This document shows positions 1 through 64,000 of a DNA stretch of 64,000 nucleotides, piece by piece. Origin of the DNA: an uncultured Candidatus Rokubacteria bacterium (lineage in GTDB: Bacteria > Methylomirabilota > Methylomirabilia > Rokubacteriales > DASRDR01); contig CAWGVS010000005.1 in assembly GCA_963826115.1 (NCBI GenBank), forward strand, positions 1,920,001 to 1,984,000, in the 5' to 3' direction. The first letter of the stretch is position 1. The number at the start of each line of letters is the position of its first letter. Below the pieces are notes generated by a model. It had not been told where the DNA came from. It made no database searches and saw nothing but the letters and a program-made list of their open reading frames with translations. The position numbers and the translations under genes are program-made.

Positions 1-384
1 CCCGCCCTCGACCTCCTCCGGGCCCGGGGCTCGGACCTGGGAGTGGTGAAGCCCTGGCAGTTCTTCTGGGCGACCGGGCTACTCTCGTCCTTCCTCGACA
101 ACGCCCCCACCTACCTGACCTTCCTCGCGCTGGGCCAGGGCCTCCGCCTGGCCGACGAGGTGGTGGGCGTGCCTCACGCGATCCTCGCCGCGATCAGCGT
201 CGGCGCGGTGTTCATGGGGGCCAACACCTACATCGGCAACGCGCCGAACTTCATGGTGAAGGCGATCGCCGAGGCCGGCCGAGTCCGGATGCCCTCGTTC
301 TTCGGCTACATGCTGTACAGCGGCGGCGTCCTGCTCCCGGTCTTCGCCGTCGTGACCTGGCTGTTCTTCGCCGGCCGGCCCTGA
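1..384 (+). CDS. Ion-transporter superfamily membrane protein (putative Na+/H+ antiporter, CitMHS-like), C-terminal part; 5' end outside window
   Basis: Hydrophobic ORF with [11 protein letters not shown] and [24 protein letters not shown] motifs; frame open from base 1. Confidence 0.8.
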
Positions 385-414
385 CCGCGACCGTCTCCGG
401 CGCCCGTGCCGGGC

Positions 415-1158
415 TCAGACCGCGAGAAGCCGGTGCTTGAGCGCCAGATCCGCCTCGAGCGCGGCGGCGGCGCCCGCGTGGACGATGCGGCCGTCGTCGA
501 TGACGTACGCGCGGTCTGCCAGGCCGAGCGCCATCGAGGAGTTCTGCTCGACGAGCAGAATGGCCGTCCCGTCGGCGCGAATCTCCTCGATCACCGCAAT
601 GATGTCCTCGACGATCCTCGGGGCCAGGCCCTGGGACGGCTCGTCCATGAGGACGAGTCGGGGATGGAGGAGGAGGGCCCGGGCGATCGCGACCAGCTGG
701 GCCTCGCCGCCCGAGAGATGCTCGCCGGATCGATGCCGGAGTCGCGCCAGGATCGGAAACCGATCGTAGACGCGCTCGAGGCTCCAGGCGCGCCCTCCCG
801 CCGGCGGTGGCAGAGCGCGCGGAAGCGCCATCGCGAGGTTCCGCTCGACCGTCAGGGTCGGGAAGACGCGGCGATTGTCCGGCACCCAGGCGATCCCGTG
901 CCGCGCGATCAGGTGCGTCGGGAGCGCGGTGACGTCGGCGCCGGCGAACACGATCCGGCCCCGGCGGACCGGCACCAGCCCGAGGATGCTCTTGATCGTC
1001 GTGGTCTTGCCCCGCCCGTTCCGGCCCAGGAGGCACACGGTCTCCCCCGCGCCGACCTCGAGCGAGAGCCCGCGCAGGATCTGGGCGTCGCCGTAGAAGG
1101 TGTCGATGGCCTCCACCACCAGCAGCGGAGACCGCGAAGCGACGCCGGGAGCCGTCAC
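415..1158 (-). CDS. livF: Branched-chain amino acid-type ABC transporter ATP-binding protein
   Basis: Walker A GRNGRGKT, LSGGE signature, LMDEPSQGLAP; GTG start overlaps upstream TGA (GTGA at 1155-1158). Confidence 0.9.
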   Translation of the reverse strand: MTAPGVASRSPLLVVEAIDTFYGDAQILRGLSLEVGAGETVCLLGRNGRGKTTTIKSILGLVPVRRGRIVFAGADVTALPTHLIARHGIAWVPDNRRVFPTLTVERNLAMALPRALPPPAGGRAWSLERVYDRFPILARLRHRSGEHLSGGEAQLVAIARALLLHPRLVLMDEPSQGLAPRIVEDIIAVIEEIRADGTAILLVEQNSSMALGLADRAYVIDDGRIVHAGAAAALEADLALKHRLLAV

Positions 1159-1955
1159 GATCGCGCGGCCCGCGAGACCGTTCCGGGGCGGCCGAGGTAC
1201 GCCTCGCGAACCTCGGGGTGGTCCCGGATGGAGGCCGGCGGCCCCTCGGCGATGACCCGGCCCCGGTGGAGCACCGCGACGTGGTGCGAAAGCGTGAGGA
1301 CGAAGTCCATGTCGTGCTCGATCACGACGACCGTGAGACGCTCCGAGAGCTGGCGCACCAGGTCGCGGAGCGTCTCCATCGGGCGCATCCCGAGACCGCT
1401 GGTCGGCTCGTCGAGCAGGAGCACCTCCGGCTCCCCGGCCAGTGCCACGCCGATCTCGAGCAGCCGGCGCTGCCCGTAGGAGAGGTAGCGAGCGGCGACG
1501 CGCTCGCGACCGGCCAGGCCGATGAGGCGGACGATGCGCGCCGCCCGGTCCTGAGCCTCGGACAGGGCCCCCGCGGGCGTCCAGCAGTCGAAACCGCGCG
1601 CGCGCATGGCCGGCACCGCCAGCCGGACGTTCTCGAGCACGGTGTCCTCGTCGAAGAGATTCAGCACCTGGAAAGACCGGCAGATGCCCAGACGCGCCCG
1701 GAGGTGCGGCGGCTGGCCGGTGACGTCCTGACCCTTGTAGCGGATCTCGCCCGCGTCGGCGGCGAGGAAGCCGGTCAGGATGTTGAAGCACGTCGTCTTC
1801 CCGGCGCCGTTCGGCCCGATGAGCGCCGACAGCCGGCCGGTCGGAAACACGAGGTCCACGTCGTCCAGCACGACGTGTCCGCCGAACGCCTTGCGGAGAC
1901 CGCGCGCCTCGAGAACGGGCGCCAACGGCTGCGTGACGGACTCGCCGGACGTCAC
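1155..1955 (-). CDS. livG: Branched-chain amino acid-type ABC transporter ATP-binding protein
   Basis: GPNGAGKT, LSYGQ, LLDEPTSGL, IEHDM, VREAYLG; GTGA overlap at 1952-1955. Confidence 0.9.
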   Translation of the reverse strand: MTSGESVTQPLAPVLEARGLRKAFGGHVVLDDVDLVFPTGRLSALIGPNGAGKTTCFNILTGFLAADAGEIRYKGQDVTGQPPHLRARLGICRSFQVLNLFDEDTVLENVRLAVPAMRARGFDCWTPAGALSEAQDRAARIVRLIGLAGRERVAARYLSYGQRRLLEIGVALAGEPEVLLLDEPTSGLGMRPMETLRDLVRQLSERLTVVVIEHDMDFVLTLSHHVAVLHRGRVIAEGPPASIRDHPEVREAYLGRPGTVSRAARS

Positions 1956-2983
1956 GGCTCGGGCTCGTTCGGCGCCCCGGCAGGTCTCGGCGCGTCCCCC
2001 GCGCGCGCCTCGTGCGCCGCGGCCGTGTCGTGGAATCCCGCCGGCTGGCGCAGACGCCGCGCGACGCCGAGGATGCCCTCGGGCATGAAGAGGATGACCG
2101 CCATGAACAGGGCGCCGTAGGCGAGCATCCAGTGGTCCGTCAGGGTCGACAGCACGTCCCGCAGGACCAGGAACACGACAACCCCGAGCACGGGCCCGTA
2201 GAAGCTCGCGAACCCGCCGCCGATCAGGCACATGAGCACGACGTTGCCCGACTGGGACAGGCTCATCGGCTCGGCGAACGCGCCGAACCTCGCCAGCGCG
2301 TACAGGCCCCCCGCCAGCCCGGCGAACCCGCAGGAGAGCGTGAAGACGGCCCACTTGTACCGGGCCGTGTCGTAGCCCACGGCGCGCGCCCGCGTCTCGC
2401 TCTGCCGGATCGCCCGGATGACCTGGCCGAACGGGGAGTTGACGATCCGCCACAGCACGACGGTCGCCCCCACGAACCACGCGTAGACGAAGTAGTAGAA
2501 GGGGACGTTGTCCCGCAGCGCATGGCCCAGCACGGAGAGGCGGTTGATGCCGGTGAGCCCGTCCTCCCCGCCCGTCCACCCGTCGAAGACGAACACCATG
2601 AACCAGAACATGACGCCGAAGGCGATCGTGAGCAGGGAGAAGTAGATGCCCCGGCGGCGAGCGACGAAGAGTCCGACGCACGCGCCCGCGAGGAGCGTGC
2701 CGAGGATCGCGGCCAGGAGCGGCAGGGCGAGGCCGCCGGTGGCCCACTTCTGGGTCAGCCCGAGGACGTAGCCGCCGATGCCGAAGAAGGCCCCGTGGCC
2801 GAAGGCCGGGAGGCCCGTGTAGCCGAGGAGCAGGTTGTAGCCGAGGGCGAAGATCGCCCAGATCATCACCTCGGCGCCGAGGTAGGTGTAGCCGAACCGC
2901 GGGAGGACCACCGGGAGAAGGAGGAAGAGCGCGAACATCGCCAGCATGGGGGGCGGAGCCCAGCGGGCGAGCGCGCGACTCAC
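1952..2983 (-). CDS. livM: Branched-chain amino acid-type ABC transporter permease
   Basis: LGYNLLLGYTG..FGHGAFFG, TGGEDG, SPFG..RAIRQSETRARAVG. Confidence 0.9.
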   Translation of the reverse strand: MSRALARWAPPPMLAMFALFLLLPVVLPRFGYTYLGAEVMIWAIFALGYNLLLGYTGLPAFGHGAFFGIGGYVLGLTQKWATGGLALPLLAAILGTLLAGACVGLFVARRRGIYFSLLTIAFGVMFWFMVFVFDGWTGGEDGLTGINRLSVLGHALRDNVPFYYFVYAWFVGATVVLWRIVNSPFGQVIRAIRQSETRARAVGYDTARYKWAVFTLSCGFAGLAGGLYALARFGAFAEPMSLSQSGNVVLMCLIGGGFASFYGPVLGVVVFLVLRDVLSTLTDHWMLAYGALFMAVILFMPEGILGVARRLRQPAGFHDTAAAHEARAGDAPRPAGAPNEPEP

Positions 2984-2988
2984 CGGCC

Positions 2989-3867
2989 TTAGAGCTCCAG
3001 CACGGACTTCTGGCCCATCAGGCCGCGCGGGCGCCACAGCAGGACGACCACCATGAGCACGTACATCACCAGGATCGAGCCCCGGGGCACGACGAGGTTC
3101 GAGAGGCCGCTGACGGTACCGAGCAAGAGCCCCCCGATGACGGCGCCCCAGAAGGACCCGATGCCGCCGATCACCACCACGATGAACGCGGGCATCACCG
3201 CCTCGGCGCCGACCGTCGGCTTGAGGCTCCACATGGGCGCGGCGATCACGCCGGCGACGCCGGCCATGGCCGTCCCGAGCGCGAAGACCAGGCTACGGAG
3301 CCGGCCCAGGTCGATCCCGAGCGCCCGCACCATCTCACCGTCATGCGCGCCGGCCTTGGTGATCGCGCCGTAGGGCGTCCGCTCGAGAAACCACCAGGCC
3401 AAGCCGAGCAGCACGACGGCGAGCACCGCGACGAGGATCCGGTAGCGCGAGTAGACGAGGAATCCCCACTGGAAGCGGCCGGCCACGAAAGCGGGGGCGG
3501 AGATCGTGTAGCCGCGCGGGGTCCAGACGATCCGGATGATCTCCTCCAACGCCAGAGCCGCGCCGAAGGTGAACAGGAGGCCGAACAGCGGGTCTCTCCC
3601 GTAGGTCCGGCGGACCCCGCGCTCGAGCACGAGGCCCACGAGCCCCACGCCGAGGGGCGCCAGCACGAGGGCGCCCCACCATCCGACGTGGGGCTGGAGC
3701 GCCAGGGCGAAGTAGCCGCCCAAGGCGAACAGCACGCCGTGGGCGAAGTTGATCACCTCCATCGTGCCCAGGATCAGCATGAACCCGAGCGCGATGATGG
3801 CGTAGAGGAGCCCGAGCACGACCCCGTTGAGGAGCTGGGTGACCAGCTCGGCCAGCCCGGGCATCAT
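2989..3867 (-). CDS. livH: Branched-chain amino acid-type ABC transporter permease
   Basis: QLLNG..ILGTMEVINFAHG, FIVVVIGGIGS, RPRGLMG. Confidence 0.9.
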   Translation of the reverse strand: MMPGLAELVTQLLNGVVLGLLYAIIALGFMLILGTMEVINFAHGVLFALGGYFALALQPHVGWWGALVLAPLGVGLVGLVLERGVRRTYGRDPLFGLLFTFGAALALEEIIRIVWTPRGYTISAPAFVAGRFQWGFLVYSRYRILVAVLAVVLLGLAWWFLERTPYGAITKAGAHDGEMVRALGIDLGRLRSLVFALGTAMAGVAGVIAAPMWSLKPTVGAEAVMPAFIVVVIGGIGSFWGAVIGGLLLGTVSGLSNLVVPRGSILVMYVLMVVVLLWRPRGLMGQKSVLEL

Positions 3868-3987
3868 GGCCGAGCGCCCTCGGGCGGCGTAGCCCTCACG
3901 CCGGGCGGACGGCCTCGATGTCGACGCCCTTCACGAGGCCCCGCCGCGGGAAGGTCCACGCCGCCCGGACATCGGACGCCGACGGTC

Positions 3988-5274
3988 CTAGCCCCCGTAC
4001 ACCGGGGTGTCGGCCAGCGACTGCATCTTGCACTTGGAGAGGTCGCGGGGCGGCGACACCTCCTCCGGCGACAGCTCGGCGATCATCTCGATCAGGTCGT
4101 ACTTCTCCTTCATGTCCTTCTCTTTCTTCGCCCGGGCGAGGAAGAGCATCTGGCCGACCAGGTGATCCCACTCGCGGATCGTCGACGGGTGCTTGCGGAA
4201 GTTGTCCTTGATGACGTGCCCCTCGAGCGCCTTGATGACCTCGTGGTTCCGGGTCGTGCCCGCTCGCTCGATCGCGCGGAACAGCTCGCGGGTCGCGATG
4301 TACCCGTTGCACGACACGTTGTCGGGCACCTCGATGGGAGCGCCGGCCCAGCGCTTGCGGAACCGCTGGACGAAGTCCTGGGAGCCGGGGTCGGTGAGCG
4401 TGTAGTGCCACGTGGTCGTGAAGTACCCGAAGGCCTTCTTGGCCCCGAGCGCGTACAGGTCCGGGTAGTCCTGCTGGGGGAACACCCAGTGGGCGTCCTT
4501 CTCGGAGCCGAACTCGTTCGCCTGCTCCCGCAGCGCGGTCTGCTCGATTCCCGCCACGTTGGCGAAGACGACCTCGGGTTTCGCGCTGCGGATCCGGAGG
4601 AGCTGGGCGCTGAAGTCGCGGGTCCCCTGGGGCACCATCAGCTCGCCGGCCTCCTCGGCGCCGACCTTCTTCATGATGTCGCGCGTGCCGGCAGTGACGT
4701 TCTTCCCCCACACGTAGTCGTGGGTCAGGAGGAACCATTTCTTCCCGAGGTTCTTGGCGACGAGCGGGCCCAGCGCCTGGTTGAACATGTAGCCGTTCGC
4801 GTCCCAGACGAAGTTGACGCGCTGGCACTTCTCGTTCGTGACGGTGTCGGCGCTCGAGTTCGAGTTGAAGTAGATGATCCCGTACCGCTGGGCGAGCTCC
4901 GAGAGGGGGGCGGCGACGCCGCTCGAGAGCGCGCCGATCATGAAGTCGATCTTGTCGCGCTCGATGAGCTTCTGCGCCTTGCGGACCGCCACCGACGGGT
5001 CGGTCTCCGTGTCCTCCCAGCGCGCCTCGATCGGGCGCCCCAGCACGCCTCCCCGCGCGTTCTGCTCGTCGATGGCGAGCAGCATCCCGCGCCGGTCCGC
5101 CTGGCCGCTGTCGGCGAAGGTCCCGGTCGCGTCGCAGGTGAGGCCGATGATCAAAGGCTTCTTGGCCTGGGCGCGCGCCCAGCGCCAGTTCCCCATGAAG
5201 CCCACGCCGGCCCCGAACGCCGCCGCGCCCTTCAGCACCTGCCGTCGGTTCGGTCCCGAGCCCTGGTCAGCCAT
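3988..5274 (-). CDS. ABC transporter substrate-binding protein (LivJ/peripla_BP_6 family), Tat-exported
   Basis: Twin-Arg NRRQVLKGAAA; NARGGVLGRPI..EDTETDP; RBS GAGGAGG; heads the liv operon. Confidence 0.88.
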   Translation of the reverse strand: MADQGSGPNRRQVLKGAAAFGAGVGFMGNWRWARAQAKKPLIIGLTCDATGTFADSGQADRRGMLLAIDEQNARGGVLGRPIEARWEDTETDPSVAVRKAQKLIERDKIDFMIGALSSGVAAPLSELAQRYGIIYFNSNSSADTVTNEKCQRVNFVWDANGYMFNQALGPLVAKNLGKKWFLLTHDYVWGKNVTAGTRDIMKKVGAEEAGELMVPQGTRDFSAQLLRIRSAKPEVVFANVAGIEQTALREQANEFGSEKDAHWVFPQQDYPDLYALGAKKAFGYFTTTWHYTLTDPGSQDFVQRFRKRWAGAPIEVPDNVSCNGYIATRELFRAIERAGTTRNHEVIKALEGHVIKDNFRKHPSTIREWDHLVGQMLFLARAKKEKDMKEKYDLIEMIAELSPEEVSPPRDLSKCKMQSLADTPVYGG

Positions 5275-5313
5275 CGTGCCGTCCTCCTCTCTCGGGGTGG
5301 TCGATCGCTCGTC

Positions 5314-6090
5314 TCACGTCGTCTCGGCGAGCCGCTCCATGGCGCGGAGCCGGTGGGTCTCCACCGCGCGGGCCGCGCGGGGCCAGTCCGCCGCCTCGAG
5401 GGCGGTCAGGATCTCCTCGTGCTCGGCGAGGGACTCCGCCGCGAATCCGCCGCGCCGCGCGTGCATGATGACGCGGTAGTACTCGCCGCGATCCCACACG
5501 TTCTGGAGCAGCTGGCGCACCTGCCGGAGGCCCGACGCCTCCCAGAGGCGCTGGTGGAACGCGCTGTCCGCCGCCACGGCCTGCGCGGTATCGCCCGCCG
5601 CCCGGGCGGCGATCATGTCCTTCTGGAGCGTTCGGAGGCCGACCAGGAACCGCGCCGTGATGCGCGGCGCGGCCTCGCGGAGGCACAGGGCCTCGAGCGC
5701 CGCCATCAGGAGGAAGCGCTCGCGAAACTCCTCCCGGGACAGGCCCGCCACCACGACGTCCCGGTGCGGGTTGATGCGAACGAAGCCCTCGCTCTCGAGC
5801 CGGCGGAGCGCCTGGAGGACGGGGATGCGGCTGATCCCCGCCGCCTGCGCCACCGCGCCGGCCACGATCCGCTCGCCAGGGGCCAGGCGACCGCCTACCA
5901 GGGCCTGACGGAGGTGGCGATAGGCGAGCTCCTCGAGGGTCTCCCGGCGGATCGGCTCCTCGAAGAGCGGACGTCGCACCGTCTCGGGAGCGCGGCCGGG
6001 CCGGGCGCCACGCGTGGGCGCCGCCCGCCCGGCCTCGGCGGCCGGGCGGCGAAGACGCGCTCCCGCGGTCCGGCGGGCTCCGGTCTTCAT
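5314..6090 (-). CDS. GntR family (FadR/FCD) transcriptional regulator
   Basis: wHTH ISRIPVLQALRRLESEG and FCD domain (ADSAFH, EHEEILTAL). Confidence 0.88.
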   Translation of the reverse strand: MKTGARRTAGARLRRPAAEAGRAAPTRGARPGRAPETVRRPLFEEPIRRETLEELAYRHLRQALVGGRLAPGERIVAGAVAQAAGISRIPVLQALRRLESEGFVRINPHRDVVVAGLSREEFRERFLLMAALEALCLREAAPRITARFLVGLRTLQKDMIAARAAGDTAQAVAADSAFHQRLWEASGLRQVRQLLQNVWDRGEYYRVIMHARRGGFAAESLAEHEEILTALEAADWPRAARAVETHRLRAMERLAETT

Positions 6091-6094
6091 GGCG

Positions 6095-6127
6095 TGTATA
6101 CAATATTCAGTCGCCGATCGCTGTCAA
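6095..6127 (-). promoter_or_regulatory. sigma70-type promoter of the GntR gene with overlapping palindromic operator
   Basis: Minus strand TTGACA-16nt-TATTGT, 9 nt before the ATG; palindrome TGTATACA at 6095-6102 in an AT-rich patch. Confidence 0.7.
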
Positions 6128-6164
6128 GCCGGCGTCGGCCCCCGGCACGCCGCGCCGGGAACGT

Positions 6165-6198
6165 CGGCTCCGGGAAGCCCGCGGGCTCCCCGGAGCCG
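6165..6198 (-). terminator. GC-rich hairpin just downstream of the peptide-binding protein gene
   Basis: CGGCTCCGGGaAGCCC-gc-GGGCTcCCCGGAGCCG inverted repeat, ending 8 nt from the stop at 6207; no U-tract. Confidence 0.5.
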
Positions 6199-6206
6199 CT
6201 GAAACG

Positions 6207-7766
6207 CTACATCCAGGACATCTCCTGGGGGATGAGCACGCCGGTCGGGAACGGCTGGTAGGCGAGATCCTTCTTCATCACGATCGGCTGGACGACCTGG
6301 AAGAGCGGCACGATGTAACCCTTCTCCACGACGTAGCGCGCCGCCTTCTTCGCCGCCGCGATGCGCTTCGGCTCGTCCCGCTCGTCGAAGATCGGGTCGA
6401 TGAGCGGCTGGAGATCCTCCGACTCCCACACCCGGAACGGCCCCTTCGCATTGTTCTGGAACCCGACCGAGTTGATCGGGTCGCCGGTCGGGTTCGACCA
6501 GAAGTAGAGCGACAGCGGGGCGAGGTCCTGGCCCCCCTGCCCGCGCGCGGTCCGGAACTGGAACCACTGCGGGATCGTGATGACCTCGAGCTCGCCCTCG
6601 ATTCCCACGTCCTTCCACATCTGGGTGATCGCGGACATGAACTCGAAGTCCTTCGCGCGGACACCGCGCGTCGTCATGATCTTGAGCTTGAGGGGGGCTG
6701 CCGCCGAGTAGCCGGCCGTCTGCAGGAGCTGCCGGGCCTTGGCGGGATCGTAGGGGAAGTTGAAGGAGCCGTCATACGCGTCGTAGAGGGGCGCCTCGGT
6801 GAGGGACAGCGGCATGCCGAACCCGAGCAGCACCTTCTCGACGATCGCCTTCTTGTCGATCGCGTAGTGGACGGCCAGCCGGACCTCCTCCTTCTTGAAC
6901 GGCTCGAACCGGGGGTTCAGGAAGATCTGTGCCATGTCGGCGACCGGCTGCTTCACGCCCTTGAGCGTCGGCTGGGTGGAGAGCCGCCCGAACTCCTCGA
7001 CGGGAACCTCGGACGTGATGTCGGCGTTCCCCGACACGATCTCGGCCACGCGCGCGGTCGGGTCGGTGACCATCTTGAACACCGCCCGCTTGATCGGCGG
7101 CGCGCCCTTCCAGTACTGCTCGAACGCCTCGAGCACGAGCGTGCTGCCCGGCGTGAAGGCCACGACCTTGTACGGGCCCGACCCCACCGGCTTCCGCGCG
7201 AACTCCTCGCTCCGCGCCTTGTCGTCCGCGCCGAGCGACTTGAAGTACGCCTGGGGCACGACGAAACCGGCCAGGAAGCCGAGCCAGCGCGGGAACGACG
7301 GGTCGAAGCGCTCGAAGACCAGCTGGAGGGTCGCCTTGTCCTTGACCTGGTACTCCTTGACCCTCGCGTACGTCGCCTTGTAGATGGAGATCTCCTTGAG
7401 CCGGTTCATGCTGAAGGCGACGTCCTCGGCGGTCAGCTCGGACCCGTCGTGGAACTTCACGCCCTGGCGGATCTTGACGGCCATCCCCATCTTGTTGTCG
7501 GTCCACTGCCAGCTCTCGATGATGTGCCCGCCGTACTTGCCCTGCCGGTCCTGCTGGAGGAAGCGGTCGAACACCGCCTCGTACAGCGACTCGCGCGGGC
7601 TGTTGCGCGGGGCCGCGTGCGGGTCCATCGACGTGACCGTCTCCGGGAAGGCGATCGTCACCACCTGCTTCTTCTGGGCGTGGGCAGGGCGCCCGAATCC
7701 GGTCGCCGCCAACGCCACGGCGCCCGTCCCGGTGGTCCTGAGGAATGCTCGGCGGCTCACTCGCAT
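6207..7766 (-). CDS. ABC transporter substrate-binding protein, family 5 (DppA/OppA-like), Tat-exported; no cognate permeases adjacent
   Basis: MRVSRRAFL Tat signal, RQGVKFHDGSELTAEDVAFS, PVGSGPYK. Confidence 0.9.
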   Translation of the reverse strand: MRVSRRAFLRTTGTGAVALAATGFGRPAHAQKKQVVTIAFPETVTSMDPHAAPRNSPRESLYEAVFDRFLQQDRQGKYGGHIIESWQWTDNKMGMAVKIRQGVKFHDGSELTAEDVAFSMNRLKEISIYKATYARVKEYQVKDKATLQLVFERFDPSFPRWLGFLAGFVVPQAYFKSLGADDKARSEEFARKPVGSGPYKVVAFTPGSTLVLEAFEQYWKGAPPIKRAVFKMVTDPTARVAEIVSGNADITSEVPVEEFGRLSTQPTLKGVKQPVADMAQIFLNPRFEPFKKEEVRLAVHYAIDKKAIVEKVLLGFGMPLSLTEAPLYDAYDGSFNFPYDPAKARQLLQTAGYSAAAPLKLKIMTTRGVRAKDFEFMSAITQMWKDVGIEGELEVITIPQWFQFRTARGQGGQDLAPLSLYFWSNPTGDPINSVGFQNNAKGPFRVWESEDLQPLIDPIFDERDEPKRIAAAKKAARYVVEKGYIVPLFQVVQPIVMKKDLAYQPFPTGVLIPQEMSWM

Positions 7767-7856
7767 GGTTCGTCTCCTCCCGGGGTCATCCGCCCCGTCT
7801 CTGACGGCGCTGGTCACGATCGACGCCCCTGCCGGGCCGACCTCGTGGGAACCAGT

Positions 7857-8858
7857 CTATCCGAGCGATCCAGGCCGACGCGAGTGCGGCGCGCTGCGGC
7901 CGAAACCGGGTCGCACCACCCGGATCAGGCGCTTCACCGTCGCCCGGGCCGACACCCGCGGTTGATCCAGGAGCCGTCGGACCGTCTGGGGCGACGACAG
8001 GGTCACGAACGGGGGCCTGAACCACTTGGTGACCGTGATCTCGAGCTCGTCATCGGCCGAGACGACGGCATGCCACCACGGATCCGGGATGTACACGGCG
8101 TCCCCAACCCCGACCACCGCCCTCCAAGGGCGCGTGTCGGCAAACCGTGGGAACCGGTCGAGGTCGACGTCGAAGAACCGGACCGGTGACCAGTTGCGCG
8201 TCCATCGGCTCGCGTAGAGCCTTCGGCAGTGGAACGCGTCCGGCGGGTGCAGGATGATCTCCTTCGCCCCGCGGACCTGGCACATCAAGGCATCGGCTCC
8301 CTGGTGCTCGTGCGAATCGGTGTAGGAGCGTCGTCCGACGAAGCAAGTGTGGTGGTCGTTCGCCGCGTCGTCGGTCCGGACGGAGACCAGCCCGACGTCG
8401 CTCGCGATCGACCTCGGCAGGAGGATGTTGCGGGCGTAGAGGATCTCCGCGGGGTCGAAGCGCGCGGTGCAGCGCTCCAGGTAGTCGCTCAGCGGCAGGG
8501 TGTCGAACCAGGTCCGCTCTTCCTGCGCTCGGGCCTTGCGGCCCAGTCCGCCAGTCCAGATCCTCAGGAGATAGTCCAGCATCAGGCATCGGGTCACTCG
8601 GACGGGCGCGGCGCCGGCGACCGTCCGCAGGTAGTCCAGGTCCCAGTCGGCCAGTGCCTTCCAGTGTCGGATTCCCCCACGGATGACGACCGGCTTTCGT
8701 TTGCTCACATACCGGTCGCGAAAGTCGTGCGGGGAGAGGGCGTCGCTCGAGACGGACTCCACGGGGGTGGCCTCTGCGTAGCGAGGCATCGATCGCACGC
8801 GCTCCGCCGAGACGCGCGGGCGTTTCATCTGGTAGTCGAAGCTTGGTGGACGGAACAC
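7857..8858 (-). CDS. JmjC/cupin-like (Cupin_8) domain protein; start uncertain
   Basis: KPVVIRGG..W..W..YL, CQVRGAK..LHPP, GDAVYIPDPWWHAV. Confidence 0.8.
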   Translation of the reverse strand: MFRPPSFDYQMKRPRVSAERVRSMPRYAEATPVESVSSDALSPHDFRDRYVSKRKPVVIRGGIRHWKALADWDLDYLRTVAGAAPVRVTRCLMLDYLLRIWTGGLGRKARAQEERTWFDTLPLSDYLERCTARFDPAEILYARNILLPRSIASDVGLVSVRTDDAANDHHTCFVGRRSYTDSHEHQGADALMCQVRGAKEIILHPPDAFHCRRLYASRWTRNWSPVRFFDVDLDRFPRFADTRPWRAVVGVGDAVYIPDPWWHAVVSADDELEITVTKWFRPPFVTLSSPQTVRRLLDQPRVSARATVKRLIRVVRPGFGRSAPHSRRPGSLG

Positions 8859-8894
8859 GTCGGCCGGAAGTATGGCGTCCGCGGCACCGTCGGG

Positions 8895-10031
8895 TCAAGG
8901 CGCGCGCCCGGGCCATCCTTCCCGGTGCAGGCGCTGCGCGTCGTCGTACGCCGCCTCGAGCGCCTCCATCGACAGGGTGATATCGAACTCCCGCTCCATC
9001 TTGCGGCGGGCGGCCGCTCCCATCCTCGCCCGCAGCACGGCATCCGTGCACGCACGCTCCAGCCTCTCCACCATGCCGGCCACGTCCCGCTCGGCGACCA
9101 GGAAGCCCGTGACGCCGTCCTCGACCGAGTCGGGCAGCCCGCCGTGCCGCGTCGCGATCGCGACCAGCCCGGACGCCGCCGCCTCGCGCAACACCATCAA
9201 GCCCGACTCGCGATCGCCGTCTCCGGCCACCGTGCTCGGCGCCATCAACACGTCGTGCGAGCGCATGATCTCCGGCACCTGATCGTGCGGAACGGCTCCG
9301 ACGAATCGCGTCCGGCTCTCCACCCCGAGCTCGCGGGCCTGCGCGCGCAGCCGCTCGTCGAGGGGTCCTGCGCCCACGATCGTGAGCGTCGCCGAACGCT
9401 CACGCAGGGCGCCCGCAAACGCCGCGAGGCCGTACGCAAAGCCCTTCTTCTCCACGAGGCGGCCGATCATGAGCACGCGCGCGCACTCCCGCGGACCGCG
9501 CGCCGCGGGCTGAAAGCGCTGCGTGTCGATGCCGAGGCGGTGAACGCGCAAGCGCGCCGGCGAAGCCCCGCGCGCGATCAGGATGTCCCGGAGCTCCGTC
9601 GATGCGCACAACCCGAGCGCCATGCGCCGCAGCAGGCGCCCACCGAGCCAGGCATAGCGCCGCGAGGGTCCGCGAATCCGGCGGGCCCGCGCCAGCAGCG
9701 GAACGTCGTGGCCGTGAAAGCTCACGACCAGCGGCCGCCGCGCGAGCTGTGCGTAGGTGAGCGCGTATACGGCCGAGGGGCCGAACTGCGCGTGGACGAC
9801 GGCGAAGCGCTCACGCGCGAAGGCGTAGAGGAAGTTCGGCGCGATCGTCGTGGACAGGTACCCAGGCCAGCCGATGCGCACGTCCTCGAACGGGAACTGA
9901 TCCGCATGCTTGCGCCGGGCGCAGAAGACGGTCGCCGAGTAGCGCGTCAGCCGCGTGACCGCGTCGTACACGAACGTCTGGGAGAGCGGCAGGAAGGCCC
10001 GGCAAAACACCGCGACTCGCCGGCGCTCCAT
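8895..10031 (-). CDS. Glycosyltransferase family 4 (WcaL-like)
   Basis: LSQTFV, HAQFG, SFHGHD, GRLVEKKG, GDRESG..VLREAAASGL in the C-terminal part of ORF 8895..13673. Confidence 0.88.
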   Translation of the reverse strand: MERRRVAVFCRAFLPLSQTFVYDAVTRLTRYSATVFCARRKHADQFPFEDVRIGWPGYLSTTIAPNFLYAFARERFAVVHAQFGPSAVYALTYAQLARRPLVVSFHGHDVPLLARARRIRGPSRRYAWLGGRLLRRMALGLCASTELRDILIARGASPARLRVHRLGIDTQRFQPAARGPRECARVLMIGRLVEKKGFAYGLAAFAGALRERSATLTIVGAGPLDERLRAQARELGVESRTRFVGAVPHDQVPEIMRSHDVLMAPSTVAGDGDRESGLMVLREAAASGLVAIATRHGGLPDSVEDGVTGFLVAERDVAGMVERLERACTDAVLRARMGAAARRKMEREFDITLSMEALEAAYDDAQRLHREGWPGRAP

Positions 10032-10252
10032 TGGCGTGGAGGGCGCGCTGGCGCGCGCCGTCCCGTCCGTGGCGCCGGGACCGACGGGAAGTCCTTCTTC
10101 AGAGGCAGAGACGGCCACGGCGCCTCCCGCTGGGCCTCGGAGCCGCGTCATGATCCGGTTGATCGCGTGTTCCGGCGCGTGCCGTCCGGGGACGCTGGCG
10201 GACCTCCGGAGGTCCGGCCACGTGCTGGTCGATGCCTCGCCGGGGACCCGCG

Positions 10253-11452
10253 CTACGCGCGTCGTTCGAGCAGCCCGGAGGTGATCCTCCTTCCCGCCGC
10301 GATCGCGGGAGCCTCGACCAGCCGATGCAGGAGCGCCGCCAGCGCGAGAGTCGTGAACCCGGCGAGCAGGAGTCGAACGTTGGGGGGAAGTCCGGTCCGC
10401 GCGAAGCCGTTGAGCACGTTCAGGTGGATCAGGTAGACGCCGAAGCTGATGCGGCCGACCCACGCCAGCGGGCGCCAGGAGAGGCCCCCTGCCAGCAGGC
10501 CGATCCCGCGTGGAAGAGCCACGAAAAGACAGCCCAGGATGAGGCCGATCCAGGGGATCCGGGCGTGCCAGAACGCCTCGTATTCGGGGGACGTCGCCGA
10601 GTACGAGGCGATCGAAGTCCCCGTCGTGATCGCATGGTAGACCGCAGGCACGGACGAGCAGACAAAGACGATCGCTGACAGCCAGGCGAGACATTCGAGT
10701 CCGATTCCGGCGCCGCGGCCCGGTCGACGGGCGCCGAGCTCGTTCGCGACGAACGCGGCGAACAGCCCCGCGACGAATATCGGCGCGTGGGCGTCGATCC
10801 CGAGCTCCAGGAGGAAGCCCTGTCGCAGGATCCCCCGCGCGACGCCGGCCAGCCACGCCGAGCCCACGAGGAGGACGAGCAGCCGCCCTCCCGGGATCCG
10901 GCCGATCGTGAGCGCGGTCAGCACCAGGAGAACCGGAAGCACGACGTAGAACCGCATCTCCACGACGATCGTCCAGAAGACACCCAGGCCCTCTTGAAAG
11001 GCCAGGTGTCGGAACAGGACGGAGAGCGCCGTCGTCTCGCCAAACGGATAGAAGCCCAGGACGAAGACGACGAGGACGACGCCGTAGTAGAGAGGAACGA
11101 TCCGACAGGCCCTTCTGATCCCGTAGGTCGCCCACTCTCGCCACGAGCGCGCCCGCTCGAGCTGCCGAAAGAAGAGGCCGCTGAGCAAGAAGGCACTGAG
11201 GAAGAAGAACAGGATCACGCCTCCCCGCCCCGCGCCCCTGAAGTTGAGGAGGGGCGGCAGCAAGCCGGCGTACGTCGCGTGCGCCGCGAAGACCCAGAGC
11301 GCCGCGATGCCACGGAGCCCGTCCAGGGACGCGTCCCGCGCAGCGCGAGCGGGGACGGGCGTGAAGTCCGGCGCCGGCGTGAAGGACGGGGTCAGGCTCG
11401 AACGCGACGGACCCGCTGGCTCGACATCCTCCGCGACCGCGGTGCCCCTCAC
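10253..11452 (-). CDS. Acyltransferase family 3 (OafA-like membrane O-acyltransferase)
   Basis: LDGLRGIAALWV..H, GV.LFF.LS.FL, R..RI.PLY, WTIVVEMRFY, G.ISFGVYLIH. Confidence 0.9.
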   Translation of the reverse strand: MRGTAVAEDVEPAGPSRSSLTPSFTPAPDFTPVPARAARDASLDGLRGIAALWVFAAHATYAGLLPPLLNFRGAGRGGVILFFFLSAFLLSGLFFRQLERARSWREWATYGIRRACRIVPLYYGVVLVVFVLGFYPFGETTALSVLFRHLAFQEGLGVFWTIVVEMRFYVVLPVLLVLTALTIGRIPGGRLLVLLVGSAWLAGVARGILRQGFLLELGIDAHAPIFVAGLFAAFVANELGARRPGRGAGIGLECLAWLSAIVFVCSSVPAVYHAITTGTSIASYSATSPEYEAFWHARIPWIGLILGCLFVALPRGIGLLAGGLSWRPLAWVGRISFGVYLIHLNVLNGFARTGLPPNVRLLLAGFTTLALAALLHRLVEAPAIAAGRRITSGLLERRA

Positions 11453-11509
11453 GGCAATCCGGGCTCTTGCGCGGAGCCCGCCGACCTGACGCGCCGAACG
11501 CGCACGGCC

Positions 11510-13792
11510 TCAGCCGCTGCGTTGCCGGAGGGCACGGTACACGCGCTCCGGCGTCATCGGGAGCTCCGTCATCCGCACGCCGGTCGCGTCCTTCACCGCG
11601 TTCGCGACCGCCGCGGATATGGGGATCGTGCCCGCCTCGCCGAGCCCTTTCGCCCCGAAGGGTCCGGCCTCGTCGACCGTCTCGATCAGCGTGATCAGGA
11701 TCTCGGGCATGTCCGGGGCGGTGAGGAGCTTGTAGTCGAGGAAGCCGGGATTCAGCACGCGGCCCTCCCGGAACCGGAGCTCCTCGGTGAGGCAGTACCC
11801 GAGCCCCATGTGGATGCCGCCCTCGATCTGGCCCTCGCACCCGACGGGGTTGAGCGCGCGCCCGACGTCGTGCGCCGAGGCGATCCGCACCACCTCGACC
11901 TTCCCGGTGGCCGCCTCCACCTCGACCAGCGCCGCCTGCGCGGCGAAGGCGTAGGTGACCGAGACGTTGCCCCGGAAGTCCTTGTCGAGCATCTGCGTCG
12001 GAGGGTCGTAGAAGGCCTGGCCCATCAGGATCCGGCCGCCCTCCCGGAAGTGGCCGGCCCGGACGACACGCTCGTACGCGATCCGGCGCTGTGGGGCGGC
12101 CGTCACGCAAACGTGCCCGTCGTCGACGTCCAGCGCGTCGGCCGGCTCGTCGAGCTGCTGGGCGGCCAGCGCGAGCAGCTGCCGCTTCACGTCCCGCGCC
12201 GCCAGCAGCGCGGCGTTGCCCGCGATGAACGTCGTGCGGCTCGCGTGGACGCCGACGTCCCAGGGCTTGAGCGCGGTGTCGCTGTTGACGACGTCGATTC
12301 GCCCGAACGGGATCCCGAGCTCCTCGGCCACGATCATCGCCAGAACCGTCTCCGACCCCTGCCCGATCTCGCTGGCCCCGGTGATCAGGGTGACTCGCCC
12401 GAAGTCGTCGAGCTTGACGATCGCGCCGCAGCCGTCGGAGCGGTAGACGCGCGCCCCGCCCGCGACGTGGAACATGCCGGCGTATCCGACCCCGCGCGTC
12501 CAGCCGGGCCGGAGGGGTCGGCCCACCGGGCCGCCGATGTCGCGGGCCACCGCGTCGAAGCACTCGACGAGGGCGCAGCTCGTGATCTTGAGGCCCTGCG
12601 GGGTGACGTCGCCCGAGCGGTTCGCGTTCCGGCGACGGATCTCCAGGCGGTCCAGGCCGAGCCGCTCGGCGAGGTCGTCCATCTGCGCCTCCACGGCGAA
12701 GGTGGACTCGAGGTTCCCGTACCCCCGCATCGAGCCGGAGTACACGTTGTTCGTGTAGACGATGGATGTGTCGAAGCGGATGTTCGGACACCGGTAGAAG
12801 CCGGCGAGCGTCGTCATCATCACGTACGGGGTCGTCGACCCCCACGACACGTACGCGCCGTTGTCGATCAGCACCCGGGCGTCCCGCGCCAGCAGGGTGC
12901 CGTCCGCGCGGGCCGCCGTGCGGAGCGTGAACACGCAGGGCTCCCGGGTCGGGCTCGCGAGGAACTCCTCTTCGCGGTCGAACACGATCTTCACCGGCCG
13001 GTGGACGTGTCGCGCCAGGAGCGCCGCGATCACGTCGATCGGATAGAGGTCGAGGCCCCGGCCGAAGTTGCCGCCCACCGGCGGCTGGATCACCCGGACG
13101 CGGTCGCCCGAGACACCGAGCGCCTCCGCCAGGTCCCGCTGGTAGAGGAACGGGATCTGCGTCGTCGACCACATCGTCAGGTTGCCCCGCGGGTCCCACT
13201 GGGCCATCGCGGCCATCGTCCCGATGCAGGCCGTGGTGACGTAGTTCAGGCGGTAGGTCCCCTCGACCACCGCGTCGGCCTCCCGGAAGGCACGGTCGAC
13301 GTCGCCCGCGTTGAACTTGTAGGCGAAGTTCACGAGGTTGCCCGGGAACTGCGCATGGATCCGCGGCGCATCCGGCCGGAGCGCCGCCTCCGGGTCGAAC
13401 ACCGCGGGCAGCTCCTCGTACTCGATCTCGATCAGCCGGCAGGCCTCCTCCGCGATCTCCTCGGTCTCGGCCGCGACCGCCGCGACCTCGTCCCGGATGC
13501 AGCGGACGACGTCGGGCTTCAGGGCGAGGTGGTCCTTGGCGTACCCGAACGGGCGCTGGTCGACGTTCCGGCCCGTGACGACCCCCAGGACTCCGGGGAG
13601 CGCCTCGGCGCGGGCGGTGTCGAGCCGCGCGATGCGGGCGTGGGGCATGCGCGTCCGGAGGATCTTGCCCCACACCATGCCGGGCACCTCGAGGTCCGGC
13701 AGGTACTGGACGCTGCCCGTCACCTTCTCGACCGCGTCGAGCTTGGCGACGCGGGTGCCGATGACGCGGAACGGCCGCGCGGCTTGGCTCAC
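11510..13792 (-). CDS. Xanthine dehydrogenase family molybdopterin-binding (large) subunit
   Basis: EKVTG, VGGNFG, SMRGYG, EIGQG, ASRTT, GQIEGG..MGLG, GPFGAKGLGE; GTGA overlap with the 2Fe-2S gene. Confidence 0.92.
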   Translation of the reverse strand: MSQAARPFRVIGTRVAKLDAVEKVTGSVQYLPDLEVPGMVWGKILRTRMPHARIARLDTARAEALPGVLGVVTGRNVDQRPFGYAKDHLALKPDVVRCIRDEVAAVAAETEEIAEEACRLIEIEYEELPAVFDPEAALRPDAPRIHAQFPGNLVNFAYKFNAGDVDRAFREADAVVEGTYRLNYVTTACIGTMAAMAQWDPRGNLTMWSTTQIPFLYQRDLAEALGVSGDRVRVIQPPVGGNFGRGLDLYPIDVIAALLARHVHRPVKIVFDREEEFLASPTREPCVFTLRTAARADGTLLARDARVLIDNGAYVSWGSTTPYVMMTTLAGFYRCPNIRFDTSIVYTNNVYSGSMRGYGNLESTFAVEAQMDDLAERLGLDRLEIRRRNANRSGDVTPQGLKITSCALVECFDAVARDIGGPVGRPLRPGWTRGVGYAGMFHVAGGARVYRSDGCGAIVKLDDFGRVTLITGASEIGQGSETVLAMIVAEELGIPFGRIDVVNSDTALKPWDVGVHASRTTFIAGNAALLAARDVKRQLLALAAQQLDEPADALDVDDGHVCVTAAPQRRIAYERVVRAGHFREGGRILMGQAFYDPPTQMLDKDFRGNVSVTYAFAAQAALVEVEAATGKVEVVRIASAHDVGRALNPVGCEGQIEGGIHMGLGYCLTEELRFREGRVLNPGFLDYKLLTAPDMPEILITLIETVDEAGPFGAKGLGEAGTIPISAAVANAVKDATGVRMTELPMTPERVYRALRQRSG

Positions 13793-14310
13793 GCGCGCGC
13801 CTCCCGCGCCTCGCGGATGCGCCGGGCGGCGAGCTCGACCGCGCGGACGATCTTGACGTAGCCGGTGCAGCGGCAGAGGTTCCCCTCGAGCCCGGCCCGG
13901 ATCTCCGCCTCGCTGGGGTCCGGCGTGGCCTCGAGGAGGCCCGCGGCCGCCATGATCATCCCTGCCGTGCAGAACCCGCACTGGGCGCCGCCCTCGTCGA
14001 GGAACCCCTGCTGGACCGGGTGGAGGGTCGGCGGCCGGGCGTCCGAGCGCGCGTGCCAGCGTGCGGCGAGTCCCTCGACCGTCGTCACGTCGCCGCCGTC
14101 GACGTCGAGCGCCAGGAGGAGGCACGCGGTGACCGGCCGCCCGTCGAGCAGGACCGTGCACGCGCCGCAGTCGCCCGTGTCGCACGCGAGGTTCGTTCCG
14201 GTGAGGCGGAGGTCTCCGCGGAGGAGCTCCAGGAGCGTCCGGGAGCCCGGGACCTCGCGGTGGACCCGTCGCCCGTTGACCGTCAGCTCGAGCGGGTACC
14301 CGTCCACCAC
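13789..14310 (-). CDS. Xanthine dehydrogenase family (2Fe-2S) small subunit
   Basis: CDTGDCGACTV..C, QCGFCTAG, GNLCRCTGY. Confidence 0.92.
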   Translation of the reverse strand: MVDGYPLELTVNGRRVHREVPGSRTLLELLRGDLRLTGTNLACDTGDCGACTVLLDGRPVTACLLLALDVDGGDVTTVEGLAARWHARSDARPPTLHPVQQGFLDEGGAQCGFCTAGMIMAAAGLLEATPDPSEAEIRAGLEGNLCRCTGYVKIVRAVELAARRIREAREARA

Positions 14311-14317
14311 GGTCCCC

Positions 14318-15169
14318 TCACCCGCCGGCGAGCGCCCGCCGGACCAGGGCGCCCACCATCTCGCGGCGGTACTCGGCCGTCGCGCGCACGTCGTCGACCG
14401 GTCGCGCCGCCGCCATCGCGAGCTCAGCGGCACGCTCGACGCCGGGCGGCCCCAGCCCGCCGTCCACGAGCGCGCGCTCGGCCTCCGGCACGCGAACCGG
14501 CGTGGGCGCCACGGCGCCGAGCGCCAGGCGCGCCTCGGCGACGCGGCCCCCGTCATGGCGGAGCGCCAGCGCGACCGCGGCGATGGCGATGTCCATTGCG
14601 CGCCTGACGTCGAGGCGCTCGTAGCGAACGGTCCACCCGGCGTGCTTCCGGGGAATCTCCACCCAGGCCAGCAGCTCGCCCGTCTGGAGCGCCGTCTGTC
14701 CCGGGCCACGGAAGAAGCGGTCGAGCGAGAGCCGTCGCGGCCCCGAGGGGCCCACGACGCCGACCTCGGCGTCCAGCACGAGCAGCACCGGGGAGAGATC
14801 GGCCGCCGGCGACGCGTTACAGAGATTCCCGCCGACCGTCGCGAGGTGCCGGATCGCCGGCGAGCCCATGTAGCGCGCCGTGAACGGCAGCACCGGATAC
14901 TCGGCGCGAACGATCGGATGCTCCAGGAGCGCCGTGAGGGTCGTGAGCGCGCCGATGCGGATCGCGCGCTCGCCCGCGTCGATCCGGTCGAGTCCGGGGA
15001 TGTGCCGGACGCTGATCACCGCGGGGGGCCGCTTCCCCCGCTGGGTCTGCCGCAGGTGGACCATGAGGTCGGTACCGCCCGCGAGGACGGCGGCGCGCGG
15101 CTCCGCGGCGAGGAGCCGGCACGCGTCCTCGAGCGTGGCCGGGCGATGATACGCGAACGAGGGCCTCAG
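14318..15169 (-). CDS. Xanthine dehydrogenase family FAD-binding (medium) subunit; probable CTG start
   Basis: F.YHRP.TLE.A, AGGTDL, ATVGGNLCNASPAAD, DVRATAEYR; GAGGAGG directly before in-frame CTG. Confidence 0.88.
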   Translation of the reverse strand: MRPSFAYHRPATLEDACRLLAAEPRAAVLAGGTDLMVHLRQTQRGKRPPAVISVRHIPGLDRIDAGERAIRIGALTTLTALLEHPIVRAEYPVLPFTARYMGSPAIRHLATVGGNLCNASPAADLSPVLLVLDAEVGVVGPSGPRRLSLDRFFRGPGQTALQTGELLAWVEIPRKHAGWTVRYERLDVRRAMDIAIAAVALALRHDGGRVAEARLALGAVAPTPVRVPEAERALVDGGLGPPGVERAAELAMAAARPVDDVRATAEYRREMVGALVRRALAGG

Positions 15170-15200
15170 GCGTCCTCCTCGGCGGTCGGTCGGCGCCAGT

Positions 15201-15887
15201 CTAGCACCGCCCATCCGGGACGACGTTTCGCGCTCGGCGCGAATCGATACGGAAGGACCCGTCCGGCTCGAGCCGAATACCGCCCGAGGCGAAATATCGC
15301 CGCCACGGACCCAGGGCCCAGTACCCCACCGCCCCGTGGACGTGCGCCGCCATCTGATCGGCCAACGCGAACGAGCGCCTGTTCCACCAGGCGGCGAGCC
15401 ACACCCAGCGCCGGACGCCGGCGGCTCGGGCGCGCAGGGCGGTGTCGTGCATGACGGCGCCCGCGACGCCACGACCGCGGAAGACGGGCGCCGTGTAGAT
15501 GCCCACGACGATCTGGCTACCATGCCCGGGCCGGAGGACCCGCCCGAGATACGGGAGGTGGACCGGCACGAGGCTGTCCCAGCGGGCGTGGGCAAGCTCG
15601 CGCCCCCACCAGCCCAGCGTGCACTGTTGCCCTTCATCGAGACGCCGGGCAATCTCCTCGCGGGTCATCGCGGGATTGAGCGCGCGGAGCGCGGGCAGGT
15701 CGGCGGGCGCGAGCGTGGCCATCCGGATCTCCGGTCGCGACGGATGATCGAGCGCCAAGCCGTGCAGGTCGGCCGCGAAGCCGAGATACCGACGGCAGAC
15801 GAGCCACAGTGGCGCGATCCTGAGAACCTCACCCCACCCGATGTCCATCGAGACGTCTTGGACCCGGCGAAACGTCGCGGAAGCCAT
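15201..15887 (-). CDS. GNAT family N-acetyltransferase-like protein
   Basis: YTAPVFRGRGVA acetyl-CoA-binding motif A, and N..S motif. Confidence 0.7.
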   Translation of the reverse strand: MASATFRRVQDVSMDIGWGEVLRIAPLWLVCRRYLGFAADLHGLALDHPSRPEIRMATLAPADLPALRALNPAMTREEIARRLDEGQQCTLGWWGRELAHARWDSLVPVHLPYLGRVLRPGHGSQIVVGIYTAPVFRGRGVAGAVMHDTALRARAAGVRRWVWLAAWWNRRSFALADQMAAHVHGAVGYWALGPWRRYFASGGIRLEPDGSFRIDSRRARNVVPDGRC

Positions 15888-17084
15888 TCAGACGATGATC
15901 CCGCGCTCCCGCAGGACGCCGATCCGCTCGGCCGGATACCCGAGGAGGTCCCGGAGCACCGGATCGGTGTCCTGCCCCAGCGCGCGCGGCGCGGCGGGGC
16001 GGAACGGCGGCGCGCCGTCCGGTCTCACCGGCGTCCCCAGGGTCCTGAGCCTTCCGAGCGAGGGGTGGTCCAGGTCCACCACCATCTCGCGGAGCAGCAC
16101 CTGGGGGTCGCTGACGACCTGGTCCACCGAGTTGATCGGCGCGACGGGCACGCCCTCCTGCTGGAGCCGGGCGAGCCACTCGGCGGTCGTGCGCGACGGG
16201 AAGACGGCCTCGAGCGTCGGGACCAGTTCCGCGCGGCGCTCCACGCGCTTCGGGTTCGAGTCGAACCGGGGGTCGGTCGCGAGGTCGGGGCGCTCGATCG
16301 CCCGGCAGAACCCCGTCCAAAACTTCTCGGCGAAGACGGCGACGACGACGTGGCCGTCCCGCGTGGAGAAGGCCTGGTAGGGCACGACCGACGCGTGCCC
16401 CGAGCCGACCCGCCCCGGCACGCGCCCGTCCGCCCAGAAGTACTGGGCGACGTAGGTCAGGAGCGACACCTGGCAGTCGAGAAGCGAGAGGTCGAAGTGC
16501 GTCCCCTCGCCCGTCTGGGCGCGCCGGAAGAGCGCGCTCGCCACCGCGAGCGCGCCGAACATCCCGCCCGCCAGGTCGCCCATGGGCAGGCCCATCCGCG
16601 CGGGCGCACGGCCCGCCTCGCCGGTGAGGCTCATCGCGCCGCCCATGGCCTGGAGGGCAAGGTCGAACGCCGGCCACTCCCGGTACGGCCCCTCCTGGCC
16701 GAAGGCGGAGATCGAGCACACCACGAGGCGGGGGTTGAGCCGCCGGAGGGTCGCGGGCGCGCAGCCGAGCCGCTCCATCACCCCGGGGCGGAAGTTCTCC
16801 CACACGACATCCGACACGCGGCAGAGGTCGTGCAAGACGTCCCGGCCCTCGGGCGTCTCGAGGTCGAGGGCCACGCTCTTCTTGTTCCGGTTGATGGACA
16901 GGAAGTACGCGCTCTCGCGCTCGGGCCCGAGGAACGGCGGCCCCATCGCGCGCATCGGGTCGCCGCCCCGGGGGTCCTCGATCTTGATGACCTCCGCGCC
17001 CAGGTCGGCCAGGAGCATCGAGCCGTAGGGCCCGGCCAGCATGCGGGAGAGGTCCAGGACCCGGACGCCGGCGAGGAGCATCAC
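15888..17084 (-). CDS. Family III CoA-transferase (CaiB/BaiF)
   Basis: LAGVRVLDLSRMLAGP, DLGAEVIKIE, NRNKKS, ENFRPG, GDLAGG. Confidence 0.93.
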   Translation of the reverse strand: MMLLAGVRVLDLSRMLAGPYGSMLLADLGAEVIKIEDPRGGDPMRAMGPPFLGPERESAYFLSINRNKKSVALDLETPEGRDVLHDLCRVSDVVWENFRPGVMERLGCAPATLRRLNPRLVVCSISAFGQEGPYREWPAFDLALQAMGGAMSLTGEAGRAPARMGLPMGDLAGGMFGALAVASALFRRAQTGEGTHFDLSLLDCQVSLLTYVAQYFWADGRVPGRVGSGHASVVPYQAFSTRDGHVVVAVFAEKFWTGFCRAIERPDLATDPRFDSNPKRVERRAELVPTLEAVFPSRTTAEWLARLQQEGVPVAPINSVDQVVSDPQVLLREMVVDLDHPSLGRLRTLGTPVRPDGAPPFRPAAPRALGQDTDPVLRDLLGYPAERIGVLRERGIIV

Positions 17085-17088
17085 GCTG

Positions 17089-17856
17089 TCAGCGCCGGCG
17101 CGCCAGCACGTCGTAGGACGGCTGGTGGGCCTGGAACGAGACGCCGGGGCCGTCGTAGAGGTCGGTGACGACCACCACGTCGAACCCGTGGCGCCGGAGC
17201 GCGGCCTCGATCTCCTCCACGGTGTGAAGACGCATCACGTGGCGCTCGCGCGCGACGTGCTCCGGCGTCTCCAGCGTGAGGTCAACCGTCAGGGTCCGCG
17301 CGTCGTCGTCGAACCGGCCGCGGCTGTCGGCCACGACGCGGCCGCCCGCCACCATCCGCGAGTTCCGGAAGGTGTAGCGACGCCGGCCGTCAGGCGTGAT
17401 GAAGTCGAACAGGAAGAGGCCGCCGGGACGGAGGCGGGCCCGGAGCGCTTCGAGGAAGACCTCGAGCCCGCCGTCCTGCGCTCCCACGTACGCGACAACG
17501 TCGTCGATCGCGGTCACCAGGTCGAAAGTCGGTGCGGCACGGAGGCAGTCGAGGGTGCCGCACACCCGGACGAGGCGGCCCTCCGTCCCGCCGAGCCGCG
17601 CGCGCACCAGCATCGCGTGGAGCAGGTCGAGACACAGCGACCGGTACCCGGCGCGCGCCCAGTACCGGCTGTACCGGCAGGTCCCGGCGCCCACGTCCAG
17701 GTGGCGCCCGCCGACGAGACCGGCGGACGCGACGAGCCGGGAGGAGCTCACGAACCAGCGCCGGATCCCCCGTGGCTCGAACAGCTGCGCGAAATACGGC
17801 GCGAGGGTCGCGTACGGCCGCTCGGCGGGCGAGGTCACCGGGGCGAGCGCGCTCAC
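17089..17856 (-). CDS. Class I SAM-dependent methyltransferase
   Basis: LDVGAGT, FDLVTA, LRPGGLFLFD; GTGA overlap at 17853-17856. Confidence 0.82.
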   Translation of the reverse strand: MSALAPVTSPAERPYATLAPYFAQLFEPRGIRRWFVSSSRLVASAGLVGGRHLDVGAGTCRYSRYWARAGYRSLCLDLLHAMLVRARLGGTEGRLVRVCGTLDCLRAAPTFDLVTAIDDVVAYVGAQDGGLEVFLEALRARLRPGGLFLFDFITPDGRRRYTFRNSRMVAGGRVVADSRGRFDDDARTLTVDLTLETPEHVARERHVMRLHTVEEIEAALRRHGFDVVVVTDLYDGPGVSFQAHQPSYDVLARRR

Positions 17857-18584
17857 CGGACGCGACCGCAGACGGTGAGGACGACCTGCGCGCAGAGGAA
17901 CCGGCCCGCCCGGTCCGCGTCGATCAGGCTCTCCACCCACCTCGCCGCGTCCGCGGCGGAGACCGCGCCGGCCTTGGCGGCACGCTCGGCCTTGTCGCGA
18001 AGCTTCAGCACCTCTTCGTCGTACTCCGTCGCGACGGCCGCGTAGGGCGTCACCGAGACCGCGTCGAGGCCCGCGTCGAGGAACAGCCCCGGGAGCTTCC
18101 GCCCCACGCGACCGCTCTCCATGCGGTCCGAGTGGTGCGCCAGGATCCGGCGCGTGACCTCGGCGTCGGCCGCCTCGACCACCAGGGTGTCGTAGTCCGT
18201 ATCGCTGACCGCGATCCGCCCGCCGCCTCTCGTCACGCGCGCCATCTCGGCGAGCGCCTTCGGCGGGTCCGTCAGGTGGTGAAACACGCGGTCGGCCCGG
18301 CACGCGTCGAACGTCCGGTCCTCGAAGGGGAGCGCGTACGCGTCGGCGACGCGGAAGTCCACGGGCCGGGGAAGGCCGAGTGTCTGCGCCCGAGCCTCGC
18401 GGACCTTGTCCTCGGTCCAGTCGATCCCGATCACGGAGACACCGCGAACCAGGCCGGCGATCGCCCGGACGTCCTCCCCGGTGCCGCAGCCGACGTCCAG
18501 GACCTGGTCCCCCTCGGCCAGCGTCAGGAGCTCGAAGCTCCGCGCCTTGTAGCCGAGCCAGGCAGCCTCCGCGGTGCGCCCCAT
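17853..18584 (-). CDS. Class I SAM-dependent methyltransferase (UbiE-like fold)
   Basis: VLDVGCGTG, DAYALPF..FDACRA, EMARVTRGGG, DTDYD. Confidence 0.85.
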   Translation of the reverse strand: MGRTAEAAWLGYKARSFELLTLAEGDQVLDVGCGTGEDVRAIAGLVRGVSVIGIDWTEDKVREARAQTLGLPRPVDFRVADAYALPFEDRTFDACRADRVFHHLTDPPKALAEMARVTRGGGRIAVSDTDYDTLVVEAADAEVTRRILAHHSDRMESGRVGRKLPGLFLDAGLDAVSVTPYAAVATEYDEEVLKLRDKAERAAKAGAVSAADAARWVESLIDADRAGRFLCAQVVLTVCGRVR

Positions 18585-18588
18585 CTTG

Positions 18589-20214
18589 TCAGAACGCGGT
18601 GGGTTCCTTGTGCTCGCCCCACACGTCGCGGAGGGCGCCAGCCATCTCTCCGAGCGTGGCGTAAGCCCGCACCGCCTCCAGGATCGGCGGCATGAGGTTG
18701 TCACGGCCCCGCGCCGTGTCGCGGAGACGCCCCAGCGTTCCGTCCACCGCGCCCTGGTCCCGCTCGCGGCGAAGGCGCCGGAGCCGGGCGACCTGCGCCT
18801 CGGCCACGCCCGGATCGGACGCGTAGAGCTCGATCGCGTCCGACGTCTCGCGCCCGGCGTCGGGAGCGACGTGGCGGTTCACCCCGACCTTCGGGTACTC
18901 CCCGGACAGCATCATCTGCTCGAACCGGTAGGCCTGCCGGGCGACCTCCGCCTGGATCGCGCCCGACTTCACGCCCTCGACGATGCCGCCCATGCGCTCG
19001 ACCCGCTCCATCTCGACCCGGATCCGCGCCTCCATCTCGTTCGTGAGCGCCTCGACGAAGTACGATCCGGCGAGCGGGTCGACGGTGTCCGCCACCCCCG
19101 TCTCCTCCGCGCAGATCTGCATCGTGCGGAGCGCGATCAGCTGGGCCTTGGGCGACGGGATGGTGTAGGCCTCGTCGTACGTCGGCAAGGCGCTCGTCTG
19201 ACACCCCGAGAGCGCCGCCGCGAGGCTGTAGTAGGCGCCGCGCACGATGTTGTTCTCGGGCTCCTGCACCGTGAAGCCGGAGCCGCCGCCGCCGATCAGC
19301 GAGCGGAACATCATCGACCGCGGGTTCTTCGCCCCGAAGCGCTCCTTCATGAGCCGCGCGTACAGCCGCCGGCCGGCCCGGAACTTCGCGACCTCCTCGA
19401 ACAGCCTGCCCCAGCACGTGAAATTGAACGACAGACGGGGCGCGAACTCGTCGACCGGCAGGCCGCGCTTCACCAGGAGGTCGGTGTAGGCGGCGACGAT
19501 CAGGAGCCCGTAGGCCATCTCCTGGGCCGGCGTGCACCCGGCCTCGCGGATGTGGTAGCCGCAGACCGAGATCGGGTTGACCTTCGGCGCGTGCCGCGCG
19601 CAGAACTCGGCGATGTCGCAGACGAGGCGGAGCGAGGGGTCCACGGGGTAGACCCACGTCCCGCGCGCGACGAACTCCTTGAGGATGTCGTTCTGGGGCG
19701 TGGTGACGACGCGATCCCAGGCAACGCCCTGCTTCTCGGCGACCACCAGGAACATCGCCTGGATGAAGGCCGCCATGGAGTTGATCGTGAACGAGATGGA
19801 GACCCGATCGGCCGCGATGCCGTCGAACGCCTCCTCCATGTCGAGGAGGGAGTCGATCGCCATCCCCACCCGGCCGACCTCGCCCTCCGCGCGGGGGTCG
19901 TCGGAGTCGAGACCGAGCTGCGTGGGCAGATCGAACGCGACGTTGAGCGCGTCCTGGCCGTGGGCCATCAGGTACTTGAAGCGGGCGTTCGTCTCCGCGG
20001 GGGTCCCGAAGCCGACGTACTGGCGCATCGTCCACACCCGCGAGCGGTACATGTGCGGGTGGATCCCGCGGGTGAAGGGGTACTCGCCGGGGTCGCCGAG
20101 ATCGCGACCGTAGTCGAGCCCGGCGAGGTCAGCGGGCCCGTAGACGGGCTTCACCTCGATGCCGTCGAGATAGGTGACGTCCCTCGGCTTCTTCTCCCCG
20201 CGCGGCTCCGCCAT
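18589..20214 (-). CDS. Acyl-CoA mutase (methylmalonyl-CoA mutase family) substrate-binding large subunit
   Basis: [60 protein letters not shown]. Confidence 0.93.
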
Positions 20215-20226
20215 CGGCCCGCCCTC

Positions 20227-20631
20227 CTACGCCTCGGCCCGCCGGAGCGACCGGAAGTACGACACGATCTCGGGCAAGGGCGTCCCCATGGGGAAGACGG
20301 CGCGCACTCCCATGGCCCGCAGCGTCTCGGCGTCGCGCGCCGGGATCGTGCCCCCGACCACCACGGTGACGTCGGCCGCGTCCGCCGCCTGGAGCCCGTG
20401 GAGCAGGCGACGCGACAAGGTCAGGTGCGCGCCGGACAGCACCGACAACCCGATGACGTCCACGTCTTCCTGGACCGCCTCGGCGACCAGCTCGTCGGGG
20501 GTGCGCTTCAGGCCCGAGTACACCACCTCGATGCCCGCGTCGCGGAGGGCGTGCGCCACGACCTTGGCGCCGCGGTCGTGGCCGTCGAGCCCCGGCTTCG
20601 CGATCAGCACCCTGAGCGGACGGTCCGTCAC
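20227..20631 (-). CDS. Cobalamin-binding small subunit of acyl-CoA mutase
   Basis: [13 protein letters not shown] (DxHxxG), [15 protein letters not shown]. Confidence 0.93.
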
Positions 20632-21101
20632 GAGGAGCCCTTCGCCGGCGTGAAGGCGAGCAGGTGTCGTGGCTGCCCCTGGGGGTCGTCCGCGACCCGC
20701 ACCGGGGTGAAGCGGACGTCGGCACCCACCGCGAGCGTCGCGGGGTCTCCCACGCCCAGGAGGGGCGTGAACACACGCAGCCCCGCGACGTCCACGATCG
20801 CGAAGACGCGGGGCCGCGGGAAGCCGGCGGGCACGCCGGTCTCTTGGATGCTGAACCCGCGGATCCGGCCGACGTGCGGGAGGTCCACCCAGTCGAAGGC
20901 ATCGGACGTGCACGCCGGGCAGAAGCCGCGCGGCGGCCAGTCGACCCGGCCGCAGCCCCGGCACCGGGTGGTCGTGAGACGTCCCTCCGCCAGGTGCGCG
21001 TAGAACGGGTGGAGCTTGTTGTGCTCCGGCGACTCGAGCGGCAGCGGGTCCACCACCCGGGCGTATGGACGCTGGGGTGACGCGGCAGCGGGCTCCGTCA
21101 T
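20628..21101 (-). CDS. DUF35 Zn-ribbon/OB-fold protein
   Basis: CRGC..PPR.FCPAC zinc ribbon followed by OB fold; overlaps the start of the B12 subunit. Confidence 0.87.
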
Positions 21102-21160
21102 GGGATTCGGCTCTCCACGCGGCAGTCTATCACCGCCACGCGGGCCCGCGGCCGCACCGA

Positions 21161-21691
21161 TCAGCGCGTGAGGACGGCGCGGACGAAGGCCTCCTGGACG
21201 GGCTCCTGCATCGCGCTGGCCCGGTAGATCCGCCGTAGCTCCGTGACCGGATCGGCCGCGAGCCCGTGGTCCTTCAGGATGGACGCGAGCACCACGGCGG
21301 TCCGGCCGAGCCCGGCGTTACAGTGGACCAGGACGCCGCCGCCGGCTGCGAGCCGCGCGCCCGCGTCCCGGAGCACCTGGCGGAAGCCCGGCGCCTCGCG
21401 CGGCACGCCGAAGTCGGCGATCGGGTATCGGCGGAGCTCGATGCCGTCCCGGGCGAGCGCCTCGAAGAGGCCCGGCGCGCGCCGGGGCACCTCCCAGTCC
21501 TCGATGAGGCTCAGCACCAGGCCGACGCCCGAGGCCCGCCAGGCGCGGACGCCCGCCACGACCGCATCGGCCTTGGGCGGCTCGTCCGGGTAGCTGGGCC
21601 GCCCGGCGCCCCACAGACGCCCACCGGCCGGGAGGATGGGGTGGAGCAGCTGGAGCGGTTGCCCCACCGGAGGCGTGACGACGGTGTTCAC
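21161..21691 (-). CDS. Protein tyrosine/dual-specificity phosphatase-like protein
   Basis: CX5R motif VLVHCNAGLGRT, PIADFGVP acid loop. Confidence 0.85.
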   Translation of the reverse strand: MNTVVTPPVGQPLQLLHPILPAGGRLWGAGRPSYPDEPPKADAVVAGVRAWRASGVGLVLSLIEDWEVPRRAPGLFEALARDGIELRRYPIADFGVPREAPGFRQVLRDAGARLAAGGGVLVHCNAGLGRTAVVLASILKDHGLAADPVTELRRIYRASAMQEPVQEAFVRAVLTR

Positions 21692-21810
21692 CAGGCGGGA
21701 GTATAACAGCCGGGTCCCCCCGCCCCCGCCCCGGTCCGGGGGGCCCGGAACGCCGCGGCATCGTCGGAGGCGCGCGAACCGACCGTCATGCGTTACACTG
21801 TGGGCCGACC

Positions 21811-23259
21811 GTGACGACCAGCTCGAATCGAGACGGCAGGCAGAGGAAGACGCGAGGCAGCGCTTCCCGCTCGGCGGCAAGCAAGCGGGGCACCCGGAAG
21901 CCAGCGGAGCGACCTCGCCGGCCGGTCGTCGAGGAGCCCGCCCCCGAGCCCGTCGCGCCGGCGCCCCCCGAGATCATCGAGGAGTCCGAGCCGCTCCAGG
22001 TATCCGTCTCCCGGATCGAGAGCGCATTCGCCGCGCGCATGCCACCGCCCGAGCCCGAGCGGCCGCGGCCGCCCGGGCGCCGCGCGATCTTCCTGGACGT
22101 CGAGAACACGAGCCGCGCCCAGCACCTCGCGCACGTGATCGAGCACCTCGGGGTGGACCCCTGGGACCGTCGAACCGAGCTCGTGGCCGTCGCCAACTGG
22201 CGCGTGGTGGGACACGAGGCGGCGCGGTTACTCGCCGCAGGCGGCGCACACCTGGTCCACAGCGCGCCCTCGACGGGCGTGCGCGACTGGAGCGACCTGC
22301 GCATCGCGGTCGCCGCGGGCATCTGGCTGGCCTCGGCGCGGCCCGGGGACATCATCGAGATCGTCTCCGACGACCGCGCGTTCGACGCCGTCGGCGACGT
22401 CGCCGCCAGCCTGGGGATCGAGTTCCGGCGGCTGTCGTACCGTCGACTGCGGGAGCAGTCGCCGGAGACCCCCGAGGAGCCGGAGAGCCCGCCTCCGCCT
22501 CCGGCAAGCGCGTCGGGATCGCGCCGGCGGCGACGGCGCCGGGGTCGTGGCCCTGCCGGCCCGCCGCAGGCATCCGGAGGCGAGCGCCGTCCCGCCGACT
22601 CGCGCGACGGTGGCCGCCATGGGGGCCCGGCTCCTCCGCACGGCCGATCCGGCGGTGGCCGGCGGCGGCCGGGTGGCCCGCCGGCGGCTCGCCCGCAGCC
22701 CGAACCCTCCCACACCACGGCGCCCCACGACGAGCTGGTCTCGGTCGTGCGCGGGATGGTGGAGGCGTCGCCCCGGCGCGCTGTCAGCATCGACGCCGTG
22801 GCCAATGCGCTCAAGGCACGGGGATTCCAGCGGTCGCCGGGTTCGCCCCGGTTGGTCACGCGCCTCCGGCGGATCCGCGAGCTGCTCGTGAGCCCGTCCG
22901 GCGTGATCACCCTGGCGGAGGACGGCGCTCCGCCGCCAAGTCAGAGCCGGGTGGAGAGCGCGCCGACCGTCGAGACCGAGTCGCCGCGCCACGACGACGA
23001 GACACCGGCCGCCCCCGAGCCGGCCGACGAGATCGAGGACGACGACGGCCAGCCGGCCTACCTGAGCTATGCGGACGCGGAGGAGGAGCCGCCCGAGGTC
23101 GACGGTAACCGGGCCGAGCCTCGTTCCTCGCCCTCGCACGCAGCCGCCGCAGCCCGTCCGCAGCGGCCGCCGCCGGCGCCGCCGGCGCTGGCGTGGCGGA
23201 CCGCGCCAGCCCGCGACCGGGCAGTCCCCGGGCTGATCCCCGCCGCGCCGCGACGCTGA
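21811..23259 (+). CDS. NYN (LabA/DUF88, PIN-like) domain protein with LOTUS/OST-HTH-like domain and low-complexity linkers; true stop possibly 23236
   Basis: IFLDVEN, WSDLRI, IVSDDRAF acidic motifs; SIDAVANALKARGF helical domain. Confidence 0.75.
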   Translation: MTTSSNRDGRQRKTRGSASRSAASKRGTRKPAERPRRPVVEEPAPEPVAPAPPEIIEESEPLQVSVSRIESAFAARMPPPEPERPRPPGRRAIFLDVENTSRAQHLAHVIEHLGVDPWDRRTELVAVANWRVVGHEAARLLAAGGAHLVHSAPSTGVRDWSDLRIAVAAGIWLASARPGDIIEIVSDDRAFDAVGDVAASLGIEFRRLSYRRLREQSPETPEEPESPPPPPASASGSRRRRRRRGRGPAGPPQASGGERRPADSRDGGRHGGPAPPHGRSGGGRRRPGGPPAARPQPEPSHTTAPHDELVSVVRGMVEASPRRAVSIDAVANALKARGFQRSPGSPRLVTRLRRIRELLVSPSGVITLAEDGAPPPSQSRVESAPTVETESPRHDDETPAAPEPADEIEDDDGQPAYLSYADAEEEPPEVDGNRAEPRSSPSHAAAAARPQRPPPAPPALAWRTAPARDRAVPGLIPAAPRR

Positions 23260-23273
23260 CCGCGAGGCCCGGC

Positions 23274-24443
23274 TCAGGCCGGGTCGCGACCGTACAGCAT
23301 GACGACGTGCTCGCCCATCCCCGAGTTGTTGTGGGTGAGGGCAAGCCGCGCGCCCGGGACCTGGCGAGGGCCAGCCTCGTCGCGGAGCTGCCAGAAGGCC
23401 TCGCTCGCCTGGGCGATGCCGGTGGCGCCAAGAGGGTGGCCGCAGCCGATGAGTCCGCCGCGCGGGTTGACGACGACCTTTCCGCCGTAGTCCGACAGGC
23501 CCTTCTCGACGAACCGGCCGCCCTCGCCCTTCGGGCAGAACCCGAGCTCCTCGTACGCGATGATCTCGGCGATGGCGAAGCAGTCGTGCACCTCGGCCAG
23601 GTCCACGTCGTCGGGGCCGACGCCGGCCATGCGGTACGCCTGTTCCCCCGCCCGCCGGAGCGCCGGCCAGCTCGCGTAGTCCTCGGGCAGCGAGGAGAGC
23701 GTGAACCCGTCCAGCGCCTGGCCGGTCCCGCGGATCCACACCGGCCGGTCCGTGAGGTCGCGGGCCCGCTCCTCGCTGGCGACGATCACGGCGGCGGCCC
23801 CATCCGTGATGGGCGAGCACATGAACAGCCGGAAGGGCGTCGCGATCATGCGGGAACACAGCACCTGGTCGAGGGTCGCGCCCTTCCGGAAGTGCGCGTA
23901 GGGGTTCCGGGCCGCGTGGTTGTGGTTCTTCACGCTGACCAGCGCCATCTGCTCCTCGGTCGTGCCGTGTCGCGCCATGTGGGCCTGGGCCGCGAGGGCG
24001 AAGCACGGCGGCGCCGTGAGGCCGTGGGCCGCCTCCCACTCGCGGTCGACGCCCGTGCCCATGTTGAGGATGGCCTCGTCCGGCGTCGGGACGTTCAGCT
24101 TCTCGACACCGAGCACCATGACCAGGTCGGCGAGTCCGGCGGCGATGAAGGCGTACGCGTACCGGAGCCCGACCGTCCCCGACGCGCACATGTGCTCGGT
24201 GCGGGCCGACAGCCGGCTCGGCTTGATGCCGAGCGCCTCGGCGGCGAGAGAGGCGACGTGGCTCTGGAAGGCCGTGCGCTCGGGCATGACCGAGCCCACC
24301 ACGATCCCCTCGAGATCGGCCGGGCGCACGCCAGGAATGGAGTCGAAGCAGGCCTTCCCGGCTTCCCAGATCAGGTCCCGGTACGTCGCCTTGCGCACCC
24401 CGAACGGTGTCATGCCGGCTCCGACCAGGGCCACTCGTCGCAT
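23274..24443 (-). CDS. Thiolase, SCP2/archaeal type
   Basis: EHMCASG, CSPITDGAAA, AEVHDCF, GHPLGATG. Confidence 0.92.
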   Translation of the reverse strand: MRRVALVGAGMTPFGVRKATYRDLIWEAGKACFDSIPGVRPADLEGIVVGSVMPERTAFQSHVASLAAEALGIKPSRLSARTEHMCASGTVGLRYAYAFIAAGLADLVMVLGVEKLNVPTPDEAILNMGTGVDREWEAAHGLTAPPCFALAAQAHMARHGTTEEQMALVSVKNHNHAARNPYAHFRKGATLDQVLCSRMIATPFRLFMCSPITDGAAAVIVASEERARDLTDRPVWIRGTGQALDGFTLSSLPEDYASWPALRRAGEQAYRMAGVGPDDVDLAEVHDCFAIAEIIAYEELGFCPKGEGGRFVEKGLSDYGGKVVVNPRGGLIGCGHPLGATGIAQASEAFWQLRDEAGPRQVPGARLALTHNNSGMGEHVVMLYGRDPA

Positions 24444-24620
24444 TGTCCGGGCTCCTCTCGGCCGCCGCTCCCGGCGATCGGCTCCACCTTACCCCAGGGC
24501 GCGGCCCGGTCGCGAGGCCCGGGCGTGGTGGCGTCTCACGATTCCGTGGTTTCCCGCGATCGGAGAGGGTTTTACCGCGACTGGAGCCCGCCGCGCCGTC
24601 CGTGTTACCATCCGCCGCCC

Positions 24621-25837
24621 ATGACGCCGAAACCCATCTCGCCCACTGCCGACGCGCTCCCGCTCCGGCGGACGCCGGCGGCGAAGCTTCGCTTCCGGGC
24701 GTGGAGCGCCTTGCAGCAGGACCAGTGGGCGCTGGCTCGGGTGGCCGCCGCCTTCATCCTCACCCGAGCGATCCTCTACGTGCGGGCGCTCTCGCCGTCC
24801 GCATGGCGCCGACGAGCTCCTGGACCCGCGCCGAGGCCGGCAAGAACCTGTCGCTCGTGCCGTGGATGGGCTGGGACGCCGGCTGGTACCTCTCGATCGC
24901 GCAGCGCGGCTACTCGTTCGACCCGCACGGCGCGTCGAACGTCGCCTTCTTCCCCCTGTTTCCCCTCCTGATCAAGGTCGTTGCCGCCATCACCGGGAGC
25001 GTCGCCACGGCCGGGCTCCTGATCGCCAACCTGGCGGCGCTGGGCGCGGTTCTCGTGCTCTGGCGCTGGGTTCGCGCGGAAGCAGGATCGGTTGCGGCGG
25101 AGCGGTCCGCGCTCTGGCTCCTCGTCTACCCGTTCTCCTTCTACCAGAACTCGATCTACGCCGAGTCGCTGTTCTTCCTGCTCGCGACGCTGGCGCTCGA
25201 GGCCAGTTCCCGCGGCCGGCGGCTGACCGCGGGGCTCTGGGGCGCCCTCGCCGCGACCACGCGCCCCATGGGAGTCCTCCTGACCCCCGCGCTGGCCTGG
25301 GGGCTCTGGTCGGACTGGCGCGCCGGTCGCCCGGTCGGGCCGCGCGACGTGGCGGCGGTCGCGCTGCCGGCCGCGGGCCTGGCGGCCTACATGGCCTATC
25401 TCTGGGTGGCGGTCGGCGACCCGCTCGCGTTCTGGACGGCCCACGTCGTCGGCTGGCACGTCCAGTTCCAGTGGGCCGTGGCCAAGTACTGGCGCGAGAC
25501 CTACTGGGTGCTCACGCGGCTGGTGCGAGTGCACACGTACTCGCACCTGCTCGACACGATGCGCATCGTGCTGCCCGTGGTGTTCGCCGCCCTCACCGTG
25601 CCGGTGTTCCGCCGGCTGGGCGCGGTGCCGGGGATCTACGCGGCGCTGTCCGTGGCGGTCGGCGTGTTCTTCGCCTTGGAGAGCGTGGGCCGGGAGTTCC
25701 TCGCGGTGGTTCCGGTCTTCGCCGTGATCGGGCTGATCGGGCCCCGCGGCATGCTCGGGGAAGCGCTCCGGTTTTTCTCCCTGGGCCTCCTCCTGCTCTT
25801 CGTCTTCGCCTTCGCGAGCGGTCGGTTCGTCGGCTGA
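24621..25837 (+). CDS. GT-C mannosyltransferase (PIG-V-like) membrane protein, frameshifted near 24782
   Basis: WDAGWYLSIA.RGY, AFFPLFP, YAESLF, RPMG; N-terminus MTPKP..ILYV is in a different frame, and one added G restores continuity. Confidence 0.8.
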
Positions 25838-25846
25838 GCGGTCGGC

Positions 25847-27076
25847 TCAGCGGAGGTCGGATCCGAGGCCGGCCAGGAACCACGCGGCGACGTGGTGGAG
25901 CTGGCAGAAGCTCCCCTCCCGGATTCGGTCGAGGATCACGTCGGGTCGGACGTACTCGACGGCGACCCCGGGCTCGGGCACGAACTCCGGAACGGGTCCC
26001 GAAGCCCCGACGCGGAAGATGTGCTCGGTGACCTCGAGACGCCCCACGTCGGGTCGGAGTCCGCCGACGTAGGTGACGCGCTCGGCGCGGAGACCGGTCT
26101 CCTCGAGGAGCTCGCGCCGGCACGCGGCTTCCGGCTCCTCGCCCCGATCGATCAGGCCCGAGGGCAGCTCCCACGTGTAGCGCTCGACGGCCGGGCGGAA
26201 CTGCCGGACGAGCGCGACCCGCCCGTCCGGCGTCCAGGCGACGGCCACCACCCAGTCGAACGGCCCGAACGCATGGTACGTGTCCGGAGGGCGGCCTGCT
26301 GCGAACTCGACGTCCTTCTCGATCAACGTGGTCCACGGGGAAAGCTCGTGCTCGCGCCGCGCCAGGATGCGGGCTCGCTCGCCCCACCAGCTCTCGAGGA
26401 ACCGAGCGGTCGGCTCCCTGCCGCGGGTCCGGGCGAGCTCCGATGCCGCGTGACCGTCGGCGGTCCGCGCCGAGGGGTCGGCGCCCCGGAGGAGGAGCCG
26501 CGTCACCAGGGGCAGCTCGCCCCGGCCCGCGGCGAGGTGGAGCGGCGTGAAGCCGCTGGCATCCCGGGAGTCCACCTCCGCCCCCGCGACGAGGAGCCGC
26601 TCGGCCAGGTCGACGTCGGCGATGCCCGCGAGGGCCGCGTGGAGCGGCGTGTTGTCGAGCGCGTTCCGGGACCGGGCGCGCGGATCGGCGCCACCGGCGA
26701 GCAGCAGAGCAGCGGCCGGGCCGTGGCCGAAATGGGCGGCGAGGTGAAGCGGCGTCCACCCGTCCCGGGCGTGCGAGGCGACCAACTCCGGCGCGCGGGC
26801 GAGCAGAGCCGCGAGCCGGGTGACGTCACCAGCCGCCGCCGCCTCGAAGACGTCGAGAACGGCGCCGCGGGCCCGGAGCAGGCCGAGGACGGCCGGCTGG
26901 CGGTGGTAGCAGGCGAGGAGTGCCGGCGAGGTCCCGCCCTCGACGCCCCGCACGAGCCCGGGATGGCCGTCCAGGAGGGCGGCCGCGCGGGCGACGTCGC
27001 CAGCGCGGATCGCGTCCACGAGAGCCTCACTTGGAGATCCGGACGGGGGCGAACTGCCGGGCGACGGAGTCGTCAC
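25847..27076 (-). CDS. Ankyrin-repeat / NUDIX hydrolase fusion protein
   Basis: TPLHLAA, TPLHAAL, TPLHLAA repeats, then RQFRP..ELPSG and Nudix box GLIDRGEEPEAACRRELLEETGL. Confidence 0.85.
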   Translation of the reverse strand: MTTPSPGSSPPSGSPSEALVDAIRAGDVARAAALLDGHPGLVRGVEGGTSPALLACYHRQPAVLGLLRARGAVLDVFEAAAAGDVTRLAALLARAPELVASHARDGWTPLHLAAHFGHGPAAALLLAGGADPRARSRNALDNTPLHAALAGIADVDLAERLLVAGAEVDSRDASGFTPLHLAAGRGELPLVTRLLLRGADPSARTADGHAASELARTRGREPTARFLESWWGERARILARREHELSPWTTLIEKDVEFAAGRPPDTYHAFGPFDWVVAVAWTPDGRVALVRQFRPAVERYTWELPSGLIDRGEEPEAACRRELLEETGLRAERVTYVGGLRPDVGRLEVTEHIFRVGASGPVPEFVPEPGVAVEYVRPDVILDRIREGSFCQLHHVAAWFLAGLGSDLR

Positions 27077-27085
27077 CGCGGCCGC

Positions 27086-27829
27086 TCAGACGCCGACGGA
27101 CATGCCGCCGTCGACGAAGAGCACCTGGCCGGTGATGTACGCGGCGTCCTCCGAGGCGAGGAAGGCGTGGACCGCGGCGATCTCGTCGGGGCGGGCGATG
27201 CGTCCGGTCGGCACGCGCGCGACGATCTTCTCGCGGATCGCCTCCGGGACGCTCGCCAGCATGCGCGTCATGACCGGCCCGGGCGCGACACAGTTCACGG
27301 TGATCCCGTACTTGGCGTACTCGAGAGCGAGCGTTCGGGTGAGGCCGATGACTCCCGCCTTCGAGGCGGCGTAGTTGGCCTGGCCGATGTTGCCGAGCGA
27401 CCCGATCGAGGACGTGTTGATGACGCGCCCCCAGCCCCGCTCCCGCATCCGGGCGAGGGCGGCCTGGGCGCAGAGGAACGTGCCCTTCAGGTTGACGGAC
27501 AGGACCTGGTCCCACTGCTCCTCGGTCATCTTGTGGCTCATCGCGTCGCGGTTGATCCCCGCGTTGTTGACGAGGACGTCCAGTCGGCCGAACTCCCCGA
27601 CGACGTGGTTCATCATGGCCTCGACCTCGGCGCGCTTCGTCACGTCCGCCCCGACGGCCAGGGCGCGCACGCCATCCCTCTGGAGATCGGTGACCACCGA
27701 CCGCGCCATCTCGACGTCGACGTCGTTCGCGACGACGATGGCGCCCTCACGCGCGAAGCGCCGGGCCGTCGCCTCGCCGATCCCGCTCCCCGCGCCCGTG
27801 ACCAGCGCCACCTTCCCTTCGAGCCGCAT
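27086..27829 (-). CDS. fabG: SDR oxidoreductase, FabG/3-oxoacyl reductase-like
   Basis: TGAGSGIG, NNAGI, GQANYAASK, YITGQ..VDGG. Confidence 0.85.
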   Translation of the reverse strand: MRLEGKVALVTGAGSGIGEATARRFAREGAIVVANDVDVEMARSVVTDLQRDGVRALAVGADVTKRAEVEAMMNHVVGEFGRLDVLVNNAGINRDAMSHKMTEEQWDQVLSVNLKGTFLCAQAALARMRERGWGRVINTSSIGSLGNIGQANYAASKAGVIGLTRTLALEYAKYGITVNCVAPGPVMTRMLASVPEAIREKIVARVPTGRIARPDEIAAVHAFLASEDAAYITGQVLFVDGGMSVGV

Positions 27830-27849
27830 TCCCCCTCCGATGCCCTCGG

Positions 27850-28605
27850 TCAGTCGCCGGCGCGGGCGACCGCGACGAGCCGGGCCGCGTCGAGTCCGTA
27901 GGGGCTGCCGTCCAGCCCTCCATGAAGCGACACCGTCGCGAATCCGGCCTCGCGCAGCCGATCCCGGAGCTCCGACCCCGAGTACATCCTCAGGCGGAAC
28001 CGCGCCGCACGCACCCGATCGCCCTGAATCAGCAGCCACTCGTGTTCGATCGCCGTCCAGTCCTCCACGACCTGGCAGCGCTCGACCAGCACGGCCCCGC
28101 CGGCGAGCGTTCGCGATCGAGTCGGCTGGAAGATTCGCGCGAGATTCTCCTTGCCCATCAGGTCCATCACCAGGGCGCCGCCCGGTCGGAGGCTCTGGCG
28201 CACGTTGCGCAAGACCAGGAGGTCGTCCTCCGGCGCCGCGAAGAACCCGAATGACGTGAAGAGCGACAGCGCGAGGTCATAGGCAGCCGGCCGCCGGAAC
28301 TCACGCATGTCCGCCTGCACCCACTCGACGTCCACCGCGGCGAGACTCGCTCGCTCGCGCGCCCGGTCGAGGAGCTGAGCGGCACGGTCCACGCCGGTGA
28401 CCCGGAGCCCGCGCTGTGCGAGCGGAACGGCGTGCCGGCCCGGGCCGCAGCAGAGGTCGAGGGCCGCCTTCCCCGCGGGTGCCGCGATTCCCGCCAGCGC
28501 GAGCGCTTGCGCGGCCTCGTCCGCGCCCAGGCGGAGCCGCTCCTCGGCGAACAGGAACGGGTAGAAGTCGCTCCAGAGCGCTTCGTCCTCGAACCATTCG
28601 CCCAT
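27850..28605 (-). CDS. Class I SAM-dependent methyltransferase
   Basis: LDLCCGPGRH, VTGVD, ADMR, FTSFGFF, LRPGG. Confidence 0.88.
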   Translation of the reverse strand: MGEWFEDEALWSDFYPFLFAEERLRLGADEAAQALALAGIAAPAGKAALDLCCGPGRHAVPLAQRGLRVTGVDRAAQLLDRARERASLAAVDVEWVQADMREFRRPAAYDLALSLFTSFGFFAAPEDDLLVLRNVRQSLRPGGALVMDLMGKENLARIFQPTRSRTLAGGAVLVERCQVVEDWTAIEHEWLLIQGDRVRAARFRLRMYSGSELRDRLREAGFATVSLHGGLDGSPYGLDAARLVAVARAGD

Positions 28606-28663
28606 GGCGGTCCGTCGCGGCTGGCTCAGAAGGTCCCGGCCGGAATCGATCGGGCCACGGCGC

Positions 28664-29122
28664 TCAGCACCGCCGCGCCATGAGGGTGGTCCACTCCGCC
28701 TGGCACACCGTCTCCCCTCGCTGGTTCCGCACCGCCATGTCCATGACCAGCACGCCCCGGTCGGGCTTCGAGGATGCGCGCGTCTCCCGCACGGTCAAGA
28801 CCGTGTGGATCGTGTCGCCGAGCCGCACCGGCGCCGTCCACCGGATCTTGTCCATGCCGAGAAGTGCGAGCGTCGTCCCCTCGAAGATCCCCAGCTGGTT
28901 GGCCCCGCCGGTGGCCACCGCGAGGACGAGCATGCCGTGGGCGATCCGGCCCTTCATCGGGCTCTGCCGCGCCGATTCCTCGTCGGTGTGCAGCGGGTTG
29001 AAGTCCCCGGAGAGCCCGGCGAAGGAGTCGACGGCGCCCTCGGTGACGGTGCGGGCCGCGGTGGTAAAGGCCTCGCCCACCGTGAACTCCTCGAAGTGGC
29101 GGCCGCGCGGCGCGTAGGTCAT
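28664..29122 (-). CDS. MaoC family (R)-specific enoyl-CoA hydratase/dehydratase
   Basis: SGDFNPLHTD, RIAHG, PVRLGDTI; ATGA overlap with the ACAD stop. Confidence 0.9.
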   Translation of the reverse strand: MTYAPRGRHFEEFTVGEAFTTAARTVTEGAVDSFAGLSGDFNPLHTDEESARQSPMKGRIAHGMLVLAVATGGANQLGIFEGTTLALLGMDKIRWTAPVRLGDTIHTVLTVRETRASSKPDRGVLVMDMAVRNQRGETVCQAEWTTLMARRC

Positions 29123-30273
29123 CCGAAGCTCGGCGGGCGGTCGAGATCGCGCCCGATGATGACGCGCAGGATCTCGCTCGTGCCGCCGCCCCACAGAAGG
29201 AACCGCGCGTCCCGGAAATACCGTTCGATCGGATACTCGGTGGCGAACGAGTACGAAGCGAAGATCCGCGAGGCCTCGTCGCAGATCCGGTTCGCGGCCT
29301 CGGACGCGAAGAGCTTCGTCATCGCGGCCTCCCGCGTCACCGGCCGGCCCTGATCGATGGACCACGCGGCGTGGTAGACGAGCAGGCTCGCCGCGTGGAG
29401 CTGGGTCAGCATGTCGACGAGCCGGAAGGTCACCGCCTGGTGCTCGCCGATCGGCTTGCCGAAGGTCACGCGCTCCTTGGAATAGCGGAGGGCAGCCTCG
29501 TACGCCGCGCGGCCGAGACCGACCGACAGGGCTCCGGTCATCACGCGGATCTCGGACAGGATCCCGCCCACCTTCTCGACGCCCCCGGTCTCGCCGCCGA
29601 GGAGGTGCTCGTCCGGAACCCGCACGTCGTCGAGGATGATCTCTCCAGTGGCCGAGGCCCGCACGCCGAGCTTGTCGATCTTCTTCCCGAGCGTCACGCC
29701 GGGAAACTGCCGGTCGACGAGGAACAGCGCGATGTGCTTCATCCCGCGCTCGGGGGACGTCTTGGCGCACACCGTCAGCATGTCGGCGACCGGGGCGTTC
29801 GTGACCCACGTCTTGGTGCCCCGCAGCCGCCAGCCGCCCTCGACCCGCTCGGCGGTGGTCGCGAGGTTGCCGATGTCCGAGCCGGCGTTGGGCTCGGTGA
29901 GCGCGAACGTCGCGATCTTCTCGCCGCGGAGCGCCGGCGCGAGGTAGCGCTCGCGGAGCGCGTCGCTCCCGTACTTCCAGACGAAGTGCGTCCCCATGAG
30001 GCTCTGCATCGCCGCGAGCGCGGCGACCGACATCGATCCCCGGGCCAGCTCCTCGGCGAAGAGGCAGTAGGTCACGAAGTCGGCTTCGACCCCGCCGTAG
30101 GCCTCGGGGTAGCGGAGCGCGAGGTACCCCAGCTCGCCGAGGCGCCGGAAGAGCGCGCGCGGGAACTCGCCGGCCTCGTCGATCTCGCGCGCGACGGGCG
30201 CGACCTCGGCGTCGACGAAGCGAGCGACGGCCCGGCGGAACTCCTCCTGCTCCGGGCTCAGTCGGAAGTCCAT
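29119..30273 (-). CDS. Acyl-CoA dehydrogenase family protein
   Basis: FALTEPNAGSD, G.K.WVTN, R..FGKPI..HQ, ERYFRDAR, GGTSEI. Confidence 0.92.
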   Translation of the reverse strand: MDFRLSPEQEEFRRAVARFVDAEVAPVAREIDEAGEFPRALFRRLGELGYLALRYPEAYGGVEADFVTYCLFAEELARGSMSVAALAAMQSLMGTHFVWKYGSDALRERYLAPALRGEKIATFALTEPNAGSDIGNLATTAERVEGGWRLRGTKTWVTNAPVADMLTVCAKTSPERGMKHIALFLVDRQFPGVTLGKKIDKLGVRASATGEIILDDVRVPDEHLLGGETGGVEKVGGILSEIRVMTGALSVGLGRAAYEAALRYSKERVTFGKPIGEHQAVTFRLVDMLTQLHAASLLVYHAAWSIDQGRPVTREAAMTKLFASEAANRICDEASRIFASYSFATEYPIERYFRDARFLLWGGGTSEILRVIIGRDLDRPPSFG

Positions 30274-30301
30274 CTCGGGCTCCGCGGCCTCGACCGCCGC
30301 C

Positions 30302-31666
30302 TCAGACCTTGATCTTGGGGAGACCGGCGAGCGCCGCCTTCACCTGGGCTGCCGGATACTCGAAGTCCTCGAGTTTGCCCGCCATGTAGCGCTCGTAGGC
30401 GGAGAGGTCGAAGTGCCCGTGGCCGCAGAAGTTGAACGCGATGACCTTGCGGTCCCCCGAGGCCTTGCAGCGCAGCGCCTCGTCGATCACGACGCGAATG
30501 GCGTGGGCCGCCTCGGGCGCGGGCAGGAAGCCCTCGGCCCGGGCGAAGGTCAGCGCCGCCTCGAAGGTCGGATTCTGGTGGACGGCCACCGCCTCGATCA
30601 CCTTGTGGTCGTAGAGCACGCACACGAGCGGCGCCATGCCGTGGTAGCGGAGCCCGCCCGCGTGGATCGGCGCGGGGATGAACGAGTGGCCCAGCGTGTA
30701 CATCTTGACGAGCGGCGTCATCTGCCCGGTGTCACCGAAGTCGTAGACGTACTCGCCCTTGGTGAGGCTCGGGGCCGCGTGGGGCTCGACGGCGATGACG
30801 CGAAGGTCCTTCCGTTTCCCGCTCAGCTTGTCCTGGAGGAAGGGGAACGTGAACCCGCCGAAGTTCGAGCCGCCGCCGATGCAGCCGACGAGGATGTCCG
30901 GGCGATCGCCGGCCATCTCGAGCTGCCGCTGGGCCTCCAGGCCGATGACCGTCTGGTGCGTCAGGACGTGGTTCAGCACCGAGCCCAGCGCGTACTTCGT
31001 GTCCTCGCGCTGGGCTGCCTCCTCGACCGCCTCCGAGATGGCCATGCCAAGGCTTCCCGGCGAGTGCGGGTCCTTCGTGAGCGCCGCGCGGCCGGCCGCC
31101 GTCTCGCGAGACGGGCTGGCCACGACCTTGGCGCCCCACGCCTCCATCATGATGCGACGATACGGCTTCTGGTCGTAGGAGACCCGCACCATGTAGACCT
31201 TGCACTCGATCCCGAAGATCTGGCAGGCGAATGACAGCGCCGAGCCCCACTGCCCCGCACCCGTTTCCGTCGTGATGCGCCGGACGCCTTCCTGGTGGTT
31301 GTAATAGGCTTGGGCGACCGCGGTGTTCGGCTTGTGGCTCCCCGCGGGGGACACGCCCTCCCACTTGTAGTAGATGCGCGCGGGGGTCCCGAGCGCCTTC
31401 TCCAGGCGATGGGCCCGGTAGAGCGGCGTCGGCCGCCAGAGCCGGTAGACGTCGCGCACGGGCTCCGGGATGTCGATCCAGCGCTCCTGGCTGACCTCCT
31501 GCTTGATGATCTCCATCGGGAACAGGGGCGCCAGGTCCTGCGGGCCGATGGGCTGGAGCGTACCCGGGTGGATCACCGGCGGCAGCGGCGCGGGCAGGTC
31601 GGCCTGGATGTTGTACCAGCGGCTCGGCAGGTCCTTCTCGTCGAGCAGGAACTTGGTCTGTGGCAC
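30302..31666 (-). CDS. trpB2: TrpB2, stand-alone tryptophan synthase beta-type PLP enzyme
   Basis: [25 protein letters not shown] (PLP Lys), [32 protein letters not shown]; RBS AAGGAGG; no trpA nearby. Confidence 0.95.
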
Positions 31667-31677
31667 GGGAACCTCCT

Positions 31678-32571
31678 TCAGCGTTCGAAGGACCGTGACG
31701 GAGCCGGCAGTCCGGCGCGCGCGAGCGCCGTCGCGTACGCGCGCCGTCCAGCCTCGTCGGCGAACAGCTCGTCGGGAATCCGGTGGTCGGTGAACTGCCA
31801 GAGTCGCTCGGGATAGCGCCGGTCGACGGCGAGCCCGGCGCCAAGGCACCCGAGCGGCCGTCGGCGCTCGCGCTCCACCTCGGCCGCCAACGCGTCAAGC
31901 GGCCCGCCGAGCGCGGCGAGCGGGACGCCGAGCCCCAGCACCCGGTACGGCAGGAGGAAGCGCGTCGACTTCGGGGGCAGGAGCGGGCCGTCCGCCCGCC
32001 GCACGGCCGCCTTGTCGAGGGCCGGCGGGCGGAGCACGACGACGCCGGGCGCGCCGAGCCACTCGCCAACCGCGTCGTCCTCGACCAGGCGCGCCGGGCG
32101 CGGGTGGCCGTTCGGTGAGAGCTGCCGCACCATCTCGCTCGCCAGATCCCCGCCGACGGGCGCGCCAGCGGCGGACCGGCCGTACACGCGGCCGCCGAAA
32201 TGGCAGGCGAGCCCGCCGGACGCGCCGGGCTCGAGACCGAGCGCCCGGCGCGCAGCGTCGAAGGCCGCGGCCGGCACGCCCTCGAGGACCTGGCACCACG
32301 TGCCGATGCGGACGTCGCTCGAGTCGAGCGTCACCCGCTGGACCACGGCGAAGCGCGCGCCGAGATCGCGCGCGAGAACGACCGCCCGGTGGCTCCCGTC
32401 CAGGATCAACCCGGACGCGGCGTCGACGACGAGCGGCCACGACAGGACGCGCGCAGTCGCGAGGAGACGCGCCACGCGCGCCTCGCCCTCGGGCGCCGTG
32501 GCCTCGTGCCGGCGTAGGTCCCCGAGCGAGGCCACGGCAAGGCTGGCGCGAACGTCGTCCGCTGACTCCAT
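31678..32571 (-). CDS. ParB/Srx-fold protein resembling free L-serine kinases SbnI/SerK
   Basis: [44 protein letters not shown] match the recalled SbnI/SerK motif order; stop is 11 nt from the trpB2 start. Confidence 0.72.
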
Positions 32572-32617
32572 CGGCGTCGTGGCGGCGTCGTGGCGCGTCG
32601 GGAGGTCGGCCCGCGCG

Positions 32618-33724
32618 TCAGCGCCCGCGCAGGGCCCGGCGCGCCTCCTCGGCGGCGTCGCTGTCCGGAAACTCGCGGACGACCTGCGTCCAGGCCTGCT
32701 TGGCGTCGGCCTCGCGCTTCTGGGCCCGGTACGCGAGGCCGAGACGGAGGAGCGCCTGCGGCGTGTCCTTCCCCTTGGGGGTGAGGTCCACGATCTTCCT
32801 GTACGCGGCCCCGGCGCGCTCGAAGTCGCGCGCGGCGAAGTACGCGTCGCCGATCCGGAGCTGCGCCGACGTGACGAGCGGATCGTTCGGGTACCTCTGG
32901 ACGAGCTCCTCGAAGTCCACCACGGCCTGCCCCTGCTCGCCCTTGTTCCAGCTCTCCATGGCGCGGTCGTAGAGGGCGCGCGCGCTGGGCGATCCTGCCG
33001 CCGGCGCGGGCGCCGCCGGCTTCGTGTCCGCGGGCACCGGTGCGGCCTTCGCGACGCGCGCGGGATCGGCCGAAGCGGCTGGCGGCGCGCTCCTCGTGGC
33101 ACGCGACGGCGTGAGCATCGCCGGCGGCGTCAGGCCAGCACCGGCCGCGGTGTCGGACCCGCTGCCGCCCGACGCCGCCGCGGTGGGCGACGAGGACTCC
33201 CCGGCGGACCTGGCGCCGGCCGACTGAGCCGGTGGCCGCGCGGGCGCGCCCCCCTTTGACGGGGCCGCGGCGGGCGCGCCGTCCAGCACTCGGGCGAGCT
33301 GACTCTCGATCCCATCGAGGCTCAGCTCGACTCGGCGCAGCGTCTGGCCCAGGTCCGCGACCCGCTTCTCGAGGAGGTCGATCCGGCGCGCCTGGGCGTC
33401 GAGCACCTCGACCTGGCGCTGGAGGTCGTAGCGAGCAGACACGCCCATGGCCTTCTGAACGGCGTCGAACTCCGCGCGCGTCTCCATCGCGGCCTTGTCG
33501 ATCTGCTCCGAGGTGGCGCGCTGCGCCGAGTCGACGCGTGTGCGGACCTCGGTGAGATCGGTCCGCAGGCGGTCCACGTCCTGACGGAGCGCGGCCGGCG
33601 AGTCGGCCGGCAGCTTCGCCTCGCCCGCGGGCTTGGCCCCGCCTCCGCAGCCGCCCGACGCGGCGGCGACCACAATCGCCGCGGCCAGGGCCGTCAGGGA
33701 AGATCTCACGCGCACGGTTGGCAC
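32618..33724 (-). CDS. cpoB: CpoB/YbgF-like coiled-coil + TPR protein, putative lipoprotein; start uncertain
   Basis: Signal peptide ending ASGGC, coiled coil, Ala/Pro linker, LY..A..F..YP..AQ..IG..Y..ALLRLG..V..FP.S TPRs. Confidence 0.75.
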   Translation of the reverse strand: MPTVRVRSSLTALAAAIVVAAASGGCGGGAKPAGEAKLPADSPAALRQDVDRLRTDLTEVRTRVDSAQRATSEQIDKAAMETRAEFDAVQKAMGVSARYDLQRQVEVLDAQARRIDLLEKRVADLGQTLRRVELSLDGIESQLARVLDGAPAAAPSKGGAPARPPAQSAGARSAGESSSPTAAASGGSGSDTAAGAGLTPPAMLTPSRATRSAPPAASADPARVAKAAPVPADTKPAAPAPAAGSPSARALYDRAMESWNKGEQGQAVVDFEELVQRYPNDPLVTSAQLRIGDAYFAARDFERAGAAYRKIVDLTPKGKDTPQALLRLGLAYRAQKREADAKQAWTQVVREFPDSDAAEEARRALRGR

Positions 33725-33794
33725 CGTAGCACCGGCGCGGTTTCGGGGTCAACCAACGGGCCCTCCGGGCGTGGCGGCGCGGTAAGCTGGCCAC

Positions 33795-35339
33795 GTGGCC
33801 GTCGCGTCGCCGCCGAGGCTCCGCGTCCGACACGCGCTTCCGCCCGCCCGTTGGCCGACGCGCGAGGAGGCCGGCCGAGCGCGCTGGTTCTCCCCGATCC
33901 GTCTCGGCACCTGCACGGTCGCGGCGGACCGGACGTGGGTGCCGGCGATGGTTCCCTGGCGGGCGACCGCGGACGGCCACGTGACGCCCGAGGTGCTCGA
34001 CTGGTACGCCCGCTTCGCCGAGGGTCAGCCCGGCGTCCTGGTCGTCGAGGCGACGGGCATCCGCGATGTCCCGAGCGGCCCGCTGCTCCGCATCGGCGAC
34101 GACCGCTTCGTCCCCGGACTTCGCCGCCTGGTCGAGACCGTGCGCGAGCGGAGCGAGGGGCGCACGCGCCTGTTCATCCAGGTCATCGACTTCCTCGCGG
34201 TGCGGCGGCGGCCGGAGCCGGCGGCGTACTTCGCGCGCTACCTCGCGGTCGACGCCGGGATTCGCCGGCGCCTCGCCGCGGCAACGGCGGACGAGCGCTG
34301 GCTCGATTCGTCCGGAGCGCCCGACGCGTCCGTGCGGGCGCACCTCGCCGCGGCCGACCGCGCGCTCGTCGAGGCCGTCCTGGCCGCCCGCGAGCTGGAG
34401 TCGCTCGACTACGGCTACCGCGAACGCGTCGGGGACTTGCACCTGCCCCACATCCGGAGCCTGCCCGCCGTCCTGCCGGAGCTGTTCGCCGGGGCGGCGC
34501 GGCGCGCGCGCGAGGCCGGGTTCGACGGCGTCGAGCTCCACTATGCCCACGCCTACACGATGGCGTCGTTCCTCTCGCGGCTGAACGACCGGACGGACGG
34601 CTACGGCGGGGCCCGGCCGGCGCGCGCGCGGCTACCCCTCGAGGTCCTCCATACGGTCCGGCGCCGGGTCGGCCCCGACTATGTGGTCGGAATCCGCTAC
34701 CTCGGCCACGACGTCGTGACCGGCGGCAACACCGTCGACGACGCGGTGTGGTTCGGCCTGCGGTTCGCCGAGGCTGGCGTCGACTACCTGTCCGTCTCGA
34801 AGGGCGGGCGCTTCGAGGACGCGCGGCAGCCCAAGGTCGGCGAGGCCGTCTACCCCTACACGGGCGACTCGGGCTACGAGTGCATGCCCACGGTGGTCTC
34901 GGACGCGCGTGGGCCGTTCGCGCGCAACGTGCCGCTCGCCTCGGCGATCCGGGCGGGCCTCCGTGCGGCGGGACGCGACGTGCCGGTCGTCACGAGCGGC
35001 GGCATCGCGACCTTCGACCAGGCGGAGGGCATCCTGGCGCGCGGCGAGGCGGACATCGTCGCGGCGGCGCGTCAGACTCTGGCCGACCCCGACTGGTTCC
35101 GGAAGATGCGCCTGGGCCACGGGCACCTGGTCCGGCGATGCGAGTTCACCAACTACTGCGAGGGTCTCGACCAGCGCCACAAGCAGGTCACGTGCAAGCT
35201 ATGGGACCGGGAGGTGGCGGCGGACGAGCCGGACGTCAAGCGCGCGAGCGACGGGCGGCGCCGCCTGAGCGCCCCGTCGTGGCGGCCGCCGTCGGAGGCC
35301 GAGACCGGGTCGTCGGGGCTCAGCTCCGGTGGTGCTTGA
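33795..35339 (+). CDS. NADH:flavin oxidoreductase (old yellow enzyme family)
   Basis: PAMV, VVEATG, AGFDGVELHYAHAY, N.RTD.YGG, ARQ.LADPDW, C-terminal Cys cluster. Confidence 0.88.
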   Translation: MAVASPPRLRVRHALPPARWPTREEAGRARWFSPIRLGTCTVAADRTWVPAMVPWRATADGHVTPEVLDWYARFAEGQPGVLVVEATGIRDVPSGPLLRIGDDRFVPGLRRLVETVRERSEGRTRLFIQVIDFLAVRRRPEPAAYFARYLAVDAGIRRRLAAATADERWLDSSGAPDASVRAHLAAADRALVEAVLAARELESLDYGYRERVGDLHLPHIRSLPAVLPELFAGAARRAREAGFDGVELHYAHAYTMASFLSRLNDRTDGYGGARPARARLPLEVLHTVRRRVGPDYVVGIRYLGHDVVTGGNTVDDAVWFGLRFAEAGVDYLSVSKGGRFEDARQPKVGEAVYPYTGDSGYECMPTVVSDARGPFARNVPLASAIRAGLRAAGRDVPVVTSGGIATFDQAEGILARGEADIVAAARQTLADPDWFRKMRLGHGHLVRRCEFTNYCEGLDQRHKQVTCKLWDREVAADEPDVKRASDGRRRLSAPSWRPPSEAETGSSGLSSGGA

Positions 35340-35553
35340 GGGCCCGGCGCCGCGCTTCTCTCCACCGGCGCCACCGGCTCGTGCCCTCGACGCGGCTCGT
35401 CAGCAGCACGACGGGCACCGACAGGATGATGGCGATGACGAGGGCCGCGCCGAGCCAGCGGTTGGCGTCGGCACCGAACAGCGAGACCGCGCTCTGCTGG
35501 ACGATGAGCCCGACCAGCACCGCGCCGGACCAGAACAGGGCTCGACGTCCCAT
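35320..35553 (-). CDS. Small two-TM membrane protein (77 aa)
   Basis: MGRRALFWSGAVLVGLIV..WLGAALVIAIILSVPVVLL; GGAG upstream, plus TTGCGC-17nt-TACGGT promoter-like motif. Confidence 0.55.
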   Translation of the reverse strand: MGRRALFWSGAVLVGLIVQQSAVSLFGADANRWLGAALVIAIILSVPVVLLTSRVEGTSRWRRWREARRRALKHHRS

Positions 35554-35890
35554 GCTCCGCCGTCCTCTCTCCGCAAGGGTTCGGATTCGGCTCGACCACC
35601 GTAGGTTGCCTTGCCCTGTCGCGCAAGGGGCCGCGCGTCGTCGCCGCCGCGAGCGACCAGGTGGCGCGAACGGATCCGGTGGTCGACGTCCCGCCACCAC
35701 CGGCCGACATGAGTCGCGAACCTCGCGACCTTCGGCACGGGCCGCTGGCACGCTCATTACCCCGACAGGAGACGCCGGGGCGCGACGAAGCTTGCTTCAG
35801 ATCGGAGAGGAGGCGCCAGTGGACGCGGGCGTGGTCGAGACCAGGGTTCCTCTCTGGAGCATCTCAAGGACCCTTCCGCCCGCCGACCGC

Positions 35891-37877
35891 TCAGGACGGT
35901 CCCGGAGGCAGGTGCTCGCGGAACCACTCGAGGAGAATCCGGAACCGCGCGAGCCGGTGGCGCGGCCGCCCGGAGCGCGAGAGCTCGTGGTCCTCGTCCG
36001 GGAACCGCACGAAGCGCACGGTCCGCTTGAGCTTCTTCAAGGCGACGTAGAGCTGCTCCGCCTGCTCCATCGGGCAGCGAAGGTCGCTCTCCGAGTGCAT
36101 GATCAGGAGCGGGGTGCGGATGTCCCGCGCGTAGGAGAGCGGGGAGCGCTCGAGGTACCACGCGAGGTTCTCCCACGGCGGCTTGCCCTGCGCGTGCGCC
36201 TCCTGGAACCAGAAGCCGATGTCGCTGGTCCCGTACATGCTCACCATCGCGTTGACGGCGCGCTCGGAGCACGCGGCCCGGAAGCGGTCGGTGTGGCCGA
36301 CGATCCAGCTCGTCATGAAGCCGCCGTAGCTCCCGCCCATCACCCCGAGCCGGTCGGCGTCGATGAACTCGGAACGCCGTAGCGCCTCGTCGAGCCCCGC
36401 CATCACGTCCGCGTAGTCGCCGCCGCCCCAGTCCCCGACGACCGCCCGGGCAAAGGCCTCGCTGTAGCCCCGGCTGCCCCGGGGGTTCACGTAGACGACG
36501 GCGTAGCCCGCGCCCGCGTACACCTGGAACTCGTCGAAGAAGCGGTGGCCGTACTGGCTGGCCGGCCCGCCGTGGATGTTGAGGAGCGCGGGGTAGCGCT
36601 GGCCGGGCTGCCGGCCGGCCGGTGGCATCACCCAGCCGTCGACGGTGAAGCCGGCGCGGTCGAACCGGAAGCGCTCCGGGCGCGCGAGCGCGACCTCCGC
36701 CTTCCACTCCCGGTTGAGGTCCGTCAGCCGCCGCTCGTCGCGGCCGTCGGCCCGGCACACGAAGACGTCGGTCGGCGACGTGTCGTCGGTGGCGGTGAAG
36801 GCGATCACCGCGCCGTCCGCCGAGACCGAGAAGCCGGTCACCTGGCGCGTCCCGCCGACCACGCGCTCCGCGGCGCCGCCGCCGGCCCGCGTCGATCCGG
36901 TAGAGCGGCACGTCGCCCTCGTCCTCGACCTGGAACAGGAGCGCGCCGGTGCGCCCGAGCCACTGGGGGCCGACCGCGCCCATCATCGGCTCGCAGTTGC
37001 GGTCGAGCGCGGCGGTCAGGCATACGGACTCGCCGCCTTCGGCGGAGACCGCGTACACGCGGGAGTGGCGGGACACGCCGCGCGGATCGGTGTGCCCCAC
37101 GTAGGCGACGGTCCGCCCGTCGGGCGAGAAGGCCGGCGAGGAGACCGGGCCCTCGGTCCGCGTCAGCCGACGCGCCTCCCCGCCTTCGGCCGGCACCGTG
37201 AAGAGGTCGGCGGCGCCGTCCTCGTCGCGATCCGCGTGGCGGGCCGACACGAAGACCACCCGGCGACCGTCCGGCGCCCAGGTCGGATGGTGGCTCTCGA
37301 ACGCCCCGCCGGTGAGCTGGCGGGCCGGCCCGCCCGCCCGCGGGACCACGAAGACCTGCTGGGGCCGGTCGTACACGAAGCCGACGCCGTTCGACTTGTA
37401 CTTCAGGACGTCGATGATGCGCGGGGGCTTCGATCGCTCGCGCTCCTCCTCGTCCGCCGGCTCCTCCCAGCCGCCGACGCGCGACACGAACGCAAGTGAC
37501 TCGCTGTCCGGCGACCAGACGGGACTCGATACCCCGGGCTTGAGGTCCGTGAGCCGCACGGGCTCGCCCCCGTCGGCGGGCATCACGTGGAGCTGCCCCT
37601 TCACCTTCCGCTCGCGCTCGGACACGAAGGCGAGCCATCGCCCGTCGGGCGACCAGCGGGGCGCGGTGTCGCGCCGCGGACCCCGCGTGAACGGGCGCGG
37701 CTCGCCCCCGCCGGCGTCGACGAGCCAGATCGTCGACAGGTACTCGTCGCGCGCCTCGGACAGGGTCGTCACCACGAACGCCACGCGGCGCCCGTCGGGG
37801 TGGAGCTGCGGGTCGCTGACGAAGCGGATCCGGAACAGGTCCTCGGGAACCATCGGGCGGCCGGGCGAGTCCGTCAT
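35891..37877 (-). CDS. S9 family peptidase (acylaminoacyl/dipeptidyl peptidase), frameshifted near 36887
   Basis: Beta-propeller WSPDG repeats in one frame; IHGGP, GGSYGG, DLRC, EDH in the next; an extra G in gcgGgcc explains the shift. Confidence 0.88.
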
Positions 37878-38031
37878 CGGCGTCGTCGGACCCGCCGGGA
37901 CGCGGGCCCCGGCGGGCGACGGCAGTCTACCATCGGCGACGCCACCGGCGACGCGACGGGCTCCGCGCGGCTCGAGGGCAGCGTCCCGGTCCCGGGCGGG
38001 CCGGCGCGACGGCCCGGACGGGGAGCGGGTC

Positions 38032-38610
38032 TCAGCGAGACGCGGTCGGCTTGATCTTCCCGCCGCTCGACTCGTACGCCTCCACGGCCTTCTTCAGGTC
38101 CCGGTACTGGGAGCACGGGAAGAAGCACAGCTTGTCGAGCTGCCCCAGGTGCTCCTTGGCCTTCGGCAGGTTGTCGAGGGTGAGGTACGCCTCGCCGATG
38201 TACTCGTGAGCGCCGCGGTGCTTCGGGTCGATGACGAGGGCCTGCTCGTAGAGCGGGATCGACGCCGCCGGGTCGCCGTTCCGGCGCGTGGCGTAGGCGA
38301 GCCAGTTGTAGGCATCCGCGTTCTTGCCGTCCCGCGCGATGGCCTTCTGGAGGAGCGGGATCGCGGCGGCGTACTGCCCGGAGTCGATCGCCTTGACCCC
38401 CGCGGTGAAGTCGGGGTCCGCCGGCTTGGCCGGCGTCTCGCTGGCGCCCGCCCCGCCGCCACCACCTCCGCCCCCGCCGCCGCCACCCCCACCACCGCCC
38501 GCGCCGTCGGCGCTGACTCCCGAGGGCGCGCTCAAGAGCAGGAGCGCGGCTAATCCCGCCGCCACGGCCCAGGCTGCGAGCGTTCCCGAGGTCGACCAGC
38601 GTCCATCCAT
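38032..38610 (-). CDS. Secreted TPR protein with poly-glycine linker
   Basis: Signal peptide, Gly run, NADAYNWLAY..R, HRGAHEYIGEAYL, C...C..Y..L. Confidence 0.8.
   Translation of the reverse strand: MDGRWSTSGTLAAWAVAAGLAALLLLSAPSGVSADGAGGGGGGGGGGGGGGGGAGASETPAKPADPDFTAGVKAIDSGQYAAAIPLLQKAIARDGKNADAYNWLAYATRRNGDPAASIPLYEQALVIDPKHRGAHEYIGEAYLTLDNLPKAKEHLGQLDKLCFFPCSQYRDLKKAVEAYESSGGKIKPTASR
38452..38499 (-). repeat. Poly-glycine codon run (~16 GGN)
   Basis: ggc ggt ggt ggg ggt ggc ggc ggc ggg ggc gga ggt ggt ggc ggc ggg. Confidence 0.85.
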
Positions 38611-38840
38611 GATGTGTCCTCCCGGACGCGCGCCCGCCCGGGCGCGACGTGTCCTATCGGGTGAACGCATGGGCGGGGCACGGCGTTCCCGCGCGGCGGG
38701 CCGGGTCCGCGGCCAAGTCTTGACCATTTCGTGACGGAGGCGTCATGCCGGGGCGTCGAGACCTCGCCTTGACCCTGCCCGCCGGCGGTCCTACAGTCGC
38801 GCGTGTCACCGGGCGCGCCCCGGAGCGCGCAGGAGAGCTC

Positions 38841-39995
38841 ATGCGCTTCCCCCTGACCGCCGAGCAGGAGGTCATCCAGACACGCGCCCGCGCGCTCGCC
38901 GACCAGGAGTTCCGCGAGCGCGCCGCGCGCTGGGACGAGCGCGAGGAGTATCCCTGGGAGAACGTGAAGCAGCTCGTCGAGACGGGCTGGATGGGGATGA
39001 CGATCCCCGTCGCCTACGGCGGCCAGGGTCGCGCGCTCCTGGACGTGCTGCTCGTCATCGAAGCGGTCGCCCGTGTCTGCGGCGTGACGGCCCGGATCCT
39101 CGTCGACTCGAACCTGGGCCCGGTCGGCGCGATCGTCCATCACGGCACCGAAACGCAGAAGCGGAAGTACCTCCCGCGCATCGTCCGGGGCGACAAGCCG
39201 GCCATCGCGATCACCGAGCCCCACGCGGGATCGGCCGCCGCCGACCTCGAAACGCACGCGGAGAAGGACGGCGACGCGTGGGTGCTGAGCGGCACGAAGC
39301 GCTGGATCACCGGCGCCGGCATTTCCCAGACGTACGTGGTGTTCTGCCGGTTCGACGGCATCCCGGGCGCCGCGGGCATCGGCGCGCTGATCGTCGAGGC
39401 CGACACGCCCGGTCTGGCCGTCACGGGGCGGGAACGCGCGATGGGAATGCGCGGCATCCCCGAGGGCGAGGTGCGCTTCGACCGTTGCCGGGTGCCGGGT
39501 GAGAACCTCCTCCTCCCCGCGGGCGGCTTCGGGCGGCTGATGTCGGCCTACAACGGCCAGCGGCTCGGCGCCGCGACGGTGGCGCTCGGGCTCGCGCAGG
39601 GCGCCCTCGAGGCCGCCGTCCTGCACGCCAGCAAGCGCGAGCAGTTCGGGCGGCCAATCGGCCACTTCCAGGGGCTCCGCTGGATGGTCGCGGACATGGC
39701 GCTCCAGGTGGAAGCGGCGCGCCAGCTGATCTACCGCGCGGGCGCCAACGCGGGGCACGGTCTTCCCGACATGGTGGAGGCCGCGATGGCCAAGACCGTG
39801 GCCAGCGAGATGGCGGTGCGCGTCACCAACGACGCCCTCCAGGTCTTCGGGGCGAGCGGTTACTCGCGCGACCTCCCGCTCGAGCGGATGGTGCGTGACG
39901 CCCGCATGTTCCCGATCGGCGGCGGAACCGTCCAGATGCTCCGGAACGTCGTGGCCGGCGCCTGGCTCGGCCGGGTGGACGAGCCGGGACTCTGA
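38841..39995 (+). CDS. Acyl-CoA dehydrogenase-fold protein, 3-sulfinopropionyl-CoA desulfinase-like
   Basis: YPWENV, RILVDSNLG, GDKPAI.I.EP.AGSAA, MG.RGIPE, LMSAYNGQR, RDARMF.IGGGT.Q; no catalytic Glu. Confidence 0.78.
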   Translation: MRFPLTAEQEVIQTRARALADQEFRERAARWDEREEYPWENVKQLVETGWMGMTIPVAYGGQGRALLDVLLVIEAVARVCGVTARILVDSNLGPVGAIVHHGTETQKRKYLPRIVRGDKPAIAITEPHAGSAAADLETHAEKDGDAWVLSGTKRWITGAGISQTYVVFCRFDGIPGAAGIGALIVEADTPGLAVTGRERAMGMRGIPEGEVRFDRCRVPGENLLLPAGGFGRLMSAYNGQRLGAATVALGLAQGALEAAVLHASKREQFGRPIGHFQGLRWMVADMALQVEAARQLIYRAGANAGHGLPDMVEAAMAKTVASEMAVRVTNDALQVFGASGYSRDLPLERMVRDARMFPIGGGTVQMLRNVVAGAWLGRVDEPGL

Positions 39996-40003
39996 GCCGC
40001 TCC

Positions 40004-41290
40004 ATGCGCGCCGACGCGTTCGGCCTTCCGCTCACGGTCGCCACCGCCGCGGCGGGCGCCAAGTACGACGACGCCGTCCGGGGTCTGCTCGGCTGGGACC
40101 GCGGGGCCCTCGAGGCCTTCCAGGAGGCGGCGGCGCTCGACCCCGGGCTCGGGCTCGCCCACGCCGGCGCCGCCATCTGCCTCTTCCTCGAGGAGCGGTT
40201 CGCCCCGGCGCGGGAGGCCGCCGAGGCCGCGCGCGCCGCCGCGGCGACCCAGACGGAGCGCGAGCGGAGCCACGTCGAGGGCGTGGCCCGCCTGGTGGGC
40301 GGCCGGCCTGCCGAGGCCGAGCGCCTCATGACGGAGCACCTCCGGACGTGGCCGCGGGACGTCGTCGTCCTCCAGCGGCTCTACTTCGTCTGGTTCTGGC
40401 AGGGCCGCTTCCCCGAGATGCTGGACCTCACGACGCGGGTCCTCCCGGACTACGGCGACGACTCCTTCGTCCAGGGGCTCCACGCCTTCGTCCTCGAGGA
40501 GGGGCACCGGCCCCGCGAGGCGGTCCGCGTGGCCGAGTCCGCGCTCGCGAAGAACCCACAGGACGCCTGGGCGGTCCACGCGCTCGCGCATGCCCTCTAC
40601 GAGATGGCGCACTTCGACGAGGGCGCGGACCGGTTGCCGCCGGCGATCCATCCCTGCCAGCACCTCAACTGGTTCCGCAACCACCTGGTGTGGCACCTCA
40701 CGCTGATGCAGCTCTCGCGCGGGCACTACGCGCGGGCCGTCGCGATGTCCCGGGCGGTGTTCGAGCGGGCGCCGTCGTCGATCGCGGGCGACCTCCACGA
40801 TTCGATCGCGCTCCTCTGGCGGCAGGATCTGTTCGGCCTGCCCGTCGGCCAGGCCCGCTGGGCGCCGTTCGCCGCGATCGCGCGGCAGCGCCTCGACCGG
40901 CAGGGGCTGCTCTTCCACGCCGCGCACCTCGGGATGGCGCTCGCCGGCGGCGGCGACTGGGCGACTGCCGAGACCCAGCTGGGGATGCTGCGACAGCGCG
41001 CCGCCAAGGACGCGTCGGGGCTCACGGGCGAGGTGCTGATCCCGCTCGTCGAGGGTCTCGAGGCATTCGCGCGGGCGGAGTATCGGACCGCGATCGACCA
41101 TCTCGAGCCGATCTCGACGCGGCTCGTGGAGCTCGGCGGGAGCCGCGCTCAGCGGGACGTGTTCCACGACACCCTGCTGGAGGCGTGCTTCCGGGCGGGT
41201 GACATGGAGCGGGCGACGCGTCTCCTCGCGCCGCGCGTTGCCCGCCGCCCCGACCACTACTGGGTCCGCCGCCAGACGACGGCCGCCTGA
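40004..41290 (+). CDS. TTC38-like tetratricopeptide repeat protein
   Basis: AF.LEE, DAWAVHALAH..YE, H..WH..L, LGGSRAQRDVF. Confidence 0.82.
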   Translation: MRADAFGLPLTVATAAAGAKYDDAVRGLLGWDRGALEAFQEAAALDPGLGLAHAGAAICLFLEERFAPAREAAEAARAAAATQTERERSHVEGVARLVGGRPAEAERLMTEHLRTWPRDVVVLQRLYFVWFWQGRFPEMLDLTTRVLPDYGDDSFVQGLHAFVLEEGHRPREAVRVAESALAKNPQDAWAVHALAHALYEMAHFDEGADRLPPAIHPCQHLNWFRNHLVWHLTLMQLSRGHYARAVAMSRAVFERAPSSIAGDLHDSIALLWRQDLFGLPVGQARWAPFAAIARQRLDRQGLLFHAAHLGMALAGGGDWATAETQLGMLRQRAAKDASGLTGEVLIPLVEGLEAFARAEYRTAIDHLEPISTRLVELGGSRAQRDVFHDTLLEACFRAGDMERATRLLAPRVARRPDHYWVRRQTTAA

Positions 41291-41312
41291 CGGCGAGGGT
41301 CGTCGCGTCAGC

Positions 41313-44085
41313 CTACGTCCCGCTCCGCGCGCAGAGGGCCGTGATCGCGCCCTCGCCCCGGTACGGCAGGTGCAGCGCGATGCGCACGGCGCGGACCGGC
41401 GAGCCGTTCATCGCCAGCTCCGTCGCCCCGCCGGAGAACGTGAACAGCGTCCGCCCCGCCCACGCCCACTCCGGGACCGGCCGGGGCGCGCCCACGGCGC
41501 GCCACGCGCGCCCGTCCTCCGAGACGTCGACGCCGAGAATCGTCGCGTGCCGCGTCGAGACGCGGGGATGCTCGAGGCGGAGCGTGGAGAGGCGCGTCGG
41601 CTCGGGCAGCCGCCCCTCGACCGCGTAGCGCGCGCCCCGCCCGTCCGCGTCCGGCGTCGTCGTCGTCACGCGCCACTCGGCCGGGCGGCACCGAGCCGCC
41701 GTCAGCTGGGCGCCCGCGAGCTGGAAGAGCATCGCGGAGCCGATCGGCTCCCACGTCACCGTCACGCCGGCCGCCTCGAGCCGCGCGCGCAGCTCGCCCG
41801 CGTCCTCCGCCGCCACCAGAGCGGCGTCCGTCTCGCGCCACCGGTGCCGCGCGTAGAGCTGGGTCGGCGGCGAGTAGCCGTGGCTGTTCAGGACCCCGTT
41901 CGCCGGCAGCGTCGCCACCGCGCCCTGCGTGGCCATCGCCACCCGGGCCGAGACGACCGGATCCGCGAGGAGACGGGTCACCCCGCGGGCGCTGAGGGCC
42001 CGCAGGAGCGCGCCGACGTCCGGTAGCTCGGCCGCGGGCCCGTCGACCGCCTCGTACGCGAACAGCTCACCCACCATCCCGACGCCGACCGAGCCGGGCT
42101 CGACGGGCCGGATCCGGAGATAGCGAACGGGCCGCGGCGCCGTCGCGAGCTCGAGCCAGCCGTTGCGAGGCCGGAACACCGGTCTCGGCCCGACGACGTA
42201 GAGCGGCTGCGCCACCTGCACCGGCGTCGATCCGAGACGCTCCCACCGGACCCCGTCCAGCGAGCCGGCGACCTCCAGCGGCACGAGCACGTCGGTGAGC
42301 GCCTCGGGCCAGAGGACGAGGCGCGCGAGCGTCCGCGGCGCGCCGAGATCTACCACGAGCGGGTCCGCCTCCCACCGGTCGAGACGCCGCGACGGCCAGA
42401 CCGTCCCGAGGTCGCCGTCCGCCACCGCCGGCGGCGTCCCCGGCTCGCCCACGACACGCCAGCCGGCGCGCGAGACCAGCCGGTACGACCGGCCCGGGAG
42501 GCGAACGTCTTCGTAGAGCGTCTCCTCGCCGAACCGGATCGCCGTCGCGGTGCCACCCAGCGTCTCGAGGGCGGCGGGGATCCACGCGCCGCGCCGGGAC
42601 GCGAGGATCGTCACCCGCCCCGCGGCGTCGGCCGGGCGCCACGGCGGGGTAGTACACCTCCGACAGGAGCGCCGAGATCCGGGGACGGCTCAGGAGGAAC
42701 TGCCAGCGGAGGCTCTCCATCGGGTCGTCGACGAGGAGCGCCTCCGCGGGCCGGGCCTGGAGTCGCTCGCCCAGCGCGGCGCGGGCCGCGATCTCGGCGC
42801 CCCGCCGCGCCCGCTCCCCGGGTCGGAGCGGCCACAGGTAGATCCAGTTCGTCCAGAGGTGGAACGCGAGAACCAGGGCCAGGACGGCGCCGGCCAGGAC
42901 GCGCGAGCGGCGCGAGAGACGCACGATCGCCGCCCCCACGAAGACGAGGAGCGGGATGTACGCCGGCAGGAGGTAGCGCGCCCGCGACATCTGTCTGAGG
43001 AGGTTGAACGTGGACCCGTAGAGCGCCACGTACGTCGCGCCGAGCGTCAGGAGCAGAAGCCACACGCCCCACGCCCGCCGCGTCCGCCGGCGATGGCGCA
43101 GCGCCCCGACCGCCTCGATGCCCGCGAGCACCACCGCCGCGGCGTAGATCGCGCCGCAGAGCCCCAGGATGAGGGCGCGAAGGCGCGTGTCGTGGTCCCA
43201 GTAGTAGGTGCCGACGACCAGGGGGACCGCGTTCCCGAGGAACTCCCCGATCCGCGCCCAGGAGAGGTCGACGTCGGCCTCGAGGAACCGCCGGGCCGAG
43301 CCGAGGTTCCCCTGGCCCGGGTCCGGCTGGGTGAGGTAGAAGAGCCACGCCGGTAGGTTCCCCAGGACGAACCCGCCCGCGAGCAACCACCCGCCGCGCC
43401 GGAGCGGCAGCCGGGGCTCCTGCACCAGGAGCGCCACGAGAATCGGCCCCAGCACCACCACCACCTTCATGTTCGTCCAGCACGCCAGCCCCGCCACGAA
43501 TCCCAGACACCCCAGGATCCGCGCCCGCCGCGGCTCCGGCCCCGCCCCCAGCGCGCCCAGCGCCAGGAGCACGAGGACCACGCCGAACGTGTTGGCCTCG
43601 AAGTGCGGCTCCGCCACCGTGCTGTAGTACGTCAGCAGAAACGGCGGCACCGCCGCCAGCAGCAGCGTCACCCGCGCCGTCGCCTCGTCGTAGAGGCGCC
43701 CCGCCAGCACGTAGAGCCCCAGCGGGAACAAGAGCGACCACGCCACCGCGTTCAGCCGCACCAGCAGCACCGACGGCCCGAACACGGCCAGCGCCGGCAC
43801 CAGGTGGAAGCCGTTCAGCGAGCCCATGAACGACTGCCGGTAGAAGAACACCGGCAGGTTCTCGCCGTGGAGGATGTGCTTCGCCATCAGCGCCACCGTC
43901 GCGTCGTCGCCCGAGATGTTCTGGTAGAACATCGCGGAGACTCGGACGATGGCCGCCAGCGCGAGCAACGCCAGGGCCGGGCCCCACCGCGCTCGACGCG
44001 TCGTGGACCCGTCTAGCGCGGGCGTGGCGCGAGGTCTCCCGCGACCGGGGCTCGATGACGATGCATGCGACACCGCACGATACAA
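41313..44085 (-). CDS. GT-C (ArnT/PMT-like) membrane glycosyltransferase with C-terminal discoidin/F5-8-like domains, copy A; frameshifted near 42635, start uncertain
   Basis: DDATVALMAKHI..P.FFY.Q..MGSL, many TM helices, RYLLP; DGD..T.W, VDLG; C-terminus continues in ORF 41313..42614. Confidence 0.75.
43325..43828. repeat. ~504-bp direct repeat, copy 1 (identical by eye to 46136..46639)
   Basis: ggctgggtgaggtagaagagcc...cagcgagcccatg occurs twice at an offset of 2811. Confidence 0.9.
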
Positions 44086-44124
44086 CCGGACGCGCTTTCG
44101 ACGAAGCGCGGATCGCGCCCCACG

Positions 44125-46746
44125 TCAGGCCTCGCCGCGCGCGCATAGCGCGGTGATTGCTCGCTCGCCGCTGTAGGGGAGCTGGACCTCCACGCGCACC
44201 GCGCGGGCCGGGACGCCGCCCATGTCGAGCTCCGTCGCGCCGCCCGAGAACGTGAACAGGGTGCGACCCGCCCACGCCCACTCTGGCACCGGACGGGGCG
44301 CCGGGACCGGGCGCCACGCGCGTCCGTCCTCCGAGATCTCGACCCCGAGGATCGTCGCGTACCGGGCCGACACGAAGGGATGCTCGACTCGGAGCGTCGC
44401 GAGCCGCATCCACTCCACGAGCCGCCCCGCCACCGTGTAACGGGCCCCCTTCCCGTCCGCGTCCAGGATCGTCGCCGTCACCCGCCAGTCGGTGGGCCGG
44501 CACCGACCGGCTCCGGGCACCGGCCCCACCGGCTGGATGAGCACCGCCGTCCCGACCGGCTCCGTGGTCACCCGCACCCCGGCGCTCTCGAGCCGCTCGC
44601 GCAGCTCGCCCGCGTCCTCGCCGGCCACCAGCGCGGCGTCGGTTTCCCGCAGTCGAACCCGCGCGAACAAGTGAACCGGCGGCGCGTACCCGTAGCTGTT
44701 CAGGACGCGGTTGGCCGGCAGGGTGTCGACCGTCCCGGCCGCCGCGAGCGCCACGCGCGCCGACACGACGGGATTTCCCAAGAGCCTCCTCACGCCACGC
44801 GTGCGAACGGCGTGCAGGATCGCGTCGATGTCCGGGGTCTCGGGCGCCGGGCCCTCGATCGCCTCGTAGGCACGGAGCTCGCCCACCATCCCGACGCCGA
44901 TCGAGCCGCCCTCGACGGGCCGGACGCGAAGGTAGCGCACCGGCTGGGGAGCCGTCGCCAGCTCGAGCCACCCGTTGCGCGGCCGGAAGAGGGGGCGTCC
45001 CTCGGCGACGAACGCCGGCCGACCGACCTCCGTGGGCGCGATGCCGAGCGGCTCCCAGGTGACCGCGTCCAACGAGCCCGCCACCTCGAGCGGCACGATC
45101 AGCTCCGTGAGCGCCGTCGGCCAGATGAGGAGACGGGCAATCGCGCGCGTGGCCCCGAGGTCGAGCACCAGCGCCCCCGCCTCGGATCGATCGAGGCGCC
45201 GCGGGGGCCACGCGGTACCGAGGTCGCCGTCCGCCACGGCCGGCGGCGTCCCGGCCTCGCCGAGGGACCTCCAGCTGGCCGTGGGGACGAGGCGGTACGC
45301 GCGGCCGGGAATCCGGACGTGGTCATAGAGCCACTGCTGGCCGTATCGGGTCGCCGTCGCGGTAGCGCCGAGCGCTCCCAGCTGAGCGGCCATGTCGCTG
45401 TCGCCCGGGATCGCGAGGATAGCGACGCGCCTCACGGCGTCGGCGCGGACCGCCGACGGGTAGTAGCTGTCCGTCAGGAAGTCGGACACCGGCGGGCGGT
45501 CGAGCAGAAACTGCCACTGGAGGTTCGACGTGTTGTTGTCCACCAGAACAACGTCCGCGTCCGCCCCGCGGAGCCCCCGGGCGAGATCCTCGCGGACCGC
45601 CATCCGGTCGGCCCGCCACGCGCGCTTGGGCGGATCGAGCGGCCAGAGGAACTCGAGGTTGGTCCACAGGTTGAATGCGAGGACGAACGTCAGCGCGGCG
45701 CCCGCCAGCGCGCGCGACCGGCGTCCGAGCCGCGCGACCGCGGCCCCCAGGAACAGGAAGAGCGGAATGTACGCCGGAAGGAGGTAACGGCCCCGCGAGC
45801 CGTCATCGAGGATGTTGAACGTCGAGAGGTACAGCGCCAGGTACGTGGTGGCGAGGATCAGCAGGAGGAGCCAGAGGCTCCACGCTCGCCGTGCCCCCCG
45901 GCGATCGCGCCGAGCCCGGACCGCCTCGATGCCCGCGAGCACCACCGCCGCCGCGTAGATCGCGCCGCAGAGCCCCAGGATGAGCGCGCGAAGGAGCGTG
46001 TCGGGGCCCCAGTAGTAGGTGCCGATGACCAGCGGCACGGCTCGGGTCAGGAACTCCCACGCGTGCGCCCACGAGACGTCCCGGTGGATCTCGATGAACC
46101 GCTGTGCGGAGGCCGCGCTTCCGGGCAGAGGCATGGGCTGGGTGAGGTAGAAGAGCCACGCCGGTAGGTTCCCCAGGACGAACCCGCCCGCGAGCAACCA
46201 CCCGCCGCGCCGGAGCGGCAGCCGGGGCTCCTGCACCAGGAGCGCCACGAGAATCGGCCCCAGCACCACCACCACCTTCATGTTCGTCCAGCACGCCAGC
46301 CCCGCCACGAATCCCAGACACCCCAGGATCCGCGCCCGCCGCGGCTCCGGCCCCGCCCCCAGCGCGCCCAGCGCCAGGAGCACGAGGACCACGCCGAACG
46401 TGTTGGCCTCGAAGTGCGGCTCCGCCACCGTGCTGTAGTACGTCAGCAGAAACGGCGGCACCGCCGCCAGCAGCAGCGTCACCCGCGCCGTCGCCTCGTC
46501 GTAGAGGCGCCCCGCCAGCACGTAGAGCCCCAGCGGGAACAAGAGCGACCACGCCACCGCGTTCAGCCGCACCAGCAGCACCGACGGCCCGAACACGGCC
46601 AGCGCCGGCACCAGGTGGAAGCCGTTCAGCGAGCCCATGTAGGACTGCCCGTAGAAGAACGCCGGCAGGTCCTCGCCGCGGAGGATGTGCTTCGCCATCA
46701 GCGCCACCGTCGCGTCGTCGACCGAGATGTTCTCGTAGAACATCAC
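44125..46746 (-). CDS. GT-C (ArnT/PMT-like) membrane glycosyltransferase with discoidin-like domains, copy B; coding region may extend to ~46830
   Basis: Paralog of 41313..44085 over its whole length; intact frame; first canonical start GTG/ATG at 46746/46743. Confidence 0.78.
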   Translation of the reverse strand: MMFYENISVDDATVALMAKHILRGEDLPAFFYGQSYMGSLNGFHLVPALAVFGPSVLLVRLNAVAWSLLFPLGLYVLAGRLYDEATARVTLLLAAVPPFLLTYYSTVAEPHFEANTFGVVLVLLALGALGAGPEPRRARILGCLGFVAGLACWTNMKVVVVLGPILVALLVQEPRLPLRRGGWLLAGGFVLGNLPAWLFYLTQPMPLPGSAASAQRFIEIHRDVSWAHAWEFLTRAVPLVIGTYYWGPDTLLRALILGLCGAIYAAAVVLAGIEAVRARRDRRGARRAWSLWLLLLILATTYLALYLSTFNILDDGSRGRYLLPAYIPLFLFLGAAVARLGRRSRALAGAALTFVLAFNLWTNLEFLWPLDPPKRAWRADRMAVREDLARGLRGADADVVLVDNNTSNLQWQFLLDRPPVSDFLTDSYYPSAVRADAVRRVAILAIPGDSDMAAQLGALGATATATRYGQQWLYDHVRIPGRAYRLVPTASWRSLGEAGTPPAVADGDLGTAWPPRRLDRSEAGALVLDLGATRAIARLLIWPTALTELIVPLEVAGSLDAVTWEPLGIAPTEVGRPAFVAEGRPLFRPRNGWLELATAPQPVRYLRVRPVEGGSIGVGMVGELRAYEAIEGPAPETPDIDAILHAVRTRGVRRLLGNPVVSARVALAAAGTVDTLPANRVLNSYGYAPPVHLFARVRLRETDAALVAGEDAGELRERLESAGVRVTTEPVGTAVLIQPVGPVPGAGRCRPTDWRVTATILDADGKGARYTVAGRLVEWMRLATLRVEHPFVSARYATILGVEISEDGRAWRPVPAPRPVPEWAWAGRTLFTFSGGATELDMGGVPARAVRVEVQLPYSGERAITALCARGEA
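46136..46639. repeat. ~504-bp direct repeat, copy 2
   Basis: Identical by eye to 43325..43828. Confidence 0.9.
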
Positions 46747-46832
46747 CGAGAGGCGCGCTATCGCGGCCAGCCCGAGGAGCGCCGAGACGGCGATCCAGGA
46801 CGACCGGCGACGCTCAGGGACCGGGGCGCTGT

Positions 46833-49091
46833 CTACCGCAACCTCGACGTGAAGCTCTTGGCAGACTGGTACGGATCGGGCCACGGCAGCTCGAACCCCT
46901 GCTCCCGGGCGGCGTGGCGGGTCCAGTAGGGATCGTAGAGGTGGCCGCGGGCGAGGACGCACAGGTCCGCGCGGCCGGCGGCGAGGATCGAGTTCGCGTC
47001 CGCGTAGGTGGAGAGGTTGCCCACCGTCAGCGTCGGGATCCCCGCCTCGTGGCGGATCCGGTCGCTGAGCGGCGTCTGGTACAGGCGCCCGTAGACCGGC
47101 TTCTGGTGCGGGACCGTCTGGCCGGTGGACACGGTCACGGCGTCGCAGCCGTGCGCCCTGAGGCGCGCGGCGATGCGCACGGCGTCGTCCGGCGTGGTAC
47201 CGCCGGGCGCCCAGTCCGTGGCGGAGATCTTGACCGAGATGGGCTTCCCGGCCGGCCAGGCTGCCCGGACCGCATCGAAGACCTCGAGCGGGTAGCGCAG
47301 CCGGAGCTCGAGCAGCCCGCCGTAGGCGTCGGTGCGGACGTTCGTGAGCGGCGAGATGAAGCTCGCGAGCAGGTACCCGTGGGCCATGTGGAGCTCGAGC
47401 ATGTCGAATCCGGCCGCCTCGGCCATCCGGGCCGCCTCCACGAACTGGTCCCGGACCATGTCCATGTCGGCGCGGTCCATCTCGCGCGGCACCTGGCTGT
47501 GCGGGTAGTACGGAAGCGGTGACGCGGAGATGAGCGGCCAGTTGCCGTCGGGGAGCGGCTCGTCGATCCCCTCCCACAGGCGCCGCGTCGACCCCTTGCG
47601 CCCGGCGTGCGCGAGCTGGAGGGCGATCCGCGCGCCGCTGTGCCGGTGCGCGAAGTCGACGATGCGCTTCCACGCGCCCACGTGCTCCGGCTTGTACATG
47701 CCCGTGCAGCCCGGGCTGATGCGGCCCTCTCGGCTCACGTCGGTCATCTCCGCGACGACGAGGGCCGCGCCGCCCGCCGCGCGGCTGCCGAGGTGGACGA
47801 GGTGCCAGTCGTTGGGCGTCCCGTCCTCGGCCGAGTACTGGCACATCGGCGAGACCACGATGCGGTTCGAGAGCACCAGGTCGCGCAGGCGGAAGGGCGT
47901 GAACATCGGCGGCGGCGGGGGCGCCGGCGGAGCGGCTACGGCGACGCCGCTCTGCCGCCCGGCCTCGTCCGCGAGCCACCGGTCGACCGTCGCGACGAAC
48001 CGGGGATCCCGGACCTTGAGGTTCTCGTGAGTGACGCGAAGGCTCCGCGTGAGGAGGCTCATCGCGAACTGCGCGGGCTCGAGGCGGTGGTAGCGCTCGG
48101 TGGTCTCGAACCACTCGAGGCTCACCTGGGCCGCGCGCTGGAGGCTCTCGACCTCGGGCCGGCGCTCGGCCTCGTAGGCCGCGAGAGCCGCCGGGACGTC
48201 AGGCTGGCGCCGGAGGGCCCGGCTGAGCGCGATGGCGTCCTCCATCGCGAGCTTCGTCCCCGAGCCGACCGAGAAGTGCGCGGTGTGCGCGGCGTCGCCG
48301 ACCAGGACGACGTTCCCGTGGGACCAGCGCTCGTTGCGGACCACGGGGAAGTTCCGCCAGAGCGAGCGGTTCCTGAGGATCCGATGGCCCTTGAGCTCGT
48401 CCGCGAACAGCTCTTCCGTGAACGCGACGGTGTCGTCCTCGGACGCCTCGTCGAGACCGGCGCGGCGCCAGGTGGCGTCGGTCGTCTCCAGAATGAAGGT
48501 CGAGTGCTGCGCGTCGTAGCGGTAGGCGTGGACGCGCCACAGCCCGTGCACGTCCTCCTTGAAAAGGAACGTGAACGCGGGAAACGGGCAGCTCGTGCCG
48601 AGCCAGACGAACCGATTGGGGCGCCACTCGATCGCGCGGCCGAAGTGCGCGGCGTGCCGAGCGCGGATCGTGCTGTTGACGCCGTCGGCGGCCAGCACCA
48701 GGTCCGCGGCGCGGTAGGGCTCGAGGTCGCGCACCTCCGTCTCGAACTCGAAGGCGACCCCGAGGCTCGCGCACCGGCGTTGCAGGATGTCGAGGAGCCG
48801 CTGTCGGGACATTCCGGCGAAGCCGTGTCCCGTGGAGGTCACGACGGCCCCGCGCCAGTGGATGTCGATGTCGTCCCAGTGCGCGAAGGCGCCGACGATC
48901 TCGTCGTGCGTCTCGCGGTCCGCGCGGGCAAAGTGCTCGAGGGTGGCGTCCGAGAAGACGACACCGAAGCCGAAAGTGTCGTCGGAACGGTTGCGCTCGA
49001 TGACGGTGACGTCGTGCGCGGGGTCGGCCTTCTTCATGAGCGCGGCGAAGTAGAGCCCGGCCGGCCCCCCGCCGATGCACACGATCTTCAC
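46833..49091 (-). CDS. abmA: Bifunctional 2-aminobenzoyl-CoA monooxygenase/reductase (salicylyl-CoA 5-hydroxylase family)
   Basis: [39 protein letters not shown] fused to an OYE domain ([23 protein letters not shown]). Confidence 0.92.
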
Positions 49092-49168
49092 CCGCCGCGC
49101 CTCCCCCGACCTGCGCTGATCCCGGAGACACTGGCGGCCCCGGCCCGCGCCGGGGTCGCGTCGCGCGT

Positions 49169-49257
49169 AGTCTATCACCGCGCGTCGCGCCGACGGCGCT
49201 CCCGCGGCGCGCGGGACCCGCGGCCGCGTTGACCCGTCTTCCGAGGGGCGTCATACT
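49169..49257. promoter_or_regulatory. Divergent promoters for abmA (minus) and the SDR operon (plus)
   Basis: Minus strand TGaTAGACT extended -10 (49169-49177); plus strand TTGACC-17nt-CATACT (49229-49257), 7 nt before the GTG. Confidence 0.6.
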
Positions 49258-49264
49258 GCGCGCC

Positions 49265-50041
49265 GTGAAGCTTCCGGACCGGGTCGCCCTCGTCACCGGC
49301 GGCGGCCGGGGCATCGGTCGGGCGATCGCGCTCGCGTTCGCCCGGGAGGGCGCGCACGTCGCGGTGACCGCGCGCACCGTCGCCGAGCTCAACGCCGTCG
49401 CGGCGGAGGTGCGGGCGCTCGGACGCGAGGCGCTGGTGGTGGCCTGCGACGTCGCCGAGCGGGCCCAGGTCGACGACGCCGTGCGGCGGGTCGTGGACGG
49501 GCTCGGTCCGGTCGAGATCCTCGTGAACAACGCGGGCATCGCGGTCTCCGCGAAGCTCCTCGACACCGACGATGCGCTCTGGGAGCGTCACCTCCGCGTG
49601 AACCTGACGGGCGCGTTCCTCATGACCCGCGCCGTCCTCCCGGGCATGCTCGCGGCGAGCTGGGGCCGCGTCGTCAACGTCGCCTCGGTCGCGGGCCGCC
49701 AGGGCTACCCGTACGTCGCCGCCTACACGGCGTCCAAGCACGGCCTGATCGGGCTGACTCGCGCCGTCGCCCAGGAGGTCGTGACGTCGGGCGTGACCGT
49801 GAACGCGATCTGCCCCGGGTACGTGGCGACCGATCTCACGTGGGGCGCCGCGCGGAACATCCAGGAGCGCACGGGGCGGACGTACGACGAGGCGGTCCGC
49901 TCGCTCGCCGCCTACTCGCCGCAGCGGCGGCTCATCGAGCCCGAGGAGGTCGCGGCGCTGGCGGTGCTCCTCGCGAGCGACGACGCCCGCGGCGTCACCG
50001 CCCAGGCCTGGAACGTCGACGGCGGCGCGGTGCAGGCCTGA
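49265..50041 (+). CDS. SDR family dehydrogenase (3-hydroxyacyl-CoA dehydrogenase-like, AbmB-type)
   Basis: TGGGRGIG, NNAG, YVAAYTASKHG, NAICPGY. Confidence 0.88.
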   Translation: MKLPDRVALVTGGGRGIGRAIALAFAREGAHVAVTARTVAELNAVAAEVRALGREALVVACDVAERAQVDDAVRRVVDGLGPVEILVNNAGIAVSAKLLDTDDALWERHLRVNLTGAFLMTRAVLPGMLAASWGRVVNVASVAGRQGYPYVAAYTASKHGLIGLTRAVAQEVVTSGVTVNAICPGYVATDLTWGAARNIQERTGRTYDEAVRSLAAYSPQRRLIEPEEVAALAVLLASDDARGVTAQAWNVDGGAVQA

Positions 50042-50049
50042 GGCGGAGA

Positions 50050-50847
50050 ATGAGCGCGTACCGCAGCTTCGACTACCGGATCGAGGACGGCGTGGGAACG
50101 GTGACCTTCGCCCGTCCCGACACGCTGAACTCCCTCACCTTCGAGGTCTACGCGGAGCTCGAGCGGCTGGCGCTCGAGTGCCAGACCGACCCGGCCGTCC
50201 GCGTGCTCGTCCTCACCGGCACCGGCAAGGGCTTCTGCTCGGGCGGCGACGTCCACGAGATCATCGGCGAGCTCTTCAAGCGGGACGTGAAGGGCATGCT
50301 CGAGTTCACCCGGATGACGGGCGCCGTCGTCCGGAACCTCCGGCTCCTCGAGAAGCCGGTGATGGCGTCGGTCAACGGCATCGCCGCCGGGGCCGGCGCG
50401 GTGCTGGCGCTCGCGTCGGACTTTCGTATCCTCGCGGACACCGCCCGCTTCGCGTTCCTGTTCACGAAGGTCGGGCTCGCCGGCGCGGACATGGGCGCGG
50501 CGTTCCTCCTGCCGCGGGTGGTGGGCTTCGGGCGGGCGACGGAGCTGCTGATGCTGGGCGACACGATCGACGCCCCGACCGCCGAGCGCTACGGGCTGGC
50601 CAGCCGCGTGGTCACCGCCGACCGTCTCCCTGACGAGACCCGGGCCCTCGCCCGGCGCCTCGCCGACGGGCCCGGGCAGGCGCTCGGGATGACCAAGCGC
50701 ATGCTCAACAACGAGTGGGGCATGGACCTCGCGTCCGCCATCGAGGCGGAGGCCCAGGCCCAGGCGCTCCTGCTGATGGCGGAGGACCACAAGGAGTTCT
50801 ACCGGGCGTTCACGGAGAAGCGGCCGCCCCGCTTCACCGGGCGCTAG
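50050..50847 (+). CDS. Enoyl-CoA hydratase/isomerase family (AbmC-type)
   Basis: NSLTFEVYAEL, FCSGGDVHEIIG, FTKVGLAGADMGA. Confidence 0.9.
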   Translation: MSAYRSFDYRIEDGVGTVTFARPDTLNSLTFEVYAELERLALECQTDPAVRVLVLTGTGKGFCSGGDVHEIIGELFKRDVKGMLEFTRMTGAVVRNLRLLEKPVMASVNGIAAGAGAVLALASDFRILADTARFAFLFTKVGLAGADMGAAFLLPRVVGFGRATELLMLGDTIDAPTAERYGLASRVVTADRLPDETRALARRLADGPGQALGMTKRMLNNEWGMDLASAIEAEAQAQALLLMAEDHKEFYRAFTEKRPPRFTGR

Positions 50848-50925
50848 AGACGGAGACGCGCCGGGACCGACGGCCGGGGCCGCGCCGGCGCGCCGGCGAC
50901 GACGTCCGCCCGCAAGGAGGGAGCC

Positions 50926-51324
50926 GTGCCGAAGGTGATCGTCAACCCGCCCTGGCTGCCAAAGCCCTCGGGCTTCTCGCACGGGATCGAGGCGCAGGGG
51001 CGCACGCTCTTCGTCGCGGGCCAGACGGCCCTGGACGCCGACGGCCGGATCGAGCCGGTCGGGGACCTCGTCGGGCAGTTCCGCCACGCGCTCGCCAACG
51101 TGGGCGCCGTCGTGGGCGCGCGCGGCGGGACGCTCCGGGACCTCGTGAAGGTGACGTTCTACGTGGTCGACAAGCGGGAGTACCGCGCGAAGGCCTCGGA
51201 GATCGGACGCGTCTACCGTGAGATGATGGACGGCCACTGGCCGGCGACGACGCTCGTGGAAGTCCGGGCCCTCTGGGACGACGAGGCCCTGATCGAGATC
51301 GACGCGATCGCGGTACTGGGATAG
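50926..51324 (+). CDS. RidA/YjgF/YER057c family protein
   Basis: KPSGFSHG, LFVAGQ, PATTLVEV..L, IEIDAIA. Confidence 0.9.
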   Translation: MPKVIVNPPWLPKPSGFSHGIEAQGRTLFVAGQTALDADGRIEPVGDLVGQFRHALANVGAVVGARGGTLRDLVKVTFYVVDKREYRAKASEIGRVYREMMDGHWPATTLVEVRALWDDEALIEIDAIAVLG

Positions 51325-51333
51325 GAGGCGGCG

Positions 51334-51834
51334 ATGCAGGTCGGCCCCGTGTACCACACCGGGTTCACCGTGAGCGACATCGAGCGCTCGCTGGTCTTCT
51401 ACCGCGACATCCTCGGGCTCGCGCTCGTCAAACGCCAGACCGGCACCGCGCAGTACCTTGGGACCATCACGGGCTTCGAGGGCGTGGTCCTCGAGACGGC
51501 GTATCTCCAGCCCGCGGCCGGCGGCAGCATGCTGGAGCTCTTGCAGTACGCGTCGCATCCGGCGCCGCCCACCGACCGCGCGACGAACCGCCCGGGCAAC
51601 GGCCACCTGTGCTTCAAGGTGGACGACGTGCGGAGCGCCTGCGAGGAGCTGAAGCGCCGCGGCGTGACGCTGATCTCGGAGGCGACCGAGATCACCGCGG
51701 GCCAGCACGCCGGCGGCTGGGGCGTCTACGTCCGCGACCCCGACGGCTTCACGGTGGAGCTCTACCAGGGCCCGCCGGCGACCGCCGGGCGCGCGGCGGC
51801 GGCCGCGCCGGGCGCGGCGCACCGCGGATCGTGA
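51334..51834 (+). CDS. VOC/glyoxalase family protein
   Basis: HTGFTVSD.ERS..FY, LELLQY, HLCF.VDD, YVRDPDG..VEL. Confidence 0.88.
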   Translation: MQVGPVYHTGFTVSDIERSLVFYRDILGLALVKRQTGTAQYLGTITGFEGVVLETAYLQPAAGGSMLELLQYASHPAPPTDRATNRPGNGHLCFKVDDVRSACEELKRRGVTLISEATEITAGQHAGGWGVYVRDPDGFTVELYQGPPATAGRAAAAAPGAAHRGS

Positions 51835-52337
51835 GCGGGAACGGCCCGGCGCCGCTGGCCAAGCGGGTCGTCGGCGCGGTCGCCTGGCGCCTGTTCGTCA
51901 GCACGGCCTACACGACCGGGCTCACACTCCTGATCCCGTTCGTCGCCTTGCGGGTCAAGCCGCCCGAGCTCGAGCTCGGCCCGATCGCGACGTCGCCGGG
52001 GCTCCTGTGGCTCGCGATCGGGCTGATGGTCGCCGCGCTCGTCGTCCGGGTCTGGGCGACGGGCTCGCTGGGCGAGTCGCTCAAGGCGCTGGGCATGCTG
52101 ACCTTCCTGCCGGGCTTCATCGGGATCGTCGCCGCGCTCTTCGGCCGCGAGTGGCTCCTCGGCCGGTTCGCCGAGACGGTGCCGCGCTTCCAGGAGGTGC
52201 GCCCCGCGATCGAGCTCTACTTCGACCGCGCCGTGCCTCAGGTCGTCTACCTGACGGTGGGCTTCTTCGTGGCCGGCGTGCTCCTGATCACCCTCGGGAG
52301 CCGGCTGGCGCCCGAGCGGCGGTCCGCCGGGTCCTGA
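51831..52337 (+). CDS. Hypothetical membrane protein (~4 TM)
   Basis: Hydrophobic helices, GC3-rich codons, GTGA overlap with the VOC gene. Confidence 0.7.
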   Translation: MSGNGPAPLAKRVVGAVAWRLFVSTAYTTGLTLLIPFVALRVKPPELELGPIATSPGLLWLAIGLMVAALVVRVWATGSLGESLKALGMLTFLPGFIGIVAALFGREWLLGRFAETVPRFQEVRPAIELYFDRAVPQVVYLTVGFFVAGVLLITLGSRLAPERRSAGS

Positions 52338-52341
52338 CGCG

Positions 52342-52602
52342 TCAGCGGCCGCGCTGGTACCAGAGCAGGATCAGCAGCAGCGGCACATAGAGCGCGAGCA
52401 CGCCCTGCAGCGTGAGAACCGGCCCTTCCGCCCCGCTCGAGACCAGGATCCCCCGCACCGGCGGCGCCAGCGCCCAGAGAGGATCGCCGAGAGCGTCGTT
52501 CAGGACCTTGCCGAGCAGGCCGATCGCGGCGCCGGGCAGGAGGAACGGCAGCAGCGAGGCGACGAAACACACCAGGGCGACGACCATGACGAGGAGTGCC
52601 AT
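52342..52602 (-). CDS. Small hypothetical membrane protein
   Basis: GGAGG RBS before MALLVMVVALVCF; two hydrophobic segments. Confidence 0.65.
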   Translation of the reverse strand: MALLVMVVALVCFVASLLPFLLPGAAIGLLGKVLNDALGDPLWALAPPVRGILVSSGAEGPVLTLQGVLALYVPLLLILLWYQRGR

Positions 52603-52757
52603 GGGAACCTCCAATCCGCGCCTATCGTCCGCCCGTCCGTCCGACGATGTCAACGAATCGGGCCGACCGCACGGTGGCCTTCCCCGGGGCCCCCGGACCC
52701 GGGCAGGCTCGCTCACCCCCTGAGCGCCCCGGAGCGGACCACAGGCGCCGGCCGGCG

Positions 52758-53381
52758 ATGACCGGGGAGCCGACCGTCAGCGACCCGGCCTTCTGGCAGG
52801 ATCTCTACCATCGGAAGCGCGACGGCTGGGATCTCGGGCGACCGAGCCCGGTGCTCGGCGCCCACCTGGCACGGCGACCGCTGCCGCCGGGGACCGTCGC
52901 CGTCCCGGGCTGCGGCCGCGGGCACGACGCGAGGTTCCTGGCGCGCCGCGGCCATCGGGTCTTCGGCTTCGACTTCGTGCCCGAGGCGCTCGGCGCGGCG
53001 CGCGAGCTCGCGGAGTGCGAGCGGGTGGCGGTGACCTTCGAGGAGCGCGACGTGTTCGGGCTCGCCGCGGCGTACCCGCGCTTCTTCGACGCGGTCTGGG
53101 AGTACACCTGCTACTGCGCGGTCGACCCGGCGCGCCGCCCGGAGTACCTCGAGACGCTGGCGGCCATCCTCAAGCCCGGCGGCTGGCTTCTCGCCTGCTT
53201 CTTCCCGACCGGGGAGAAGCCGGGAGGGCCGCCGTTCGCGGTGAGCAAGACCGAGGCGCGGGACCTCATGGCGCCTCGCTTCGAGCTGGTCGAGGACTAC
53301 GTCCCGTTCGCGTCGCCCGAGGCACGCCGTGGCCACGAGTGGGTGGTGCTGGCGCGACTCCGGGAGCGGGCCTCCGACTAG
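52758..53381 (+). CDS. Thiopurine/thiol-halide S-methyltransferase family (TPMT-like)
   Basis: FWQ..Y...WDLG, VAVPGCGRGHD, EYTCYCAV.P, GGPPF. Confidence 0.85.
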   Translation: MTGEPTVSDPAFWQDLYHRKRDGWDLGRPSPVLGAHLARRPLPPGTVAVPGCGRGHDARFLARRGHRVFGFDFVPEALGAARELAECERVAVTFEERDVFGLAAAYPRFFDAVWEYTCYCAVDPARRPEYLETLAAILKPGGWLLACFFPTGEKPGGPPFAVSKTEARDLMAPRFELVEDYVPFASPEARRGHEWVVLARLRERASD

Positions 53382-53510
53382 CGCCCCGCCTCGAGGCGGA
53401 AAGCGCCGGCATCGATCCGCGGGCGCGCGCGGGTGGCGCCAGGTGCGCCCCCGGGCTACCATGCCTCCGGCCGACGGCCCGCTGGCGTTGCTCACCTACG
53501 GAGGAGATCC

Positions 53511-53798
53511 ATGGCCGCGTACGTCATCGCCGACATCGAGATCACCGATCCGGCCGGCTACGAGGAGTACCGGCGGAGAGTCCCGGAGACCATCGCGCAG
53601 TACGGAGGGCGCTACGTCGTGCGCGGCGGGAACGTGGAGACCCTCGAGGGAGACTGGCAGCCGCGGAGGCTCGTCGTCCTCGAGTTCCCGACTCTCGCCC
53701 AGGCGCGCCGCTGGTACGACTCGCCCGAGTACCGGGAGCCCCGCGCGATCCGCCAGCGCTGCTCGCGGGGCCACGCCATCCTCGTCGAGGGCGCGTGA
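53511..53798 (+). CDS. DUF1330 family protein
   Basis: AYVI..I.DP..Y.EY, YGGRY.VRGG..LEG, EFP..A..WY.S.EY. Confidence 0.9.
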   Translation: MAAYVIADIEITDPAGYEEYRRRVPETIAQYGGRYVVRGGNVETLEGDWQPRRLVVLEFPTLAQARRWYDSPEYREPRAIRQRCSRGHAILVEGA

Positions 53799-53799
53799 G

Positions 53800-54534
53800 A
53801 TGGCCGCGGGGCGGAACGTCTCCGTCCGACACGACGGGCCGATCGCGACCGTCACCCTCGACCGCCCCGAGTTCCGGAACTCGCTGAGCGATGCCATGCT
53901 CGGCGAGCTGATCGAAGCGTTCACGGCCCTGCGCGACAACGTCACGTCGCGGGTCGTGATCGTCACCGGGGCGCCGCCGGTCTTCTCGGCCGGCGCGCAC
54001 TACCCGGCCGGCCGCGGGATGTCGGCGGAGGAGCGGCGGAAGGTCTTCCTCTCGACGCCGAACCAGTTCCGGCGCCTCTTCGAGCGGGTCACCACGCTCC
54101 TCGAGAACCTCGAGCAGACGACGATCGCGATGGTGAACGGCCACGCGATCGGCGGCGGCTTCGGCCTGACGCTCGCCTGCGACTTCCGCTGGGCGGCGGC
54201 GGAAACCCTGCTCAGCATTCCCGAGGTCGACCTCGGCGTACCGCTCGGCGTGGCGTCGACCACCCGCTTCGTGCGCCTGGTGGGGCCCGCCCGCGCGAAG
54301 GAGATCATCATGGAGTGCCGCCGCTACACGGCGGCCGAGTGCCACGCGATGGGCCTCGTCCACCGCGTGGTGCCGGGCGAGCAGCTGACCGCGGCGGTCC
54401 AGGAGTACGCCGGACGCCTGGCGGCCAAGCCGTTCGCCCCGATGGCGCAGGTGAAGGCCCGGATCAACGCCATCGCCCGAACCGGCATCCCCGAGGTCAA
54501 CGCGATGACCGAGGGCTTTCTCGCGCGCGAGTGA
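53800..54534 (+). CDS. Enoyl-CoA hydratase/isomerase family protein
   Basis: LDRPE.RN, FSAGA, VNGHAIGGG..L.LACD, PEVDLG. Confidence 0.88.
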   Translation: MAAGRNVSVRHDGPIATVTLDRPEFRNSLSDAMLGELIEAFTALRDNVTSRVVIVTGAPPVFSAGAHYPAGRGMSAEERRKVFLSTPNQFRRLFERVTTLLENLEQTTIAMVNGHAIGGGFGLTLACDFRWAAAETLLSIPEVDLGVPLGVASTTRFVRLVGPARAKEIIMECRRYTAAECHAMGLVHRVVPGEQLTAAVQEYAGRLAAKPFAPMAQVKARINAIARTGIPEVNAMTEGFLARE

Positions 54535-54538
54535 CGGC

Positions 54539-55789
54539 ATGACCGGGCCGGCCGGCGGTCCGCCTTCGCCCGCCATGCTCGCGGGCATCCGCGTCCTCGA
54601 CCTCTCGCGGGTCATCGCCGGCCCGTACTGCACGATGCTGCTCGCCGACCTCGGCGCCGACGTGATCAAGATCGAGCGCCCGGACCGCGGTGACGACCTC
54701 CGAGAGTGGCGGGGGCGGACGGGCCGCGGAGGGATGAGCGCGGTCTTCGCCGCCGTCAACCGGAACAAGCGGGCGATCGCGCTCGACCTCCAGCACCCGG
54801 AGGGCGCGCGGCTGCTCCGCGACCTGGCCGTCCGCTCCGACGTCCTCGTCGAGAACTTCGTCCCCGGGGTCGCCGACCGGCTCGGGATCGGCTACGGGGC
54901 CGTGCGCGTCGCGAATCCCGCCATCGTCTACGTCTCCGTGAGCGGGTTCGGCCAGACGGGACCGTACGCCCAGCGCCCGGGCTACAACACCATCGCCCAG
55001 GGCATGGGCGGGCTCATGGGCGTCACCGGCATGCCCGGCGATCCGCCCACCCGTGCCGGAGGCTCGATCTCCGACGTGGCGGCGGCCTACCTCGCGTTCG
55101 GCGCCATCAGCGCGGCCCTCGTTCACCGCCTCAGGACCGGAGAAGGCCAGCACCTCGACGTGAACCTGCTGGGCGCGACGCTGGGCCTCCTGCCGGACCC
55201 CGTCGCCCACCTGTTCGATTCCGGGAAGCGGCCCGCCCGCGTCGGGAACCGGAACCCCACGCTCACTCCCGCGGAGGCCTTCCGGACGAAGGACGGGTGG
55301 CTGAACATCGTTCTGATGAACCCCGCGCAGTGGGACCGGTTCTGCCGGGTGCTGGGGGACGAGGTCCTCCGAACCGAGCCGCGCTTCGCCACGAACCTCG
55401 GCCGCCTCGAGAATCACGCCGAGATGAAGGCACGGGTGGAGACGGCGCTCGCCGGCGCGACGACCGCCGAGTGGGTCCCCCGCTTCGAGGAGGCCTCGAT
55501 CGCGGGCGGCCCGATCTACGAGCTCGACGAGGTCTTCGACGACCCGCAGGTCCGGCACCTCGAGCTCCTGGCGGAGATCGAGCAGCCGACGTACGAGGGC
55601 CACGGAGGGCGCGCGCGGATGCTGGGGTTTCCCTTCCGGGCGTCGGCGACGCCGGCGTCGATCCGTCGCCCCGCCCCGCTCCTCGGCGAGCACACGGCCG
55701 AGGTGCTGCGCGAGGTGCTGGATCTCTCCGCGGCGGAGGTCGCGCGTCTGAAGGAGGCCGGCGCGATCGGCCTCGGGCCCGCGCGCTGA
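54539..55789 (+). CDS. Family III CoA-transferase (CaiB/BaiF)
   Basis: LAGIRVLDLSRVIAGP, DLGADVIKIE, NRNKR, ENF.PG, APLLGEHT. Confidence 0.92.
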   Translation: MTGPAGGPPSPAMLAGIRVLDLSRVIAGPYCTMLLADLGADVIKIERPDRGDDLREWRGRTGRGGMSAVFAAVNRNKRAIALDLQHPEGARLLRDLAVRSDVLVENFVPGVADRLGIGYGAVRVANPAIVYVSVSGFGQTGPYAQRPGYNTIAQGMGGLMGVTGMPGDPPTRAGGSISDVAAAYLAFGAISAALVHRLRTGEGQHLDVNLLGATLGLLPDPVAHLFDSGKRPARVGNRNPTLTPAEAFRTKDGWLNIVLMNPAQWDRFCRVLGDEVLRTEPRFATNLGRLENHAEMKARVETALAGATTAEWVPRFEEASIAGGPIYELDEVFDDPQVRHLELLAEIEQPTYEGHGGRARMLGFPFRASATPASIRRPAPLLGEHTAEVLREVLDLSAAEVARLKEAGAIGLGPAR

Positions 55790-55798
55790 GACACCCGC

Positions 55799-56587
55799 TC
55801 AGCCGTCGGGGCGGACCGCGACGAACAGATGGCGCGTCAGGCTGAAGAAGTACTCGCCGCCCGCGGCCCGCGCCAGGAGGTCGGTCTTCCAAGCGTCCGC
55901 CTCCTCGCGGGAGAGGCCGTGGCGCACCGCGAGGTCGGCCGTCGAGGCGATCTGCCCCCCGCTGAAGGTCTCCGGCCCTCCCGTGAGCTCGAGCAGCGGG
56001 ATCGCCTCGGCGTGACGGAGCGCGAGACCCGCCCCCCGCAGGAGGCCGGGGAGGCGCGGCGGCAGGTGCGGCTGGACGAAGTACCCGCCGCGCGCCTCCA
56101 TCACCCGCCGGTGCCGGTCGCGGTCGGCGGTGTGCCAGACGCACGAGTCCCAGTCGGTGTCGACCACCGCCAGGCGGCCACCGGGGCGGAGCACGCGCGC
56201 CGCTTCCGCCAGCGCGCCCTCGATGTCGCGGACGTACAGGTAGACCTGGACCGCGGTGACGAAGTCGAAGCGCCCGTCGGCGAACGGGAGCCGGGTGGCG
56301 TCGCCCTGTTGCACCTCCACGCCGTCCTCGAGACCTTCGCGGACAATGCGAGCCCGGGCCGCCTCCAGCATCTCCGGGCTCTCGTCGAGGCCGACGATGC
56401 CGCCCGCCGGGCCCACCTCGCGACCGAGCTCGCAGGCGAGGAAGGCGGGCCCGCAGCCGATGTCGAGGCCACGCTCGCCGGCGCGCGCCCCGAGCACCGC
56501 GCGGGTGCGCGCCCGCTGGCCCGCGATCGCGGGCGACGCGTAGACGGTCTCGAGACGCGCCGCTTCGCGCGCGCCGAACCTCGCCAT
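55799..56587 (-). CDS. Class I SAM-dependent methyltransferase
   Basis: LDIGCGP, GDATRLPF, RVLRPGG, DTDWD; GGAGG RBS. Confidence 0.87.
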   Translation of the reverse strand: MARFGAREAARLETVYASPAIAGQRARTRAVLGARAGERGLDIGCGPAFLACELGREVGPAGGIVGLDESPEMLEAARARIVREGLEDGVEVQQGDATRLPFADGRFDFVTAVQVYLYVRDIEGALAEAARVLRPGGRLAVVDTDWDSCVWHTADRDRHRRVMEARGGYFVQPHLPPRLPGLLRGAGLALRHAEAIPLLELTGGPETFSGGQIASTADLAVRHGLSREEADAWKTDLLARAAGGEYFFSLTRHLFVAVRPDG

Positions 56588-56797
56588 CCGACACCTCCAG
56601 GTAAGGGCTCGCAGACCGGGCGCCCTCACCGCCGGCCCGGCGCCGGCGCGGCGCGCCGGGGCCCATCGTACCGCGGGCCGAGTCCGCATCGGGCGCCGGC
56701 CGTGTCGAGCACGTTCCCACCGGGTTGTTCCCCGCGGAGCAGTTGAGCTACCATTACGCCGCGCGGTTGTCTGGCTCCGCACACAGGAGGGCCGTGG

Positions 56798-58435
56798 GTG
56801 GCCGTCGCGATCGAGGAAGGGCTCCCGCCGAAGACGCTCTGGCCGGAGCGAGTGTACACGCTCCCCGAAACACGCTATCCGGTCCGGCTCAACGTCGCGA
56901 CGGCGCTACTCGACGCCAACGCGGACGGCGGCCGCGCCGGCCGCCCTGCCATCTACTCGCAAGACCGGGTCCTCACGTACGGCGACCTCCAGAAGCAGGT
57001 CAACCGGCTGGCCAACGGCCTCCGCGCGGCCGGGATCGACCGGGGCGACCGCGTCCTCCTCCGGATGCCCAACTGCCCGGAATTCATCGTCACGTGGCTC
57101 GCCTGCCAGAAGCTCGGCATCGTCACGGTGTCGACGATGCCATTGCTCCGAGCCCGCGAGCTCGCGTACATCGCGCAGGACGCCGGAACCCGCGTGGCGG
57201 TGGTCTCGAGTGCGCTCCGGGAGGAGCTCGACCGCGCCCGCCCGACCGCACCCGCGCTGGAGCAGCTGATCGTCGTGGGGGGCGGGGCGCGGCCCGGCGA
57301 GACCGCGTGGGAAAGCCTGCTGGACGGCCAGCCGGAGCGCTTCCCGACGGCCGATACCCGGGCCGACGACGTGGCGATGATCGCGTACACCTCCGGCTCG
57401 ACCGGCGTGCCCAAGGGCTGCGTGCACCAGCACAGCGACATCCTCGGGTCGGCCGACTCCTACGCGCGGCACGTTCTCCGGCCCACCGAGGAGGACCGCT
57501 TCGGCGGCCACCCGACGCTGGCCTTCACGTTCGGGACCGGAGGGCTCCTCGTCTTCCCGTTCCGGTTCGGCGCGGCAACCGTCCTGTCGGGTCCCTTCGA
57601 GGCGCAGCGGATGCTCGAGGTCTTCCAGCGAGAGCGGGTGACCGTGGCGTTCTGCGCGTCCACCTCGTACCGCCTCATGCTGGGGGTTCCGGACATGTCG
57701 GCGCGGTTCGACCTCGGGAGCCTCCGGCTCTGCGTCTCGGCCGCCGAGCCCCTGCCCGCCGCCACCTACGAGGCCTGGGTCCGCGTCACCGGCAAGGAGT
57801 GCCTCGACGGGATCGGCTCGACCGAGATGTTCCACATCTTCGTGTCGTCCGAGCCCGGGCGGGTCCGGCCGGGCGCGACCGGCGTGCCGGTTCCCGGCTA
57901 CGACTGCCGCGTCGTCGACGAGCAAGGGTGCGAGGTCCCGCGCGGCACGCCCGGGCTGATCGCGATCAAGGGCCCGACCGGCTGCAAGTACTGGCGGAAG
58001 CCGGATCGGCAGGCCGAGTACGTGCGGTACGGCGGGTGGAACGTCACCGGCGACGTCTACGTCCACGACGACGACGGCTACTTCACGTACCAGTGCCGGT
58101 CCGACGACATGATCGTGACGGGTGGCTACAAGATCCCCGGGCCGGAGGTCGAGCACGTGCTGGACGAGCACCCCGCCGTCGCCGAGTCGGCGGTGGTGGC
58201 GGCGCCGGACACGGTGCGCGGCTCCGTGCCGAAGGCGTTCGTGGTGCTCCACGCCGGGTACCGCGGCACCGACGAGCTCGCCCGGGAGCTCCAGGACCAC
58301 GTCAAGAAGGAGCTCGCTCCCTACAAGTATCCCCGCGAGATTGCGTTCGTCTCGGCACTGCCGCACACGGAGACGGGCAAGCTCCGGCGGGTCGAGCTCC
58401 GGCAACAGGAGGCCGGGCGGGCAGCACCGCGCTGA
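56798..58435 (+). CDS. abmG: Aromatic acid-CoA ligase (2-aminobenzoate/benzoate-CoA ligase family)
   Basis: YTSGSTGVPKG, LAFTFG.GG, DGIGSTEMFHIF, GPTGCKY, WNVTGD, PYKYPR. Confidence 0.85.
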   Translation: MAVAIEEGLPPKTLWPERVYTLPETRYPVRLNVATALLDANADGGRAGRPAIYSQDRVLTYGDLQKQVNRLANGLRAAGIDRGDRVLLRMPNCPEFIVTWLACQKLGIVTVSTMPLLRARELAYIAQDAGTRVAVVSSALREELDRARPTAPALEQLIVVGGGARPGETAWESLLDGQPERFPTADTRADDVAMIAYTSGSTGVPKGCVHQHSDILGSADSYARHVLRPTEEDRFGGHPTLAFTFGTGGLLVFPFRFGAATVLSGPFEAQRMLEVFQRERVTVAFCASTSYRLMLGVPDMSARFDLGSLRLCVSAAEPLPAATYEAWVRVTGKECLDGIGSTEMFHIFVSSEPGRVRPGATGVPVPGYDCRVVDEQGCEVPRGTPGLIAIKGPTGCKYWRKPDRQAEYVRYGGWNVTGDVYVHDDDGYFTYQCRSDDMIVTGGYKIPGPEVEHVLDEHPAVAESAVVAAPDTVRGSVPKAFVVLHAGYRGTDELARELQDHVKKELAPYKYPREIAFVSALPHTETGKLRRVELRQQEAGRAAPR

Positions 58436-58523
58436 CCCGACCGTTTCCAGGGCGCGGGCCCCGCCCGCAACTCACCGGCAGGACTTCCAGGTAGCGGGCC
58501 TCACGGCCCGGAAAGGAGGCGTG

Positions 58524-58805
58524 ATGGACGGCAAGAAGGTGACGATCGTCGCCATCGTGGCGATCCTCATCGGGCTTCTGGTCGGATACCTCATGTGGGG
58601 CGCCCACATGAAGACGCTCAACGCCGAGCTGGATCAGGTGAAGTCGCGTCTGGCCGAGGCGCAGAAGGCCGCGTCGAAAGAGAAGGAACTCTCGGAGAAG
58701 CTCACCGCGATGGAGGCCCAGCTGAAGCAGCTCACGGACGACCTGGCCAAGGAGAAGGCGCGGCGCGAGCAGATGCAGGCGCAGCTGTCCAAGGGGAAGA
58801 AGTGA
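58524..58805 (+). CDS. Small membrane-anchored coiled-coil protein
   Basis: AAAGGAGG RBS; N-terminal TM ending GY.MWG; heptad-rich tail. Confidence 0.8.
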   Translation: MDGKKVTIVAIVAILIGLLVGYLMWGAHMKTLNAELDQVKSRLAEAQKAASKEKELSEKLTAMEAQLKQLTDDLAKEKARREQMQAQLSKGKK

Positions 58806-58839
58806 GGCGGGAACGCACGGGGCACGAACGGGAGGTGCC

Positions 58840-59115
58840 ATGCAAGCCGTCGTGATCGCAATCATCGCAGCCGTCATCGGACTGGGCATCGGCTACGCCA
58901 CGTGGGGGTCGCAGTCGTCGCAGGCCGAGAAGGACCTCGCGGCGGCCAAGGGCCAGCTGGACGAAGCCCGGAAATCCTCCGAGCGGGAGGGCCAGCTGGC
59001 GACCAAGATCCAGGCGACCGAGACCAAGCTCAAGGAGACCCAGGAAGCCCTGAAGACCGAGACCGAGCAGTCGAAGAAGCTCGAGGGCGTCCTGGCGAAG
59101 AAAAAGAAGAAGTAG
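58840..59115 (+). CDS. Small membrane-anchored coiled-coil protein (paralog of the preceding gene)
   Basis: GGAGG RBS; TM ending GYATWG; coiled coil; KKKKK C-terminus. Confidence 0.8.
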   Translation: MQAVVIAIIAAVIGLGIGYATWGSQSSQAEKDLAAAKGQLDEARKSSEREGQLATKIQATETKLKETQEALKTETEQSKKLEGVLAKKKKK

Positions 59116-59334
59116 GCGGGCGGTCTCCTCGCGCTCGGCCCGCCGGCAGGCGGGGCGCCGGGAGGCCGTCCGACGTCACGGCCCGCCCCGGCGCGTGCGG
59201 CCGGGCGGGCCTCCCTGCCCGGGACTGTTCGGTGTAGTCTCTAGGCACCCTTTTCGGACCGGGACTGGCGTGCGATCTCGTCCGCGCCGCCCGGCAGCGT
59301 CGTGATCACCGCCCGGTAGCAAGGAGGACAGCGC

Positions 59335-60561
59335 ATGGCCGAGCAGACTCGTCGGGACTTCCTGAAGGCCGCCGCCATCGGAAGCGGGATCGCCGCGGGT
59401 GTCGCCACGGGCCCCTGGGTGCTTCGGGCCCGCGCCCAGGGCGCGCCGCTGAAGGTCGGAGTGGTCCTGCCCTACTCCGGTGTCTACGCCGAGCTCGGCA
59501 ACAGCATCACCCAGGCCATGGAGCTCGTCTTCGCCCGGGAGAACTGGACCGTCGCGGGCCGCAAGATCGAGATGATCAAGGAAGACGACGAGATGGCGGT
59601 GCCGACCGGGCTCCGGAAGACCGAGAAGCTCATCGACTCCGACAAGGTGGACATCCTGACCGGCCCGGTGCACAGCGGAATCCTGATGGCGATGCGCGAC
59701 AAGGTCCACAACTCGAAGACGATCCTGATCGTCTCCAATGCGGGCGCGGACGCCATCAGCCGGAACCGCTGCTCCAAGTGGATCTTCCGCACCTCGTTCT
59801 CCAACTGGCAGCCGTGCCAGCCCATGGGCACCTGGGTGGCGAAGAACCTGACGAAGGAAGTCTTCCAGATCGCCCCGAACTACCAGGCGGGCAAGGACGA
59901 CATGGAGGCCTTCCGCGAGACGTTTCACCCCGCCGGCGGCAAGGTGGTCGGCGAGGAGTACCCGAAGCTCGGCGAAACCGACTACGCGCCGTATCTCACC
60001 AAGATCAAGCAGTCGGGCGCCAAGGCGGTGTTCGCGTTCTTCTCGGGGACCGACGCCGTGAACTTCGTGAAGCAGTACGACGAGTTCGGTCTCAAGCCGG
60101 GCATCAAGCTCACCGCGCCGGGCTTCCTGACCGAGCCCGACGTGCTGCCCGCCCAGGGCAAGGCGGCGCTCGGTGTCATCACCGGCCACTTCTACACGCC
60201 CCAGCTCGACAACCCGGTGAACGTGCGGTTCGTCAAGGAGTTCCGCGACATGTTCAAGGGGAAGACGCCGGACGGCTTCGCCTGCCAGGGTTACGACACC
60301 GCCGAGGTCATCCTGCGCGCGGTCAAGGCCGTGAACGGCAACACCCAGGACAAGGACAAGCTCGTCGCCGCGATCGCCGCGGCCGAGTTCGACAGCCCGC
60401 GCGGCCGGTTCCGCTTCGACCCGAAGACCCACAACGTGATCCAGCCGTTCATCTACATCCGGGAGGTCCGGGAGCTCCCCGGCGTCGGCCTGGCCAACGT
60501 GCCGATCGACAAGGTCGCGGATGTCCGCGACCCCGGCACCGGCTGCACGCTTCCGGCCTGA
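59335..60561 (+). CDS. ABC transporter substrate-binding protein, aromatic-acid (benzoate-like) type, Tat-exported
   Basis: TRRDFLKAAA, LPYSG.YA.LG, GPVHSG, FRTSFSNWQ, SPRG. Confidence 0.88.
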   Translation: MAEQTRRDFLKAAAIGSGIAAGVATGPWVLRARAQGAPLKVGVVLPYSGVYAELGNSITQAMELVFARENWTVAGRKIEMIKEDDEMAVPTGLRKTEKLIDSDKVDILTGPVHSGILMAMRDKVHNSKTILIVSNAGADAISRNRCSKWIFRTSFSNWQPCQPMGTWVAKNLTKEVFQIAPNYQAGKDDMEAFRETFHPAGGKVVGEEYPKLGETDYAPYLTKIKQSGAKAVFAFFSGTDAVNFVKQYDEFGLKPGIKLTAPGFLTEPDVLPAQGKAALGVITGHFYTPQLDNPVNVRFVKEFRDMFKGKTPDGFACQGYDTAEVILRAVKAVNGNTQDKDKLVAAIAAAEFDSPRGRFRFDPKTHNVIQPFIYIREVRELPGVGLANVPIDKVADVRDPGTGCTLPA

Positions 60562-60568
60562 CGAGAGC

Positions 60569-60603
60569 GGCGGGGACCGGGGCCGAGCGCTCCGGTCCCC
60601 GCC
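60569..60603 (+). terminator. Intercistronic stem-loop after the binding-protein gene (mRNA stabiliser or attenuating hairpin)
   Basis: GGCGGGGACCGG-11nt-CCGGTCCCCGCC, a perfect 12-bp inverted repeat. Confidence 0.55.
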
Positions 60604-60622
60604 CCCGTCCCGCCCCGCACCT

Positions 60623-61483
60623 GTGGACATCTTCGGCCAGGCCCTGAACGGGCTGGCGTACGGCGCGCTGCTGTTCCTGCTCTCCGTCGGGCTCACGCTC
60701 ATCTTCGGCATGCTCGACGTCGTCAATCTCGCCCACGGCTCGTTCTACATGCTCGGGGCGTACGCCGGCATCGCGACGCTCGCGGCGACCGGGAACTTCT
60801 GGCTGGCGGCGCTGGTGGCGCCGCTCGCGGTCGGCGTGATCGGCGCGCTCGTCGAGCGGGGGCTCCTCCGGCGCCTCTACCACCGGTCGCCGCTCGACCA
60901 GGTCCTGCTGACCTTCGGCCTCATCTATCTCTTCGAGGACCTCGTGAAGTGGGCGTGGGGCGGCCGGATCCGCTCGATCCCCGCTCCCGAGGTCCTCTCC
61001 GGCCGGGTGCAGCTCGGCGGACTCACGTTCCCGACGTACCGCCTGTTCGTGATCGGCTTCGGGCTCCTCGTGGCCCTCCTGCTCTGGCTCCTGGTCGAGA
61101 AGACGCGCCTCGGCGCCGTCATCCGCGCCGGCGTCTGGGACGCCGAGATGGCAGGAGGCCTCGGAATCGACATCGGGCGCGTCTTCACGCTCGTGTTCGC
61201 GTTCGGGGCGGCGCTTGGCGGCCTGTCCGGCGTCATCGCCGGGCCGATCCAGTCGGCCTACCCGTCGATGGGCGTCAGCATCCTCATCCCCGCCCTCATC
61301 GTGGTCGTCGTGGGCGGCCTCGGCTCGCTCAAGGGCTCGCTGGTGGGGAGCCTCCTGATCGGCCAGGCGGAGACGTTCGGGAAAGTCTGGCTGCCCGGCG
61401 TGTCGATGCTGATGATCTACGCGGTGATGGCGCTCATCGTCCTGGCCCGACCGCAGGGCCTGTTCGGGCGGCCGCTCCGGTGA
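60623..61483 (+). CDS. livH: ABC transporter permease
   Basis: QALNGL..GLTLIFGM..VNLAHG, VVVVGGLGS, RPQGLFG. Confidence 0.9.
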   Translation: MDIFGQALNGLAYGALLFLLSVGLTLIFGMLDVVNLAHGSFYMLGAYAGIATLAATGNFWLAALVAPLAVGVIGALVERGLLRRLYHRSPLDQVLLTFGLIYLFEDLVKWAWGGRIRSIPAPEVLSGRVQLGGLTFPTYRLFVIGFGLLVALLLWLLVEKTRLGAVIRAGVWDAEMAGGLGIDIGRVFTLVFAFGAALGGLSGVIAGPIQSAYPSMGVSILIPALIVVVVGGLGSLKGSLVGSLLIGQAETFGKVWLPGVSMLMIYAVMALIVLARPQGLFGRPLR

Positions 61484-62418
61484 CCCGTCTCGCCGGAGGC
61501 GCGCGCGCCGTCGGCCTCGCCGTCCTGCTCGTGGCCCTGTTCGCCTTCCCCGCCGTCGCGGGCCGTTATCCGGTGAAACTCCTCCAGGAGATCCTGATCT
61601 GGAGCATCTACGCGATGAGCCTCGACCTCCTGATGGGCTACGCGGGGATGGTCTCGTTCGGGCATTCGGCCTTCTTCGGCGTCGGGGGCTACGTGGCGGC
61701 GCTCGCCCTCACCGCGCATCCGGGCGCGGTCGGCGCGCTCCTGCTGCCGCCCGTCGCCGGCGCGCTGGCCGCGCTGGTCATCGGCGCCCTCTCCACCCGC
61801 GTGAGCGGCGTGTACTTCATCATGCTGACGCTCGCGTTCTCCCAGATGTTCTACGCTTACGCGTTCCAGGCGTCGTGGCTCGGGGCCGAGGACGGCATCA
61901 ACGGCGTGCCCCGGCCCGTCCTCTTCGGCGTGCCGACCGGCGAGGGCTTCGCGTTCCACGCGTACGTGGTGACGCTCGCCGCCATCGCCGCGCTCGTCCT
62001 CTGGCGGGTCGTGCGCTCCCCGTTCGGCCGCGTGCTCGTCGGGATCCGGGAGAACGAGGGGCGCATGGAGGCGGTCGGCTACGCCGCCGGGCGCCACAAG
62101 CTCCTGGCCTTCGTCGTGGCGGGGACGCTGGCGGGCCTGGCGGGCTCCCTCTATGCGCAGCTCAGCGGGTCGATCACGCCGGGCGCCTTCTTCTGGACCA
62201 CGTCCGGCGAGGCCCTCCTCATGGTGATCATCGGGGGAACCGGCACGCTGGGCGGGGCGGCCATCGGGGCCGCGGTGTTCATCCTGCTGCAGAGCCTCGT
62301 CTCGACCTACACCGAGCGGTGGATGCTGATCCTCGGACTCACGTTCGTCCTCCTCGTCCTCTTCGCGCCGGGCGGCATCGTGGGCGCGCTCCGCGGGCGC
62401 ATCGGTCTCCGCGCATGA
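61480..62418 (+). CDS. livM: ABC transporter permease
   Basis: SLDLLMGYAG.VSFGH, YFIMLTLAF, SPFG..IRENE.R. Confidence 0.9.
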   Translation: MTRLAGGARAVGLAVLLVALFAFPAVAGRYPVKLLQEILIWSIYAMSLDLLMGYAGMVSFGHSAFFGVGGYVAALALTAHPGAVGALLLPPVAGALAALVIGALSTRVSGVYFIMLTLAFSQMFYAYAFQASWLGAEDGINGVPRPVLFGVPTGEGFAFHAYVVTLAAIAALVLWRVVRSPFGRVLVGIRENEGRMEAVGYAAGRHKLLAFVVAGTLAGLAGSLYAQLSGSITPGAFFWTTSGEALLMVIIGGTGTLGGAAIGAAVFILLQSLVSTYTERWMLILGLTFVLLVLFAPGGIVGALRGRIGLRA

Positions 62419-63164
62419 CCGGACCTCCGATCCTCGCGATCGAGCAGCTCCGGCGGACCTTCGGCGCGCTCGCCGCCGTCAACGGCGTGAGCCTCTCGGT
62501 CGCGCCCCGCGAGCGGCGCGCCATCATCGGGCCCAACGGCGCCGGCAAGACGACGCTGTTCGAGCTGATCACCGGCCGGCTCCAGCCGACGGCGGGACGG
62601 ATCGTCCTCGACGGGGCCGCCATCGAGGGGCTGCCCCCGCACGCGGTCGCGCGCCGGGGGATCTCGCGGTCGTTCCAGCGCACGAACGCGTTCCCGGGGC
62701 TGCCGGTCCACGAGAACCTCCGCCTGGCCGCCGCCGCCCGCGGGCGCGGCAGCTACGACCTGTTCGGCTCGGTCGGCCGCCGCTGGGTGCCGATCGAGCG
62801 CGCGCGATCCGTCGCGGAGGCGGTCGGGCTGACCGATCGCCTCGACGTGCTCGCGGGCGCGCTCTCCTACGGCGAGCAGCGGCAGCTGGAGATCGGGATC
62901 GCGCTCGCCACCCAGCCGAGGGTCCTCCTCCTGGACGAGCCCACCGCGGGCATGTCCCCGGAGGAGACGCTCCGCATGACCGAGCTGCTGAACGGGCTGC
63001 CGCGCGAGCTGACGCTCCTCATCATCGAGCACGACATGGACGTGGTGTTCACGCTCGCCGACCGCGTGACCGTGCTCCACCAGGGAGAGGTCCTCGCCGA
63101 CGGCTCGGCCGACGAGGTCAAGGCCGACCCGCGGGTCTACGAGGTCTACCTCGGAGCCGCCTGA
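62415..63164 (+). CDS. livG: ABC transporter ATP-binding protein
   Basis: GPNGAGKT, LSYGEQRQLE, LLDEPTAG, IEHDM. Confidence 0.9.
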   Translation: MTGPPILAIEQLRRTFGALAAVNGVSLSVAPRERRAIIGPNGAGKTTLFELITGRLQPTAGRIVLDGAAIEGLPPHAVARRGISRSFQRTNAFPGLPVHENLRLAAAARGRGSYDLFGSVGRRWVPIERARSVAEAVGLTDRLDVLAGALSYGEQRQLEIGIALATQPRVLLLDEPTAGMSPEETLRMTELLNGLPRELTLLIIEHDMDVVFTLADRVTVLHQGEVLADGSADEVKADPRVYEVYLGAA

Positions 63165-63177
63165 GGACGCGACGCGC

Positions 63178-63867
63178 GTGCTTGACGTCGAGGGCATCCA
63201 CACCTACTACGGCGAGAGCCACGTTCTCCACGGCGTGTCGCTGCGGGTCGCGGAGGGCGAGGCCGTGGCCCTCCTCGGGCGGAACGGCGCCGGCAAGACG
63301 ACGCTGATCCGCAGCGTCGTGGGCTTCACGCCGCCCCGGGACGGCCGGATCGTCCTGGACGGCCAGCCGGTCCAGCGCTGGCCGTCCCACCGGATCGCGC
63401 GGGCCGGGATCGCCCTCGTCCCGCAGGGCCGGCGCATCTTCGCCCCCCTCTCGGTGCGCGAGAACCTCGTCCTCGCGGCCCGGCCCGGCGCCTTCACGCT
63501 GGAGCGCGTGCTCGACCTGTTCCCGCGCCTCCGAGAGCGCGAGTCGCAGTCGGGCGGCACGCTCTCCGGCGGCGAGCAGCAGATGCTGGCCGTCGGGCGC
63601 GCGCTCCTCACGAACGGACACATGCTCCTGCTCGACGAGCCCTCGGAGGGCCTCGCCCCGCTCGTCGTCCGGGAGATCGGCCGCATCGTCCAGCGCCTGA
63701 AGGGCGACCGCCTGTCCATCCTGCTGGTCGAGCAGAACTACCGGCTGGCGACCGAGATCGCGGATCGCGTCTACGTGATGAACAAGGGACAGATCGTGTG
63801 GGAGGGAACGCCGGCCTCGCTCGAGGCCAGCGAGGACGTCAAGCGCCGCTATCTGGGCGTGGCGTAG
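63178..63867 (+). CDS. livF: ABC transporter ATP-binding protein
   Basis: GRNGAGKT, LSGGEQQM, LLDEPSEGLAP, VEQN. Confidence 0.9.
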   Translation: MLDVEGIHTYYGESHVLHGVSLRVAEGEAVALLGRNGAGKTTLIRSVVGFTPPRDGRIVLDGQPVQRWPSHRIARAGIALVPQGRRIFAPLSVRENLVLAARPGAFTLERVLDLFPRLRERESQSGGTLSGGEQQMLAVGRALLTNGHMLLLDEPSEGLAPLVVREIGRIVQRLKGDRLSILLVEQNYRLATEIADRVYVMNKGQIVWEGTPASLEASEDVKRRYLGVA

Positions 63868-64000
63868 CGCCTTCCGCGGCGCCGCGCCGGCGCCGCCAGC
63901 CCAGGACCCCGCCGGCCGCGAGCGCGAGCGCCGTTCCCCCCGTGATGGCGAGCGCCAGCCAGAATGCGGGCTGCCCGTACCGGAACTCGACCACGTGGCG
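63839..64000 (-). CDS. C-terminus of a YfhO-like membrane protein (partial)
   Basis: Manual translation RHVVEFRYGQPAFWLALAITGGTALALAAGGVLGWRRRR..stop at 63839; H.V.F.Y followed by a TM helix is typical of YfhO C-termini. Confidence 0.6.
   Translation of the reverse strand, partial: RHVVEFRYGQPAFWLALAITGGTALALAAGGVLGWRRRRGAAEGATPRPDSGA

Follow-up and report, generated by a model that had tools for sequence, protein, structure and literature searches.

TrpB2 enzymes have long been known under the name of 'indole-salvage' enzymes. O-Phospho-L-serine (OPS) has been described as their native substrate (PMC11917138, citing Busch et al. 2014, in the part of the text available), and a locus of an uncultured Candidatus Rokubacteria bacterium raises the question of where this OPS comes from. 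Within the stretch of 64,000 nucleotides analysed here (in the following referred to as the window), a gene for a putative free L-serine kinase (P0001) directly precedes trpB2 (encoding P0002), and a kinase gene coupled to trpB2 would constitute a natural answer. The sequence-only reading of this DNA had presented the pairing as undescribed, which agrees with a literature search that retrieved no mention of a dedicated serine kinase adjoining trpB2.

The gene pair and its genomic setting

The two genes and their neighbours are listed below, with the basis of each assignment in brackets:

31678..32571, minus strand: SerK/SbnI-like putative free L-serine kinase P0001, 297 aa (translation, profile, fold, dN/dS)
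30302..31666, minus strand: trpB2, TrpB-like PLP enzyme P0002, 454 aa, GTG start (NCBIfam, Pfam PALP, PDB relatives)
31667..31680, minus strand: kinase/trpB2 junction with kinase TGA, AAGGAGG and a 5-nt spacer (direct reading)
32618..33724, minus strand: TPR lipoprotein, YbgF/YfiO-like, opening the same-strand cluster, context only (Pfam TPR_6, YfiO; synteny in the genus)
29119-30273, minus strand: acyl-CoA dehydrogenase, downstream, context (Pfam)
28664-29122, minus strand: MaoC dehydratase, downstream, context (Pfam)
27850-28605, minus strand: SAM methyltransferase, downstream, context (Pfam)
27086-27829, minus strand: SDR, downstream, context (Pfam)

The kinase gene extends from an ATG at 32571 to a TGA at 31680-31678 and trpB2 from a GTG at 31666 to its stop at 30302, with a gap of 11 nt between the kinase stop and the trpB2 start. 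The motif AAGGAGG (31678-31672) starts on the A of the kinase TGA and is placed 5 bases before the GTG of trpB2. The genes are adjacent and co-oriented, and the trpB2 product is a fold-type-II PLP-dependent β-replacement enzyme, an arrangement of the SbnI-SbnA type. As an ORF call, the kinase frame appeared as a 474-aa run-on (31678..33102) reaching into the upstream TPR gene, which is read in a different frame. Because 29 of 29 aligned homologues open with MES(A/P)D and the upstream gene ends at 32618 (leaving 46 nt before the kinase ATG), the ATG at 32571 is taken as the real start; no Shine-Dalgarno sequence is visible in front of it. The earlier description of a 297-aa ORF concealed in a longer spurious call, ending 11 nt from trpB2 and with AAGGAGG on its TGA, can thus be read directly in the sequence.

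The pair is embedded in a cluster of unrelated genes, and Pfam revealed no visible connection of the downstream genes (27086..30273) to tryptophan or serine metabolism. Promoter and terminator scans at the pair returned 0 sites. No tryptophan-responsive leader was detected, as an Rfam search at E <= 1 gave a single, chance-level viral hairpin. No RNA run contains over 6 % of the words that were sampled. In four RNA libraries, short contigs of relatives (85-99 % likeness) span trpB2 and, in a few places, the kinase gene, at depths that cannot rank the genes, and one RNA contig joins 31689 to 32618, that is, a kinase-less arrangement that presumably stems from another organism.

Judged by sequence models, P0002 is a bona fide TrpB2, as had been proposed: it scored 746 bits on the TrpB2 equivalog model NF009057 of NCBIfam (cut-off 366) and 670 bits on TIGR01415 (cut-off 519), yet only 145 bits on the trpB1 model TIGR00263 (cut-off 392). 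Its catalytic-lysine motif SHKPN (K112) and its GGGSN motif are both invariant in 20/20 sequences, and in the PDB, the Sulfolobus TrpB2 chains 6hul_B, 4qys_B, and 6hte_B come closest to it (E 6e-136 to 5e-115). The genome also carries trpB1-trpA, separate from trpB2. A second kinase/trpB2 pair resides on another contig (C11), which shows collinearity over the full length of the 64-kb window (nucleotide identity 76-89 %). In view of this collinearity and a bin contamination of 5.3 %, a paralogue was rejected, and the contig most probably belongs to a co-binned relative.

Relationship of the upstream protein to SerK and SbnI

On their own, standard models say little about P0001. Pfam produced zero matches for the 297-aa ORF, and NCBIfam gave weak scores for SerK (13.1 bits, cut-off 380) and SbnI (13.9 bits, cut-off 350), so that the protein is an equivalog of neither and rather represents a distant subfamily of the same superfamily. 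Used as a single sequence, its similarity to SerK and SbnI was not significant (E 0.027-1.2). A profile built from 29 homologues, however, matched SerK entries of the PDB (1vk1, 3.3e-7; 5x0b, 9e-7) and SbnI (5.8e-5 to 3.3e-4) over residues 5-224, with no match to any other protein under E 0.2. For a profile of the wider family (64 sequences including P0001), these values reached 7.5e-40 for SerK and 1.2e-24 for SbnI, and 63 of the 64 members matched the NCBIfam SerK model.

All motifs named in the sequence-only reading are found in the translation, namely RHE (21-23), PLVV (46-49), ILDGSHR (56-62), IGTW (89-92), PPKSTRF (199-205), PYR (208-210), and VPLA (216-219). The counterparts that it had given were likewise seen in PDB alignments, both for SbnI (lHE, iDGvHR, sTW, vTRF..gRcLnLqVPL) and for SerK (pHE, DGhHR, yTW, pKtTRH). 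The N-terminal, ParB/Srx-like domain carries H22-E23 and D58-G-S-H61-R62, while K201-S-T203-R204-F205 and a conserved tail motif (D250-R-R-Y-P-E-R-L-W-Q259) are located in the C-terminal domain. Ten of these positions (H22, E23, D58, G59, H61, R62, W92, K201, T203, and R204) are invariant in 29/29 homologues and F205 is likewise invariant within this kinase subfamily; in the wider family, 64/64 sequences agree in the H-E, D-G-x-H-R, W, and K-x-T-R columns. E23 aligns with Glu30 of SerK, a column that reads E, A, or Q in 5x0b, 5x0e, and 5x0j (deposited E30A and E30Q mutants). In the alignment, D58, G59, H61, and R62 correspond to DGHHR in SerK and DGVHR in SbnI, and PPKSTRF (199-205) to PKTTRH and AGVTRF, respectively. 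In SbnI, Glu20 and Asp58 are essential.

The AlphaFold model of P0001 (pLDDT 89.5) leads to the same two proteins. All 9/9 Foldseek hits at E <= 0.001 were SbnI or SerK (3.9e-14 to 7.4e-10, 234-250 columns, TM by target 0.62-0.74), and the next hits, N-domains of ParB, Noc, and Srx, followed only at E >= 0.02 over approximately 80 columns. The predicted structure accordingly combines a ParB/Srx-like N-domain with a SerK C-domain and is, at the level of the model, that of the SerK/SbnI fold. The structural comparison that the sequence-only reading had proposed therefore favours the kinases over other ParB/Srx proteins, and the homology that it had asserted is upheld by profile and fold searches that yield only these two families, with the catalytic Glu and the Asp of DGxHR conserved. 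The C-terminal extension that it had noted does exist in comparison with SerK (242 aa), the alignment of which ends at about residue 222 of P0001, but this extension is not unique: it is common to SbnI, which aligns across the tail motif (profile 11-278 versus SbnI 4-251), and to the wider family, in which this motif reads R-x-Y-E-E.

Approximately 1,000 unannotated relatives were found; the family is without Pfam or NCBIfam assignment and 'hypothetical' in all annotations. The leads of an Atlas search were in agreement with no family other than SerK. Matches to NF053625 in control genomes were left out because of weak E-values, as they are probably ordinary ParB proteins. Three longer proteins that came into question as kinase-TrpB2 fusions were rejected, since all proved to be run-on or frameshifted ORF calls typical of 72%-GC DNA. 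One of these is preceded by a reading frame for an NRPS adenylation C-terminus and carrier protein.

Distribution, loss and proposed role of the pair

Among 251 genomes of the phylum Methylomirabilota, TrpB2 is encoded in 151 and the kinase in 16, which belong to 4 of 68 genera. Wherever the kinase gene exists in a readable context, trpB2 follows directly downstream (at 15 of 17 places with a kinase, the other two being unreadable), and the same adjacency is found at 10/10 named Rokubacteria loci, a sample that overlaps the former. Across these pairs, which are spread over three families of the order, kinase identity ranges from 41 % to 79 %, and the flanks vary although the pair stays together, as illustrated by two loci that lack the TPR gene (L114 and L010). 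The sequence-only reading had counted a lack of the adjacency in related genomes as a refutation, and this applies by half: the adjacency is unbroken at all readable kinase loci, but the kinase is missing from about 90 % of TrpB2-bearing relatives. No SerK-like ORF occurs within approximately 3.5 kb of 9 kinase-less trpB2 loci, and the order trpB2-ACAD-MaoC-SDR is also kept in sister genera without the kinase.

Even within the genus, the kinase is not always retained. The gene is cleanly deleted in one genome (G244) and cut after approximately 105 codons in another (G241), with DGSHR changed to DGTQR, and the TGAAGGAGG-N5/6-GTG junction is retained in same-genus relatives in which the kinase is lost (L107) or truncated (L113). 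In a TrpB2 tree, of which only this placement was used, the kinase-less G244 is nested inside the genus clade (100/99); kinase-linked TrpB2s do not form one resolved clade, and the deep forks are weak. The pairing is thus narrow and dispensable, and its loss and truncation within the genus mark the kinase as an accessory rather than an obligatory partner of TrpB2. The epithet 'self-contained', which the sequence-only reading had given to the module, is overstated considering that trpB1-trpA is present, that TrpB2 is kinase-free in most relatives, and that the kinase has been lost or truncated in the genus.

Could the gene then be in decay, as a relic that no longer serves a function in this genome? 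Besides these losses, its dN/dS of 0.25-0.31 (versus nine same-genus orthologues) is raised relative to that of TrpB2 (0.05), that is, the kinase evolves about 5 times faster under about 5 times weaker constraint, and the translation-initiation context at its ATG is weak. The same ratio is nevertheless far under 1 and shows purifying selection, so that the gene is no chance ORF. Moreover, the ORF is intact, 48 columns are invariant across 29 homologues with identities down to 46 %, and the model folds with confidence, all of which renders decay highly improbable.

We regard it as the most plausible reading (with a probability of roughly 0.68) that an accessory serine kinase feeds OPS to TrpB2, in parallel to the couple SbnI-SbnA. 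From homology, predicted fold, conserved catalytic motifs, strict adjacency, and purifying selection, we infer substrate, phosphate donor, OPS use by P0002, and physiological role as follows. As a divergent member of the SerK/SbnI family, P0001 would phosphorylate L-serine to OPS, with either ATP or ADP as phosphate donor. Glu23 would serve as the catalytic base, and the nucleotide would be bound by the D58-G-S-H-R loop. Its gene would be translationally coupled to trpB2, the product of which would condense OPS with free indole on PLP (bound to Lys112), so that phosphate leaves and tryptophan is formed. Together, both enzymes would probably turn serine and indole into tryptophan and may thus provide, in addition to the canonical TrpA-TrpB1 synthase, an accessory unit for indole salvage that is driven by nucleotide. 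This would parallel SbnI-SbnA and SerK-CysK, in both of which a kinase of this type supplies a fold-type-II PLP enzyme with OPS.

A possible role of the pair is to keep OPS available under conditions of plentiful serine with the phosphorylated serine pathway shut down or absent. Searches of the 99%-complete genome for canonical SerC (with three models), for SerB, and for full-length SerA gave no score over cut-off, and ten candidate serine-pathway ORFs that were scanned turned out to be only short 2-hydroxyacid dehydrogenases and AGXT/BhcA-like class-V aminotransferases. These missing hits lend weak support, as the respective cut-offs are attained in no more than about half of the control genomes; for SerC, this is the case in just 4, 2, and 1 of 14 control genomes, and a lack of the phosphorylated pathway can therefore not be concluded.

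Alternatively, P0001 could be a genuine small-molecule kinase of the SerK/SbnI family the product of which is not intended for TrpB2, because OPS serves serine assimilation or cysteine synthesis or another hydroxy-amino acid is phosphorylated, the adjacency to trpB2 being merely the inherited gene order of one lineage. With the kinase present in so few genera, its conserved adjacency may largely reflect common descent, and the TrpB2 of most relatives works without it. SerK itself is tied to cysteine synthesis and serine assimilation (PMC5120207, in the available part of the text), and the wider SerK-like family has other partners: TrpB2 occurred within 4 kb in 0/80 metagenome loci, while a ThiS-like carrier was found in 25/79 loci and a SerA-like dehydrogenase in 8. 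These neighbours are OPS-related and would fit a family of OPS suppliers. On the other hand, the kinase stop codon overlaps the ribosome-binding site of trpB2, the adjacency endures from 79 % to 41 % kinase identity and in three families while the flanks change, and Pfam detected no cysteine or serine genes among the neighbouring genes. We therefore consider a product unrelated to TrpB2 rather unlikely.

It also appears improbable that P0001 makes no substrate at all and is instead a ParB-fold protein that binds nucleotide without catalysis and controls trpB2 or TrpB2, either through DNA binding or allosterically. The ParB-CTPase fold does serve as a switch or scaffold in many proteins, a SerK-like protein was found to bind CTP (PMC12704722), and the NCBIfam model of SbnI is named for a bifunctional transcriptional regulator and O-phospho-L-serine synthase. 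A pure regulator, however, would not need the conservation of HE, DGxHR, and KxTR, all of which are invariant, and P0001 has no HTH or other DNA-binding domain according to Pfam and the AlphaFold model, in which the complete two-domain kinase fold is retained.

For a broader conjecture, we see the odds as even. Dedicated serine kinases would be recurrent, portable partners of TrpB2, with OPS rather than serine as the physiological TrpB2 substrate in vivo. The Rokubacteria pair would then be one instance of a general design ('activate serine with a phosphate, then replace it') that is common to SbnI-SbnA, SerK-CysK, and archaeal SerK-like/ThiS-like pairs, and the kinase would be gained if the normal OPS pool is unreliable and otherwise lost. 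In a bolder version, the kinase might even dock on TrpB2 in the place of TrpA and hand over OPS; a prediction of the TrpB2-kinase complex gave 'no answer' (score 0.00, mark 0.32) and carries no weight for or against it.

Comparison with known serine kinases and TrpB2 enzymes

Very few free-serine kinases are known, namely SerK of hyperthermophilic archaea and SbnI of staphylococci, and P0001 would putatively extend them to an uncultured soil phylum. Together with the approximately 1,000 unannotated relatives, this suggests that serine phosphorylation for PLP-dependent β-replacement is far more common than annotated, even if this particular pair is narrowly distributed and dispensable, which lessens the weight of the finding. 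As remote SbnI-like serine kinases, the SerBK (DUF1015) proteins were also proposed from gene context and structure prediction, as serine kinases and phosphatase substitutes (GapMind 2026, bioRxiv 10.1101/2024.10.14.618325, in the part available). They differ from P0001 in belonging to the DUF1015 family, in their linkage to serA/serC, and in their proposed function in serine synthesis and utilisation, and TrpB2 is unmentioned in that paper.

SerK (TK0378) of Thermococcus kodakarensis is an ADP-dependent free serine kinase that functions in cysteine synthesis and serine assimilation, and Makino et al. found no clear-cut SerK homologues in bacteria (PMC5120207, both according to the available part of the text). 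This protein and PF0380 of Pyrococcus furiosus (5x0b-5x0k, 1vk1) are the best sequence-profile matches of P0001 (3.3e-7 and 9e-7), and SerK shares the two-domain fold with the P0001 model (Foldseek E 1.5e-11 to 7.4e-10). In P0001, however, Phe replaces the His after TR, and approximately 75 residues are added at the C-terminus. Furthermore, the partner of SerK is CysK or SerA instead of TrpB2, and its host is an archaeal hyperthermophile, whereas P0001 originates from a bacterial, mesophilic soil lineage. On the side of the partner enzyme, P0002 resembles the TrpB2 enzymes described as OPS-dependent, being a full-score TrpB2 that matches the Sulfolobus TrpB2 structures and is encoded outside the trpB1-trpA locus, like the indole-salvage type. 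A preference for OPS was reported for other TrpB2 enzymes (PMC11917138, in the available part) and would, by analogy, extend to P0002.

The best structural match of P0001 is SbnI of S. aureus and S. pseudintermedius (5uje, 5ujd, 6nr6; 3.9e-14 to 1.6e-13, TM 0.68-0.74, 244-250 columns). Encoded in the staphyloferrin B cluster, SbnI uses ATP to phosphorylate free L-serine, and its OPS is passed to the PLP enzyme SbnA. At 16-18 % identity, the two proteins differ in length (P0001 is about 40 aa longer) and in partner (TrpB2, not SbnA), and P0001 has neither a siderophore cluster nor any sign of the regulatory role for which the NCBIfam model of SbnI is named. They nonetheless share HE, DGxHR, (S/G)TW, and TRF..R.L.L.VPL..L as well as the C-terminal region past the end of SerK, and the likeness presumably extends to the logic of the system, in which the kinase gene adjoins that of a fold-type-II PLP enzyme that uses, or in the case of P0002 would use, OPS.

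The putative kinase gene, its junction with trpB2 and its family

The pair under study lies on the minus strand, with gene boundaries read in the sequence and its translation and the surrounding genes assigned by domain search:

31678–32571, minus strand: putative serine-kinase ORF (protein P0001, 297 aa), ATG at 32571, TGA at 31680–31678
30302–31666, minus strand: trpB2 (protein P0002), GTG at 31666 to 30302, 454 codons
Surrounding genes: TPR lipoprotein, acyl-CoA dehydrogenase, MaoC, methyltransferase, SDR, ankyrin-NUDIX protein

Direct reading bore out the proposed kinase ORF and the ribosome-binding site overlapping its end: the first base of AAGGAGG is the A of the kinase stop codon TGA, and five further bases lead to the trpB2 GTG at 31666. 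In the automatic ORF list, each gene is buried in a longer run-on call (474 and 515 aa), as is usual in DNA of 72 % GC. The kinase starts at the ATG at 32571, since the upstream TPR lipoprotein gene stops at 32618 and the N-termini of homologues agree (MES(A/P)D in 29/29 sequences of A1, an alignment of close kinase homologues). None of the genes flanking the pair belongs to Trp or Ser metabolism, and no riboswitch, T-box, leader, promoter-like or terminator-like site was detected around it. Among the neighbours, the 409-aa protein at 25847–27076 (minus strand) joins ankyrin repeats to a C-terminal NUDIX hydrolase domain, a combination unusual for a bacterium.

Searched alone, P0001 has no Pfam match even at E ≤ 1 and gives sub-threshold matches only (NCBIfam SbnI, E 0.027; NCBIfam SerK, E 0.039; PDB SerK chains, E 0.85–1.2), and its 87 homologues (46–94 % identity) are without exception “hypothetical” or nameless. 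The A1 profile, built from 29 of these 87 and run against 177,635 PDB sequences, matched only SerK-family chains (1vk1, 3.3e-7; 5x0b, 9e-7) and SbnI (5.8e-5 to 3.3e-4), over residues 5–224, with the next match at E 0.21. Among 1.84 billion representative sequences, 1,074 relatives were found at E ≤ 0.001, 320 at E ≤ 1e-10 and 15 at E ≤ 1e-30; a profile of the wider SerK-like family (A2, 64 sequences, P0001 included) retrieved SerK at 7.5e-40 and SbnI at 1.2e-24 from the PDB, and 63 of its 64 members match the NCBIfam SerK model. An AlphaFold2 model of P0001 (mean pLDDT 89.5, pTM 0.86) returned nine PDB matches at E ≤ 0.001 with Foldseek, all of them SbnI (3.9e-14 to 1.6e-13) or SerK/PF0380 (1.5e-11 to 7.4e-10), aligned over 234–250 columns, while other ParB, Noc and sulfiredoxin structures scored E ≥ 0.02 and spanned only the N-domain of about 80 residues. 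E23 aligns with SerK Glu30, the residue altered in the E30A and E30Q mutants deposited in the PDB, and H22, E23, D58, G59, H61, R62, W92, K201, T203 and R204 are invariant in A1, the matching columns being invariant in A2 as well.

Because of these profile, Foldseek and invariant-residue results, P0001 is assigned by sequence and predicted structure to the SerK/SbnI superfamily with its catalytic-type motif set intact, and the homology first claimed from the sequence is solid, catalytic Glu and the DGxHR Asp included. All motifs then listed for P0001 occur in its translation in the order proposed, and those ascribed to SbnI and SerK are visible in the PDB alignments. The C-terminal extension is present relative to SerK, but it is common to the wider family (R-x-Y-E-E) and aligned by SbnI. 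With scores of 13–14 bits against NCBIfam equivalog cut-offs of 350–380, P0001 is, judged by these scores, a distinct subfamily of the superfamily.

Linkage to trpB2 and loss of the kinase

All ten related kinase loci from named genomes belong to MAGs of Rokubacteria/Methylomirabilota, which is also the group of the organism studied, and in every one trpB2 directly follows the kinase gene. The tight linkage suggested by the sequence-only reading also held in a neighbourhood survey of 251 Methylomirabilota genomes, a sample that overlaps the ten loci and contains related, hence not independent, genomes: the subfamily occurs in 16 of them at 17 places, and at 15 of these it immediately precedes a co-oriented trpB2 when coordinates are compared with the TrpB2 matches. 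The remaining two are at a contig end (G215) or without TrpB2 among the matches listed (G239). By group, the kinase was found in 12 of the 14 further same-genus genomes, in 2 of 159 from a second family and in the single genome of a third. Adjacency is kept at kinase identities down to 51 % (L010/L115) and 41 % (L114), with differing flanking genes.

In the window's own genome bin (G000), a second contig of 239 kb (C11) matches the entire window (1–64000) collinearly over its positions 158000–229000, at 76–89 % nucleotide identity, and holds its own kinase/trpB2 pair, the kinase being 78 % identical. A duplication was considered, but whole-window collinearity and a bin contamination of 5.3 % make a co-binned related population look likelier. 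In P0237, from a relative with a 65 % identical kinase, the called protein passes from an NRPS-type adenylation C-terminus and a carrier-protein domain to the kinase ORF with no intervening stop codon. Either the gene call ran on or the upstream neighbourhood differs there.

TrpB2 occurs much more widely than its partner, in 151 versus 16 of the 251 genomes (61 versus 6 of the 104 of high quality), and the order trpB2-ACAD-MaoC-SDR is kept in sister genera that have no kinase. At nine kinase-less trpB2 loci, no ORF matched the A1 or A2 profile. In the same genus, G244 (97 % complete; L107, C87, 3440–3520) lacks the kinase gene wholly: the TPR stop is followed by about 60 nt and then by the kept TGAAGGAGG-N5-GTG junction (...TGAAGGAGGttcccGTG) of trpB2. 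This is a clean deletion that the junction outlived, and a secondary loss, because the TrpB2 of G244 nests inside the kinase-bearing clade (support 100/99). In another genome of the genus (G241; L113, C5, 4463–4900, minus strand), the kinase is cut to about 105 codons and reads DGTQR in place of DGSHR; where the remainder of the gene would be, about 11 tandem 9-nt units (GCTGCCAAA) abut the preserved junction TGAAGGAGG. Against nine same-genus orthologues, dN/dS is 0.25–0.31 for the kinase and 0.03–0.08 for TrpB2. The kinase/trpB2 module is lineage-restricted and non-essential. In one contig from a rhizosphere metatranscriptome (RNA-library run X18), position 31689 is joined straight to 32618 and the kinase gene is missing entirely; this is the kinase-less gene order, presumably that of a related organism.

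TrpB2 and the wider SerK-like family

On the TrpB-like/TrpB2 models NF009057 and TIGR01415, P0002 reaches 746 and 670 bits, against 145 bits on trpB1, and its nearest structures are Sulfolobus TrpB2. A canonical trpB1-trpA pair lies on a different contig of G000, and P0002 is therefore a TrpB2 of the “outside the operon” type. In another family of the class (L118, G001:C11, 3320–6517), a gene for a TrpB1-like protein 33 % identical to P0002 lies about 830 nt downstream of trpB2, which may thus stand near trp genes there. In L006 (6918–8280), the TrpB2 match falls into two pieces (residues 1–259 and 277–454), and in L008 (3021–4536 and 9634–10783) the matches to a flavin oxidoreductase and an acyl-CoA dehydrogenase are split; indels introduced in assembling these long-read MAGs are the probable cause.

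The wider SerK-like family has no trpB2 linkage, with no TrpB2 within 4 kb at any of 80 metagenome loci. Its commonest neighbours (loci L027–L106) are a ThiS/MoaD-like protein (25/79) and a SerA-like dehydrogenase (8). The former, of 106 aa, directly follows the SerK-like gene, sometimes overlapping it (e. g., L040:4001–5123), in loci of archaeal context (thermosome, 22; archaeal SAM synthetase, 12; class-I LysRS, 8). This pairing may indicate a route to cysteine from O-phospho-L-serine (OPS) plus a protein thiocarboxylate, which would resemble the mycobacterial CysM/CysO system.

A candidate route from serine to tryptophan

In the proposed pathway, the kinase would convert serine and a nucleotide donor to OPS, with Glu23 as catalytic base by analogy with SerK Glu30. 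OPS would then form the external aldimine on TrpB2, phosphate would depart, and tryptophan would arise as indole adds to the aminoacrylate. Through translational coupling, both proteins would be made together. OPS is the native substrate of TrpB2 enzymes according to Busch et al. 2014, as cited in PMC11917138. We put the probability that P0001 supplies OPS to TrpB2 at roughly two in three, and regard a route Ser → OPS → Trp as plausible.

Since relatives dispense with the kinase, OPS would normally have to come from elsewhere, and the kinase is best understood as an accessory that secures it under some conditions. In the 99 %-complete G000, nothing scored over the cut-offs for SerC (TIGR01364, TIGR01365, TIGR01366), SerB (TIGR00338) or full-length SerA (TIGR01327); this favours the kinase as OPS supplier only weakly, because these cut-offs, as control genomes show, pass over many real enzymes. 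G000 also encodes many short 2-hydroxyacid dehydrogenases and several BhcA/AGXT-like class-V aminotransferases.

The sequence-only reading knew of no earlier description, and full-text searches (subscription journals mostly outside coverage) likewise found no published pairing of TrpB2 with a serine kinase; the sole paper retrieved with both “TrpB2” and “ParB” is an unrelated transcriptome table. Clear-cut SerK homologues were not found in bacteria according to Makino et al. (PMC5120207), a 2025 survey of ParB-CTPases (PMC12704722) lists SerK with many other orphans that are uncharacterised and never uses the word “tryptophan”, and GapMind 2026 proposes a different serine-kinase family (DUF1015) without naming TrpB2. 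As far as searched, the combination is unpublished, its two partners, a kinase and an OPS-using PLP enzyme, each being of a known type, and the proposed kinase–TrpB2 pair would share its design with two known systems, SbnI–SbnA and SerK–CysK.
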